NCBI GenBank assembly: GCA_964518475.1 | Contig: CAZFGR010000007.1 | Span: 12,350-76,349 of the forward strand | Direction of reading: 5' to 3' | Source: an uncultured Nitrososphaerota archaeon | GTDB taxonomy: Archaea; Asgardarchaeota; Njordarchaeia; Njordarchaeales; Njordarchaeaceae | Length of the DNA stretch: 64,000 nt | Shown here: piece after piece, positions 1 to 64,000 of the stretch | Layout: each line of letters starts with the position of its first letter | Position numbering within the stretch: the stretch's first letter is position 1 | Translations under genes and position numbers: made by a program | The notes under the pieces: model-generated | What the model saw: the letters and a program-made list of their open reading frames with translations, nothing else | The model's database searches: none | Told to the model about the DNA's origin: nothing

Positions 1-767
1 AACCCTGTCGTTATTATGTCCACCATTACGTATTCTCCACCATAATCAGCTACTAACTTAGCCCTCCTTATCATTTCCCGTGTTTCAGCTGTGATGTTTA
101 TCAAATAGCTCTTTCTCTGACCTGTTTCAGCTTCCACTTTGTCACGTGTTTTAAATACGAGCTCGACTCTTTTCTCGAATTTATTAAATTTCAAACTTGT
201 TAAGTTTTCATCATCTTTTACTAAGTCAATGCCTCCAAACCATACTTCGTACGCAATTTTCGCAAATTCTTCAGCACTATAACCTACTTTTGGTTTTGGT
301 ACACTAGCCGTGATTGGCCTATCATATATTTTGAGAAGCCGCCTTATGCCCTCGATTCCGTGTAAAGGACCTTTAAATGCTTTAACATATTCTTCTGGTA
401 ATTCAATATCAATTAATCGCAAATTTTTAACTGCTTTCATACCAAAAATATTGCCAGCGACGCCAGAAAGTAGTTGGGGTATATTACCTGGTTCCCACAG
501 ATCTAGGGGATATGCTACCCAGATAATATTATTCTCATGATCAATCTTGTATACCCTCGCCATAATATCTCGTACTCTTCCGGGTAATTCTGTTAATGTT
601 GTCCAAGTTCCTACGCTACTCTCGGAAGCCACTCTACCCGCCGCTTCCTCTAGAGAGAACCCCTCAGCTGGTTCTACGTAAAAGGTGGCTAATAAATCGC
701 TCTTCGATGGCTTATATGATAAGTCAACGAAATCTAAATACCAATCTTTTTTCTCCATTTTCTTCAT
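1..767 (-). CDS. rbcL: RuBisCO large subunit, form III (3' end runs off the window; missed by the ORF track)
   Basis: Manual translation gives MKKMEKKDWYLDFVDLSYKP...ASESSVGTWT...GNIFGMKAVKNLRLIDI...PKPKVG...GGIDLVKDDENLTS, containing the RuBisCO KDDE motif. The ATG at 767 overlaps the upstream TGA. Confidence 0.95.
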   Translation of the reverse strand, partial: MKKMEKKDWYLDFVDLSYKPSKSDLLATFYVEPAEGFSLEEAAGRVASESSVGTWTTLTELPGRVRDIMARVYKIDHENNIIWVAYPLDLWEPGNIPQLLSGVAGNIFGMKAVKNLRLIDIELPEEYVKAFKGPLHGIEGIRRLLKIYDRPITASVPKPKVGYSAEEFAKIAYEVWFGGIDLVKDDENLTSLKFNKFEKRVELVFKTRDKVEAETGQRKSYLINITAETREMIRRAKLVADYGGEYVMVDIITTG

Positions 768-1606
768 TCTCCTATAGAAACGACTTCTTTTTCGGATACC
801 CAGTATATCCGAGATATGTAAAGCTCATCTTCTCTAAAGTATCCCTTTAACACAACTAATTTGTCTAGAAGGGATGGAGCGGGTGGGTCTTTAAAATAAA
901 CCGCTGGGAATGTACCTGATTTATCACTGACTACGTATCTCCATACCTTCTCCACTTCGGGCTCCACGCTTCCATGTTCGGGACACACCCAATCAGAATC
1001 CTGAAGCTCTAGACTTTTTCCACATACTGGGCATGCAAAATACTCCGATGTGCTTTCATCAATGACCAATACTTTGACTAACCAAGCCCCTTTATTCTCC
1101 TTCATAAATGTTAGGAACTCGGCCCAAGCCGGTTTCAAATCAGTTATTGGAGGCAATTTAGAATCATCCAGTATCTCAATGATAGAGTTCTCCGTCACCT
1201 TAACAAGAGTATACTTCCTTAGTTTTGCCTTAGTGTATTTCCTAATCATCAAGACTTTATCCTCTGATTCCCGGAGAAGATTTACGTGATGCTCACCGAA
1301 AGCCACACAAGGAATTCGTTCCTCCTCATTAACCACCGTAAATAATACGTAAGGAGTTTCCCCAGAAGCACTTCTTGACTTTCTAACTGGGCCTACCTCA
1401 AGTAATCGCCCTATAATCGGAGCATAAGCTATCTGAGAAGTATCCACTCCCAGATTCCTAGCAACAATCATAGCTGCTGCTCTCTTTGTGAGAAAACTTT
1501 TTGCCTTAGAATATACCTTCTCCACAAGCTCATCAAATTCTGTGCGAGAAATATTAACAGTCTTTTTCACGACATCCCAGATATCTTCATAGTCATTAGA
1601 GCTCAT
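764..1606 (-). CDS. Replication protein A / OB-fold ssDNA-binding protein with Zn finger
   Basis: N-terminal 'AAAMIVARNLGV' helix typical of archaeal RPA, OB-like strands, CPVC..CPEH Zn finger and 'SDKSG' motif. Likely start is the ATG at 1606. Confidence 0.75.
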   Translation of the reverse strand: MSSNDYEDIWDVVKKTVNISRTEFDELVEKVYSKAKSFLTKRAAAMIVARNLGVDTSQIAYAPIIGRLLEVGPVRKSRSASGETPYVLFTVVNEEERIPCVAFGEHHVNLLRESEDKVLMIRKYTKAKLRKYTLVKVTENSIIEILDDSKLPPITDLKPAWAEFLTFMKENKGAWLVKVLVIDESTSEYFACPVCGKSLELQDSDWVCPEHGSVEPEVEKVWRYVVSDKSGTFPAVYFKDPPAPSLLDKLVVLKGYFREDELYISRIYWVSEKEVVSIGE

Positions 1607-1719
1607 TAGGATCACATCGACTAAACATAAATGGCGCTGTATCAATATAAAGACCCAGATATAAAAACATGATGAGGATTATTTATCCTTTTTTAGTCCT
1701 ATATTACTGGTGCCTATTA

Positions 1720-3708
1720 ATGCCCAAAGTAAAATTATTCATTGGAGACCATCTACTAGAGTCGAATGAGTTAGACATAAAACAATACATACAAGTCAAT
1801 AACTATTTGAGAAGATTCTGTGTCTCAGATGCTTCAAAAGGCGGGTTAAGACTAGACTGGCGAATTTTTATTTCTCCCGAACAATTGTTGGAAAAACTGG
1901 AGAATACTCTGGGAGTGGATAACTCGTTTGTAACTGCTCTGAGAAGGATAACAGCGAAATTATTAAAAGAGACGCCAAATATTCTCTTAGAAAATGATTA
2001 CATATTCTTCGCAATTAAAGAATATGATTATAATGAAGTAATAGAAAGAATAGGGGGAGAACTCGTTCTAAAAATAATCGAGATTAGAGATCTAGGAAAA
2101 ATAGAATGTCCTTATCTCCGGTTTTCTAGAGAGAAGCTTCCTTTATTGGTACAGCAATTCAATGATCCTATGCTACCAGAGAATTTCAGAAAGCTCCTAA
2201 TTGAATTGAGGAATAAAATGGCTGAACAGAAAGTGGTTATTAGAGAATTCGGAGTAAAATGGATTGAAGTAAAAATACCTATGATGGCTTCGAAAGAATT
2301 TTTGGAAGAATTGAAAAGCTTGGGAGTTGTGAGATATTATATCTCGGATTCTTCTACTGGAGAACTGGTTCTAAAAGAAGAGAAAATGTACAAAGAAGTA
2401 AGGAGTCAGGAAGGTGTTCTCCTAAGATTACCTAATTACGCAATAGCTATGGTGTCAAAAATTTGTGCAAAACACGGCTATTTACCAGACATAACTATAA
2501 AGATCCCAGATAAGATAAGTGAGGAAATTGATCAAAAATTCCAACTCATGCCTTATCAAGACGATGCCCTTAAAGCATGGATCAATAACAATAATTTGGG
2601 AACAATTGTGATTCCGACTGGAGGTGGGAAAACCTTCATAGGACTAGCAGCAATATCAAAACTAAAAGTACCGACCATTGTTTTCGTGCCAAATAAACTC
2701 CTTCTGTGGCAGTGGAGGGATAGAATTAACAAGTTCCTCGGCATCCCTAAGGACGAGATAGGAATCTTAGGCGCAGGTGAAAAGAAAATTAAGGACATAA
2801 CTGTAGCCACTTATCAATCAGGAGTTAAATATGTTGAAAAAATCGCGACGAGGTTTTCTCTTGTAATATTTGATGAAGGCCATCATGTTCCGGCAAGAAC
2901 CTTTAAGGATACAGCCCTCTACATGCGAGCACCTTATAGAATGGCTCTTTCCGCCACACCGCAAAGATTTGATAAAAATGAAATCCTCCTCTTTCAATTA
3001 GCTGGAGAAATAGTATACAAGATTGATTATTCCGAGCTCGTTAGAAGAGGAATTCTCGCACCCCTAGCGGTGAGAAAGATTCTCGTACCGTTGCCGCCAG
3101 AGTTACAACCTTTATATAATGCCTTGGAAAAAGAGGCGAAAAACGCTACTGATGAATTCGATAGGAAGAAAAAAATTAATAAATTGATAGAAGTGGCGAG
3201 AGACAATCCAGAGAAAATAGGTGTTGTGAGAGAGATTGTTAAGAAGCATAAAGATGAGAAAATCTTCATTTTTGCGGGTAGTATAAATTTCGCTGAAACA
3301 ATAGCTTCAGCAATAAGAGATATTATCCCAACAGCAGTTCTCACAGCAAAAATAAGTGAAAGTGAAGAGAAAAAAATCGCGAAAGATTTCTTAGAGGGTA
3401 GGATTAGGGCACTAGTCTTAGTTAAAAAAGGCGAAGAAGGCTTAGATGTTGGCGACGCTAGTGTAGCGATAATTGCGGGTGGATCAAAACAGGTGAGAGA
3501 GTTTATTCAGAGAGTAGGGAGAGTGCTTAGAGGTGGGCCAACGAAACTAGCATGGGTTTATGAGATAGTTACTAAGAACACAATAGAAGAGGCTATAAGC
3601 AGGGCTAGAAGAGCAAGAGAATTAGTGAGAGGAATTGAAGATTTTATAAAAAAGAACTATGGCGTTAGAGCTTTTAGGGTAATAAACTGGCCATCAAAAT
3701 TTTTATAA
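1720..3708 (+). CDS. xpb: XPB/Rad25-family SF2 helicase with long N-terminal extension
   Basis: PYQ, PTGGGKT, DEGHH, LSAT, EGLD and QRVGRVLR motifs. Likely start is the ATG at 1720. Confidence 0.85.
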   Translation: MPKVKLFIGDHLLESNELDIKQYIQVNNYLRRFCVSDASKGGLRLDWRIFISPEQLLEKLENTLGVDNSFVTALRRITAKLLKETPNILLENDYIFFAIKEYDYNEVIERIGGELVLKIIEIRDLGKIECPYLRFSREKLPLLVQQFNDPMLPENFRKLLIELRNKMAEQKVVIREFGVKWIEVKIPMMASKEFLEELKSLGVVRYYISDSSTGELVLKEEKMYKEVRSQEGVLLRLPNYAIAMVSKICAKHGYLPDITIKIPDKISEEIDQKFQLMPYQDDALKAWINNNNLGTIVIPTGGGKTFIGLAAISKLKVPTIVFVPNKLLLWQWRDRINKFLGIPKDEIGILGAGEKKIKDITVATYQSGVKYVEKIATRFSLVIFDEGHHVPARTFKDTALYMRAPYRMALSATPQRFDKNEILLFQLAGEIVYKIDYSELVRRGILAPLAVRKILVPLPPELQPLYNALEKEAKNATDEFDRKKKINKLIEVARDNPEKIGVVREIVKKHKDEKIFIFAGSINFAETIASAIRDIIPTAVLTAKISESEEKKIAKDFLEGRIRALVLVKKGEEGLDVGDASVAIIAGGSKQVREFIQRVGRVLRGGPTKLAWVYEIVTKNTIEEAISRARRARELVRGIEDFIKKNYGVRAFRVINWPSKFL

Positions 3709-3732
3709 GATTCTTCAATCCCCTATAGTTAG

Positions 3733-3786
3733 TTGAGAGCCTCAGGCTCGATGAATGAGCGCGGATGCCTAGTGGCGATGAAGCGC
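3733..3786 (+). ncRNA. Tandem K-turn hairpin element (putative L7Ae-binding RNA)
   Basis: ttGA-gagcc-tca-ggctc-gat-GA followed by gcgcgGA-tgcc-tagt-ggc-gat-GAa-gcgc (Kt-7-like). GC-rich island in an AT-rich spacer. Confidence 0.4.
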
Positions 3787-3817
3787 ACCCCTTTCTCGAT
3801 CTATCGGGTGAGTAGAG

Positions 3818-4177
3818 ATAGAGTCTTATTCAGAATTCAGCGAACTATCAGAAGTTCTGGAGACTAATTATAAGGATAACTTCGTAGGCTTCCTTGTGCT
3901 AGAATTACCCGAGAACAACATCATCAGTATTGTCGTTGTTCTTAGGAAGCGTTCCCCCATAATGGTTGAGGATTCCGTTAGGGCGTATAGCCTGGTGAAA
4001 TACTATTATCCAGAAGCCAGAAATATCTCCATAATCACCCTAAATGAGTTGAAAGACAAAATAAAGAATGATCAGTGCGTAGCAATGCTGTTAAGAGAGA
4101 ATACCGTCTTTCTCTATGCTAAAGATGAAGAACTTAAGAAAATAATAAAAGAGCTTAGTCAGCCATCTAATGAATGA
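3818..4177 (+). CDS. Small protein, degenerate minimal-nucleotidyltransferase-like fold
   Basis: The frame is open from the ATA at 3818, behind a GGTGAG RBS. 'LETNYKDNFVGFLVL..IISIVVVL..ISIITLNEL' follows the MNT layout but lacks GS and DxD. Confidence 0.4.
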   Translation: MESYSEFSELSEVLETNYKDNFVGFLVLELPENNIISIVVVLRKRSPIMVEDSVRAYSLVKYYYPEARNISIITLNELKDKIKNDQCVAMLLRENTVFLYAKDEELKKIIKELSQPSNE

Positions 4178-4228
4178 TTTCCGAGAATCTTATAAATTAG
4201 GTTAAAAATTTAGGAAAGGATGTAGACT

Positions 4229-5287
4229 TTACTCCTTTAGACCAGAACAAGGAATATTTTGTATTTCTTTTGGCCACTCTCCAGTCTCTAAATATTCATC
4301 TACTGCCTTAGCGACGATTTTCCCCATCTTAATGGCTGATGCTATGTCTTTAGGACCCGTTACCACATCTCCCGCTGCGAATACTTTTTTGCGCGTCGTC
4401 CTACCTTTTTCATCCACAATTATTCTATTTCTAGAATCTACAGCGATATCATATTTGTTAGGGTCTTCAAACGGAGGTGTAGGTATCTCTCCTATAGCAA
4501 GTAATACGGTATCACAAGGTATCTGGAATTCGCTTCCGGGAATCGGCTCAGGACGAGGCCGACCTGAAGAGTCGAGTTCTCCTAAGCGCATCCGAACACA
4601 TTCAACAGCTTTTACTCTACCTGTTTCATCCCCTACAAACCTGATTGGTGATGCTAGGAAAACGAAGTTAACTCCCTCTTTTTCCGCGGCTTCTACCTCT
4701 GTCTTGTGAGCTGGCATATACTCCTTAGTTCGCCTATACACTATGGTAACATTGGCTCCTAGCCTCTTGACAGTCCTTGCTCCGTCAATCGCACTATTCC
4801 CGCCACCTATCACCACAACCTTTTTTCCAATTTTTGGAACTTCCTCTTCTTCTAAGTATCCTTTTTTGTAAAGTGATAATTTAACTAGGAAATCGAGAAC
4901 GGGGTATATTCCTTCAAGCTCTCTACCCGGAATATCTAACTCAACTTCCTTCCAAGCCCCTGTCGCTATTACAATTGCATCGTATTGTTGTAGAAGTTGT
5001 TCAAATTCTATATCCTTTCCAACTCGTGTTTTACATACGAATAAAACACCTACCTCCTCTAGTTCTTTAATCCCCTGAATAATCTTATCCTTCGGCATCC
5101 TGAAGTCTGGAATACCGAAAATTAAAAGTCCTCCAGGCTCGGGCATGGCATCATAAACTGTTACCTCATGACCCATGCATATTAGGCCCCCCGCAATAGT
5201 TAGTCCTGCAGGCCCAGCTCCTATTATGGCAACTTTTTTCCCTGTGAGTGGATGTTTTGTCTCAGGAGTACACTGAGAAAACTTCAT
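4229..5287 (-). CDS. GltD/SudA-like FAD/NAD(P)H oxidoreductase, short form lacking the N-terminal Fe-S domain
   Basis: KVAIIGAGPAGL, GGLLIFGIPDFR, VVVIGGGNSAID, YRRT and FAAGD motifs. GGAGGT RBS before the ATG at 5287. Confidence 0.85.
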   Translation of the reverse strand: MKFSQCTPETKHPLTGKKVAIIGAGPAGLTIAGGLICMGHEVTVYDAMPEPGGLLIFGIPDFRMPKDKIIQGIKELEEVGVLFVCKTRVGKDIEFEQLLQQYDAIVIATGAWKEVELDIPGRELEGIYPVLDFLVKLSLYKKGYLEEEEVPKIGKKVVVIGGGNSAIDGARTVKRLGANVTIVYRRTKEYMPAHKTEVEAAEKEGVNFVFLASPIRFVGDETGRVKAVECVRMRLGELDSSGRPRPEPIPGSEFQIPCDTVLLAIGEIPTPPFEDPNKYDIAVDSRNRIIVDEKGRTTRKKVFAAGDVVTGPKDIASAIKMGKIVAKAVDEYLETGEWPKEIQNIPCSGLKE

Positions 5288-5423
5288 AGTATAAACCTCC
5301 AAAAATTACTGCAAATGAACAATTTTTAATTCGGAGTTACTTCTTTTTAGAAAAATAAGTATTTCACATAACGTCTACGCTAACAACTAACCCATAGAAT
5401 TTATTTTAGAATCCACGATATTC

Positions 5424-6308
5424 TCATTTCACAATATCTTTTAGTGTGTTAAGACTATCGATGAGATCCCCAGAAGTTACCTCTTTTTTCTCTGATAAGC
5501 TTTTTGCAATCTCTTCTAAGATAGCAAGAACGAACTCTTCCTTTGCGTTCTCAAACAATTCAGCCACTAATTGATTCTCAACAACACGTTTACTGGGTCT
5601 TGTCGCAATATTAACAACAGCTACCCTGGTGTTCTCTATAAGCATTACTGGAGAAGTCTTCGACATTATCGCAATATCTGTCACGTATTTCGGGTTCTGC
5701 ATTAGCGTCTCCACGAACCTGGTGGGTTCTACAAAGTATTTTAGGAACGGCCCTTTATTCTCATTAAATTCTATGTAAATTATATTTCGGATACCAAAGT
5801 TGATCAAAACGTTTCTCAGGTCTTTCTCAATATTTAATAAGCCGGGGTTATCGATTACTCTTCTCTTGTTCTCCAAGAAATCTATTATGCTGCGAATTTT
5901 TTGAAAGATCTCATTCCTTTCTAAGTTAACCCTATAGACTTTTGCGCCGCCACTCAGATAAGTCTCCAAAGCTCCAATACTAACAATCTTATCAAGAATT
6001 CTCTCTACCTTATCACTTGGCAATTTTGATTTTCTAGATATTTCGCTGAGAGAGAATAAGAAAAGTGTTAAAGCGGATTGTAGAACTCCTAAGTACTCAT
6101 TTAAATTGAATTCGTAAATCTCCCGATACTCATCACTCTGGCTAGCAAGAGATTCTTGAATGATTTCTCTCACAAATCTCCTCGTTTTTCTTCGCCGAGA
6201 TTTAATCAGCGATAAAACATAGTCCAGAGAATACACAATGAGACTACCTATCAGGAAACCCATTACAATACTTAATACCAAAGATAAATTTACTTGCAAA
6301 GGAATCAT
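5424..6308 (-). CDS. Membrane-anchored protein: N-terminal TM + winged HTH + longin/uDENN-like domain
   Basis: A TM helix followed by RRRKTRR, then 'SLSEISRKSKLPSDKVERILDKIVSIGAL..KVYRVN' (wHTH), then 'NIIYIEFNENKGPFLKYF', which resembles the uDENN/NPR2 first hairpin. The ATG at 6308 overlaps the upstream TGA. Confidence 0.6.
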   Translation of the reverse strand: MIPLQVNLSLVLSIVMGFLIGSLIVYSLDYVLSLIKSRRRKTRRFVREIIQESLASQSDEYREIYEFNLNEYLGVLQSALTLFLFSLSEISRKSKLPSDKVERILDKIVSIGALETYLSGGAKVYRVNLERNEIFQKIRSIIDFLENKRRVIDNPGLLNIEKDLRNVLINFGIRNIIYIEFNENKGPFLKYFVEPTRFVETLMQNPKYVTDIAIMSKTSPVMLIENTRVAVVNIATRPSKRVVENQLVAELFENAKEEFVLAILEEIAKSLSEKKEVTSGDLIDSLNTLKDIVK

Positions 6309-9300
6309 CTCCTTCTTCTCCTTCGCATCAAGAGAGTAAGGGAACTCCCACAAACAACTCCTACTAATAAGCCAATATACTGAATCTCGACTATTGATGT
6401 TGGAGTTTTTCCTTGAGTTGGTGAAGGTAAGTGTGTGGATCCTTCGCCTTCTTCACGAATAATGATCTTTATGGAGTTTTCTCCATGATTACCAGCATTA
6501 TCAATGGCAATAATCCTTAACACATAAGTTCCGGGCTCCGTTAAGTTTATTGAGAACGTTTTCTCTGTATCATTAAAAGAATAGAGAAGAGTGTTATTCA
6601 TATAGATAAGGACGCCCCTAATTCCGTTTTTATCAGTAACCTCGTAAGAAACATTAATTAGTCCAGGAGGAAAAACAGAATTGTTCAAGGGCTCATCTAT
6701 TACTATCTTAGGGGGTGTTACATCAATTACTATGGTTTTCTCTTTAACAGCTTTATTTCCAGCGAGATCTATAGCTTCTACATATAGGAAATAGACTCCT
6801 TCTGAGACATTTATCGTAATGGCAAGGTTTGTTTCATTGCCGTTATACAGGCATGTGTTGTTTAGATAAACAAGTACGTGTTTTATTTCGATCCTATCAG
6901 TTATGTTTGCTTGGATGCTGAGAGTTGTTGTGTTTAATAGATCTGGAGCTCTAAGCTGAATAGTCGGTGGGTGAGTATCAATAATTACTCCTTGGCTATA
7001 TTCTGCAATGTTACCAGCTATGTCAAATGACAATATACGCACTATATAGTAGCCGTCCTCGCCTACATCATAGTGCACCGAGATATTAGCAACAGAGCCG
7101 TTATAGACTAGAGTATCATTAATATACACGCGAGAGAGTTCTACACCGAGATCATCAGTAACATTGGCAGTAATAGTAAGAAGAGTTGAATTCGTTATCT
7201 CGGGCACGTTTAGTGTGAGCATTGGGGCGCTAAGGTCAACATATAGGTTTTTCTCTAATAGTGCCTTTCTACCAGCTGTATCATTAGCTACGATCAGAAT
7301 TACATGATTCCCAGCAGCTAATTCTTCAATCGTTAAATGAATTGCTTCATGACTAGAACCTAGTGAGAAGATGTGAGGATAGCTTTGATCCACAGTGATG
7401 ATGCAAGAACTCAAACATACGTCGTCACGGAGCTCTATAGTGAGGGTAGGTGAGGAAGAGTTAGTTACGTATAGCCCTAGGGAATCAACATATTTTAAGC
7501 CCCGTAAATCTATGACTGGAGAAGAAGTATCAGGGAGAGCACTTAGACTCGTTAATCTCATGATTGATGAGTTCTCTAAGAAAAACGAGATAAAGCGAGT
7601 TGTGCTAAGCAGAGAAATAGCCCTAATAGCGTTCCCTCCATAAGCTATCTTCGCTTCCTGAGAAGGAAGAAACATATGAATTGTGGTATTCGTAAACAGT
7701 GTGTAAGGTGCTGCGGCTCTGGGTTTTTCTCCGAGTTTTATTTCATTGTAAGTTGCATTATCTAAATTAATATTAATGAATGAATTATTAACCGGGTACA
7801 CTAGTATGATAGAGTTGTTATAAGGATGAAGCGAGAAAGTATAAAAATCGCTAAGAGTGTGCGAGAAAATCGGGAGAATGGTTGACCAATTCTTAATCAG
7901 CCACACACTAATATTCCATTTGTAAAGATCGTATAACCTAAATTTTCCCCATGCTACTAAGCCGACGTCTAGTGAATTATTATTACGTATAATTATTAGA
8001 TCATGGAGACCCGTCAGAAATTCCCAATCCAAAAATCTGAGACTTGTAGTGATATTATGAGCAATACTAAGATCTGATTTATTAAGCACTAGAAAGCTAA
8101 AGACTAGAGATCGATTACTTACTTTTCTGGTAATAGTAAGTATTTTTTCGCCATAGACTTCTAAGGCTAGTACGTCACCTGTCAACTGTCGTCGTGTCTC
8201 ATCGGGGAACTTAACTATTGTAGAGTTCTGAAAAGCAACTATTATTTCCCCTGATGACTGATCCATCGCCACTTCTCTAGAATCTTCCATACTGTGTAAT
8301 AGAGCGATTTGAGAAGAATTATAATCATGAATAAAAAGGGAGCCATTTGAGAGGAGATACGAAATTGTATTTAGTGAGAGATCCACTTTTTCCACGAATG
8401 CGTCTTCGATGAAGAACTCGTGCACATATCCATGGGAGTTTATAAAGATTACATGGTGGCGAGTATAGGCCACTAAAGCATTATAAGTTCGTTCATAGCC
8501 TACAAAACCAACATCCAGTATAACCTGAGTTTTCACAGAGAAATCGCTAGCGAGAATATATAATAGCCCGTATTTACAGGCAATTATGAAGGTCTTATTA
8601 TCAGAAACGGCTATATCTTGAGGAGGTTCTGAACAAGTAATGTTTTCCTCCTGGTCTAAGGTTGACACATCATATATAGCTACAGTGTCTCTAGGATTTA
8701 TGTGAATAGCCGCTATTACATTATTAGCGTACAATATTTTGTATGTCGAAGCATTTTTCTGTGTAGAGAATAAGTAGGAATTATTCGAATAGATAATGCC
8801 AAAACTATCACTAGTTCGAATAAGTATTTCTGAGGAAGAATCGTTGTCGAGATCTGGAATGACTTGGGATGATTCGTGGTTCAAGAATAAATTCATTGCT
8901 CCTTGATCATTGATTACGAATTGTTTAAGCTTTGTAAATGCTTGATTAACGAGCCCGAATATGTACTGAAAAGCATTGCTTGTAACCACGCAGATGGAGG
9001 GACTGTTGTTCCAAATAATATTGCTGGAAAAAATGATCTTGGAGGGTAATTCTTGTATAATTATCGTGTCTGATGACCCTGGAATTGTATTTGCTAAGCC
9101 ATTAGAACTATATCCATCCTCAGTCGTATAGTTGAGGACGAAAATAAGTTGATTCTGGAGAGGGAATAGGTTCAGGAGAGTGTAGTTAACCACTATAGAC
9201 TGGCCATCAGAAAAGGTCACGTTTTTCCAAGACCATTTAACTAGGTTCTCATCTATTAGATAAAACTCTTTAGATAATCGTTTCCATGCGACAATCTCTT

Positions 9301-9850
9301 TGATAGTGTCATTATCAAAATCATTAATTACAATTCTATCAGCAATAATCGATGAATTCCTAATAAATAATTCGGCTTGGCATGTAGAGTTAAGCACATA
9401 TAAGCCTTTATCAGAGAGCAATACCAGTTCTTCTGAACAGTCATTGTTAAGGTCAAACACTTTGTAACTCTGGGTATATCCCACTTCGAGGTAATTGGAA
9501 TAGTTAATAGAGAGAATAGATCGCTCTGTTATCAGGAAATAGAATAATGAGTTATTATCTCCTTTCGTTGTAGCAACTCCTCTAATATCTCTGTGGAATG
9601 TCTTGAGCGTCCTAAGAGAGAAATTAGTATATGCGGTACTCTGATTTATTTGGCTAACGACAAAGCGCTCTTCTCCGAACTGATAATTATTTTTTCGCAG
9701 ACTCTTAGGAAGATGCGATGAGAAGGAGTTTTCTACCTCATAGTACTGTATGGGGCTTTTTGGAACTATGAATCCGAAGTTATGAATCACAAGAAGCGGG
9801 GAAAGAAGCAAAATTGTTATGAAAAGAAGATTAACGAGATTTCTTTTCAT
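6305..9850 (-). CDS. Large surface glycoprotein: signal peptide, FG-GAP-like beta-propeller region, 4 Ig-like repeats, C-terminal TM
   Basis: DLNNDCSEE, DFDNDTIKE and DLDNDSSSE Ca-loop motifs. Repeats start DTSSP/DLSAP/DTHPP/DVTPP and end in DxAG(N/R). Many NxS/T sequons, an S/T/P linker, then a TM and RRRRRR. Confidence 0.8.
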   Translation of the reverse strand: MKRNLVNLLFITILLLSPLLVIHNFGFIVPKSPIQYYEVENSFSSHLPKSLRKNNYQFGEERFVVSQINQSTAYTNFSLRTLKTFHRDIRGVATTKGDNNSLFYFLITERSILSINYSNYLEVGYTQSYKVFDLNNDCSEELVLLSDKGLYVLNSTCQAELFIRNSSIIADRIVINDFDNDTIKEIVAWKRLSKEFYLIDENLVKWSWKNVTFSDGQSIVVNYTLLNLFPLQNQLIFVLNYTTEDGYSSNGLANTIPGSSDTIIIQELPSKIIFSSNIIWNNSPSICVVTSNAFQYIFGLVNQAFTKLKQFVINDQGAMNLFLNHESSQVIPDLDNDSSSEILIRTSDSFGIIYSNNSYLFSTQKNASTYKILYANNVIAAIHINPRDTVAIYDVSTLDQEENITCSEPPQDIAVSDNKTFIIACKYGLLYILASDFSVKTQVILDVGFVGYERTYNALVAYTRHHVIFINSHGYVHEFFIEDAFVEKVDLSLNTISYLLSNGSLFIHDYNSSQIALLHSMEDSREVAMDQSSGEIIVAFQNSTIVKFPDETRRQLTGDVLALEVYGEKILTITRKVSNRSLVFSFLVLNKSDLSIAHNITTSLRFLDWEFLTGLHDLIIIRNNNSLDVGLVAWGKFRLYDLYKWNISVWLIKNWSTILPIFSHTLSDFYTFSLHPYNNSIILVYPVNNSFININLDNATYNEIKLGEKPRAAAPYTLFTNTTIHMFLPSQEAKIAYGGNAIRAISLLSTTRFISFFLENSSIMRLTSLSALPDTSSPVIDLRGLKYVDSLGLYVTNSSSPTLTIELRDDVCLSSCIITVDQSYPHIFSLGSSHEAIHLTIEELAAGNHVILIVANDTAGRKALLEKNLYVDLSAPMLTLNVPEITNSTLLTITANVTDDLGVELSRVYINDTLVYNGSVANISVHYDVGEDGYYIVRILSFDIAGNIAEYSQGVIIDTHPPTIQLRAPDLLNTTTLSIQANITDRIEIKHVLVYLNNTCLYNGNETNLAITINVSEGVYFLYVEAIDLAGNKAVKEKTIVIDVTPPKIVIDEPLNNSVFPPGLINVSYEVTDKNGIRGVLIYMNNTLLYSFNDTEKTFSINLTEPGTYVLRIIAIDNAGNHGENSIKIIIREEGEGSTHLPSPTQGKTPTSIVEIQYIGLLVGVVCGSSLTLLMRRRRRR

Positions 9851-9866
9851 AATTTAACCTCAAGTA

Positions 9867-9926
9867 GTTATTCCTGCATAAATGCTAAATTGCTGTGAAG
9901 GAATGTGTGAGTATGCGGAGAATAAC
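9867..9926. promoter_or_regulatory. Imperfect inverted repeat upstream of the surface-protein gene
   Basis: gttattcctgcata-N31-tatgcggagaataac. Confidence 0.35.
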
Positions 9927-10001
9927 ACTATGCTGACTTAAATATGTTCATGATAATATGTAGAGAAGGAGGCAGAAATAAAAACTTTTTCAGAATGAGT
10001 C

Positions 10002-18499: not shown

Positions 18500-19651
18500 T
18501 TAAAATTCAGTTGTGATTACCTTTTTTATGAAATCCTTTACAAGTACGACATCATTAATATACACAAATTCGTCTTTTCCATGGATATTATTATCGCTTC
18601 TTAATGCTCCAAACTGTATCACAGGCATCCTATTAATTAAATGAACTCCATCAGTACCTCCAAGCTCTACAACGATTCTTACTTCCTGACCCAGCAGCTC
18701 TTCAAGAATTTTCTTAAATTTCTCGATTATCTGTTTATCTTCCGTTACCCATCCGTTTATAAGTCCTCTAGCTTCTATTTCAACGCTAATTCCTGACTTC
18801 TTGGCGAAGTCTAATATCATATTCTTAAGCTCCTGTGCGACCTTCTCAGCGTCCTCTTCTGGGATTGTTCTTCTATCAATTATGATTTCACAATCGCTGG
18901 GAATAACGTTTGGAGCGATTCCTCCATGGATCATCGTCACACTTAGCCGGGCTGGTAATCTATCGTAGTATTCGGGAGCAGCGTATTGTGAACGTTTCTC
19001 TTTCTCAAGTCTCTTTGCATATTCCTCTAAGAAACTAATTAATTTAGCCGCATCGTATATTGGGTTCTTTCCACGGAAGGGATATGCTGAATGTGCCTGT
19101 TTTCCTTTCACTATTACTTTTACTCGCGCAGCTCCAGATGCGCCAATCGATAATCCCTCAGGTCCTACATCGAGAACCACAGCTATATCGCCAGAAATTT
19201 TGCGGAAGAATTCTACAGATTCGCCAGTTTCTTCTCCACCAGCTACTATTAGCTCTGGGATGATCTTAGGGATTAGATTCTCATCAAGTACTTCCTTTAA
19301 TGCTACTAAACCAGCAACAATACCTGATTTGTCGTCAGCAGCTCCTCTTCCATAAACTTTACCATCTTTCACAATAGGATTAAAGGGATCAAAACTCCAT
19401 CCATCACCGGGAGGAACAACATCGTAATGGGTCAGAAAAACTACACGCTTGCCATCTTGTGGCGTTTCTGGTAAAGTGATCTTTAGATGAGGAATACCTT
19501 TAGAGTCAATAATTCTCTCAACAACTAATCCGAATTCCCTAGCCCTCTTCTCTATCACATCAACCATTTTATGAAAATTCTTGTGCTCAGTCGAAGTAGT
19601 ATCTATAGCAACAAACTCCTTTAGTAATTCAATAATCAAGTCACGGCTCAT
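18500..19651 (-). CDS. M20 family metallopeptidase/deacylase (ArgE/DapE-like)
   Basis: HYDVVP, GRGAADDKSG, EETG, GKQAHSA, GGTDG and IHGKDE motifs. Confidence 0.9.
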   Translation of the reverse strand: MSRDLIIELLKEFVAIDTTSTEHKNFHKMVDVIEKRAREFGLVVERIIDSKGIPHLKITLPETPQDGKRVVFLTHYDVVPPGDGWSFDPFNPIVKDGKVYGRGAADDKSGIVAGLVALKEVLDENLIPKIIPELIVAGGEETGESVEFFRKISGDIAVVLDVGPEGLSIGASGAARVKVIVKGKQAHSAYPFRGKNPIYDAAKLISFLEEYAKRLEKEKRSQYAAPEYYDRLPARLSVTMIHGGIAPNVIPSDCEIIIDRRTIPEEDAEKVAQELKNMILDFAKKSGISVEIEARGLINGWVTEDKQIIEKFKKILEELLGQEVRIVVELGGTDGVHLINRMPVIQFGALRSDNNIHGKDEFVYINDVVLVKDFIKKVITTEF

Positions 19652-19664
19652 TATAAGCTCCCCT

Positions 19665-20666
19665 CTAACGAAGATCAATAGTATGTTCTATTTCAGGACC
19701 AGTACTGATAATCTTCACTGGAATACCAACTTTTCTTTCTATTTCTTCTATAAACTGAACAGCTCTATCGCTCAACTTATCAAAATCTTTGACACCAGCA
19801 GTTTCGGGGAATAAAATATCTAGTTTGGTCAAGGCAATCATTGTTGCACTATTGAGTTTCACAGCTCTTCTAGCCAAGTCAAAATTAAATGGAGCAGCCC
19901 TACGTTTTCTCCCAGTCACAGTCGCTACCTCTAACCAACCCCTACGAGCAGCCTCTTCTTCTGGTATTTCTCCGGGCAAAGGACCAGCTCCAACCCTAGT
20001 AACGTACGATTTAAAGACTATTATGACATCTTTAACATACTTAGGCCCTATCCCCACGTCAGCACAAATACCCGAAGCCGTTACATCATCGCTTGTAACA
20101 AATGGGTATGTGCCATGGTAAAGAGAGAGAAACGTCCCTTGAGTGCCTTCTATGATCACTAATTGTCCTTCATCTAAAGCGTTATGAAGCTCTCCGGGTA
20201 CATCAGTTAGAAAGTCCTTTAATTCTGGAATATCTCTTGCAACTTTTAACTTGCGTAATGCTCTATCAGCATTCGCTGGGCCGCAACCAGTCCCCGTCGT
20301 TCCTATACGCCCTTTTAAATCGGGTTTTTGATCACGCTCGATATGGTCTTTCTCGATAATACCACATTGATAATCAACACCGAGTCTTTTAGGATTAATC
20401 CCAGTTACTTCCAATTCGTTAAAGAGAATTTCAGGATTTACTAAAACACCAGGACCTATTAAGAGTCTGGCATTTTCATAAACGAAACCGCTTGGTATCT
20501 GCCTAAGCTTATATACTTTGCCCTTATAGGAGACTGTATGACCAGCATTAGGTCCAATACCACCTCTAGCAATTATAACTGGTCTATCTTGTAAGGCTAA
20601 ATAACCAACGATTTTTCCTTTACCTTCATCACCAAAAAATCCTCCAACAATTACGGTAGCTGACAA
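19665..20666 (-). CDS. purA: Adenylosuccinate synthetase (short archaeal type)
   Basis: GDEGKGK, NAGHT, EGTQG, TRVGAGP and TVTGRKRR motifs. TTG at 20666 after GGGGTGA. Confidence 0.95.
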
Positions 20667-20831
20667 GAAATCACCCCTAAAAACAACAACCCAACTATCA
20701 CATTGTTCCTTACTTATAAGTATAACTTCCATTGATTATCCAAAAAAGTAATGATAAGTAATCTTTTTCTAAAGTTTTGTGAGCCTACTGATATTTTATT
20801 AAGGAATTCTTTAAGAGCCGCGTGATCGATA

Positions 20832-22736
20832 ATGGTAAAGAAGCTCAGAGATCTTGAACGAATATATCTTGAGGAAAGCGATTGGTTAGTCAGGGAAAAT
20901 GCTAACGTGAATAGATCATACAGTAGTTTCATAGGCTATATCCTTGATAGATATGTAGTGAATCCTCAAACTCTCTCTGAATACTTGCCCGAAGAGTTCG
21001 TTAAGAGACATTTTCAGGGCGATATCCATATCCATAAGTTACCGCACTCATTATTTATCCCCTATTGTGTTGGTTGGTCCTATTACAAACTTTTAAAACT
21101 CGGCTTGAAAACATCCACAATAAATACCAGACCCGCGAAGCATTTAGACACGGCAATCTCACATCTAGTCAGTTTCTTCTTCTTAGCTAGTCAGGAATGG
21201 ACTGGGGCTCAAGCAGTTTCGGCATTAGATTTGTTTCTTGCACCATTTGTAAAAATTGATAACCTTGATTTTGCTAGGATTAAGCAGTCTCTTCAAAGGT
21301 TGGTTTATGAGCTTAACTATCCCAGTAGGTTAGGGTTTCAGAGTCCCTTTACAAATGTCACCATAGTATTGGATACTGTTAAATCATTTTTAGAAGCAGA
21401 AGCTATTGTTAGTGGTAAGAAGGCAGGTGTATTAGGAGACTATATAGAGGAGGCACAAAAGGTAACGAAAGCGTTTCTAATGCAGTATTTGCAGGGAGAT
21501 GCGGACGGTAAACCCTTTACTTTCCCAATAGTCACCATAATGATTACTGAAAGATTCGATTGGAATGGGACGAAATGGGACGGATTAACAGATCTAATTT
21601 TTGAAGTTTTATCTAAGCGCGGAGCTCTATACATATTGAATGGTTATCAAGCGAATGTAGAGTCTCTATATGCCATGTGTTGTAGACTTACAATTGATTT
21701 CGAGAAACTTTTCGAAAAAGGAGATGTTTTCAGGGTTGAGAAATCTCACCTCGAAGACATTTTAAGTAAGCCCGTTAGGGTCAGAGGAGTCTGGGCCCTA
21801 CCCGATGCCACGGGTAGCATAGGAGTCATAACAATAAATCTTCCCCGTCTAGCGTTTTCTACTCAAGAGGAAGACTTATTTTTTGATAGGTTGCGAGAAT
21901 TAGTTCAAAAAGCGAGGGAATTATTAAGAATTCTTCGAGAGAGGTACAAATCTTCGCTTAAAAAAGGATTGATGCCTATTACGAGAACATATCTGGGTAG
22001 TCTTGTTAATCACTTTAATACCATTGGTGTTATAGGGTTACCCGAAGCAGTTGCTAATCTAATGAATAATCATGAATTATGGATAGAAAGCAGTAAACGA
22101 GAGCGAAAAGAAGCTATTTTTATGGAGAAGAAGATAGTACGAGAGATCAGAGAATTATGCGAAGAGTTTGAAAAAGAGGATGGAGTTCTGTACAATATAG
22201 AGGAAGTTCCCGGAGAGAGTGCTTCTTACAGACTCGCGTCAAAGGATTTTGAACTTGCGAAGAAGCTAGGACTTAAGCCTTACATACCCATGGTGAATGG
22301 GGTTCCATTTTACAGCAACAGTATTGTGCCTTACTACGCCGATATACCTCTTTCAGAACGTATTCTGCTGGAAAGCGAGGTTCAATGCGAATTCACAGGA
22401 GGCGTAATGATGCATATATTCCTAGCAGAGTCTCCTGATACTAAAGCTCTAAAGAGAATGATATACCACATAACCACTAAGACAAAAATAGTGTACTTTA
22501 GTATCACACCTACCATAACTACGTGCAATGAGTGCGGATGGACTGGAGTAGGAATAAATCAAAAGTGCCCGAAATGTAGTTCTGAACGCATAGACATATG
22601 GAGCAGGATCGTTGGATATTACAGACCAATTAGGAATTGGAATATTGGTAAGAGAAACGAGTTTTTGTCTAGAATTCATTACTACTTCTCTTCTTCAAAA
22701 ACAATGAAACCTAAGCACATCTTATCATTATCATAA
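20832..22736 (+). CDS. nrdD: Anaerobic (class III) ribonucleoside-triphosphate reductase
   Basis: IHIH, PFTFP, MCCRL, TINLPR, PGES, CxxC..CxxC and the glycyl-radical motif SRIVGYY. Confidence 0.93.
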   Translation: MVKKLRDLERIYLEESDWLVRENANVNRSYSSFIGYILDRYVVNPQTLSEYLPEEFVKRHFQGDIHIHKLPHSLFIPYCVGWSYYKLLKLGLKTSTINTRPAKHLDTAISHLVSFFFLASQEWTGAQAVSALDLFLAPFVKIDNLDFARIKQSLQRLVYELNYPSRLGFQSPFTNVTIVLDTVKSFLEAEAIVSGKKAGVLGDYIEEAQKVTKAFLMQYLQGDADGKPFTFPIVTIMITERFDWNGTKWDGLTDLIFEVLSKRGALYILNGYQANVESLYAMCCRLTIDFEKLFEKGDVFRVEKSHLEDILSKPVRVRGVWALPDATGSIGVITINLPRLAFSTQEEDLFFDRLRELVQKARELLRILRERYKSSLKKGLMPITRTYLGSLVNHFNTIGVIGLPEAVANLMNNHELWIESSKRERKEAIFMEKKIVREIRELCEEFEKEDGVLYNIEEVPGESASYRLASKDFELAKKLGLKPYIPMVNGVPFYSNSIVPYYADIPLSERILLESEVQCEFTGGVMMHIFLAESPDTKALKRMIYHITTKTKIVYFSITPTITTCNECGWTGVGINQKCPKCSSERIDIWSRIVGYYRPIRNWNIGKRNEFLSRIHYYFSSSKTMKPKHILSLS

Positions 22737-22824
22737 GCTAGTATTAAGCATTATCAAAAAGCAGAATAATTTTTAATAGCTTTTTGTATCATGTTTTCAT
22801 GGTTTTCAATTTCAGAACTCTTGG

Positions 22825-23184
22825 ATGATAGCTATGAAGCCAGAGGAAAGAAAGCGACTAATCTTAGAGAAGCTTGAGGAACTAAGTAAGCAAGCTAAAG
22901 TAGGGGGATACGTAATAGTTACCGAAAAGAACACAAATAAGTATATTCAAATATCGATGATTACTGGAGAAGAGAAAGTTCTTCTAGAAGTCCCAGAAGC
23001 ACAGCTTTCTAAGGATGAAGTAGCGAAAATAAGTAATATTTTAAGAGAAGTACCATGTGAAGAGGAATATATCGGTTTGCAAATGAAAGTAGATAAGGAA
23101 GCAGCTGTAGAATTGATTGAGAGAATATTTAGGGAAGGTCTAGGGCTTCCCGAAGACTACGAAATAACTGTGGAGATATCATAA
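22825..23184 (+). CDS. Hypothetical protein
   Basis: Uninterrupted 119-aa ORF with typical composition. Confidence 0.6.
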   Translation: MIAMKPEERKRLILEKLEELSKQAKVGGYVIVTEKNTNKYIQISMITGEEKVLLEVPEAQLSKDEVAKISNILREVPCEEEYIGLQMKVDKEAAVELIERIFREGLGLPEDYEITVEIS

Positions 23185-23280
23185 AAAACTCCTAAAGTTT
23201 TCCCTCATCTAAGACTTATCAGCACCTGAAGTTATAGATCTCGATTGATAATCTTAACGATAGTCGCTGGGGCTATTTCT

Positions 23281-23661
23281 ATGCCGGGCGATTCCATAGA
23301 AACCGGTTTTGGATGGATAAGAATTAAAGAAACAAAATTCTCACATGATGTAGTAATAGATCCGGAAGGACGTGTTTATCGAAGACCTAAGGAGTTATCG
23401 GCATCAAAAAAGAGCATCTATGGACACACACCACTTACGCGCGAAGAAGTATTGAAAATCTTAGAAATCGTGGGGGATATTGACCTATTAGTGATAGGTA
23501 CTGGGCAATATGGTAAATTACCGATAGAGAAAGAAGCTCTAGAAGAACTTCGTAAAAGAGGTGTAAAAGTAATCACTTCCGAGACACCAAAAGCTATTTC
23601 TAGATACTTAGAGGTAAAAGACAAATATAAAGTAGCATCTCTTTTTCATGTCACCTGTTGA
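23281..23661 (+). CDS. Mth938-like (DUF498/AAMDC) protein
   Basis: FGWIRI, LLVIGTGQYG, TPKAI and C-terminal FHVTC. Confidence 0.85.
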   Translation: MPGDSIETGFGWIRIKETKFSHDVVIDPEGRVYRRPKELSASKKSIYGHTPLTREEVLKILEIVGDIDLLVIGTGQYGKLPIEKEALEELRKRGVKVITSETPKAISRYLEVKDKYKVASLFHVTC

Positions 23662-23672
23662 GGTGAAAAAGA

Positions 23673-24365
23673 ATGTACACAAGTTCCTTATTTTCGCTTC
23701 CCACGACGCGAGATATTCTAATAATTGTAGTAGCGTTTCTTTATACTGGGCTAGCAATAGTGCTCATAAAGGAAATATTTAAAGGGTCATACATTTCCAA
23801 GAGACGAATGACTCACATATCAATGGGTGTATGGCCGGTCTTCTGGCTCTTTTTTGAGACATGGTTAGCCGCTGTTCTAGTACCATTAATAGTTACATTA
23901 CTACTGGCGTTTGCTCCTGAGAAATTTCGGCAACTATTTTCACGTGGAGACGAAAAGCACATAGGGTTGGTTATTTACGCTCTATCATTCACTGTTTTAA
24001 CAGCATTATTCTATGCACCAAAGGGAGGTCAACCAATTTTAGGTGCACCAGCGATTGGAGCTGCTGGCGTCTTCTGTTTAGCTTTTGGAGATGGCATCGG
24101 AGGTTGGATTGGACGAATGTATGGCCGCCACAGATATAAGGTTCCGTGGGCCAAAGAAAAGTCCGTAGAAGGTAGTCTTGGAGTTTTTCTAACGTCGCTT
24201 ATCTTTATCTATATAGCTTCTATGATGTTTCCTCCCGTATTTAGTCCGGTAAAGATAATTATTGGTGCTTTAGTGGCAACGATATTAGAGGGTTTCTCAC
24301 CCGCGCATTCTGATAATCTATTCGTTCCTCTGGGAGTAGCGTTTGCGTTACTCCTTCTCCCCTAA
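23673..24365 (+). CDS. Phytol/dolichol kinase-like (CTP-transferase family) membrane protein
   Basis: RRMTHI, FGDG..G.IG..YG, KSVEGS and DNLFVP motifs. Confidence 0.85.
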   Translation: MYTSSLFSLPTTRDILIIVVAFLYTGLAIVLIKEIFKGSYISKRRMTHISMGVWPVFWLFFETWLAAVLVPLIVTLLLAFAPEKFRQLFSRGDEKHIGLVIYALSFTVLTALFYAPKGGQPILGAPAIGAAGVFCLAFGDGIGGWIGRMYGRHRYKVPWAKEKSVEGSLGVFLTSLIFIYIASMMFPPVFSPVKIIIGALVATILEGFSPAHSDNLFVPLGVAFALLLLP

Positions 24366-24388
24366 CACTGTTTTCTTCTTTATGATTT

Positions 24389-25153
24389 TTATGTTAAATC
24401 ACCGCATTCGCATAAAGTATCATGAATAATGGAGTATAAGTCATCAATGTTTCTCTTTTGTAAGGCGGAGATTGCGATGAGTCGAGTAGGTGGTAAGAAA
24501 TCACGTAATATCTTTAATAATTGTTCTGATAATTCCGCAAAGACGCCTGTATCTCGCGTGGAAAGATGCTTATGAAAAGCTTCGGGGTCGTTTAAGAATT
24601 GATCAAACATCTGTACTGTCTTTTTCTCCGCTATATCTATTTTATTTAACACGAATGCGAGCTCTATATCCAAATGGAATTTAACGGCGAGAGCTAGTAA
24701 CATATTCATGACCACGTCTGAGGGTTTCTTAATGGAGGATCCATCAACTATAAAGATACCTACAGTACCTCTTCCCCGAATAAAACTCATAACCTTGCTC
24801 CCAATTTCTTTCAATGCAAATAATTCTAATTGACCCGGCGTATCTATTAAGACATAGGAAGCTACCAGAGCCAATCTGTGGATATTTTGAATAATTTGAT
24901 GAATATTTTCAAGCATTATTTCGTGAGCTCTTAAAAGCCCACCATTCGGTCCTAGTCTTTCCCTAATCATTAACTCACGCAAATCTACTAGCTCCCTAAT
25001 GTCATAATCTGCTTTATAGGGAAGATAGATTACTCCAGGGTCTAAATTAACTATCGCAACTTTTTCACTAGTCTCCCGAAGATACTCCGCTAAAGCTTTT
25101 GTTACTGTCGTCTTTCCAGAACCAGCAGGGCCTATTAAAAAGACAAAGCTCAT
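24389..25153 (-). CDS. GPN-loop GTPase
   Basis: GPAGSGKT, NLDPG, LGPNGG, DTPGQ, NKID and ISA motifs. Confidence 0.92.
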   Translation of the reverse strand: MSFVFLIGPAGSGKTTVTKALAEYLRETSEKVAIVNLDPGVIYLPYKADYDIRELVDLRELMIRERLGPNGGLLRAHEIMLENIHQIIQNIHRLALVASYVLIDTPGQLELFALKEIGSKVMSFIRGRGTVGIFIVDGSSIKKPSDVVMNMLLALAVKFHLDIELAFVLNKIDIAEKKTVQMFDQFLNDPEAFHKHLSTRDTGVFAELSEQLLKILRDFLPPTRLIAISALQKRNIDDLYSIIHDTLCECGDLT

Positions 25154-25245
25154 TTTTATCACCAGATGACATATTTAATATGAATAATCATTTATTTAAG
25201 ATGATTATTGGTGTTTCTCCCCGGCCCAAGAATCAGGTGTTAGTG

Positions 25246-28170
25246 ATGAACAGAGATTTATCAGAAATCCTTTCAAGAGTACTTGAATCGAAGAATATTT
25301 GTGAAGAGATAGGATCTTTCTCAGTACTAAAGGAGTATGAGAGAGTATTTAACCCTGTACGTTATATAGCCGAGAATTTATGCGTTAAAGGTATTGCTAA
25401 CATAAAAGCACCTATAAGGACTCTTAAAAGAGCTTTGGGAACAAAGTCAATAGAGATTATTATAAAGATTCTCAAAAGATTACAAGACCTTGTAGGAAGT
25501 ATCGAAATTCTCGAAATAGATAAAGAAGCTTTTTTCCAAGGTGGAGAGGCGGTAAAAAGTTACAGCATTGAGAAATTTAGAGAACTTGGGGCTCGTTTAG
25601 AAGAAAACAAACTTTTAGTGGCGATATCTGAAAAATTTAAGAAAAATTTCATTGTTCTTCCGAAAATTTTCGAAAAGATATTCGATCAGGATCCTTGGGG
25701 GTTACTAGCTACCCTAGCTATTGACGTTAGAAGAGTTTTCTGGAACCGTGTGGAGCACCACATTATTAAAGAACTAGACCTTAGACCGCCTCTAGAAACC
25801 TTCATTTTGCTCTTTCATGCTAGTAAAGAGCATCACGACTTGGTAAAAGGTTTATTATTGCTGGAAGAGATGTCTCGTAAACTCGGATTAGCTATTAGGA
25901 ACTGGGATCGTAGTATTATTGCTTTGAAAAAAATAAAGCAATTTATAGAAATGGTATCAAATGTTGATGAACCATTGAAACTGCTGATTTATGCACTTAA
26001 TCTATTGATTGATGGGGGGATATCACTTAAAGACTTCTTTTCCCTCTTAATAGGCTTCTTGAAAATGGATATTAATTGGAAAGAGAGAGTTCTTACCTCA
26101 TACAGCTGTGTACCATCAGAGAACCTGCTGAAGAGCTTAAAGGATATGATATGGGATGAAGCACTGATTGATAGGGTTTGTAGAAATATAATGAATGCTG
26201 AGAAGAAATGGGCGCCAGAGATCACAATAAATGATTTGTTCGGGATTTCATGGCTATCCACTATAAGAAAAGACTTCTTATTAAAATGGTTAAGTGAGCA
26301 ATTAGAAAAAGCTAATAGAACTATTAGATTATCAGAAGTCATAATCCCAGAGGAAATCATGAATATTTTAAGACTAGCACTCGTATTATCGATGACAGAT
26401 ACTAAATGCAACAGGAACACTTGTCTCTTAGTAGCTCGCTCTTTACTAGCATTAAGATGGAGGCTCCAAAATTATCCCATATCTCTCATATCCCTAGTAG
26501 TCTCTTCACTAAAAGAGTTGGAGGAAAAAAAGTTAGCAATAGGTGTATATCTCGAGAGAATACTTGAAATACATGGGCCAGAAGCATATCTATATGTTCT
26601 AGACAAATTATTCTCAGATGAGAAGAAGAAACTAATAGTTGCTCTCAACATAATGTTTTCTTCCCGAATAGGTATAGTGGCACGGAAAATTATTTCAAAA
26701 GCCATGACTAAGCCAGAGCTGCTAAAAGATGTAAACGATATTTTGCAGGAAACAGCTTTTACTCCTCACGGAATAACTATTCCTATGGTCTGGGAGCTTA
26801 ATCTCCCATTCTCTCCGAGACTGCTTGAAATAACGGAAAATGCTATTCGTTACTTCTCTGAAGTCGAAGAACAACCCCCCAGACTATTAATCTTGTTCAG
26901 GGAATGTTTAGAAGCATTCAATGAAGTCAGAAAAGTCAAATCCATCCTCAAGGGAGAGAATATCATCAAATACATCAATAATTGTCCCAAAATCCTAACT
27001 GGGAGAACAGCTTTACAAACATTAATACGGGAGCTTAGAAGGATTTTCGGTAATTCTGAAGCTCGACTTATCAGACTGATGATACACGAGCTAAACAGTA
27101 TTTATGAGACGTTCTCAGAAAAGTGGGAGCGGATATTTCTTATGAATTATCCAGAAATAATTAATGAGACTAGTAAATTGCCGAGTATTTGGCGTTTACC
27201 TAAGATTATCAAAGAGTATTTAAGGCTAGCTCCCGTGATTTTATTGGTGATAGATGGATTGAGATACGATGACTACATAATCAAGCTTCGTCCCGCACTC
27301 ATGGATCGTGGACTTGTGCCAATGAGAGAGGAAGCAATGTTATCTTTACTACCCTCGGTGACTACGGTTTCTAGAAGGGCTATCTTTGGAGGGTTAATTG
27401 CGACGAGGTATTTTAGTCAGTTCAGCAACGTTATTAATCTAAAAATATTGCGTGAGGACGAACTTTTGAAAATGGTTATTACGAGTGACTCAGTATATCT
27501 CCACGGAGCAATAGCCAGAATTCTAAAGAAGATTAAGGAACTCGTCAAAGAAGGGAGAAAAACAAGCTTAATGGCAATAGTGATAAGCGAGCTAGAAAAA
27601 GCAGCCCATGGTGCTGCTGAGGGCTTCTTAGCTCATTTAACCACAGATTACGTCAATGAAATCCTAAGAGTAATTCGCGCAGCAGCTCAAGCAATACATA
27701 GTACAACAGGCAATATGCCATACTTAATTTTAACAGCTGATCATGGCTTAGAGCTCTTTACAAAAGCTACCGAAATAGATACCCAGGAGATTATTAAAAA
27801 ACTCCAGAAAACGAGAATGCTAGATCCTGCGCATGAACCATTGCTATCAGAGAGATTCTCAATCTTTGCATTTCTCAACGATAAAGCGGCGAAGGAGGCT
27901 AAGGAAATGATTCTCTTACAGTATGGGGATAAATTATTTGCAGTTACTGGAAAAGAGCTGGGATACGAAAAAGTAGCCTTAAAGTTGAGAGATCAAGATT
28001 TAGCAGACGCAGTTCCTAGCCAAAACACACTATTCATATTCCCGCGTAAGAAAACAAAATTCGTCTGGGAGAGAAGAAAGATCACCAGAATAGTTCTCCA
28101 TGGTGGACTTTCGCCAATAGAGACGATTGTCCCCTTTGCCGTCTTTAGATTTAAGGAAGTTCCTCCCTAA
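25246..28170 (+). CDS. Large helical protein with C-terminal PglZ (alkaline-phosphatase superfamily) domain
   Basis: VIDGLRYD, LLPSVTTVSRRAIFGG, LILTADHG and HGGLSPIETIVP motifs. Likely start is the ATG at 25246. Confidence 0.8.
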   Translation: MNRDLSEILSRVLESKNICEEIGSFSVLKEYERVFNPVRYIAENLCVKGIANIKAPIRTLKRALGTKSIEIIIKILKRLQDLVGSIEILEIDKEAFFQGGEAVKSYSIEKFRELGARLEENKLLVAISEKFKKNFIVLPKIFEKIFDQDPWGLLATLAIDVRRVFWNRVEHHIIKELDLRPPLETFILLFHASKEHHDLVKGLLLLEEMSRKLGLAIRNWDRSIIALKKIKQFIEMVSNVDEPLKLLIYALNLLIDGGISLKDFFSLLIGFLKMDINWKERVLTSYSCVPSENLLKSLKDMIWDEALIDRVCRNIMNAEKKWAPEITINDLFGISWLSTIRKDFLLKWLSEQLEKANRTIRLSEVIIPEEIMNILRLALVLSMTDTKCNRNTCLLVARSLLALRWRLQNYPISLISLVVSSLKELEEKKLAIGVYLERILEIHGPEAYLYVLDKLFSDEKKKLIVALNIMFSSRIGIVARKIISKAMTKPELLKDVNDILQETAFTPHGITIPMVWELNLPFSPRLLEITENAIRYFSEVEEQPPRLLILFRECLEAFNEVRKVKSILKGENIIKYINNCPKILTGRTALQTLIRELRRIFGNSEARLIRLMIHELNSIYETFSEKWERIFLMNYPEIINETSKLPSIWRLPKIIKEYLRLAPVILLVIDGLRYDDYIIKLRPALMDRGLVPMREEAMLSLLPSVTTVSRRAIFGGLIATRYFSQFSNVINLKILREDELLKMVITSDSVYLHGAIARILKKIKELVKEGRKTSLMAIVISELEKAAHGAAEGFLAHLTTDYVNEILRVIRAAAQAIHSTTGNMPYLILTADHGLELFTKATEIDTQEIIKKLQKTRMLDPAHEPLLSERFSIFAFLNDKAAKEAKEMILLQYGDKLFAVTGKELGYEKVALKLRDQDLADAVPSQNTLFIFPRKKTKFVWERRKITRIVLHGGLSPIETIVPFAVFRFKEVPP

Positions 28171-28495
28171 TTTGTTTTTTGATATAATCCCTAATTGTAC
28201 TTCTTAGGTTATGGTCTATTTCGCGAATAATTCTCTCTCCCAACTCTGTTAGGCGAAGAATCCACTTCTTTACGCGCCCCCACGTTAGTATCTCCCTCTC
28301 AATGAGCCCTGCTTTTTCAAGGCCTAAAATCGTCTTTTTGACACTTCTATACTTAGAATAACCAGTAACTTCTATTAAAATATCAGTAAGTTTTGCTTCT
28401 CTCTTATACAGGAGATAGAGCAGGATCTGAATAGCAAAAGGATTATTCAGCGCGTTCAGAATTATCCTGACTATTTCAGCCTCCAAATCGATCAC
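28151..28495 (-). CDS. Winged-helix transcriptional regulator
   Basis: QILLYL..EAKLTDI..LEKAGLIER..LRLTELGE. Confidence 0.8.
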   Translation of the reverse strand: MIDLEAEIVRIILNALNNPFAIQILLYLLYKREAKLTDILIEVTGYSKYRSVKKTILGLEKAGLIEREILTWGRVKKWILRLTELGERIIREIDHNLRSTIRDYIKKQIREELP

Positions 28496-28592
28496 TCAGT
28501 ACAATTTCTCTCTATGCTAAAGAACGTAATGCTCTGCAACATCTAAGGTGTATAAAATAATTTCCAATTGATTGAGAAAATGAAGTAATGCA

Positions 28593-29426
28593 TTAAAAAG
28601 TTTTGCTAATAAACCCTACGCACACGATTTCTAGGATCAAGATAATCAATAATACAGTTGAAGATTTCAAAGAATATTGCGTCTTGGACAAATAGAGCTT
28701 TTTTCTAAAGCTTCTAGTTTCCAATGAAATTGCTAGAAACTTTGCTCTCTGTATATTCTCTCTGACAAGATTGTACATCACTAACTGACTAATTAGGATA
28801 AATTTCCCAAAACTTAACTGTTCATGCTTCATTTTGAGAGTATTGAGAAGACGCCAAAATTCCTCCAACGTAATGGGGAGAAATCGAAGAGCATATATCA
28901 GAAGCAGAATCATCTTATTCGGAACCCTCACTTTGTGTAGAAGAGAGTAAATTTCGCTGGTTCTTGTATTAATGATGAAAAGCTGGGCTAGAATAATGGT
29001 ATTAAGAATCTTTAACCCAACAATTATTCCGTATATAAAACCTTCTAGAGTTACAGCAATGCCTTTTCCGAGCGTTAAATACGCTATGAGAGGAGTGCTG
29101 GGGCGAAGAATAATAAACAATACTGTGGTTTTTTGGTCAGTGTAGTACCCATAGTAAAAAATTGATTGGCTAACAACGCTGCTAAGCAAGATTAAGCAGA
29201 ATAGTTTCAATAAATAGCGTTTTGCGCCGTAGTTTTCTTTCTTTAGTACAGAGAAGAAGAGAACCAGAAAAATTATTGTGAGCATTATTAAGGCTAAAAC
29301 GTTCCACGAGAAGAATAATATAAGAAAGCTCAAAAAGACCCAGAGTATTCTAATGCTGATATGGGCTGTGTTTAGGATATTTCTCTCTTCGCAATAAGTT
29401 AATTTTCCTAGGAGCATACTTGACAC
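28593..29426 (-). CDS. ECF transporter T component
   Basis: Multi-TM protein with ALRFLP and SLETRSF motifs. Confidence 0.85.
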   Translation of the reverse strand: MSSMLLGKLTYCEERNILNTAHISIRILWVFLSFLILFFSWNVLALIMLTIIFLVLFFSVLKKENYGAKRYLLKLFCLILLSSVVSQSIFYYGYYTDQKTTVLFIILRPSTPLIAYLTLGKGIAVTLEGFIYGIIVGLKILNTIILAQLFIINTRTSEIYSLLHKVRVPNKMILLLIYALRFLPITLEEFWRLLNTLKMKHEQLSFGKFILISQLVMYNLVRENIQRAKFLAISLETRSFRKKLYLSKTQYSLKSSTVLLIILILEIVCVGFISKTF

Positions 29427-29435
29427 GCAAAATCA

Positions 29436-30797
29436 CTATGTTAGGAATACTTCTCCATGCCTTATTTCGTAAATTCTGTCACAAACTCTTCTTAGGAAGT
29501 TTTTATTGTGAGAAGCTATCACTATTCCCATATTATTTTTCTCGAGAAATTGGCTAAGAATATCCAATAAATCACTAATTGATCTATAATCTAGTCCATA
29601 TGTTGGCTCATCGAGCAGGAGTATTCCGGGATTCGCTGCTAAAGCGGAAGCTATAGCTAATTTCGTTCTCTCTCCTCTACTCAGTTTCCATGGGGAAATC
29701 ATTCTATATCTGGTAAGTGAAAAAGCCTCTAAGAGCTCTTCTGCTATCTTGGTAGATGTTTCAATATTTCTGGTGATGTTATAGATAGGCCTAAAAACCT
29801 CATCCCAAACTCTAGGATATAAAATATTATTGTCTGGATTCTGGTACACAAGTGTAATAGGCTTCCTTTTGATGAGGTATCCCTTTATAGGCGACAAAAA
29901 ACTGGTGAGTGTAAGAAGTATAGTGGTTTTCCCAGAACCGTTAGGACCTGTGATTCCAGTGATTTCTCTTTCTCGCACAACTAGATCCCTTATATACACC
30001 ACTTGTCGACGATCCCATCCACAAGAGAGATCCTTTACCAGAAGTAGATCTTTCCCAGAATAGCTTAGAATTTTCTTTGATAATGTCGTTGCTTCTAAAC
30101 CATATTCTCTTAGTAATTCTTTACTAGGGTTCTTCCCATCAAACACTACTCGGCCATCATCAAGAATGATGATCCGTGAAACGATATCTAGAAACGGTCC
30201 AGTATCATGTTCAGTTATTACCAACGTTGGCTCATAGCTAATTCCTTTTTTTAGAATATCCAACAATCTTTGCTGGTGGTGATAATCTAGTTGAGAAAAA
30301 GGCTCATCCAGCAAAACTATTTTAGGCCTTGTTGAAAGAACAGACGCTAGAACAACTCTTTGTTTTTCCCCAAAACTTATGTTAAAGACGTATTTTTCTC
30401 TCAGATGTTCTAAGGAATAAGTTTTCAAAGTCTCTTCGAGCTCTCTAATAAAAGAATTATAGGGAAGATTAAGATTATATAAGCCAAGAGCGACCTCTTC
30501 CTCAACAGTTAGTCCTAAGAGCTGGTTTTCAAAGTCTTGTAAAGCAATTCCAACAACATTTTTTAGTTCCTCAAAACCACCAATGCAACTAATACCATCG
30601 ATTTTTGCTGTTCCAGAGTATACGCCATTAAAGAAGCGTGGGAAAAATCCTGCAAGGATGTAGAGGAGGGTAGTTTTTCCACTACCCGTGGGTCCAGCTA
30701 ATAGTACCTTTTCTCCAGGACTTATTGTTAGATGTATATCCTTGAGAAGCCATTTGTTTGGCACGTATCCGAACCAGAAGTTCTTAATCTCTATCAT
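29436..30797 (-). CDS. ECF transporter duplicated ATPase (A-A')
   Basis: Two nucleotide-binding domains: GPTGSGKT/LLDEP and GPNGSGKT/LLDEP. Confidence 0.9.
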   Translation of the reverse strand: MIEIKNFWFGYVPNKWLLKDIHLTISPGEKVLLAGPTGSGKTTLLYILAGFFPRFFNGVYSGTAKIDGISCIGGFEELKNVVGIALQDFENQLLGLTVEEEVALGLYNLNLPYNSFIRELEETLKTYSLEHLREKYVFNISFGEKQRVVLASVLSTRPKIVLLDEPFSQLDYHHQQRLLDILKKGISYEPTLVITEHDTGPFLDIVSRIIILDDGRVVFDGKNPSKELLREYGLEATTLSKKILSYSGKDLLLVKDLSCGWDRRQVVYIRDLVVREREITGITGPNGSGKTTILLTLTSFLSPIKGYLIKRKPITLVYQNPDNNILYPRVWDEVFRPIYNITRNIETSTKIAEELLEAFSLTRYRMISPWKLSRGERTKLAIASALAANPGILLLDEPTYGLDYRSISDLLDILSQFLEKNNMGIVIASHNKNFLRRVCDRIYEIRHGEVFLT

Positions 30798-30813
30798 TTT
30801 CCAGCCCCAAGCT

Positions 30814-31494
30814 TCAATGAATGATGCTTACAAGTTCCTCTCCAAGTTTTGTCCCGAACTTATAACCGATAATCGTCAATATTCCATCCCCAATAATCGC
30901 TGGAATAACAATAAAGAGAGGGCGCCAATATCCCCAAGCGACAAGCATATAATCTATAGCTAGATTAGCTCCCGTGAAGCCAAAGAAGAAGCCATTAATG
31001 TTCCTCTTCTTAGAGTAGAGTCCTGTAATCTCAAGAATGGAGCCCCATGCTAAGAAATAAGGAAACCAGAAGATTGCTGGAGAGAAAAACATTGAGATGA
31101 ATCCATAACCTATTAATAGAAGGAAGGAAGAACCTTTTTTCCTGCAGATTTCTTGAAAAGCTCCGTACAATATTGAAGCTGGCAGATAAAATGCCAAGCC
31201 AGCGGCGAAGGGAATTATGTAAAATGTCAGAGAAGGTAGGAGCATGCTGAAGAAATTGGTCGCGTAAAGCATTGCGGAGAAAGAAGCTATGATTGCAAGA
31301 TCCTCTGTATGGAGGGCTGTTATGTTCTCAATCGCTATTAAGAAACCAATTGAGGATAGAAATAGTGAATAAAGGCTTAGAATAATAGCTAATAGCATTA
31401 TTTGATGAGGCGAATAATTGGAAATAAGAAAAATAGTGAGTAAGATCTGGGAAATAAACATGAAGAGTATGATAATATAGCGCTTAGGAGTCAT
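30814..31494 (-). CDS. ECF transporter S component (putative)
   Basis: Hydrophobic multi-TM protein within the ECF operon. Confidence 0.65.
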   Translation of the reverse strand: MTPKRYIIILFMFISQILLTIFLISNYSPHQIMLLAIILSLYSLFLSSIGFLIAIENITALHTEDLAIIASFSAMLYATNFFSMLLPSLTFYIIPFAAGLAFYLPASILYGAFQEICRKKGSSFLLLIGYGFISMFFSPAIFWFPYFLAWGSILEITGLYSKKRNINGFFFGFTGANLAIDYMLVAWGYWRPLFIVIPAIIGDGILTIIGYKFGTKLGEELVSIIH

Positions 31495-31497
31495 TTA

Positions 31498-31989
31498 TTA
31501 TCCTCTCAGATTCTCTGTGGAGGTCGGAATTGGTAAGTTATTTCCATATAATGCCCAATTTAGAAAAACCCACACCACTACATCATTTTCCTTAAGTATT
31601 AATTGATCAGCAGATATTGATGGATAGATCCACTTACCTACTCTCTGCCATACAGGGACTTCACGGTTGTAAATCGCGTATAGCCAAGCTACACTATCAT
31701 ATTCATTAACACCATTTATTCCACGAACATATACTCCATAAGCACCAATGGTAGCGTTTACACTATCGGCAACGATCAGTAATGCTTCAAAAGCAGAGGT
31801 TCCCCTGAGTACTTTAGTGTTATTACACCAGATAAGAGTACCATTTCCATAGTTAATACCTATGTCAACATAAATTATCTCATGACTATAAGTTCTTTGC
31901 AAGCGAGTTGCCATGTCGTAGAAGTAAAAGGCGAAAAATGTTGCTGATAACGCCCAGAAAAGAAGAAGTATTACAAGGGCTCTTCGCAA
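31498..31989 (-). CDS. Membrane-anchored DUF4430 (transcobalamin C-terminal-like) substrate-binding protein
   Basis: N-terminal TM, then GTSAFEAL, YGVYVRGINGV, WLYAI and ADQLILKENDVVVW. Confidence 0.75.
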   Translation of the reverse strand: MRRALVILLLFWALSATFFAFYFYDMATRLQRTYSHEIIYVDIGINYGNGTLIWCNNTKVLRGTSAFEALLIVADSVNATIGAYGVYVRGINGVNEYDSVAWLYAIYNREVPVWQRVGKWIYPSISADQLILKENDVVVWVFLNWALYGNNLPIPTSTENLRG

Positions 31990-32140
31990 AAAATGCACCC
32001 CCTCTTCTTCGATATAAGAATAATCCTCGACTATAACCCAAAAAACTTTATAACTATGTTCACTATTTCTGTTTCTCAGACTTATTAACGATTTTTTATC
32101 ATTTAAAAGAATACAACTAAAGGGTGACGGTGAAACAAGC

Positions 32141-33628
32141 ATGAGTTCTGATAAAATTCATGTTATGAATATGCTAAAGAAGAGTTTCGAGAATCCAATA
32201 ATTCGCTGGGGAATACGATCAGCACTAAAGAAGGATCCAAGAACAAGAAAGACGTATCTAGAGCTTATCCTAGAGGATCTTTCTGGAGAGAACGTAAGGT
32301 TACCATATAGAGCTAGAATAATGAAGTTCTTTGTCAGGAAAGCTATTGAGAGAGGAGCAAAAGCATTTGATCTCTCTTACCAAGACGCAATAGGGAATTT
32401 TAAAGATGTTTGGACACGTAGAGCATTAGCCGGTGTTTTGAAGGGAATGGTGACGTTTGGAGTTCGTAAACCCTTCGTTCCTGGAGCACCTTTCTTAGTT
32501 GTATGGGATTACACATATAGGTGCAATTTGCGTTGTAAACACTGTTACATTAATGCTGGTCACTCTCTTCCCGAAATGACTGTAGAGGAAAGAAAGAAAG
32601 CTTTAGATATAATGGCGGATGCGGGGGTAGTAGTGATTGCTTTTTCGGGTGGAGAACCTATCCTTGGTCCTGGTATTCTAGAGATGATTAAAAGAGCAGA
32701 CGACTATGGAATGTACACAGCAATGGCTACCAACGGTACCTTATTATCGGAGGAAATGACACAAAAACTGGTTAAAGCGGGGTTAAAATACGTACAAATA
32801 AGTCTAGATGCTCCAGTCCCAGAAGTGCACGACGAGTTTAGAGGAGTCCCTGGAGCTTGGGAGCGGACAGTTGAGGGTATTAAAAATGCTTTGAAAGCAG
32901 GGCTCTATGTTGAGATTTCAATGACTGTGACTAAACTAAATTATCATCTTGTTCCTCAAATGCTAGAGTTTGTTAGGGAAATTGGGGCTAATCTATTCAT
33001 GCATTTTAACTTCGTACCAACGGGACGTGGCAAAGAGATTGTAGAATTAGACCTGTCTCCTGAGGAAAGGGAAGAGTTGTTAAAATTATTGGCAAAGTCA
33101 TCGCTAGAGGGTGAGGTTCAAGCAGCCTCCACCGCACCATCATTCGCACGCGTAGCGCTTGAACTAGGAATGGAGCGCGGAGAAGCATTCCTTGCCGGAC
33201 ACTTCTACAGGGTACGAGCACCATCGAAACTAGCTAGTTTGGCCGAGTTCATTGGTGGATGTGGTGCTGGAAGAGCGTATCTAGCATTAGAACCGAATGG
33301 AGATATTCAACCCTGTGTCTTCCTACCAATAAAGGTAGGAAACATTTTCAAAGATGACTTCGAAGAATTATGGAGGACAAACAAGGTTTTCGAAGATCTG
33401 AGAAACAGGGAGCTCTTGGCTGAGCCCTGTAGATCATGTACATACAGAGACGTCTGCGGAGGTTGCAGAGCTAGAGCGTATGGCTATTTTGGTGATTATC
33501 TGGCAGCAGATCCTGGATGCGTGTACGCTAAGGACTGGTGGGAGAGGATCTTAGAAAGCCTTTCAAAAGGGTTACCCTCAGCTAAAGCAACTAAAGAGGT
33601 AACCGCTGCTTCTTGTGAAAAACAGTAG
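32141..33628 (+). CDS. Radical SAM/SPASM protein with N-terminal extension
   Basis: CNLRCKHC and FSGGEP motifs. SPASM domain CGAG..PC..CxxCxxxxxCGGC..DPGC. Confidence 0.9.
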   Translation: MSSDKIHVMNMLKKSFENPIIRWGIRSALKKDPRTRKTYLELILEDLSGENVRLPYRARIMKFFVRKAIERGAKAFDLSYQDAIGNFKDVWTRRALAGVLKGMVTFGVRKPFVPGAPFLVVWDYTYRCNLRCKHCYINAGHSLPEMTVEERKKALDIMADAGVVVIAFSGGEPILGPGILEMIKRADDYGMYTAMATNGTLLSEEMTQKLVKAGLKYVQISLDAPVPEVHDEFRGVPGAWERTVEGIKNALKAGLYVEISMTVTKLNYHLVPQMLEFVREIGANLFMHFNFVPTGRGKEIVELDLSPEEREELLKLLAKSSLEGEVQAASTAPSFARVALELGMERGEAFLAGHFYRVRAPSKLASLAEFIGGCGAGRAYLALEPNGDIQPCVFLPIKVGNIFKDDFEELWRTNKVFEDLRNRELLAEPCRSCTYRDVCGGCRARAYGYFGDYLAADPGCVYAKDWWERILESLSKGLPSAKATKEVTAASCEKQ

Positions 33629-33779
33629 AATCTTTTTACAATAACCGAAAACTACTATTGAGTGTTAAGATTTCTAGAAGATTACTTTTCTTTTCTTCTC
33701 TTTTCTTCATTATTGCGGGATTAAAAACCTTAAATTCTCGAACAATCAATTTAAGTTTCTAAGTATAGGTTGGAAACGG

Positions 33780-34997
33780 ATGGTACGTATGGAAAATAGA
33801 GATAGATTGGCTTATTTAGCAATTCTCTTGTTCGGTTTAGTTAGCTTATTTGGCGATATAATTTATGAAGGCGCTCGAGGAATAATAAGTCCCTACCTCG
33901 AATTTTTAGGCGCCACCGCGATTATCGTAGGTATAGTAGGCGGAGTCGGTGATTTTATAGGATACGCCTTGAGACTTGTAAGCGGTTACTTAGCAGATGT
34001 GAAAAAAACTTATTGGCTATTCGTTTTCCTCGGATATGGCTTGCTAATAACGGTTCCATTACTAGCGTTCGCTCCTCATCTATCTTTCTTAGCCCCAGCA
34101 TGGGTAATAGCATCCATCCTTGTTATATTGGAAAGATTAGGAAAAGCTCTAAGAAGCCCTGCTAGAGATACTTTATTGTCGGTAACCACTAAAGACATCG
34201 GTGCTGGAAAAGCTTTCGGCCTCCATGAGTTCATGGATCAACTAGGCGCGATCATAGGTCCTTCAATAATGGCTATTATCCTATATCTAACAAACAATGA
34301 ATACTTTTACGCGTTCTCCATAATGTTCATTCCTTATGTAATCTTAGTAGTCATCCTTTTCTTGGCTTATTCTAGATTAAAAGAGGCGACTGAGGAAGTC
34401 ATGAAAGAAACTCGTCAACAGACCCAAGAGAGGAGAGCGAGATTACCAAGACGTTTCTATATGTATGCTTTTGCTGTATTCCTTAATACTTCTGGACTCC
34501 TCTCCGCTCTCTTGATATTATATGTAGCATCCTATCTGGCTCATTTACCAGCTTGGGAAGTATCTGTTCTCTTCATAATAATTCAAGGTGTGGATGCCCT
34601 TGTTGCTCCTCTAGCTGGTTTCATCTATGACAGGGTAGGTATCTCTCTTCTAACAGTACCGTTCGTCCTATCAATTCTTCCTACGTTTTTCGCATTACAG
34701 GGTAGCAGGCAAATGGTTTATCTCGCAGCATTATCATTTGGCATAATCTTAGGAATGCAAGAATCTGTTTATAGAGCTGCTGTTTCAGACATAACAACAG
34801 TCGAGGCTAGAGGAACTGCTTATGGATTCTTTAGCACTCTTTATGGCGCAGGCTTCCTTGTGAGTGGGGCAATATTCGGGCTTTTCATAGAGTATAACCT
34901 CTACATCATGGCGGTAATTTACACCCTTCTCGTGCAATTCCTCGGTATAGCCCTACTTCTCCTATCCGCTAAAACAAAAAACTTCACAACAAAGTAG
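33780..34997 (+). CDS. MFS transporter
   Basis: 12-TM pattern with SGYLAD, ERLGKALRSPARD and GFIYDRVG. Confidence 0.9.
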   Translation: MVRMENRDRLAYLAILLFGLVSLFGDIIYEGARGIISPYLEFLGATAIIVGIVGGVGDFIGYALRLVSGYLADVKKTYWLFVFLGYGLLITVPLLAFAPHLSFLAPAWVIASILVILERLGKALRSPARDTLLSVTTKDIGAGKAFGLHEFMDQLGAIIGPSIMAIILYLTNNEYFYAFSIMFIPYVILVVILFLAYSRLKEATEEVMKETRQQTQERRARLPRRFYMYAFAVFLNTSGLLSALLILYVASYLAHLPAWEVSVLFIIIQGVDALVAPLAGFIYDRVGISLLTVPFVLSILPTFFALQGSRQMVYLAALSFGIILGMQESVYRAAVSDITTVEARGTAYGFFSTLYGAGFLVSGAIFGLFIEYNLYIMAVIYTLLVQFLGIALLLLSAKTKNFTTK

Positions 34998-35036
34998 AAC
35001 ATCTTAAACATTTTTTTTAAAAAATAGGATAGATAG

Positions 35037-36029
35037 GTGGAGGGCTTGTTTGATAAGAACTATGTGCTTGTTATGTTTAGAACTATCGAGAGCGATAGAA
35101 AAATAATTGAGGAGACGATCGGAGATTTGGCTAAAGTTTTTTACTTAAGAGATCTTGATGAGGATGAGAAAGCGAAAATTATTCCTCAAGTAAAGGTTAT
35201 AATTACGGGATCTGGGAGAGATCTTTCAAGAGACTTAATCGAATCAGCAACAAGTTTAGAAATGATACAAACCCTCTCGGCGGGAGTAGATAATGTACCC
35301 TTCCAAATTATTCCCGAGAATATAATTGTATGTTCTAATGCAGGAGGTAATGCGCAAGCCGTAGCGGAACACGCTTTAGCTTTACTTTTTGCTGCCGTAA
35401 AAAGAGTTGTTTACCATACTGAGAAAATGCGGAAAGGGATCTGGGAGCGAAGAAAGTATGGAATTCTCCTAAGAGGAAAGAAATTGGGAATAATAGGTCT
35501 TGGCCATATAGGGGCAGAAATCGCTAAAATGGCAAAGGCGCTCGGTATGAAGGTGTATGGAATTAATAGGAGCGGAAAAACAGATGTGCCAGTAGATTTC
35601 ATAGGTACACCTAAGGATCTACACAAAGTATTGTCTGAAGCTGATATTATCGTTATATCCTTACCTTTGACTAAATACACGAGAGGATTAATAGGGGCTA
35701 AAGAATTGGGTCTGATGAAGAAGAACGCGATTCTCATTAATATTTCGCGGGGGGAAATAATTGATCAGAGAGCTCTATATGAGCATTTAAGAAATAACCC
35801 AGAGTTTATAGCGGCATTGGATGTTTGGTGGAGATACCCAAAAGAGGAGGAGAGAATATATCAAGATTACCCGTTTCATGAATTAGAGAATGTAATAATG
35901 ACGCCTCACATCGCTGGTTTTACCCCAGAAATAAGAGAACAAGTAATAAGAAACGCTATGGAAAACGTTGCAAGATACTTAAGGGGTGAGAAACCAAGAA
36001 ACATTGTTAATCGCGATGATTATGTGTAG
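35037..36029 (+). CDS. D-2-hydroxyacid dehydrogenase
   Basis: SAGVD, VAEHA, GLGHIG, NISRG, LDVW and TPHIAG motifs. Confidence 0.92.
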   Translation: MEGLFDKNYVLVMFRTIESDRKIIEETIGDLAKVFYLRDLDEDEKAKIIPQVKVIITGSGRDLSRDLIESATSLEMIQTLSAGVDNVPFQIIPENIIVCSNAGGNAQAVAEHALALLFAAVKRVVYHTEKMRKGIWERRKYGILLRGKKLGIIGLGHIGAEIAKMAKALGMKVYGINRSGKTDVPVDFIGTPKDLHKVLSEADIIVISLPLTKYTRGLIGAKELGLMKKNAILINISRGEIIDQRALYEHLRNNPEFIAALDVWWRYPKEEERIYQDYPFHELENVIMTPHIAGFTPEIREQVIRNAMENVARYLRGEKPRNIVNRDDYV

Positions 36030-36051
36030 GGTTTAAGAATGGGGAATAGAC

Positions 36052-36777
36052 ATGGCTACACCCTATGTTGATGCGCATGCCCATATATACGGCTTTTCAT
36101 TAGAAGTCATAGCGAATTTTGTAAATAACTACAATCTCGTGATAATCGGTGTAGCGGAAGACTTAGAATCCTCACTGAGGATACTCGAAATAAGCAATAA
36201 GATTCCTAAAGTAATCCCAGCTATTGGTATACATCCATGGAACATACAAAAAGCGGATGAGAAATCTCTCGAGAAAGTACTTGAGCTCGCTCACATTGTA
36301 AAAATATTGGGTGAGATCGGTTTAGATAAAAGGTTTGCTAAGGAAAGCATAGAAAAACAGAGAAAATTTCTAGAAAAATTCTTGGTATTCGCTTCCGAGA
36401 ATAACCTGAGGGTTAATTTGCATACTCTAGATGCATGGAATGAAATATTGGATTTGCTCATAAAATACCAGATAGAGAAAGCTATTTTTCACTGGTACTC
36501 GGGCCCATTACCTCTATTGAAGGAGTTGGAGGCTCAGGGATATTTTATAACGATAAATCCTGCGGTGAAATTTCAAAGAAAGCACAGAATGGTATTAGAA
36601 AAGGCTCCGATAGAAATTATTCTTACGGAATCTGATGGACCTTATAACTATAGGGGTGTTTCTTTAACTCCAGAACTAATTCCGGAAGTAGTTAAAGAAA
36701 TAGCTGATGTCAAGGAAATAAGTGAGCAGGAAGCGAAGGAGATAATATATAAGAATTTTCAGAAATTCCTTAGCTGA
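36052..36777 (+). CDS. tatD: TatD-family hydrolase/DNase
   Basis: DAHAH, GIHP, GEIGLD, FHWYSG and TESDGP motifs. Confidence 0.9.
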   Translation: MATPYVDAHAHIYGFSLEVIANFVNNYNLVIIGVAEDLESSLRILEISNKIPKVIPAIGIHPWNIQKADEKSLEKVLELAHIVKILGEIGLDKRFAKESIEKQRKFLEKFLVFASENNLRVNLHTLDAWNEILDLLIKYQIEKAIFHWYSGPLPLLKELEAQGYFITINPAVKFQRKHRMVLEKAPIEIILTESDGPYNYRGVSLTPELIPEVVKEIADVKEISEQEAKEIIYKNFQKFLS

Positions 36778-36792
36778 GGAGAACAAAATAAA

Positions 36793-37449
36793 CTATTCTG
36801 TGCAGAATGCTCGATCTCCTGCATCTCCTAGGCCTGGAACAATATATCCGTTCCCGTTTAATTTGTTGTCTATGGCCACAACGTATAAGTTTATATCGGG
36901 ATGCTCCTTTAATAGTCTCTCAACACCGTATTTAGCGGCTACGATAGAAACTACAATTATCTTCTTTGGTCTCCATTTTCTCTTTACGCGGGATAAAATT
37001 CGAATCATGGTAGAGGCTGTAGCTAACATCGGATCAACGATAATGACTACTTTATCATTCATATCTGGGGTGCGTTCATAGGGAATAGCTACATCAAAAT
37101 CATTATCATTAACTCTATGATCCTCGATTCTTTTAGCCGCAATAATCCCTAATTGAGCCTTCTTAAATACTCTTAGAACCCCATTAACCAATGGTAGTGC
37201 TGCCCTTAACACTCCTATAACAACAATGGGATCTTTTAGCCTCAAACCCTTTGCTACTCCCAGAGGAGTCTCTACTAATACTTCCTCATATGTTAAGTCA
37301 CGAGCAATTTCGTAGGCTATGAAGATTCCTATCTCTTCTAAATGCTGTCTAAACGCGAAACACTGCGTTGTTTTGGCTCTGAGCTTTGTTAGTATCTCTT
37401 GAATATAAGGATGATCGAGGTGCTTTATAGTAACTTTCTTTGCTTGCAT
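36793..37449 (-). CDS. upp: Uracil phosphoribosyltransferase
   Basis: VLRAA, VDPMLATAST and YIVPGLGDAGDR motifs. Confidence 0.95.
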   Translation of the reverse strand: MQAKKVTIKHLDHPYIQEILTKLRAKTTQCFAFRQHLEEIGIFIAYEIARDLTYEEVLVETPLGVAKGLRLKDPIVVIGVLRAALPLVNGVLRVFKKAQLGIIAAKRIEDHRVNDNDFDVAIPYERTPDMNDKVVIIVDPMLATASTMIRILSRVKRKWRPKKIIVVSIVAAKYGVERLLKEHPDINLYVVAIDNKLNGNGYIVPGLGDAGDRAFCTE

Positions 37450-37680
37450 TCTCATCACTATAATTTTTTTATACACGCGAAAGAGAATAGGTGAAGGAAA
37501 AATTCTCTTAGCGAATAATACTTTTTAAACTTTACAATTTCCTTTTCAACAGAGACTCTTATAGAATCCTAATTTTGGCTCTTCGTGAAGTAAGTAGCTG
37601 GGAACAGCTAATATTTTTTAATAACTCATATGCATTTGCCATCTGTATGTTCAAACAACTAAGACTTAGGGGGTTCGTAG

Positions 37681-38865
37681 GTGTACGAGATACGCATTAT
37701 TGGGGCTTTTGTATTGTCCTTATTAGTAATTCTACTGTTATCGAAGAAGGAAATAGGCGTAGCAATATTTACTGGTGCGGTTTTACTAGGCTTAATAACG
37801 ATACCTATTAAACAATTGCTGAGTCTCACGTTGAATACTTTTTTAAACCTCAATAACTTGATCCTGGCTTTCGCGATAGGTTTAATCCCCATAATTGGTG
37901 GCTTGTTAAGTGAAACGGGGTTGCTCGATAAAATGGTTAGAAATTTTCCGCTTGGAAAAAGAGCATTCTTGATGTTCTCGCCAGCTTTTCTAGGTCTTCT
38001 AACAATACCAGGAGGAGCACTTTTTTCTGCCCCACTAGTTAACAATGGTGGACAGGGGCTTAGTAATACTAGGAAGGCTAGCATTAATGTTTGGTTCAGA
38101 CATGTGCTTCATATCGTTTATCCATTAGCCCCTACTCTCATAATAGCATGTGAATTAGCTGGTTACAGCGTCTACTACTTGATACCCTATTTGGTTCCCT
38201 ACTTCGTATTGTCCATGGCTATTGGTTTTCTATATCTACTCAGAAAGGCAAGTAATGAGGATATTATGCGTTACGAGCATAATTTAAGGGACTTTCTGAT
38301 ACCTGTCTTTATCATTCTTCTTGCTCCAATAATCGATTTTCTGCTAAGAGCAGTTGCTGGTCTAAAATCCCTAGCAACTCTCATAGGAGTTACAGTAGCA
38401 CTTCTAGTCATGGTAATATATGCTAGAATAGATCTCAAAACATTATCGAAAGTATCTAAGAAAATGAAGCCTTGGAGTTTCGCTTTTCTAATTCTAGCGG
38501 TGTTGGAGTATCAAGCAGTATTCATGAATTCTGGAGTATCTCCATTGATTAGTAAAGCTAATCTGGATCCCATAGTCATAATATTCATTGGTTTTATTCT
38601 AGGCTTTCTTACTGGGAGAACATCGACTCCTATAGTAATACTTATTCCGATTTTTAAAGGTGCTTATGGAATTATATCTCCTCTTTACCTATCTCTAATG
38701 TACTACTTTATACTCTTAGGGTATATTATTTCTCCAGTACATCCCTGCTTAATTGTAACTGCACAGTATTTTAGAATTAGTGTTGGTGAAGTAATTAAAG
38801 ATCTTTACAAGGCCTCTCTTATGGCCCTTATTGGTGGTTTTTTGATATCTCTTCCTCTTCTATAA
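37681..38865 (+). CDS. DUF401/TIGR00529-like integral membrane transporter
   Basis: GLLTIPGGALFSAPLV, NVWFRH and SPVHPCL motifs. Confidence 0.8.
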   Translation: MYEIRIIGAFVLSLLVILLLSKKEIGVAIFTGAVLLGLITIPIKQLLSLTLNTFLNLNNLILAFAIGLIPIIGGLLSETGLLDKMVRNFPLGKRAFLMFSPAFLGLLTIPGGALFSAPLVNNGGQGLSNTRKASINVWFRHVLHIVYPLAPTLIIACELAGYSVYYLIPYLVPYFVLSMAIGFLYLLRKASNEDIMRYEHNLRDFLIPVFIILLAPIIDFLLRAVAGLKSLATLIGVTVALLVMVIYARIDLKTLSKVSKKMKPWSFAFLILAVLEYQAVFMNSGVSPLISKANLDPIVIIFIGFILGFLTGRTSTPIVILIPIFKGAYGIISPLYLSLMYYFILLGYIISPVHPCLIVTAQYFRISVGEVIKDLYKASLMALIGGFLISLPLL

Positions 38866-39274
38866 GTTCAGCAGCAACGAACCTTACTAATTCTACACCA
38901 ATAATATTCTCAATTCTTTCTATTAGGTTTAGAATACTCGATGTTCTGCCCTCAACAAGAATTACTTCTAAACACTTTTCATGACTCAAGTGTACATGCA
39001 TTGTGGCCCTTATTTCGCCTAGGAAATGGTGTTGCGCGTCTATCAGTCTCCTAACAGTATCTCCTCTCTTCTCGTTATAAGTGACTATTAAAGCACCAAT
39101 TACCCGTCTATCTGGTTGCAATAAGATACGTCTCTCACTAATATATTGTTTCAAAGCTTCCGAAATCACTTTAGAACGGCTTCTTATTCCAGTTAATCGG
39201 ATAAACTCATCAACGTCTCGCAATAAATTTTCAGGGATGGTTACTCCTGTTCTCTTGCGTTTCAAGAGGAGCAC
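38828..39274 (-). CDS. nikR: Nickel-responsive regulator NikR
   Basis: RHH N-terminus (GVTIP..SRSKVI), plus QHHF and HVHLSHEKCLE. Confidence 0.88.
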   Translation of the reverse strand: MLLLKRKRTGVTIPENLLRDVDEFIRLTGIRSRSKVISEALKQYISERRILLQPDRRVIGALIVTYNEKRGDTVRRLIDAQHHFLGEIRATMHVHLSHEKCLEVILVEGRTSSILNLIERIENIIGVELVRFVAAELIEEEEISKNHQ

Positions 39275-39474
39275 CTCATCACCATAACGAAGAGTGACTC
39301 TGTTAAAGAGGCTCTGTAGGTTAGTGGAAAGTATTTACGTAAAAGAGTTTTAAAAGGCAAGGTATTGTCGGAATTGTTTGAATGAAGCTTAATTTTTATT
39401 CGATAGTCGGTTGGAGGAATAATGATTATAATTTAAGAGAGACGAAAACTAATCTATAAAGACCTAGGTGTTTT

Positions 39475-40410
39475 ATGATGTCATTTTATATGCGAGATGT
39501 AGTCTCGATTATTGATTTTTCTCGTGATGATTTAGAGAAATTGTTTAGAATGACCGATAAAATGATGCCATATAAGAGGGGGGGTATTGAGGTTCTTAAA
39601 GGAAAAATCATGGCTTCGCTTTTTCTGGAGCCTAGTACTAGAACAAGACTAAGTTTTGAGAGTGCTATGAAACGATTGGGAGGCGATGTAATCACCGTAT
39701 CAGGGGCCGAAGGTACTTCTCTTATGAAGGGAGAAAGTTTTATTGATACGATTAGAATGCTGGACAATTATGCCGATATCATAGTTGTGAGGCATAAATA
39801 CGAGGGTGCCGCGAGACTAGCTGCAGATATCGCAGAGGTTCCTATAATTAATGCTGGTGATGGAAGAAGGCAACACCCAACACAAACAATGATCGATCTA
39901 TATACAGTCTATAAACTAAAGGGAAGAATCGATGACCTGACCTATGGCCTAGTGGGAGATCTCAAGTATGCTCGGACAGCGGCCTCCTTTATTATGGGTC
40001 TCTCTATTTTCCGACCCAAAAAGGTTTACTTAATTTCGCACGAACTTTTACGGGCGAGAGAAGAAATCCTAGATTTCCTGAAAAGAAGCGGCATAAAGTA
40101 TGAGGAGGTTACGAATCTCCGTGAAGTAATTAGTGAACTGGATATATTATATGTCACACGCATTCAGAAGGAGCGGTTCCCAGATCCTCTAGAGTATGAA
40201 AAAGTTAAAGGGAGTTATAAAATAACACTAGATATCCTAAAAGATGCTAAGGATGATCTCAAGATTCTTCATCCTCTTCCTAAGGTTGACGAGATCGATC
40301 CAAAAGTTGATGAAACAAAATATGCTGCTTATTTTATACAAGCATCGTATGGAGTACCCCTCAGAATGGCCCTACTAGCCCTTATTTTTGGTGCGGAGGT
40401 AGAGAAGTGA
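39475..40410 (+). CDS. pyrB: Aspartate carbamoyltransferase catalytic subunit
   Basis: [28 protein letters not shown] and HPLP motifs. Confidence 0.96.
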
Positions 40411-41816
40411 GCCAAGGAGTAAGGATCGTACTATACGGAGGCGTTAACGAAATAGGTGGTAACAAATTCTTGATAATCGATGAAAAGAATGATACAAAGA
40501 TCTTTATGGATTTTGGGAAAAGTTTTTCCCTTGCTAGGAAATATTATGAATTTCCCTTAATTTATCCGGAATCAATTAATGAACTGGTTTCTTTAGGGGC
40601 CGTTCCAGACATACCGTACTTATTCACAAATTTTTATGATGCTTGGAAAGAGAAATCAAAGTTATCAATAGAGATAGAGCCTTCTCCTCCAGTAGATGCT
40701 GTTTTTATCTCCCATGCCCACATGGATCATTACGGGCACATATCTCTCCTAAATAGAAAAATTCCGATCTACATGGGTGCCTGTGCTAAACGTATAATAG
40801 AAACTTATTCGAACTTCATTTACACAATTCGAGGACCAGAACTTTTCTACAGGGGATTAAATATCCAAGACTTCAGGACTGGAAAAGTAATAAATGTTAA
40901 GAATTCTTTCTCCGTGAAGCCTATCCATATAGATCACAGTGTCCCCAGTGCCTATGGATTCCTAATCTATACAAGTGTAGGGGTCATAGCTTACACAGGA
41001 GATTTTAGGTGGCATGGTTCTCAATCTTACTTAACGGACGACTTTGTTAGGGCAGCGAAAAAAGAGGATATTCGTGCCTTATTGGTTGAGGGAACACACA
41101 TTCATTATTCAGAACCAGTTACGGAGGAGGATGTTAAAAAGAAAATAACCGAAGTCGTGAATAAGACGCCGGGATTAGTCATAGCTGATTTTAGTAGAGT
41201 GGATTATGATCGTTTCGCGACTTTCTACGAAGTGGCTAAAAAGACTGGGAGAACTTTGGTCGTTGATCCTCGACGTTTCGCTCTTATGCGTGCAATATCT
41301 CAAGATCCTGGAATACGAATGAGAATTGATCTCAGTGACGAGTCCATAGTGGTTTTGGATCGAGGAAAGAGGAGAGTATCGGCTGGTGAGAAAGAAGTAT
41401 TATCATCACTTCCAGACGATAGAAAAGTGCGTTTAGGAGATATTAGGAAACACCCGGAAGAATTTATCTACACTGTTTTTGTTGGTGGTTTAAAGGATAT
41501 AAAGGATCTTAAGCCTCATGGAGGGAGTATCTATATATTAAGCTCGAGTGAACCAGTAGATGAGGAAAGAGAAATTAGTTTTGAGAAGCTAATGAATTGG
41601 CTTGAGGAATTCGGTGTAGCAATGTATCATATCCATAGTTCTGGGCACGCTAACGCTCTAGATATTAAGAAATTGATAGAAGAAATAGATCCTGAAGTCG
41701 TCATCCCAATACATTGTGAGAGACCAAAACTTCTTAAAAAATTTGTAAATGATAAGAGGAGATGGGTTATACCTGCTGGAAAAGGAAGTGAAATAAAGAT
41801 TCTTCCTGCATCATGA
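40407..41816 (+). CDS. MBL-fold beta-CASP hydrolase (RNase J-like)
   Basis: [30 protein letters not shown] and PIHCE motifs. Confidence 0.85.
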
Positions 41817-42344
41817 ATAAATCTGAGAGATTTCATTCTTGATGCGCTTAAACTCTTCATAAAGATCAGGTGTAAAAGCTACAAGGATTATCTTCTCAAT
41901 AGATGTACTCTTTTTTTCTTCCAGAAACTTTAATATTCCCTCCTTTAACGCATCAGCACCCTCCTTTGCGCTCAGACCCCCAACGCCAGTCCCCATTCCG
42001 GGGAAAGCAATAGATCTTAATCCTGCCTCGTCAGCTTTTCTTAGCGCAGCTATAACGGCTTTCACAACTTTTTCATAAGTTGTTTTCATAGCTGGCCGCT
42101 CCATAGTCGGGGAATGTATAACGTACCCACTTTTCAATTTTCCAGCTTTCGTAATAATGGCTTCGCCAATGGGTACTGGTGCCATAGACCTTGCCTCTTC
42201 CTCGATCTCGGCTCCTCCTTTTCTTTTAATAGCTCCCGCTACTCCACCACCCATTATCATTAAGGAATTGGCTGGATTAACTATAGCGTCGCAATCAACC
42301 TCTGTAATATCACCCCTCAGTACCTCTATAGTTATCGATTTCAT
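41811..42344 (-). CDS. Macro domain (ADP-ribose-binding/hydrolase) protein
   Basis: GDIT, VNPAN, GGGVAGAI and AFPGMGTGVGG motifs. Confidence 0.93.
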   Translation of the reverse strand: MKSITIEVLRGDITEVDCDAIVNPANSLMIMGGGVAGAIKRKGGAEIEEEARSMAPVPIGEAIITKAGKLKSGYVIHSPTMERPAMKTTYEKVVKAVIAALRKADEAGLRSIAFPGMGTGVGGLSAKEGADALKEGILKFLEEKKSTSIEKIILVAFTPDLYEEFKRIKNEISQIYS

Positions 42345-42415
42345 AGAGGCGGCCCCCGATATATTGACAATTTCTACTATTCTTCAAAACCAAAATTTAA
42401 AATTGGCTAAGACCT

Positions 42416-42979
42416 ATGTTCCTTATTTTGCTATTGATAAAGGTGTCTAGAATTCAGACTTTTACAGATATCTCCTTTTATATTATTTTGTTCGGCGTAT
42501 TGCTGGTATGGTTTTTCATGAAGTTCTACAAAGTGAGGGTTCAGAGAAAGTTGTGGAATGAATTTATATCTAATAAAGACAAGTATGAGATAATTTTAGC
42601 CGAGGCAATAAACGATACGAAGCTCTTGACTGAGGAGTTCATTGATACTGAAGACGGGAAGAGATTAATAAAAGCATTGAATAAATTGCCTATGGTGGAA
42701 GCTGTAAGATCAACCATAGTGTTTCTAGGAAGATTCATTATGGCGGCAGAGAGGAATCCTGAAGTACTTGAGGAAAGGGATAGGATACGGGAAAGCATTG
42801 TTATCCCGCTAATGAAGCAGTTTATCTTTATCTTCGCCGTAATAGATAAAGACGTAAGAGAAATTGTAGAAGAACGCGTTAAAAAGGCTGACGAAGAAGG
42901 TATTCAATTGGAAAACATAGTGTCTCCGTTGCTTAAAGAGATTATGGAAAAACTATCAGCGATGGAGATTTCGAACTAA
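42416..42979 (+). CDS. Hypothetical membrane-anchored helical protein
   Basis: N-terminal TM followed by a charged helical region. Confidence 0.6.
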   Translation: MFLILLLIKVSRIQTFTDISFYIILFGVLLVWFFMKFYKVRVQRKLWNEFISNKDKYEIILAEAINDTKLLTEEFIDTEDGKRLIKALNKLPMVEAVRSTIVFLGRFIMAAERNPEVLEERDRIRESIVIPLMKQFIFIFAVIDKDVREIVEERVKKADEEGIQLENIVSPLLKEIMEKLSAMEISN

Positions 42980-43120
42980 AAACCCGTAAATAATGAGTCA
43001 GTTTCCTAGAGGATTCTAAAGTAATAGGCTTAATATACTGAAAAATACATTCAAAAAATTTAAAAAATTTCAAAGCCTACATTTTATTACTCACAACTCA
43101 AGAATTATTTCTGGGTCTTT

Positions 43121-43828
43121 ATGCGGAATTATGACTTAATATTCTATTTCGACAGAGCCGATCGCATTTTACGTTTCATAAAAAGGTTGTCTAAAAGTAT
43201 TGGTTATAAGATTTTATGTGCCGCTAGTAGAGTATCTCCCCGTCATTGTCCTAGAAAGGAGCCATTCTTCAAAACAGCAACCATATTTTATTTCTTTTAC
43301 ACATTACCGGAAAGAGTACCCCTAAATTATGTCATAATGGGAACAGCCTTTGCTGTAATGAATACTCTTTATCTTTATGGGATTCATTCTAGGTATCTCT
43401 GGCCTTGGCACTTGCTAGTTAATGATAAGAAGATTTCTCGAATTGATGTACCAGCTTTTTCTGAGAGATCAATTACAGCAAGGATTTTCATAAACTTAAA
43501 TAACTCCTTTAAAAGTACCCCTTATAGTAGCAGAGTAACGAGTATGAGAGACATTTTGGAACGTAGTGTAAGTGAGTCAGAATTCGGAATTAGATTACTA
43601 GGAAACTTAGAGAAGCTGTATGAGTTCTATCTCAAAGAACCCCAAATATTAATAGATTTCTTTAGCAGATACTCCGACTTAATTAAGAGAAGAATCATCG
43701 TAGAAACAGCTTCTGGTATTCTCAACGGAACCTGTGAGGGTCTTGATAAAGAAGGCAGATTAGCACTAAGTACCGATCGGGGAGTAATATTCCTTAATTG
43801 CACTGATGTCATAAGGGTAGAAGTTTAA
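43121..43828 (+). CDS. Degenerate biotin-protein-ligase (BirA)-like protein
   Basis: 'YLWPWHLLVNDKKISRI' aligns with KWPND...KKIAGI. 'INLNN', 'TSMR' and the SH3-like C-terminus 'GTCEGLDKEGRLAL' are present. Confidence 0.6.
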   Translation: MRNYDLIFYFDRADRILRFIKRLSKSIGYKILCAASRVSPRHCPRKEPFFKTATIFYFFYTLPERVPLNYVIMGTAFAVMNTLYLYGIHSRYLWPWHLLVNDKKISRIDVPAFSERSITARIFINLNNSFKSTPYSSRVTSMRDILERSVSESEFGIRLLGNLEKLYEFYLKEPQILIDFFSRYSDLIKRRIIVETASGILNGTCEGLDKEGRLALSTDRGVIFLNCTDVIRVEV

Positions 43829-43943
43829 TCGCTGAAAATTTTATGATTAATAATCTGAGAAGCTGAAAGTGTTTAAGAAAACGGCACTAATAATAAATCC
43901 TTGCTTTATAGGTGAAAGTGTTAGTGAGTTAAGAGGTGGGGCA

Positions 43944-44588
43944 ATGGATAAAAAAGAGGCTTTAAACAAGATAGCAGAAGAGATTAGGAAGTGCAAAAAA
44001 TGTGATTTGTGGAAAAATCGAAAAAACGCTGTACCGGGAGAAGGAAATCCTGATGCTGAAATAATGTTTGTGGGAGAGGCTCCAGGATTTAATGAGGATC
44101 TGCAAGGAAGGCCTTTCGTAGGTGTTGCTGGTAAGTTATTAACTAGTTTGATTATGGATAAATTAGGACTTGAAAGAAGACAGGTATTTATCACCAATGT
44201 TGTTAAATGCAGACCCCCTAATAATCGCGATCCTAAACAAGAGGAGATAGAGGTTTGTTCTCCGTATCTCGATGAACAGGTTAGAATAATAAAGCCTAAA
44301 ATTATAGTTACATTAGGCAGGCACAGCACTATATATTTTCTCAAAAAGCTAGGAATTAATGTGAGTGGGGTTTCGCAAGTGAGAGGAAAAGTGTTTAGAG
44401 GAAAACTAAATGATACTAAAGTAATAATAATTCCTACATATCATCCCGCAGCAGCTCTTTACAATCCTAGGCTTCGAGGAATACTTGAAAAGGATTTTGA
44501 ACTGATAAAAACGATTTTAGAGGAGATTAAAAGAGATGAAAAATTGTTTGAAATCAAGCAGATACGATTAGATGAATTCTTCACATAA
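43944..44588 (+). CDS. udg: Family 4 uracil-DNA glycosylase with C-terminal PIP box
   Basis: CKKC, GEAPG, NVVKCRPPNNR and HPAA motifs. Ends QIRLDEFF. Confidence 0.93.
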   Translation: MDKKEALNKIAEEIRKCKKCDLWKNRKNAVPGEGNPDAEIMFVGEAPGFNEDLQGRPFVGVAGKLLTSLIMDKLGLERRQVFITNVVKCRPPNNRDPKQEEIEVCSPYLDEQVRIIKPKIIVTLGRHSTIYFLKKLGINVSGVSQVRGKVFRGKLNDTKVIIIPTYHPAAALYNPRLRGILEKDFELIKTILEEIKRDEKLFEIKQIRLDEFFT

Positions 44589-45195
44589 TAACGAGGAGAT
44601 ATAATATCAATCCCATTGTACCTCCTAATAAGTATGGAATATTCAAAACTAGTGAGTTAAATAATGGAGCAGCCTTAGGTGAGAATGGTATATAAGCAAG
44701 ATATGCTATAAGACTAGCATAGGCTATTGTGAGGAAAGCCCTATCTATTAAGCCTAGTTCTTCTTTCTGAATTATCTTCAGGAACGGTAATATGAAGAGT
44801 ATTAAAGCCGCTGGTATGCTAATCAATGAGAGAGCTAAAAGAGGAGCTAAATAGAGAGCCAGTTTTGTTCTATAGTAGTCTAGCCGTGCGCGATAGGTTA
44901 GGTATTCTAGACTATATGCTTTCAAATAGTCTCCAGTAAAGTACTTATAATATCCACGCTTTATCTTCATGGCTAAATTGCCTAAGAGTTCGCGGAGTTC
45001 TTTTCTTAATGTCATAGTCTGTGGCGTCTCCTCGGGTTTCCATATTGGGAGTAGGTAAATAGTGATTAACGTTAATGCTACGCCGATGATAGTTGATAAG
45101 CCGCCAATGGGTTTGCTAAAAAGTATTACATGTACTGATGTTGCGATAATCACTAGCCATACTATGATCCCTAAAATATCCAGAAGTTTTTTCAA
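44581..45195 (-). CDS. Hypothetical membrane protein
   Basis: Several hydrophobic segments. Confidence 0.6.
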   Translation of the reverse strand: MKKLLDILGIIVWLVIIATSVHVILFSKPIGGLSTIIGVALTLITIYLLPIWKPEETPQTMTLRKELRELLGNLAMKIKRGYYKYFTGDYLKAYSLEYLTYRARLDYYRTKLALYLAPLLALSLISIPAALILFILPFLKIIQKEELGLIDRAFLTIAYASLIAYLAYIPFSPKAAPLFNSLVLNIPYLLGGTMGLILYLLVIM

Positions 45196-45214
45196 AAGAG
45201 CGGATTCTCTCTTT

Positions 45215-45424
45215 TTACGCTTGAAAAAACGGGGAGAGATATTTTAGTAGGTACGTGCAAAAAGTAGCGTAGGATATGACAAAGCCGAATCCAGCTAAAA
45301 ATCTAGTAATTACTATGACTAATCCGAGACTAAAGGATATCAATAGAACAGAAGGACCCAAGTAATAAGACACTATCAGAATTAAAAAGGCTATTGCTAG
45401 TACTGTCCAATACTGTCGCTCCAT
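45215..45424 (-). CDS. Small hypothetical membrane protein
   Basis: ATG after GAGGGA; hydrophobic 69-aa product. Confidence 0.45.
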   Translation of the reverse strand: MERQYWTVLAIAFLILIVSYYLGPSVLLISFSLGLVIVITRFLAGFGFVISYATFCTYLLKYLSPFFQA

Positions 45425-45608
45425 AAAATTTTCCCTCGATCTAGCATTAAAAAGATAGGGCAATAGTGAATTAGTATGTGTTATCCCAGGTCTTTAGTTT
45501 TCAATTCAAGTTCTTCCCTAAAATATAGAAGATATTATGAATAATAGATATCTGTACCATTTTTAGATGAATCGCTTGTCGCTCCTCTGGGTGTTTTATT
45601 CTTAACTG

Positions 45609-45639
45609 GTGATGAAACCTAGGGACGCTGATTCGATGA
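45609..45639 (+). ncRNA. Partial/atypical box C/D sRNA candidate
   Basis: GTGATGA-aacctagggacg-CTGA-ttc-GATGA. The second guide and D box are unclear. Confidence 0.45.
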
Positions 45640-45743
45640 GGAAAGAAAAAAAATGAATGATCTCTAATAGGTAAAATGAAAAACAAAATAATAATAAATT
45701 CTCTTCACTGTTATGGTATATTGTATCGATATACTAAGCACAC

Positions 45744-45816
45744 TCAGCTTTGATCGGGGGGTGGATTTAGACCCTTATGGGGATGATAGAGACCTCCGGG
45801 GCTGATCGGATGATGC
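45744..45816 (+). ncRNA. Atypical C/D-like K-turn sRNA, antisense to initiator-tRNA-like sequence
   Basis: cggggggtggatt-TAGA-ccc-ttat-ggg-g-ATGATAG-agacctccgggg-CTGA-tcgg-ATGATGC, followed by a T-rich tract. Confidence 0.55.
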
Positions 45817-45849
45817 CTTTCTTTTTCACTTTCTATGGTGCATTAAGAA

Positions 45850-46638
45850 ATGAATTGCGATAAGAATACGGTCATGAATATTGCGGGCTGGAAAGATTAT
45901 TCATTAGTAGATGTCTTAGGTTATCCTTCATTTACGGTCTGGTTCAGCTTTTGTAATTTTAAATGCCCATGGTGCCAAAACTGGCCTGTTGTTAGTGGAG
46001 TTGAAAATAAAGAGGTTAGCGTTGGAGAACTTATTGAAATCATTGAGGAATCCGCAATTTTAGTTGATTTTCTTCACGTGACTGGCGGAGAGCCTACTTT
46101 GCAAAGTTCTGCATTAAAGGCTCTCTACGCATGTGTTAGGGAAAAGGATATTCTTAAGAATTCATTAAATACGAATGGTTCTCACCCAGAAGTGATTAGA
46201 GAGCTAGCAACGAAGGGTTTACTGGATCATATCGCTATTGATGTAAAAGCCCCTCTTTATAATCCTAGCCTATATGCTAGAGTGATTGGCTTTGAAGTTG
46301 CTGGAGACGTTCCTGATAAAGTTAGAGAAAGTATAATAATTTCTCTTGAGAAAATAGATTTTGTAGAGCTGAGAACTACCTTTGTTCCTTCCCTATTAAG
46401 TATTGACGATTTGGTGCAGATTGCTCAAGAATTAAAGGATTTGGGTTGTGGTGATTATTGCTATTATGTGATACAGCAGTTTAATCCTAGCGATACTATA
46501 CGTGATGCTACATATAGACAAGCTAAGAGAGTATTAGAGAGAGACCTCATAACCATTGCCAAGAAGGTTAAAAAACAAAGTACATTGAAGAATGTTTATA
46601 TCCGGACACTGGAGGGTGGGACTAAGGTTATTGAGTAA
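45850..46638 (+). CDS. nrdG: Anaerobic RNR activating radical SAM enzyme (NrdG2-type)
   Basis: SLVD, CNFKCPWCQN, TGGEPTLQ, NTNGS, DVKAP, ELRTT and QQF motifs. Confidence 0.85.
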   Translation: MNCDKNTVMNIAGWKDYSLVDVLGYPSFTVWFSFCNFKCPWCQNWPVVSGVENKEVSVGELIEIIEESAILVDFLHVTGGEPTLQSSALKALYACVREKDILKNSLNTNGSHPEVIRELATKGLLDHIAIDVKAPLYNPSLYARVIGFEVAGDVPDKVRESIIISLEKIDFVELRTTFVPSLLSIDDLVQIAQELKDLGCGDYCYYVIQQFNPSDTIRDATYRQAKRVLERDLITIAKKVKKQSTLKNVYIRTLEGGTKVIE

Positions 46639-47101
46639 GTAATTGAATTATTTTCTCGAACAAAAGATTAATGTTTTCTCCAGTTAGGGCAGATGTCTTT
46701 ATGAATTCTTTTACGGGCAATCCGGCTTTTTCTAGTGCCTCTCGAACTTCTTCTTCAGAGACTTGTTCTCCAAGGTCTTTCTTATTACCTACGACAACTA
46801 CATGTGAGGTATTCTTTACGTATTGTTGAAGCAGATTCGACCATTTCTGCAGACTTTCTAAAGAGGCTTTATTCGATATATCGAATACTAAAACGATAAC
46901 TCTTGCCCCGATTAGGTATTGGGGGATATATGAACTAAATTTTGGTTGACCGCTTAGATCCCATATGATCAGGTTACTTTTCTGAGGGATTTTGAAGACT
47001 TCGACACCAAGTGTTGAATTCTCAGAGAGTTCCATGCCAAGATATTTTCTGATAATAGATGTTTTCCCCACCCCAGCATCGCCGATAAATACTATCTTCA
47101 T
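46628..47101 (-). CDS. Rab/Ras-like small GTPase
   Basis: G1 GDAGVGKT, G2 STLG, G3 WDLSGQ, G4 NKKD, G5 TSA. Confidence 0.92.
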   Translation of the reverse strand: MKIVFIGDAGVGKTSIIRKYLGMELSENSTLGVEVFKIPQKSNLIIWDLSGQPKFSSYIPQYLIGARVIVLVFDISNKASLESLQKWSNLLQQYVKNTSHVVVVGNKKDLGEQVSEEEVREALEKAGLPVKEFIKTSALTGENINLLFEKIIQLLTQ

Positions 47102-47380
47102 TTGAAACCCTCGTAATAGTCATTGGGGGGAGTTAAGCTGTATGATTTATTATTTTGGATGAGGTTTGGTGAATAGGAAAAAATATTTCTTCTAGTGGAT
47201 ACCTTTACATAGCTATAAACGTCTCCTAATTTTTGGGATAAAAATTTAATAGTAATTAAGATGTTGATTTTTCATAGATGGTATAATTGCGATGTTCGGT
47301 ATCCTTAATTATAACGGCGTTTTATGTAGGTATCGGATCTTTTGTAGCTTTGTCCATTTAGCAGACTAGTTTGGATTCAT

Positions 47381-48478
47381 ATGGCAATAAGTAAATTCAT
47401 CAATGGGTTTCCCATAGGACAAGATGGTAGATTGCACATCATCAAGATACCTTCTATAGTAGTTGTCGGGGAAGGAGCTATAGAAAAGGTTCCAGACGTC
47501 GTGGAGAAATTAGGTATAGATCGCGTCTTAATGGTCACAGGAACCACCACATGGAATATCGCTGGTAATCTAGTATTTAGACTTCTAAAGGAACAAGGAG
47601 TCAAAACTTTTGTCCACTATGTAAAGATACCATCCATGAGTGCGGTGGAGCCTGCTGTATCGTTCTATTACGAGAATGGGGGATTCGATGTTGTGATAGG
47701 AGTTGGCGGAGGAAAAAATCTTGATGTAGGAAAAGTCATTGCAAAGAAGACAAACTCGCTTTTCATAAGTGTACCAACAACTTCATCGCATGATGGGATA
47801 GCATCTCCTTTTGCCTCATTAATAGAGAGGAAGGGTAAATACTCATTAATAGCCGCAACACCTATCGCTGTAATTGCAGATACGGAAATTATCGCGAATG
47901 AGCCTACGAGATTCTTTAGAGCTGGCGTGGGAGATGTTATTGCCAACATCAATGCTGTTGAAGACTGGAAACTCGCTCGTGATGTAGTGGGTGAATATTA
48001 TGGAGAATACGCGGCAAATCTAGCAGTTATGAGCGCCATGCATTTGATAAAAAATATCAACGACCTTTTAGAGGACCGGGTGAAAGCTGTTAGAACGCTT
48101 ATAGAAGCTCTGATAAGTAGTGGAATAGCAATGGGTATTGCGGGGTCTAGTAGGCCTGGAAGCGGAGCTGAACACCTGTTTTCTCATGCATTAGATGGGC
48201 TTGCTAAACAACCAGCACTTCACGGGGAGCAATGTGCTCTTGGAACAGTGATGATGCTATACTATAGAGGAGATGATAGATGGACAGAAATTAGAGACTA
48301 CTTACTAACATTAGGGCTTAAACTGAAGGCCTCATCTCTGGGCTTAACACAAGCAGAGATTATTGAGGCTTTAATAAGAGCTCCAAGCATAAGGCCGGAT
48401 AGATATACGATTCTTCATCATAAGCCATTAACGCCTTATCTCGCTAAACAATTGGCAAAAGAAACAGGCGTTATTTGA
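47381..48478 (+). CDS. egsA: sn-glycerol-1-phosphate dehydrogenase
   Basis: GVGGGKNLD, PTTSSHDGIAS, SSRPGSGAEHLFSH, LHGEQ and RPDRYTIL motifs. Confidence 0.95.
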   Translation: MAISKFINGFPIGQDGRLHIIKIPSIVVVGEGAIEKVPDVVEKLGIDRVLMVTGTTTWNIAGNLVFRLLKEQGVKTFVHYVKIPSMSAVEPAVSFYYENGGFDVVIGVGGGKNLDVGKVIAKKTNSLFISVPTTSSHDGIASPFASLIERKGKYSLIAATPIAVIADTEIIANEPTRFFRAGVGDVIANINAVEDWKLARDVVGEYYGEYAANLAVMSAMHLIKNINDLLEDRVKAVRTLIEALISSGIAMGIAGSSRPGSGAEHLFSHALDGLAKQPALHGEQCALGTVMMLYYRGDDRWTEIRDYLLTLGLKLKASSLGLTQAEIIEALIRAPSIRPDRYTILHHKPLTPYLAKQLAKETGVI

Positions 48479-48517
48479 TGAGAGAGTGGATAATGTAGAA
48501 AAAATTGGTGATCATTT

Positions 48518-49225
48518 TTAAATTTTCTCTATAAGGAGCTTCATACCTATCTCTTCAGCTGATTTTTTAGCTTTGTCGCTAATATAGCTACACACAATCA
48601 TTAGCTCAGGCCTTATGTTAAGTTTCTTCTCATAGAGTTTCCCTAGTCTATAAAGCATTCCCACATCACTTTCTCTTACAACGGATCTTATGAGGATAAT
48701 TACATGCTTATTATCTTTTATCATGAGATCAGCAGAAACTGTAGAGGGATGACCCAGTACGAATCCTTCACTATCAAATGTTTCCCATTTCCTTATCCGT
48801 GTTCCAAATCGCTCTGAGAGCAGTTTAAGAGCTATTTCACGATAAGCCTCATCCGTTATTGGTAATTTTCTCTCACCAAGTGCTTCTACATCCTTTACTA
48901 ACTTTTCAAGTTTCTTTTCCATGCCTTTGATGGTGCGTAAAAGTTCCTCTATTTGTTTACTATTGTCAAGTGTCTGGATATGAGTTTCCCCGAGACGACG
49001 TTCCAAGTCCCCCAATATATTCTCGATCTCCGTGATCTTTATCCGAATATCATTCTTTAGCTTAGTAACAATGTTTACTAAGCTTACGAAATCTTCTCTA
49101 GTGAGAACTTCCCCTTTGAGAGCCTCAACTAATTCCTTACGGAAACCCGCATCATTCCTAATCATCGCTGGTATCTCTCTTCGTAGGTTCTCTAACAACT
49201 GTTGGATATCTGTAGGGAAACTCAT
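48518..49225 (-). CDS. Coiled-coil + DUF3782-like PD-(D/E)xK domain protein
   Basis: Heptad region, then WETFDSEGFVLGHPSTV..D..IKD..LYEKK..A+KSAEEIG. Confidence 0.7.
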   Translation of the reverse strand: MSFPTDIQQLLENLRREIPAMIRNDAGFRKELVEALKGEVLTREDFVSLVNIVTKLKNDIRIKITEIENILGDLERRLGETHIQTLDNSKQIEELLRTIKGMEKKLEKLVKDVEALGERKLPITDEAYREIALKLLSERFGTRIRKWETFDSEGFVLGHPSTVSADLMIKDNKHVIILIRSVVRESDVGMLYRLGKLYEKKLNIRPELMIVCSYISDKAKKSAEEIGMKLLIEKI

Positions 49226-49480
49226 AAATAATCCCCTTAAGGATTCGCAAAGAATGAAACACCTTATTTACAATTAAAATTATTCCTTAAAATATTATTA
49301 CCACAGATAATTCATACAAAATCCTAAATATCCGATGTTTTTAAGGAACCTAGGCATTACAGTGTATTAGTTAATTCATCATTAAATGAAACGTACTTTC
49401 GATACCTATGCATCTTCATTATAACTTGAAGTAGATATTACTATAATATCTTCTGAATAGCTTTAATTGGGTGAATAGAG

Positions 49481-49861
49481 ATGGTAGAGATTATATCTAC
49501 CGATAAAGCTCCCCGACCTGTAGGGCCATATAGTCAGGCGATTAAAGCTGGTCCCTTCCTTTTCATATCTGGTCAAATCCCTATAGACCCGTCTACAAAC
49601 GAGGTTATTAAGGGAGATATCAGGGCTCAGACTCGTAGAGTCCTTGATAATATTAAAGCTATCTTAGAAGCTGCTGGATATTCATTAAAAGATGTTGTAT
49701 CTGTTACCGTCTTTCTAAAAGATCTTAAGCTATTTAGCGAATTTAATGAAGTGTATGCAGAATACTTCCCAGAAAATCCCCCAACGCGAACCACTGTTGA
49801 AGTATCTAATCTTCCAAAGGGAGTACTTATAGAGATGAATGCAATCGCCTATAAGGAATAA
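49481..49861 (+). CDS. ridA: RidA (YjgF/YER057c/UK114) imine deaminase
   Basis: [21 protein letters not shown] and PTRTTVEV motifs. Confidence 0.95.
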
Positions 49862-49869
49862 AATGTAGG

Positions 49870-50298
49870 ATGATAAGGATGCCAATACCCTTTCTTCCAG
49901 GAGTAAAAGTTATCGCTGTAGTCGGTGCTTCCCGTAATCCAGAAAAGTGGGGATACAAGGTATTCGTGACCCTTAAAGAAAAGTATCCAGACACAAAAGT
50001 ATATCCAATAAATCCAAATGCCACAGAAATTGCTGGAGAAAAGGCCTACCCCTCACTAAAAGATTTACCAGAAAAACCAGATCTAGTAGTCACGGTCGTT
50101 CCTCCAACCCTAACCGAAAAAATCGTTAAAGAAGCTAAAGAACTGGGCGTAAAGGCTATCTGGATGCAACCCGGTAGTGAATCAGAAAAAGCAATTAAAG
50201 AAGCAGAAGCCGCTGGAATAAAAGTATATCATCACACATGTATTGTCCAGTCAAGCGAGGCAGGAAAAATTATTCCCTTCAAATTCTCACGCGAATAA
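49870..50298 (+). CDS. CoA-binding protein (YccU-like)
   Basis: AVVGASRNPEK, YPINP and WMQPG motifs. Confidence 0.9.
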   Translation: MIRMPIPFLPGVKVIAVVGASRNPEKWGYKVFVTLKEKYPDTKVYPINPNATEIAGEKAYPSLKDLPEKPDLVVTVVPPTLTEKIVKEAKELGVKAIWMQPGSESEKAIKEAEAAGIKVYHHTCIVQSSEAGKIIPFKFSRE

Positions 50299-50303
50299 AA
50301 AAA

Positions 50304-50356
50304 TCAGAGACTAGGGTCCCTCATCATCTTTACTCAGATACGCCCGCACTCATCAC
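50304..50356 (-). ncRNA. Canonical box C/D guide sRNA
   Basis: GTGATGA-gtgcgggcgtat-CTGA-gtaaag-ATGATGA-gggaccctagtct-CTGA followed by a T-tract. Confidence 0.92.
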
Positions 50357-50459
50357 ATCATGAAAAACTCATTTACAGTATCTATCACTAATTTTTTACC
50401 TCAAATATTCCATAAAAATGATACTTAATACAGCTTTATTATTGTTACCAGAAAAATAT

Positions 50460-50523
50460 GGCCCCCCTAGCCGTGCCCGACGACCAAAAAGGGATGAGTC
50501 GGTGCTGGCTCCGGGGGGCCATA
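50460..50523 (+). ncRNA. H/ACA-like single-hairpin sRNA candidate
   Basis: Lower stem ggcccccc/ggggggcc, internal pocket, ~9-nt upper stem, K-turn gacGA-cc-aaaaa-gg-gat-GAgtc, AUA box and T-tract. A TTTATT box lies ~25 nt upstream. Confidence 0.6.
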
Positions 50524-50671
50524 TTTTTCCTCATTTAACCGAATCTTTTAATTCTTCTCTTGCCCTTCCTATAACAAAGTTATATATTTAATCTGTATAT
50601 AAGATGGTAGAGCGAGAATTTTTTAATAGGAAAGTAATGGCGTTTTATTCCAATTCATCTGGGGGATTTCA

Positions 50672-51973
50672 ATGACACTAATGGAAGAAGCTAGGCTTGG
50701 GAAAATCACTGAGGAGATGAAGATTGTCGCTAAAATAGAGGATGTTCCGGTAGAGGTTATAAGGAGAAGAGTTGCTGAAGGTAGAATAATTATTCCAGGA
50801 AACTTAAGGAGAAAGGATCGTCAGGAAATAAAGATCGTTGGTATTGGTGAGGGATTATCAACAAAGGTTAATGTGAATATAGGCACGTCTTCACTTGTTG
50901 TTGACTTAGACATGGAGATCAGAAAAGCAAAAGTGGCTATTAAATACGGAACGGATACTATCATGGATCTCAGTACTGGGGGTGACCTAGACCTTATAAG
51001 AAGAAAATTATTAGAGGTTGCTACTGTTCCTTTCGGCACCGTACCCATATATCAAGCATTTATCGATGTTGCGAAAAAGCGAAAAGCCGGCATATATATG
51101 ATGGAAGATGATGTTTTTAATACTGTGGAGAAGCATTTAAAAGATGGCGTTGATTTCATGACTATTCATGCCGGAATTCTACGAGAACACGCTGAGAAAC
51201 TTAAGAAAATCAACAGAGTAGCAGGCATAGTTAGTCGGGGAGGAACAATATTAGCCGCTTGGATGATTTATAATCAGGAAGAAAACCCATTCTACAAGAA
51301 TTATGAATACTTGTTAGAGATGTTCAAGGAGTACGATGCCATAATTAGCTTAGGTGACGCTTTAAGACCAGGAGCTATAGCTGATTCTCATGATTATTTC
51401 CAAATGGCTGAGATGCTAGTAGTTTCAAGATTAGTGAAGAAGGCTTGGGAATACGGAGTACAAGTAATGGTTGAAGGACCTGGGCATGTACCATTAAACG
51501 AAGTAGCCGCGAATGTAAGACTTGAAAAGGCTCTCTGCCATGGTGCACCTTACTATGTCCTTGGACCATTAGTCACCGATATAGCTGCTGGCTATGATCA
51601 TATAGCTGCAGCAATAGGAGCTGCGATCGCAGCGGCCGAAGGCGCTGATTTGATCTGTTATTTGACTCCAGCAGAACATCTCTCACTACCAAATGAGGAA
51701 CAAGTGAAAGAAGGTTTAATCGCCGCTAAAATAGCTGCTCATGCGGGAGATATTGTTAAACTAGGAGAAAAGGCTAAAAAGAAGGATCTTAAGATGTCCA
51801 TTGCCCGTGCAAAGCTAGATTGGAACACTATGCTAAGTATCGTTCCTGATAAAGAAAAAGCTTCGACTATCCGTGATCAGTTCGGTGTTAGAACTTCTGC
51901 ATGTACTATGTGTGGAGATCTATGCGTTTATCTTCTTCTAGATCGCTATGTTAGAGGTAATGATGATGCCTGA
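50672..51973 (+). CDS. thiC: Phosphomethylpyrimidine synthase
   Basis: [49 protein letters not shown] and CTMCGDLC motifs. Confidence 0.92.
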
Positions 51974-52466
51974 TCTTATGGCTTTATGGGTCAAGGCTCC
52001 AATACTAAAGAACGCAGATATCGTCATTGTTAGTAGATGCTTAAAATACGTAAACCCCAAAATATACAAGAAAGTTACAGAGGGAAAAGTTGTTCTAGAA
52101 CACTGTCCAGAGCAGGAGAATCCTGAAACTTATGGAAAAATAGCTTCAATGATAAGATCTTCCACACCTAAAAGCATAACAGTAGTTACCATTGATGGAT
52201 CCCCGCACTGCTTTACACTACAAGCCGCTGTGAACGAAGCAGCCTATATTCTGGGGATGAAGGTGAAGAGAAAACATTACGTTGTTGTCGATGGTAAGGA
52301 ACTTGTCGAAATAGTCCCAGAAAGCATTAGAGTAGCACGCTATTTATCCATTGTAAACAAATTAATCAAAGAGAATAAGGAAGTGCTTAAAGAACTCAAA
52401 AAACATAGCAAAGAATACCAATTAGCAATAGAGACGAACGACGCTGAGCTAAAAAATAATGCATAG
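51960..52466 (+). CDS. Cys-containing protein coupled to thiC (possible Fe-S protein)
   Basis: SRC, HCPE and DGSPHC motifs. Overlaps the thiC stop. Confidence 0.65.
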
Positions 52467-52602
52467 TTCTTCAAACTATTGCATCACAAGATAACAGAGA
52501 ACGTAGTAGTTACCGGCTTAAGTAAGAATACAAAGCTGACGAGAAGCTCATCATAAATTTCTTTTTTATGATCATGACAACGCGCATTAATATGAGGTTA
52601 TT

Positions 52603-53511
52603 TTATGCGATTTCAGCTTCCAATAATCTCGAGATCTCATTAGATATCCATTCTAGATCTCTAAGAGCAATTCCTAGCTTGGCTTTTCTACTTATCATTC
52701 CGACCAATAAATACTCGCTAGTCAATGATTTGATGACCATTATACCCTTCTCTGCTAGGATAAGAATTCGCCTGATTGGTTTTTTACCAAAACCTTCTAT
52801 GTACTTAGAACTCGTAGCAAGAACTACTGAAGCCGCAGCAGCAACACTGGCCTGATTAATCTCCATAGGTTTTGGAGAGAATAGAACTACAGGATCGCCT
52901 TCCTTAGTAGCTATCAAAATAGCATTTATCCACTTATCAATATTAAATAGTGAATTAATTATTCCACTTGCCCGCAGTTTAATAGTATCCTCAATAATTC
53001 TAGTAGTAAGCACTGCCGTCATTTCCTCGGGAAGAGCTTCTTGCGGCTTAGTAGGTTCAATAGCCGAGATAATGGATTCTAACTCGCGTTTTAGTGACAC
53101 CGCTTCCTCTGAGATCGCTTCCTTTGGTTTCAATTGTTCCACAACCTGTTCTGCTTCGGAAATAGCTGCTTGTGCATATACCTCCGTTCTCGGCAATTCT
53201 ATCTTCGCTACGGTTTTGACTCTGATTATTCCTTCCTTACGGCACTTATCTAGAATCTCTATAACGTCTTCTGGAGATACCACATAACCGTCTTCTCTCA
53301 TTCTTAGTGCTATTTCCCATACGTTCTTTTCTCCATCAATATACTTCAGTATTGCTTTAACAGCTTCTCTCCTTGCCCCTTTGTATAGAGATGCGATTAG
53401 GTTTATGCGCTCATTCAATTCTTTCTGAGTGGCCCATCTAGAAACCTCGTACACTCTCATAAATTTTTCTTCATACATTGATCTTAGTAGCTCAACGCTA
53501 TTATTTGCCAA
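52603..53511 (-). CDS. wHTH-like N-domain + linker + Roadblock/LC7 domain
   Basis: C-terminal 'INAILIATKEGDPV..AAAASVVLATS..LLVGM..AKLGIALRDL' and N-terminal 'ILKYIDGEKNVWEIA..EGIIR'. Confidence 0.75.
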   Translation of the reverse strand: MANNSVELLRSMYEEKFMRVYEVSRWATQKELNERINLIASLYKGARREAVKAILKYIDGEKNVWEIALRMREDGYVVSPEDVIEILDKCRKEGIIRVKTVAKIELPRTEVYAQAAISEAEQVVEQLKPKEAISEEAVSLKRELESIISAIEPTKPQEALPEEMTAVLTTRIIEDTIKLRASGIINSLFNIDKWINAILIATKEGDPVVLFSPKPMEINQASVAAAASVVLATSSKYIEGFGKKPIRRILILAEKGIMVIKSLTSEYLLVGMISRKAKLGIALRDLEWISNEISRLLEAEIA

Positions 53512-53560
53512 TACTATTCACCAATTAAATGAATATTGTAAACAATCATAAAAAAAAGTA

Positions 53561-54115
53561 TCACGGATCGTAGAGTGTTTTTAAAAGCGCATAAGCCAGA
53601 TCTAAATCTTCTTGTTTAAGAAATCTACTACGTAGTATTGATAATAATTCTTTTTCGCTCAATTTTCCCTTTTTATAATCTAGGAAATAGCTCCTAGCCA
53701 CCTCTAAACCAGTTAATACATCGCTAAGCCTAGTAGCCATTTTTGTAATTGGATCCCTTGCTCTTCCACCAAATAACTCTCTCACTATTTTCTCAAGATG
53801 ATCTATTCCCGGGCAGATTAAGTTTTTATCCTCATCTGTAAAGATTAATCGCTTACCAGCAAATTTTCTCCAATTGAGATAGTATTCTCTCTTAGTTACA
53901 ATTTCGTATGGTGCTAACTTAAAATCAGAAGAAGGTGGCTTACGCATCTCAAACGTTTCCACAATTTCTCCTATTATATCTTCATACATCTGTCTCTCGT
54001 TTTCATCCTCAACGATTATTACTAAATGTTCCTTCTCCACTATTATGGAGAAGAGAGCATAAGCTAGTGTCCTAGGATCTTTTTTCTGAATAATTTCTAG
54101 ATACGTTGTTAGCAA
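53561..54115 (-). CDS. Hypothetical protein, possible DENN-core-like
   Basis: 'LAYALFSIIVEKEHLVIIVED..IIGEIVETF..LIFTDEDKN' followed by helices. TTG at 54115 after GGGGGT. Confidence 0.5.
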   Translation of the reverse strand: MLTTYLEIIQKKDPRTLAYALFSIIVEKEHLVIIVEDENERQMYEDIIGEIVETFEMRKPPSSDFKLAPYEIVTKREYYLNWRKFAGKRLIFTDEDKNLICPGIDHLEKIVRELFGGRARDPITKMATRLSDVLTGLEVARSYFLDYKKGKLSEKELLSILRSRFLKQEDLDLAYALLKTLYDP

Positions 54116-54291
54116 TAGTACCCCCCAAGTATTAAAGATCTTTTGCACACATCTATGTTTTGCTTTTTGCGAACCCATCATAGCCTAATATGTAGTCATG
54201 AATATTTACTCAAGGAGGAGAGGTATCTAGTATTTTGGAGACACATTGTTATAGATAAAAACTTATTGTCATACCGTAGTAATAGGAACTT

Positions 54292-55029
54292 TTAGTGCGT
54301 TGAAATTCCTTTTGCAAATTTTCTCTTGGTGTAGATGTCGAGGTATATTTTATTGCAAAAACGTTCCCGTAAGAGTTTCTCGAAACCTAACAGCGAAAGA
54401 GTTTGTTCTAATATCCAGGGGGCCCATATATATACTCCGATTTCCTCTGCTTCATACTTATCTTCTTCCAATTCCTTCGTGATAATTATGATGCGTAATC
54501 TTCCATTTTCTGGATCATAGGAGAGGATTGTGCGTCTTTTTAATTCTGTAGGGAGGGGGACTAGCTCTTCTTTTCGAAATAAACTCTCTATGAAATCTGA
54601 GTACTCTATAACTAGTACCCCATTACTCTTCAATAGCCCTTTCAGTCTCTCTACTATTTCTATGAAATCGCTAACACTAAGATGGAAAATTAAATCCCCC
54701 AGCATGAAGATACTATCGAATTCTTCATTAATGGTTATTGATTTTGCATCCATTACGAAGAACCTTGCCTTATATCCCTTCTTAGCCGCTATCTCCCGAG
54801 CTCTTAATACGAAGCTTTCCTCGATATCTATTCCAGTAACGTCGAGTCCTAGCTTCTCTAGAGCAAAACTCGATGTACCTGCACCGCATCCTATATCCAG
54901 AGCTTTAGACCCGAAAAGCCTCCTGTGCTCCTTCAACGCGTCAATGAGAAACTCCATTCGATACCTACCAGCGTCTGATTCTGGATCATAAAACTCCTTA
55001 CTTATGAATAAATCATAGAACATAACCAT
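54292..55029 (-). CDS. Class I SAM-dependent methyltransferase
   Basis: ALDIGCGAG, GIDI, MDA and FDSIF motifs. Confidence 0.9.
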   Translation of the reverse strand: MVMFYDLFISKEFYDPESDAGRYRMEFLIDALKEHRRLFGSKALDIGCGAGTSSFALEKLGLDVTGIDIEESFVLRAREIAAKKGYKARFFVMDAKSITINEEFDSIFMLGDLIFHLSVSDFIEIVERLKGLLKSNGVLVIEYSDFIESLFRKEELVPLPTELKRRTILSYDPENGRLRIIIITKELEEDKYEAEEIGVYIWAPWILEQTLSLLGFEKLLRERFCNKIYLDIYTKRKFAKGISTH

Positions 55030-55112
55030 ACGCTACACCTTAATATATGGCTAAGATTAAATGACTCAGTCTATCTTGATTAAAAATGGAGTAAGAATAG
55101 TTAAGGTGTTGC

Positions 55113-56669
55113 ATGATGAATTATAAAGAGGGACTTCTTTATAAGGAGATAACCCCCGAAGTACTGGATCAATATTCCAGCATAGTTCGGCAACAACTCG
55201 AGCCTTTCTTTGAGCCGAGATCAATAGCAGTTATAGGCGCGTCTAGAGATGTTAATTCTCCTGGATGGGTAATTTTCAAGAACTTACTTGAAAATAAAGC
55301 GAAGGGTTGGTTAAAAGCTAATGTGTACGGGGTAAATATTAAAGGCGGAGAGTTATTTGGGCAACTCCTCTATCGTTCTATTCTAGAGGTTCCAGATGAT
55401 GTGGATCATGCCGTCATAGTTATTCCTGCTAAGTATGTGCCGAGTGCTTTAGAAGAATGTGGTAAGAAGAATGTGAAAGTTGCCAGCATTATAAGTGCTG
55501 GTTTCTCTGAGATAGGAAACGTAGAGCTTGAAAAACGCGTAGTAGATATCGCTAAGAATTACGGGATAAGAATTATTGGGCCCAATGGTTTGGGAGTTTT
55601 CGACGCATACAGTGGCGTTGATACGATGTTTCTTCCCTATAATAAGCCGCTAAATGGTGAAGAAATACTAGCCACTCCGAGGCCTAAGAAGGGCTATATA
55701 ATGTTTATTTCCCAGAGCGGAGCTCTTGGTGTTTCTGTACTTGATTACATGTACGGAGAGGGTATTGGCATAAGTAAATTCATAAGCTATGGCAATAAAG
55801 TTGACGTTGACGAAGTAGATATGCTCCTATATGCTCTAAAAGACGATAGCGTACGAGTCGTAATGATTTATATAGAAGGAATCAAAGGAGACGGAAGGCC
55901 CTTCGTAAAAATTGGAAAAGAATTCTCAAAACACAAACCTATTGTAGTGCTCAAGGGTGGTCGTACGAGAGCAGGAGCGAGAGCTGCTATGAGTCATACT
56001 GCTTCGCTCGCTGGTAATGTGAGAATATACCAAGTAGCGTTTGAGACTATGGGGGCTATTGTAGCTGATGACTTAGTAGAGTTCCTAGACGTTACAAAGG
56101 CGCTTGCTTTCCAACCTCCTGCTCAGGGAGAAAACATAGCAATTGTTACTAATGGGGGCGGTGCTGGCATCTTAGCAGCGGATAAAGCTGAAAAGGTGCG
56201 TCTTAATGTAATCCCTACGCCAGAAAAACTCTTAGAAAAACTGAAAAAGGCGCAAGAAGAGGATAAGATTCCATCTGTTGCAACGTTCTCTAACCCAATT
56301 GATCTTAGCGGGAGTGCATTTAATGAATCGTACACCGCCGCAGTGGAAGCTGTTATGGAAGATGACAATATTCACGCTGTCCTCATAATAGGTCTGCACC
56401 ACGTCCCATTGTTGACATCTAGTTTCGTAGACGAGATTGCTAAGATCGTTAAGAAATATAAGAAACCTGTAGTTGCTGTAGATATCGGTGGGGCTGACAT
56501 GGCTAATTGGGTTCGCGATAGATTCGATTCTCATGGCATTCCTGCATATCCTACTCCTGAGAGAGGTATAGTTGCTCTGAAGGCTCTGGTAAAGTATGGT
56601 CTATGGTTGAAGAAAGAGGGTGTTCTAGAGGAGTACTTAGAGAGATGGCGGCCTCCAGCAACTTCATAA
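55113..56669 (+). CDS. acdA: ADP-forming acetate/acyl-CoA ligase alpha subunit
   Basis: SIAVIGAS, SAGFSE, IIGPN, SQSGA, SHTASLAG (phospho-His) and NPIDL motifs. Confidence 0.92.
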   Translation: MMNYKEGLLYKEITPEVLDQYSSIVRQQLEPFFEPRSIAVIGASRDVNSPGWVIFKNLLENKAKGWLKANVYGVNIKGGELFGQLLYRSILEVPDDVDHAVIVIPAKYVPSALEECGKKNVKVASIISAGFSEIGNVELEKRVVDIAKNYGIRIIGPNGLGVFDAYSGVDTMFLPYNKPLNGEEILATPRPKKGYIMFISQSGALGVSVLDYMYGEGIGISKFISYGNKVDVDEVDMLLYALKDDSVRVVMIYIEGIKGDGRPFVKIGKEFSKHKPIVVLKGGRTRAGARAAMSHTASLAGNVRIYQVAFETMGAIVADDLVEFLDVTKALAFQPPAQGENIAIVTNGGGAGILAADKAEKVRLNVIPTPEKLLEKLKKAQEEDKIPSVATFSNPIDLSGSAFNESYTAAVEAVMEDDNIHAVLIIGLHHVPLLTSSFVDEIAKIVKKYKKPVVAVDIGGADMANWVRDRFDSHGIPAYPTPERGIVALKALVKYGLWLKKEGVLEEYLERWRPPATS

Positions 56670-58421
56670 TTTTTTCTTGCGTTCACTACTTCTTCTAATT
56701 TCCTTAGCCAGAACCTCTATCTGTCTAGCCCATGCTTGGTCTTTAAATAGAATTCTTGTCTGTCTAGAAATCTCTAATAAAACCTTTTCTGCATCTTTTA
56801 AGTTGCTTTCTTGAACTATTTGAACAACAAGTCTTAGTAACTCTCTAGCTATTTTGGGAGAGTATGGGTAGACCCTTTTGCTCGCTTCAATAAGAACATA
56901 AGGTCGCTCGTTTAATGGTAGTTTCTCTAGGTTCTCTAAAGCGTAGTCTAAGAGTTCTTGAGACCACCATGGCGTCTTGTAACTTATCGCTGCCGCAATC
57001 TCTGCTAAAACAATTATAGAGTCTTTATTCTCTAATCTCTCTATAGATCTTAGCGCTTTGTTAATTAGTTTATCAAGAATGCTCAATGATGAAGAAGGTA
57101 TAGCGTTTAGAATCGTTGGGAGCGTTTCTATTACTTTTTCATCGCTCATATCCAATATACTTCTAACACCTTTTCGTACCATCCTAATATATGGTTTTGG
57201 GAAAGCCTCAAATAGAGGTTTAGAATATGCCATTAAGAAGCTTAGAGTTTCTTTATGATTTTCCCTAATTCTGTCGAGCATAGATTTGTACAAATCAAAA
57301 GCCAGAGAGACGTCAGCTGCTGAGAGATTAACAATGCTTAAAACTAATTCTCTAGGAATATAAACTATGTTGTTTCTGTTCTCTAATACCCTCTTTATTG
57401 ATCCAGCTAACATCTTTCCAATGAATTGCGCTCGATAACCATCGATAATTCCGAAGTACTTCACGGTTTTTGATAGATAAAACATACGTATAATGCCTTT
57501 CATTTTAGTCCGCATAATTTTATCTTCCAGCCAACTTAGGGCAATATACGAGATATCACTATCTCCCGCTAAGATTAAGCTCTTAACCGCTTTAAAAACT
57601 ATGTTAAGACCTTCCTCGTTCAAATCAACATTACTGAGAATGAAATCCATTATCTGTTTAGCTTTTTGGAAATCAACCTCGTATATCTCTCCTAGTATTG
57701 ATGCGAGAGCATTGAGACTATCTCGCGGAGGCATTTCATCAATTATTTCAAAAGCTTCTTTTAACCATTTTTTAGCCATTCTGACGTTTTCTGGATCCCT
57801 ACTTATATTGATATAACCCATAGCAATGCTAGCCAAAATCTTTACTTTACAGAGACTTGACTTGCATTTATTTATAAAATCCATTCCTGACAAGATTATA
57901 GAATCCGCTCGACCTACATCACACTTAGCGAGAGCCTTCCCCAAGAAAACAAGGACCCTAGCAGCTTTTGTTGGTGGGAGATAAAAAGCATCTCTGATAG
58001 CTCTTTCCAAGACCATTTCTCCTAACTCATCAAATCCAGAACTAAATATGTAATTCAAGATCATTGCCTTGTTTAACAACCGCTTATAAGTGTTTGGTAT
58101 TTTATTACTTTCACGCAACGCTATTTTGAATAGAGAAAGAGCGTTCGAAAATTGTTGCAACTTAACCAAGCGATAAGCCAGTTCCCTTAGAGCATATATT
58201 TTCTCTCTCTTTTTATAAAGCATAAGAGATGCCGCTGCTAAGTCTAATAGTTCCGAAGTTATATCATAACCTTCAGATATGGCCTCATCAGCTATAATGA
58301 AGAATGATCTCCATAGGAAGTCTCTTGTTCTGCCAAATGATTTAATATCTCGGAGAATCTCGTTTTTCTTTGTCAATAGTTGCTTCTTAAAGAACCCTCT
58401 GAGCTTCCTTTGAAGACTCAA
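56664..58421 (-). CDS. Alpha-solenoid (TPR-like) repeat protein
   Basis: Recurrent 'A..++..A+....++.......L..IA' helix pairs. Confidence 0.65.
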   Translation of the reverse strand: MSLQRKLRGFFKKQLLTKKNEILRDIKSFGRTRDFLWRSFFIIADEAISEGYDITSELLDLAAASLMLYKKREKIYALRELAYRLVKLQQFSNALSLFKIALRESNKIPNTYKRLLNKAMILNYIFSSGFDELGEMVLERAIRDAFYLPPTKAARVLVFLGKALAKCDVGRADSIILSGMDFINKCKSSLCKVKILASIAMGYINISRDPENVRMAKKWLKEAFEIIDEMPPRDSLNALASILGEIYEVDFQKAKQIMDFILSNVDLNEEGLNIVFKAVKSLILAGDSDISYIALSWLEDKIMRTKMKGIIRMFYLSKTVKYFGIIDGYRAQFIGKMLAGSIKRVLENRNNIVYIPRELVLSIVNLSAADVSLAFDLYKSMLDRIRENHKETLSFLMAYSKPLFEAFPKPYIRMVRKGVRSILDMSDEKVIETLPTILNAIPSSSLSILDKLINKALRSIERLENKDSIIVLAEIAAAISYKTPWWSQELLDYALENLEKLPLNERPYVLIEASKRVYPYSPKIARELLRLVVQIVQESNLKDAEKVLLEISRQTRILFKDQAWARQIEVLAKEIRRSSERKKKL

Positions 58422-58614
58422 GAGAAAGTCCTCCTATCTTAGTTAAACAGATTTATTTAACTTAGTTTAGTTTCACACTACTATCTATGTTTTGCAAAAT
58501 TATAAAGATAATACGAAATTTAATATTTACCATTTTCACAATCAGTAATATAGTTGGTAATCAGATACTAAGCGAAATGTCAATTAGACATTTTCTTAAC
58601 AATGAATTAGATCT

Positions 58615-59739
58615 ATGTTGGTAAAAATGTTTGACAAAATCTTAACAGAATTCAAGTATTTCTTTGGACAAGAGCCGATAAAAGAGGAAAATAAGATTAT
58701 AGTATCCCTGGGCCCCCCAACAAAGAGATTTAACTTAACTTTTAGGTTCGAGGAGAACTGTATTATTGTGGATAACATTTTACCAGAAATCACTGAGGAT
58801 CTATTTCATTTGTTGAAAGAATACTTACCATCGAATTCTCATAATGCAGAACTCTTCTTACAGGATAGATCACTTTGTCTTAAGATCTCTCGCTATAAAG
58901 AAGATGATGCGGTACTAAAAGACTGCTTAAACATTATCAAAAGAATTTACGAAGTAGCTACCGAAAAGCTTCCACATTTAACATGGCGGACGTTGGGTGA
59001 AATGAGACTAAAAATACTGAACGAAGAAGTTAGTATTTTGTCTCCTGATTTCCTAGAGCCGATACGAACGGGATGGAGAGCAGAATTAGTTGTTGTCCTT
59101 CCGCGAGATGATAAATGGTTCAGATCCACACTAGGACTTGATAATTTAGATCTTCCTCTTCTCTCATATATAGATCAATCCGAAGTGTATGCTTTTGAGC
59201 CACATGAGAATGGATCTCTAGTTCCAGTGAACTTGTCTGAGATAATTGAGGAAATCAAACAACTACTTGATTCAACGGGTCTTTGGCGAATAGAGAGAGT
59301 TAACGATGTCATAGAGATGGTATCGAATCCAGAAATTATTGCCCGAATTCTATCAACTCTTAAAATGCTGAAAAACGACTTACCGTTCCCCCCTTCTCTC
59401 ATTGGCACTTCTCAACGAGTCTCTAGAGAGACTTTAGATAGGATAATAACTGTGTTAGAGAACGCATACGAGAAGTTAAGCAAGATAAGGAATGTGGATC
59501 GCTTTTTTTATTTAAAAATCGTAACGAGGCTTGCTGTATTATTCGCTAGAAACATCATCCAGAGAGGAGGAGCAGGAGGAGTGTTAGTATCTAACGTTAG
59601 AAAAGTCTCTAAGCTAGGCGCGGGAAAAGCGGTATACATCGGCAAGGAGGAATTAAAGTACTTAGAACTAGGAGATCGCGTTCTTGTAAGTGTGATAGAG
59701 GAAGACGGTAAAAGGAAGATAATTATCGAGCCTATCTAA
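58615..59739 (+). CDS. Hypothetical protein with C-terminal AbrB/SpoVT-like domain
   Basis: C-terminus 'VRKVSKLGAGKAVYIGKEELKYLELGDRVLVSV..KIIIEPI'. Confidence 0.6.
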   Translation: MLVKMFDKILTEFKYFFGQEPIKEENKIIVSLGPPTKRFNLTFRFEENCIIVDNILPEITEDLFHLLKEYLPSNSHNAELFLQDRSLCLKISRYKEDDAVLKDCLNIIKRIYEVATEKLPHLTWRTLGEMRLKILNEEVSILSPDFLEPIRTGWRAELVVVLPRDDKWFRSTLGLDNLDLPLLSYIDQSEVYAFEPHENGSLVPVNLSEIIEEIKQLLDSTGLWRIERVNDVIEMVSNPEIIARILSTLKMLKNDLPFPPSLIGTSQRVSRETLDRIITVLENAYEKLSKIRNVDRFFYLKIVTRLAVLFARNIIQRGGAGGVLVSNVRKVSKLGAGKAVYIGKEELKYLELGDRVLVSVIEEDGKRKIIIEPI

Positions 59740-60194
59740 CTAGGAGGCCTCCGAGATAAAATACTTTTAAGCTTCTCGATAGCTCTATTTAAATCCCTCA
59801 TTAAAATGCCTAATTTAGCACCTTCATTCGTAATGACTGCTAAAATATGATCTTCCCCTATCAGCCGAAGAAGAATATATTTATTAACTGTCTTAATAGC
59901 GACGTAATCAACATGTTCTCCTGCCATGTCTAAGGCGTTTCTCTCCGACGTAGCAAATATAGCTGCTATAGCAGCAGCTATTTTTGCCTCCTCCCTAAAG
60001 AATTCGGGTGGGTAACTAGCTACTGGAAAACCCTCTGGAGTCGCTATTAAAGCGCCCGCTATTCTTTGACTTGAAGAAACAAGATCTTTAAGTACTTTTA
60101 GAACCTTATCCGCCATTTCGCTTATCGCTGACTCTCCTATTAATGCTGATAATATTTCATCTCTATCTATAATTTCACTCATTAGGTTCACCAA
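59736..60194 (-). CDS. Roadblock/LC7 domain protein
   Basis: IAGALIATPEGFPVAS, IAAAIAAIFATSER and AKLGILMRDL motifs. Confidence 0.9.
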   Translation of the reverse strand: MVNLMSEIIDRDEILSALIGESAISEMADKVLKVLKDLVSSSQRIAGALIATPEGFPVASYPPEFFREEAKIAAAIAAIFATSERNALDMAGEHVDYVAIKTVNKYILLRLIGEDHILAVITNEGAKLGILMRDLNRAIEKLKSILSRRPPS

Positions 60195-60329
60195 GTATTC
60201 TTAAGAGAAACCTCCTTCCTTACTGTGAAAAATACCCGAAACACCATTAATAAGTTTTAACGAGTAAAGTTAGGTAGCCAATACTTCATGCTAATCAAGA
60301 ATAAAAAGCTTACTTACTAGGGAAGAAAA

Positions 60330-61058
60330 ATGTCCTTGATTAAAAAGTTAGGTATAAGAACCGTGAAAGCATTAGTAACGGATATTGATGGAACTTTGAC
60401 TGATGAGAAAAGAATTCTTAATTTAGATGCGTTGAAAGCCCTTAGAGAAGCCTACAAAGCCAACATACACATAATCTTATGTTCCAGTAGAATGTTTGCT
60501 ACCGTAAGCGCTCTTGCCAAGTATCTCGGCTTTGAAAGCCCGATAATTGCTGAAAGTGGTGCTATTGTTGGTTATCCATGGAAACCAGTGTTTGTAAAGG
60601 AGATACCTCCAGATACCCGTCACAAGATTGTAGAGATAATGTTGCAAATGGGTTTTGAGGAAATACCTTATAATAATTGTAGAGTAGGAGATCTTGGCTT
60701 TTATAGAACTGAGCGATCAAAAAACATCACCGAGGAGGAGATATTAGCCACACTACAACGTTACGGGATTAATAGAGTTAATGTATTTGATTCTGGTTTC
60801 GCTGTTCATATCACACCAGAGAATGTAGATAAGGGATATGGTCTCATGAAGGCGATTGAACTCATAAATGCTAGTGTAGATGAGGTAATCGTTATAGGTG
60901 ACGGCAATAATGATATCCCTATGTTTAAAGTTGCTAAATACTCTATAGCCCCATCTAATGCTTCCGAAGAATTGAAAAAATTTGCAAAAATAGTTAGTGA
61001 TTTACCAGATGGGAAACTTATTATAGCCTTGGTCAATGAGTTGCTAAGCCAGCTTTAA
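60330..61058 (+). CDS. HAD-family phosphoglycolate phosphatase (Cof/SPP-like)
   Basis: TDIDGTLT, DSGFAVHI, VDKG and GDGNND motifs. Confidence 0.9.
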   Translation: MSLIKKLGIRTVKALVTDIDGTLTDEKRILNLDALKALREAYKANIHIILCSSRMFATVSALAKYLGFESPIIAESGAIVGYPWKPVFVKEIPPDTRHKIVEIMLQMGFEEIPYNNCRVGDLGFYRTERSKNITEEEILATLQRYGINRVNVFDSGFAVHITPENVDKGYGLMKAIELINASVDEVIVIGDGNNDIPMFKVAKYSIAPSNASEELKKFAKIVSDLPDGKLIIALVNELLSQL

Positions 61059-61760
61059 TCCCTTTTCCTCTAATACATCTTTGAATTTGTCAATGAATTC
61101 TTTGTAAATATTATCAGGGAACCACCTCAAGACATTAACAATTGCTTCATTGCTTGAATTTCTTATTTTCTCCTTAAATTCCTCGCTCAGAATCGTTCCT
61201 TTGTGTCTTTTTATTAAGGAGGTTCTTATATCTTCTGGCAGAACTGATAGGAATTCTTCAAATTTTTCTAATTCAATATCTAAAATTATTTTTGAGAACT
61301 CTAGGCTCATTAAGTATGGTTTAATCGGGCTTAAGAGACTGCTTCTGTTGGGAGGAGAAACGTTATAGATCATTTTTAGAATCTCATCAAGTGTCATTTT
61401 ACGAATTCGCTGCTCTAAGTGTGTTCGGAACCTCCTATTAAACTCTTTCCGTAAGTGCACAGGCAGCATCTCAAATATTTTTGCCACCGATCCAGCACTT
61501 ACCTCAGAGAGCTTCTCAGCTATCACATCCTCGTGTGCAGATATAAAATCCACGAACAGTTTTTCGGGCAATGCCAAGATAAGACTTAATAATGCATCTC
61601 CATTCGTCGACTTTAGTTTTGTCTTAAATTCTTCTCCAAGAAGATAATCCCTATACTGCTGGATGACGCTTTCTTTATCTTTCTCACTCATTTTTTCAAG
61701 AAACCCCGTGAGTTCGTTAATAGTTAAGGATTTTATATCAATGCTCACTAACTTCACCAC
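61044..61760 (-). CDS. Helical tandem-repeat protein (MgtE-N-like ~36-aa repeats)
   Basis: Six helix-LP-helix units with an internal duplication 'LGEEFKTKLKS' / 'LSEEFKEKIRN'. Confidence 0.6.
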   Translation of the reverse strand: MVKLVSIDIKSLTINELTGFLEKMSEKDKESVIQQYRDYLLGEEFKTKLKSTNGDALLSLILALPEKLFVDFISAHEDVIAEKLSEVSAGSVAKIFEMLPVHLRKEFNRRFRTHLEQRIRKMTLDEILKMIYNVSPPNRSSLLSPIKPYLMSLEFSKIILDIELEKFEEFLSVLPEDIRTSLIKRHKGTILSEEFKEKIRNSSNEAIVNVLRWFPDNIYKEFIDKFKDVLEEKGLKLA

Positions 61761-61868
61761 CTAGATATGTATGTAAGAATAATTCGTGGATCATATAATA
61801 AAAAACCTGACTCTTTCAACATTATTTACTAACTTAACAGCTCTGGAGCATTAAAGGAATATGCGGAG

Positions 61869-62624
61869 ATGTTCTTAATGCCTAAGTTAGAATTAGTAAA
61901 CCTTCGTGCCGGAACTGATTCAAAAGAGATCCTTCGCGGGATCAATTTAACAATCAATAATGGTCAAACCATTCTGTTGATGGGGCCAAACGGTTCTGGA
62001 AAATCTACTTTAGCTCAAGTAATCATTGGTAATCCGAGATACAAGATTCTTTCTGGAAAAATATTGTTCAATAACCGAGATATAACGAACTTACCGATGG
62101 AGACACGAGTAAAAATGGGTATCTCCATATCGTTTCAAATACCTCCAAAGTTAAAAGGTATAAAGCTACGTGATTTAGCCTTGGAAATTATGAGGAGGAG
62201 AGGTATTGAGAACCCTCTGGAGAAGCTTAAGAAATACGCTGAGTTATTGCGTCTGGAAGATTTCCTCGAACGAGATCTAAACGTCGGATTTAGTGGTGGG
62301 GAAATGAAGAGAGCCGAACTCTTCCTAGTACTACTTCAGAATCCCGCATTCGTGATATTAGATGAAATAGATTCTGGTGTGGATGTTGAAAGTGTAGGGA
62401 TATTGGGGAAAGCCATAAGAAGTGAACTCCAGAAAAATGGCCGGTCGCTTATTATTATTTCTCACACAGGGATAATTGCAAAGCACGTGCACGTTGATGT
62501 TGCCTACATTATGTTACGGGGTAAAATCACTTGCTACGGCCCACCAACAATTGTTCTTAATCATGTTCTCGAACACGGTTTCGCACGATGTGAAAAATGT
62601 GAGGGAATTTGCTATGTCGATTGA
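61869..62624 (+). CDS. sufC: Fe-S assembly ATPase SufC (SmsC-type)
   Basis: GPNGSGKST, NVGFSGGEMKR and LDEIDSGVD motifs, with C-terminal cysteines. Confidence 0.92.
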   Translation: MFLMPKLELVNLRAGTDSKEILRGINLTINNGQTILLMGPNGSGKSTLAQVIIGNPRYKILSGKILFNNRDITNLPMETRVKMGISISFQIPPKLKGIKLRDLALEIMRRRGIENPLEKLKKYAELLRLEDFLERDLNVGFSGGEMKRAELFLVLLQNPAFVILDEIDSGVDVESVGILGKAIRSELQKNGRSLIIISHTGIIAKHVHVDVAYIMLRGKITCYGPPTIVLNHVLEHGFARCEKCEGICYVD

Positions 62625-63837
62625 TTCTCTAAGAGCGGAATACAAAGAGAAAGCAAAAACTTATCTAAATAAGCATGCTTCGCAGGCAGATATTGACCTA
62701 TTATCCATTATTAAGCTCAATAAACTCCTCAGCGAGAAAAAATCAATTAGTTTAGAGGAGTACTCAGACCTCTTGGAGAAAGTCGGTATTGATGTCACTG
62801 GTCGAAATAGAGCAGGCACTTATTACCAAGTAGACACAGCTGTTCTTGAATACTACTCAAAAATCCCTGGGATAGAGATTCTGTCACTCGAGGATGCTTT
62901 AGATGAGTATGGAAGAGAGTTCCTAGAATATTATTGGAGAGCTCTGCGAGTAGATAAAGATATTTACACCGCCCTTGCAGAACTTTATGGAAAAGGAGGC
63001 TATGTAATAATTGTTAAGGAAGGTTATAAGATTAAACAGCCGATCCAATCATGCTTGTTAATAACATCAAACAATGTCTTACAAGCCCCTCACAATATCA
63101 TAATTCTAGAGCCTAACTCCGAGGCTCACGTAGTCACAGGATGCGCTATAATGAGAGAAGTTATAGCCTTACATGCAGGAATCAGCGAATTCTATGTGGG
63201 AGAAAACGCTAAGCTCTCATATATCATGATACATGGATGGGGAGAAAACATGTATGTGAGACCACGAACGGGAGTAATCGTAGAGAAGGGAGGAGAATTC
63301 GTCTCTAATTATATCAACATGACTCCCGTTAAATCCTTACAATCATACCCCACAGTCAGGTTAGTAGGTGAAAAAGCTAAAGCTTATTTCTCATCAATCA
63401 TCGTAACATCAAAATCATCTCACATAGATCTGGGGAACGAAATAATTTTCGAAGCTCCCGACACTGCTGGAGAAATCATTTCTAGAGTTGTAGCAAAGGA
63501 TAACGCCATTGGAGTAACCCGAGGAAGATTACTTGGTAAGGCTCCAGGCGTAAAAGGTCACCTAGAATGCATGGGACTATTGTTATCGAATAATGCTAAA
63601 ATAGTTACAATACCCGAGCTCGAAGCTGCCCACTCCGATGTAGAGCTCACACACGAGGCTTCAATAGGAAAAATTGCTGAAGATGAGATATTATACCTCA
63701 TGGCTCGAGGATTTACAAGAGAAGAAGCTGAATCATTCTTAGTACGCGGATTCATGAGTGTTGAGATAAAAGGAATACCAGAAAGCTTGAAGAAAGTAAT
63801 TCAGGCAACAATTGATAAAATGGCCAAAGCTTTATAA
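62614..63837 (+). CDS. sufB: Fe-S assembly scaffold SufB/SufD (SmsB-type)
   Basis: HAGISEFYV, GHLECMGL, IPELEA, THEASIGKI and YLMARG motifs. ATG at 62614. Confidence 0.92.
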   Translation: MSIDSLRAEYKEKAKTYLNKHASQADIDLLSIIKLNKLLSEKKSISLEEYSDLLEKVGIDVTGRNRAGTYYQVDTAVLEYYSKIPGIEILSLEDALDEYGREFLEYYWRALRVDKDIYTALAELYGKGGYVIIVKEGYKIKQPIQSCLLITSNNVLQAPHNIIILEPNSEAHVVTGCAIMREVIALHAGISEFYVGENAKLSYIMIHGWGENMYVRPRTGVIVEKGGEFVSNYINMTPVKSLQSYPTVRLVGEKAKAYFSSIIVTSKSSHIDLGNEIIFEAPDTAGEIISRVVAKDNAIGVTRGRLLGKAPGVKGHLECMGLLLSNNAKIVTIPELEAAHSDVELTHEASIGKIAEDEILYLMARGFTREEAESFLVRGFMSVEIKGIPESLKKVIQATIDKMAKAL

Positions 63838-63919
63838 AGCACCAGCATAAACAACTTAGTGAAGAATTAAAAAAGATTATACAATTAAAAGTTAGAAACT
63901 TGACTTAACTTTCCTAATT

Positions 63920-64000
63920 CTAATCAATTATAAACCTGTCCAACTGGCTTTGTTTCAAATTTATCTTTTTGCCCCTTGTCCCGTCTAGCCTTCTAAGCCT
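63920..64000 (-). CDS. 3' end of a gene entering from the right, with a PIP-like tail
   Basis: Frame reads RLRRLDGTRGKKINLKQSQLDRFIID*. Confidence 0.4.
   Translation of the reverse strand, partial: RLRRLDGTRGKKINLKQSQLDRFIID

Follow-up and report, generated by a model that had tools for sequence, protein, structure and literature searches.

Gene layout at the locus

Positions 52603–54181 of the window (the whole 64,000-nucleotide stretch of Njordarchaeales DNA analysed here) are occupied by two open reading frames on the minus strand, 49 bp apart and hereafter called B and A (Table 1). This arrangement agrees with the first-pass annotation of the locus, all of whose quoted motifs were found in the two proteins. 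The reading frame of B is open as far as 54181, but the orthologues all start at the position corresponding to the TTG at 54115, which has a G-run immediately upstream; within the spacer, the GGTGA lies 8 nt before the TTG start of A. Orthologues of A carry the NCBI label ‘roadblock/LC7 domain-containing protein’, and near-identical cluster members of B are labelled ‘hypothetical protein’.

Table 1. Genes, protein regions and spacer of the A-B pair, in window coordinates.
Feature	Position	Strand	Description
Gene B	53561..54115	(-)	184-aa DENN-like protein
B residues 1-116	53768..54115	(-)	alpha/beta core
B residues 76-103	53807..53890	(-)	top-conservation patch, EY78..W82..G87.RLIF..ED..P
B residues 122-182	53570..53752	(-)	three-helix tail, aligned to dDENN region of DENN modules
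B/A spacer, 49 bp	53512..53560	(-)	T-run after B stop; GGTGA
Gene A	52603..53511	(-)	302-aa winged-helix / linker / Roadblock fusion
A residues 1-105	53197..53511	(-)	N-terminal helix and PqqD/HTH_47-like winged helix
A residues 106-175	52987..53196	(-)	A/E/P-rich linker, modelled as disordered
A residues 176-302	52606..52986	(-)	Roadblock/LC7 (MglB-like) domain

Domain composition of protein A

An AlphaFold2 model of A, with 13 orthologues as input, comprised a well-modelled N-terminal domain (residues ~10–100, pLDDT ~88), a disordered A/E/P-rich linker (~105–175, pLDDT <50), the length of which varies, and a C-terminal alpha/beta domain (~176–302, pLDDT ~80). The C-terminal domain matched Roadblock3 of Promethearchaeum (PDB 9jue) with a Foldseek E of 2e-8, and Roadblock matches filled the lists in structure searches with the whole model. 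Going by its modelled alpha/beta fold, this domain is a Roadblock beyond reasonable doubt, as had been proposed at first pass, joined to the rest of the protein by the A/E/P-rich linker. By sequence, A is a divergent member of the Roadblock/LC7 family, which at 14.3 bits (E 0.036) falls below the gathering score of 23 for Pfam Robl_LC7 (PF03259). It differs in this from MglB, LAMTOR and Asgard Roadblock proteins (PDB 9jue, 3t1r, 2zl1), to whose single-domain architecture it adds an N-terminal winged helix and a long linker.

The secondary-structure elements of the N-terminal domain follow the order of a winged helix, with a long helix and a strand in front. Sequence searches returned FUR, HTH_47, PadR, MCM_WH and TrmB, all of them non-significant matches to generic winged-helix families; Pfam PqqD gave no match to the domain, and its profile retrieved nothing from all PDB sequences, with no NPRL2 chain up to an E of 10. 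Structure searches with an ESM Atlas model of residues 1–105 found HTH_47, PqqD, TrmB and Fur clusters only (TM 0.55–0.68), and residues 11–105 resemble the PqqD/RiPP-recognition-element and HTH_47 winged helices in fold (TM 0.58–0.65 against the PqqD cluster and 0.53–0.64 against the HTH_47 cluster). The domain had initially been described as NPRL2-like. However, Pfam NPR2 matched none of 11 orthologues of A at E up to 10, and A lacks a longin domain, the defining feature of NPRL2, its C-terminal domain being a Roadblock. With no match to NPRL2 or NPR2 and no longin domain, the resemblance is unsupported, and what is left are generic winged helices of the PqqD/HTH_47/Fur type, an outcome that the first-pass annotation had itself listed as speaking against its proposal.

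Fold and relationships of protein B

Protein B, modelled from a 35-sequence alignment, gave a confident prediction (pLDDT 93.2, pTM 0.88) in which the core has three strands (residues 31–35, 70–74 and 89–92) with helices on the flanks and the tail is formed by long helices. The core aligned structurally to the cDENN of DENND1A/B, FLCN, SMCR8 and C9orf72, and the top nine matches among solved structures were all DENN modules, each spanning the whole model. FLCN ranked first in Foldseek, in agreement with the other fold searches, but with an E of 0.27; the rmsd to eukaryotic DENN modules was around 5–7 Å, and the fold-match scores lie within the range common for unrelated models, so that the argument for a DENN fold rests on the uniformity of the top matches and their whole-length coverage. 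Among predicted structures, the closest to B were two unnamed Asgard clusters of 283–289 aa (TM 0.66–0.70).

Profile searches added no family assignment: Pfam, including DENN (PF02141) and Folliculin, matched none of 35 B-family members, and NCBIfam matched neither protein of the pair. With hhalign, the B profile did not match FLCN-like Helarchaeota proteins, which carry Pfam Folliculin and near-threshold DENN matches, and its comparison with a six-sequence Asgard DENN-fold alignment produced only a trivial overlap in which residues of the metagenomic protein P0019 stood on both sides. Pfam DENN itself gave one sub-threshold match over 400 Asgard genomes and is therefore useless for DENN-like proteins of this phylum. 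A 15-bit PADLOC match to WYL was taken as chance. The cDENN-like character first ascribed to B is suggested by whole-length structural matches but not by sequence or profile similarity to DENN families; the accompanying remark that the longin half is missing was borne out, as the 184-aa protein begins directly with the core and contains no longin (uDENN) domain. Compared with DENND1A/B (a Rab35 GEF), FLCN-FNIP, C9orf72-SMCR8 and DENND10, B is without longin/uDENN and has three strands only; it shares no sequence similarity with eukaryotic DENN modules, and a GEF or GAP role for it is putative.

Were B unrelated to DENN, it could be a lineage-specific alpha/beta domain (degenerate RecA/ASCE-like) with a helical tail, possibly related to bacterial proteins of ~250 aa with DUF1889, and the pair would serve another process, such as control of peptide uptake. 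We regard this as rather unlikely. RecA-like structures matched only residues ~10–110, in contrast to the whole-model coverage by all nine leading DENN modules; the best predicted-structure matches were Asgard and not the bacterial cluster (TM 0.70 vs 0.46); hmmscan detected DUF1889, to which Atlas features had pointed, in none of the 35 family members; and Walker motifs are absent from the conserved columns. We lean, by a modest degree, towards B being a true relative of the DENN fold.

P0019 and P0021 (403 aa; the latter verified as an uninterrupted open reading frame), both B-family proteins from metagenomes, are fusions in which the N-terminal 190 residues form the B domain and the C-terminal halves match residues 128–347 of a Njordarchaeales protein of 351 aa whose N-terminus is longin-like (BLASTP E 1e-25 and 4e-27; locus L051). 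The same C-terminal module matched a 307-aa protein (locus L091) over a cDENN-like segment (phmmer E 7e-7) and, weakly, the FLCN-like Helarchaeota proteins (E 1.6e-4). Fusion to a DENN-fold module implies one of two things: B is itself a DENN-like module, the second in these proteins and very divergent, or it is a different domain working alongside DENN-fold domains; in the first case, the tandem would recall the DENN-DENN pairs FLCN-FNIP or C9orf72-SMCR8. In another metagenomic protein, P0016 (373 aa), the B domain is followed at the C-terminus by a hemerythrin HHE cation-binding domain (E 4.9e-19), a typical sensor, which suggests a sensor-coupled variant. Family f2 encodes, at L051 and L063 (genomes G007 and G013), proteins of ~350 aa that combine a longin-like N-terminus with a C-terminal module resembling the DENN fold; they have weak Pfam Longin and Fuz_longin_1 matches, and their genes follow that of a 252-aa multi-pass membrane protein; used as a query, the protein was not found in the genus of the window.

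Distribution and genomic context of the pair

When 1.84 billion representative proteins were searched exhaustively with an HMMER profile, the B family was found in only 27 clusters; word-indexed homology searches yielded one non-self cluster each for A and B. Among 400 sampled Asgard genomes, B was present in 12 of the 14 Njordarchaeales genomes (G000–G002, G004–G008 and G010–G013), with one weak match elsewhere. A profile of the A N-domain matched strongly (E 1e-15 to 1e-44) in the same 12 genomes and, in the rest of the phylum, gave weak matches to other winged helices only. Neither the A N-domain nor B was found in the other two genomes, G003 and G009 (66% and 77% complete), and a search of genome contigs with a single protein as query found no related loci.

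The two genes adjoin each other at 10 loci, with either of them coming first. In family f2, A precedes B with a gap of 9–12 nt or a 4-nt overlap, including paralogous second pairs in G012 and G013; B precedes A in the window and in G002; the genes are convergent in G001 and lie on separate contigs in G004, G005 and G006. That the genes have stayed adjacent while their order changed points to a functional link between A and B. Contigs with distant B homologues were mostly too short to hold neighbouring genes.

Where B stands apart from A, it is repeatedly found beside genes of oligopeptide/dipeptide ABC transporters, encoding an OppD/F-type ATPase with oligo_HPY, a BPD_transp_1 permease and an SBP_bac_5 binding protein (L003, L004 and L006, of G004, G006 and G005, respectively; L049 and L052, the contigs of P0012 and P0013), and once beside a large S8 protease. 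This proximity to Opp-type genes may reflect a functional link to peptide uptake. Directly before B in the f3-type lineage is a gene for a conserved protein of ~105 aa (L012/L053 of the G008 lineage, 2202–2516; L047, 1273–1590), which is 51% identical between two contigs, has no Pfam match and is presumably gelsolin-like from the look of its sequence; it is in turn preceded by a conserved protein of ~440 aa. Homologues of the window gene at 55113–56669 (+), which from the look of its sequence may encode an ADP-forming acetyl-CoA synthetase or a CoA-binding protein, adjoin A or the A-B pair in several genomes of the order (L015, L017, L018 and L041), probably an ancestral neighbourhood.

Predicted A-B complex

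Prediction of the A-B complex returned a median score of 0.84, against 0.00 for the best of 3 controls. Of 80 solved complexes, 58 passed the mark set for such scores, as did 2 of 110 mismatched pairs, counts that hold only roughly here because our own alignments of A and B were used. At least 98% of contacts agreed between runs, with a partner pLDDT of at least 85, and since we know of no solved complex of this kind, it seems unlikely that the high score derives from a memorised one. On the strength of these models, we consider it likely that A and B bind each other.

The predicted interface on A is on the winged-helix domain (residues 4–35 and 91–103), not the Roadblock domain. Contributing to it are the N-terminal helix, S24 and W26 of a conserved SxW motif, R91 and G94 where helix 3 ends, and the wing strand (R97 and V98 to 103); S24, W26, R91, G94, R97 and V98 are conserved residues of this putative docking site. 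On B, the interface falls on residues 76–103, with A 97–101 placed against B 89–92 and A 98–100 contacting B 90–92 in the manner of strand pairing. Interface columns of B are more conserved than the rest of the protein (0.52 vs 0.36), a value reached by 0 of 20000 permutations, and a weaker trend was seen in the N-domain of A (0.54 vs 0.46, p about 0.065). The predicted capture of B, by strand pairing on the wing, resembles the way in which recognition elements take up leader peptides; the ligand of A would, however, be a folded protein rather than a peptide, and an additional N-terminal helix (A residues 2–17) would take part in the contact.

The position of the interface bears on two further explanations. 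The first-pass annotation had envisaged possible proto-GATOR/Ragulator/FLCN parts, with an NPRL2-like protein fused to a Roadblock and a DENN partner whose missing longin half could come in trans; on this reading, the Roadblock would supply that half. Adjacent genes do encode Roadblock and DENN-like folds, and NPRL2-like longin proteins exist elsewhere in Asgard archaea, but B is predicted to contact the winged helix and not the Roadblock, and the NPRL2-like component is contradicted by the searches and the domain content of A described above; we consider this proposal essentially refuted and its chance of being right very slight. Alternatively, A could act as a transcription factor that binds DNA through its winged helix and uses its Roadblock domain for sensing or dimerisation, an architecture comparable to that of IclR-type regulators with wHTH and GAF-like domains, and B could be a modulator that binds the wing and the recognition helix at its end and so switches DNA binding off or on. 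The N-domain of A is basic and the predicted interface with B covers the wing, both of which would fit such a regulator, though we judge it an unlikely description of the pair.

Small GTPases and the Asgard Roadblock-DENN operon

An operon encoding a Roadblock protein (LAMTOR1-like), a Rab-like/MglA-like small GTPase and a DENN-domain protein has been predicted in Asgard archaea (Liu, Makarova et al., bioRxiv 10.1101/2020.10.19.343400; Nature 2021), and its canonical form at L091 comprises a tandem Roadblock of 333 aa, the 307-aa DENN-fold protein and an MglA-like GTPase of 187 aa. Here, too, a Roadblock gene lies beside a DENN-fold gene, a likeness that holds only if B counts as DENN-fold, and for this reason GTPase regulation is presumed for A and B. 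The pair differs from the operon in having no GTPase gene, in the single Roadblock with N-terminal winged helix that replaces the tandem Roadblock, and in its confinement to Njordarchaeales. The DENN-fold family of the operon has no real hhalign match to the 184-aa B, yet is fused to it in P0019 and P0021.

No small GTPase gene adjoins the pair in the window or at L019, L021, L022, L040 and L041, and at one locus a GPN-loop GTPase is encoded two genes away. Of the GTPase-regulatory complex suggested at first pass, the binding of the two proteins is supported by prediction, but a linked GTPase gene is absent and the regulation of a GTPase is something that we infer. By analogy with the operon, the module may regulate a small GTPase, a prospect that we place just short of an even chance. 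The genome of the window has ~10 Ras-superfamily genes and six further Roadblock genes. Within the window, 46628–47101 (-) encodes a 157-aa Ras-family small GTPase (Pfam Ras E 1e-30) at 5.5 kb from the pair, 59736–60194 (-) a stand-alone Roadblock of 152 aa that is not adjacent to it (Robl_LC7 E 7e-9) and 13459–15330 (-) a 623-aa HEAT/ARM-repeat protein (Pfam Adaptin_N E 3.8e-30). One of the six further Roadblock genes belongs to a two-gene operon, a 139-aa Roadblock followed by a 170-aa Ras/Rab-like GTPase, which is located downstream of threonyl-tRNA synthetase on contig 5 of this genome (G000; L055, 5196–6132) and has no DENN-like neighbour; the Roadblock-linked GTPase is at G000:C5:19234–19689. 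The canonical DENN-fold protein of L091, used as a single query, was not found in the genome of the window, where a match with E 0.0033 and internal stops was taken as spurious.

A proposed two-subunit signalling module

Since A and B occur together and are predicted to bind each other, the pair is probably a variant, specific to this lineage, of the Asgard modules already known for GTPase regulation and not a relative of NPRL2/GATOR. We propose, with about equal weight for and against, that A and B form a two-subunit signalling module specific to Njordarchaeales, in which A tethers the DENN-like B to a small GTPase bound by the Roadblock. MglB, Ragulator and Asgard Roadblock domains dimerise and hold small GTPases. 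In our model, the tether would consist of the Roadblock/MglB-like end of A, a flexible linker of ~70 residues and the PqqD-like winged helix, which, together with the helix in front of it, would capture B by pairing wing strand 97–101 with the edge strand of the B core (89–92). B would be a minimal, longin-less protein whose fold comes nearest to that of unnamed Asgard proteins and of the cDENN+dDENN module in eukaryotic regulators of Rab, Rag and Arf GTPases. On the pattern of MglB, Ragulator and the Asgard operon, a small GTPase would be engaged at the Roadblock end of A, with B acting on that GTPase or on its regulators; the likeliest job of B would be that of a DENN-like regulator, a GEF or GAP co-factor, brought to the Roadblock-bound GTPase. 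On this model, A-B would be a divergent, split variant of the published Roadblock-DENN-GTPase module. Its folds, co-occurrence, operon structure, interface and fusion of B to a canonical Asgard DENN-fold domain come from prediction and comparison, whereas any GTPase partner and any GEF or GAP activity are what we infer.

A more speculative version, which we think improbable, makes the pair a minimal nutrient-signalling switch, in which B, which recurs beside oligopeptide ABC-transporter genes in several lineages, would strand-pair onto the PqqD-like winged helix in Njordarchaeales and thereby be recruited to a GTPase-holding Roadblock platform. If true, it would be an archaeal functional counterpart of amino-acid sensing by FLCN/Ragulator, built on a way of tethering that is not known from eukaryotes.

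The general theme is known, as Asgard DENN proteins, NPRL2-like longins and the Roadblock-GTPase-DENN operon have been in print since 2020/21. What appear to be new are the unannotated B family, essentially of Njordarchaeales with a few metagenomic relatives, its fusion to a canonical DENN-fold domain, the winged-helix/Roadblock fusion as a dedicated partner of B and, in the predicted complex, docking via the wing strand. The regulation of Rab, Rag and Arf GTPases in eukaryotes is presumed to have been built from Asgard Roadblock, longin and DENN proteins. We know of no archaeal DENN-like protein with a known partner or activity, and the pair offers a small and tractable case, in which a 184-aa DENN-like protein has a confident model and a residue-level prediction of binding to a Roadblock-bearing partner, and natural fusions link a family of ‘hypothetical proteins’ to the published Asgard DENN-fold family. 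Should the link to a GTPase prove false, the pair would be a warning that a weak match to the DENN fold should not be taken for trafficking machinery of the eukaryotic type; should it prove true, it would show that DENN-like modules can work without their longin half, recruited via a winged-helix adaptor.
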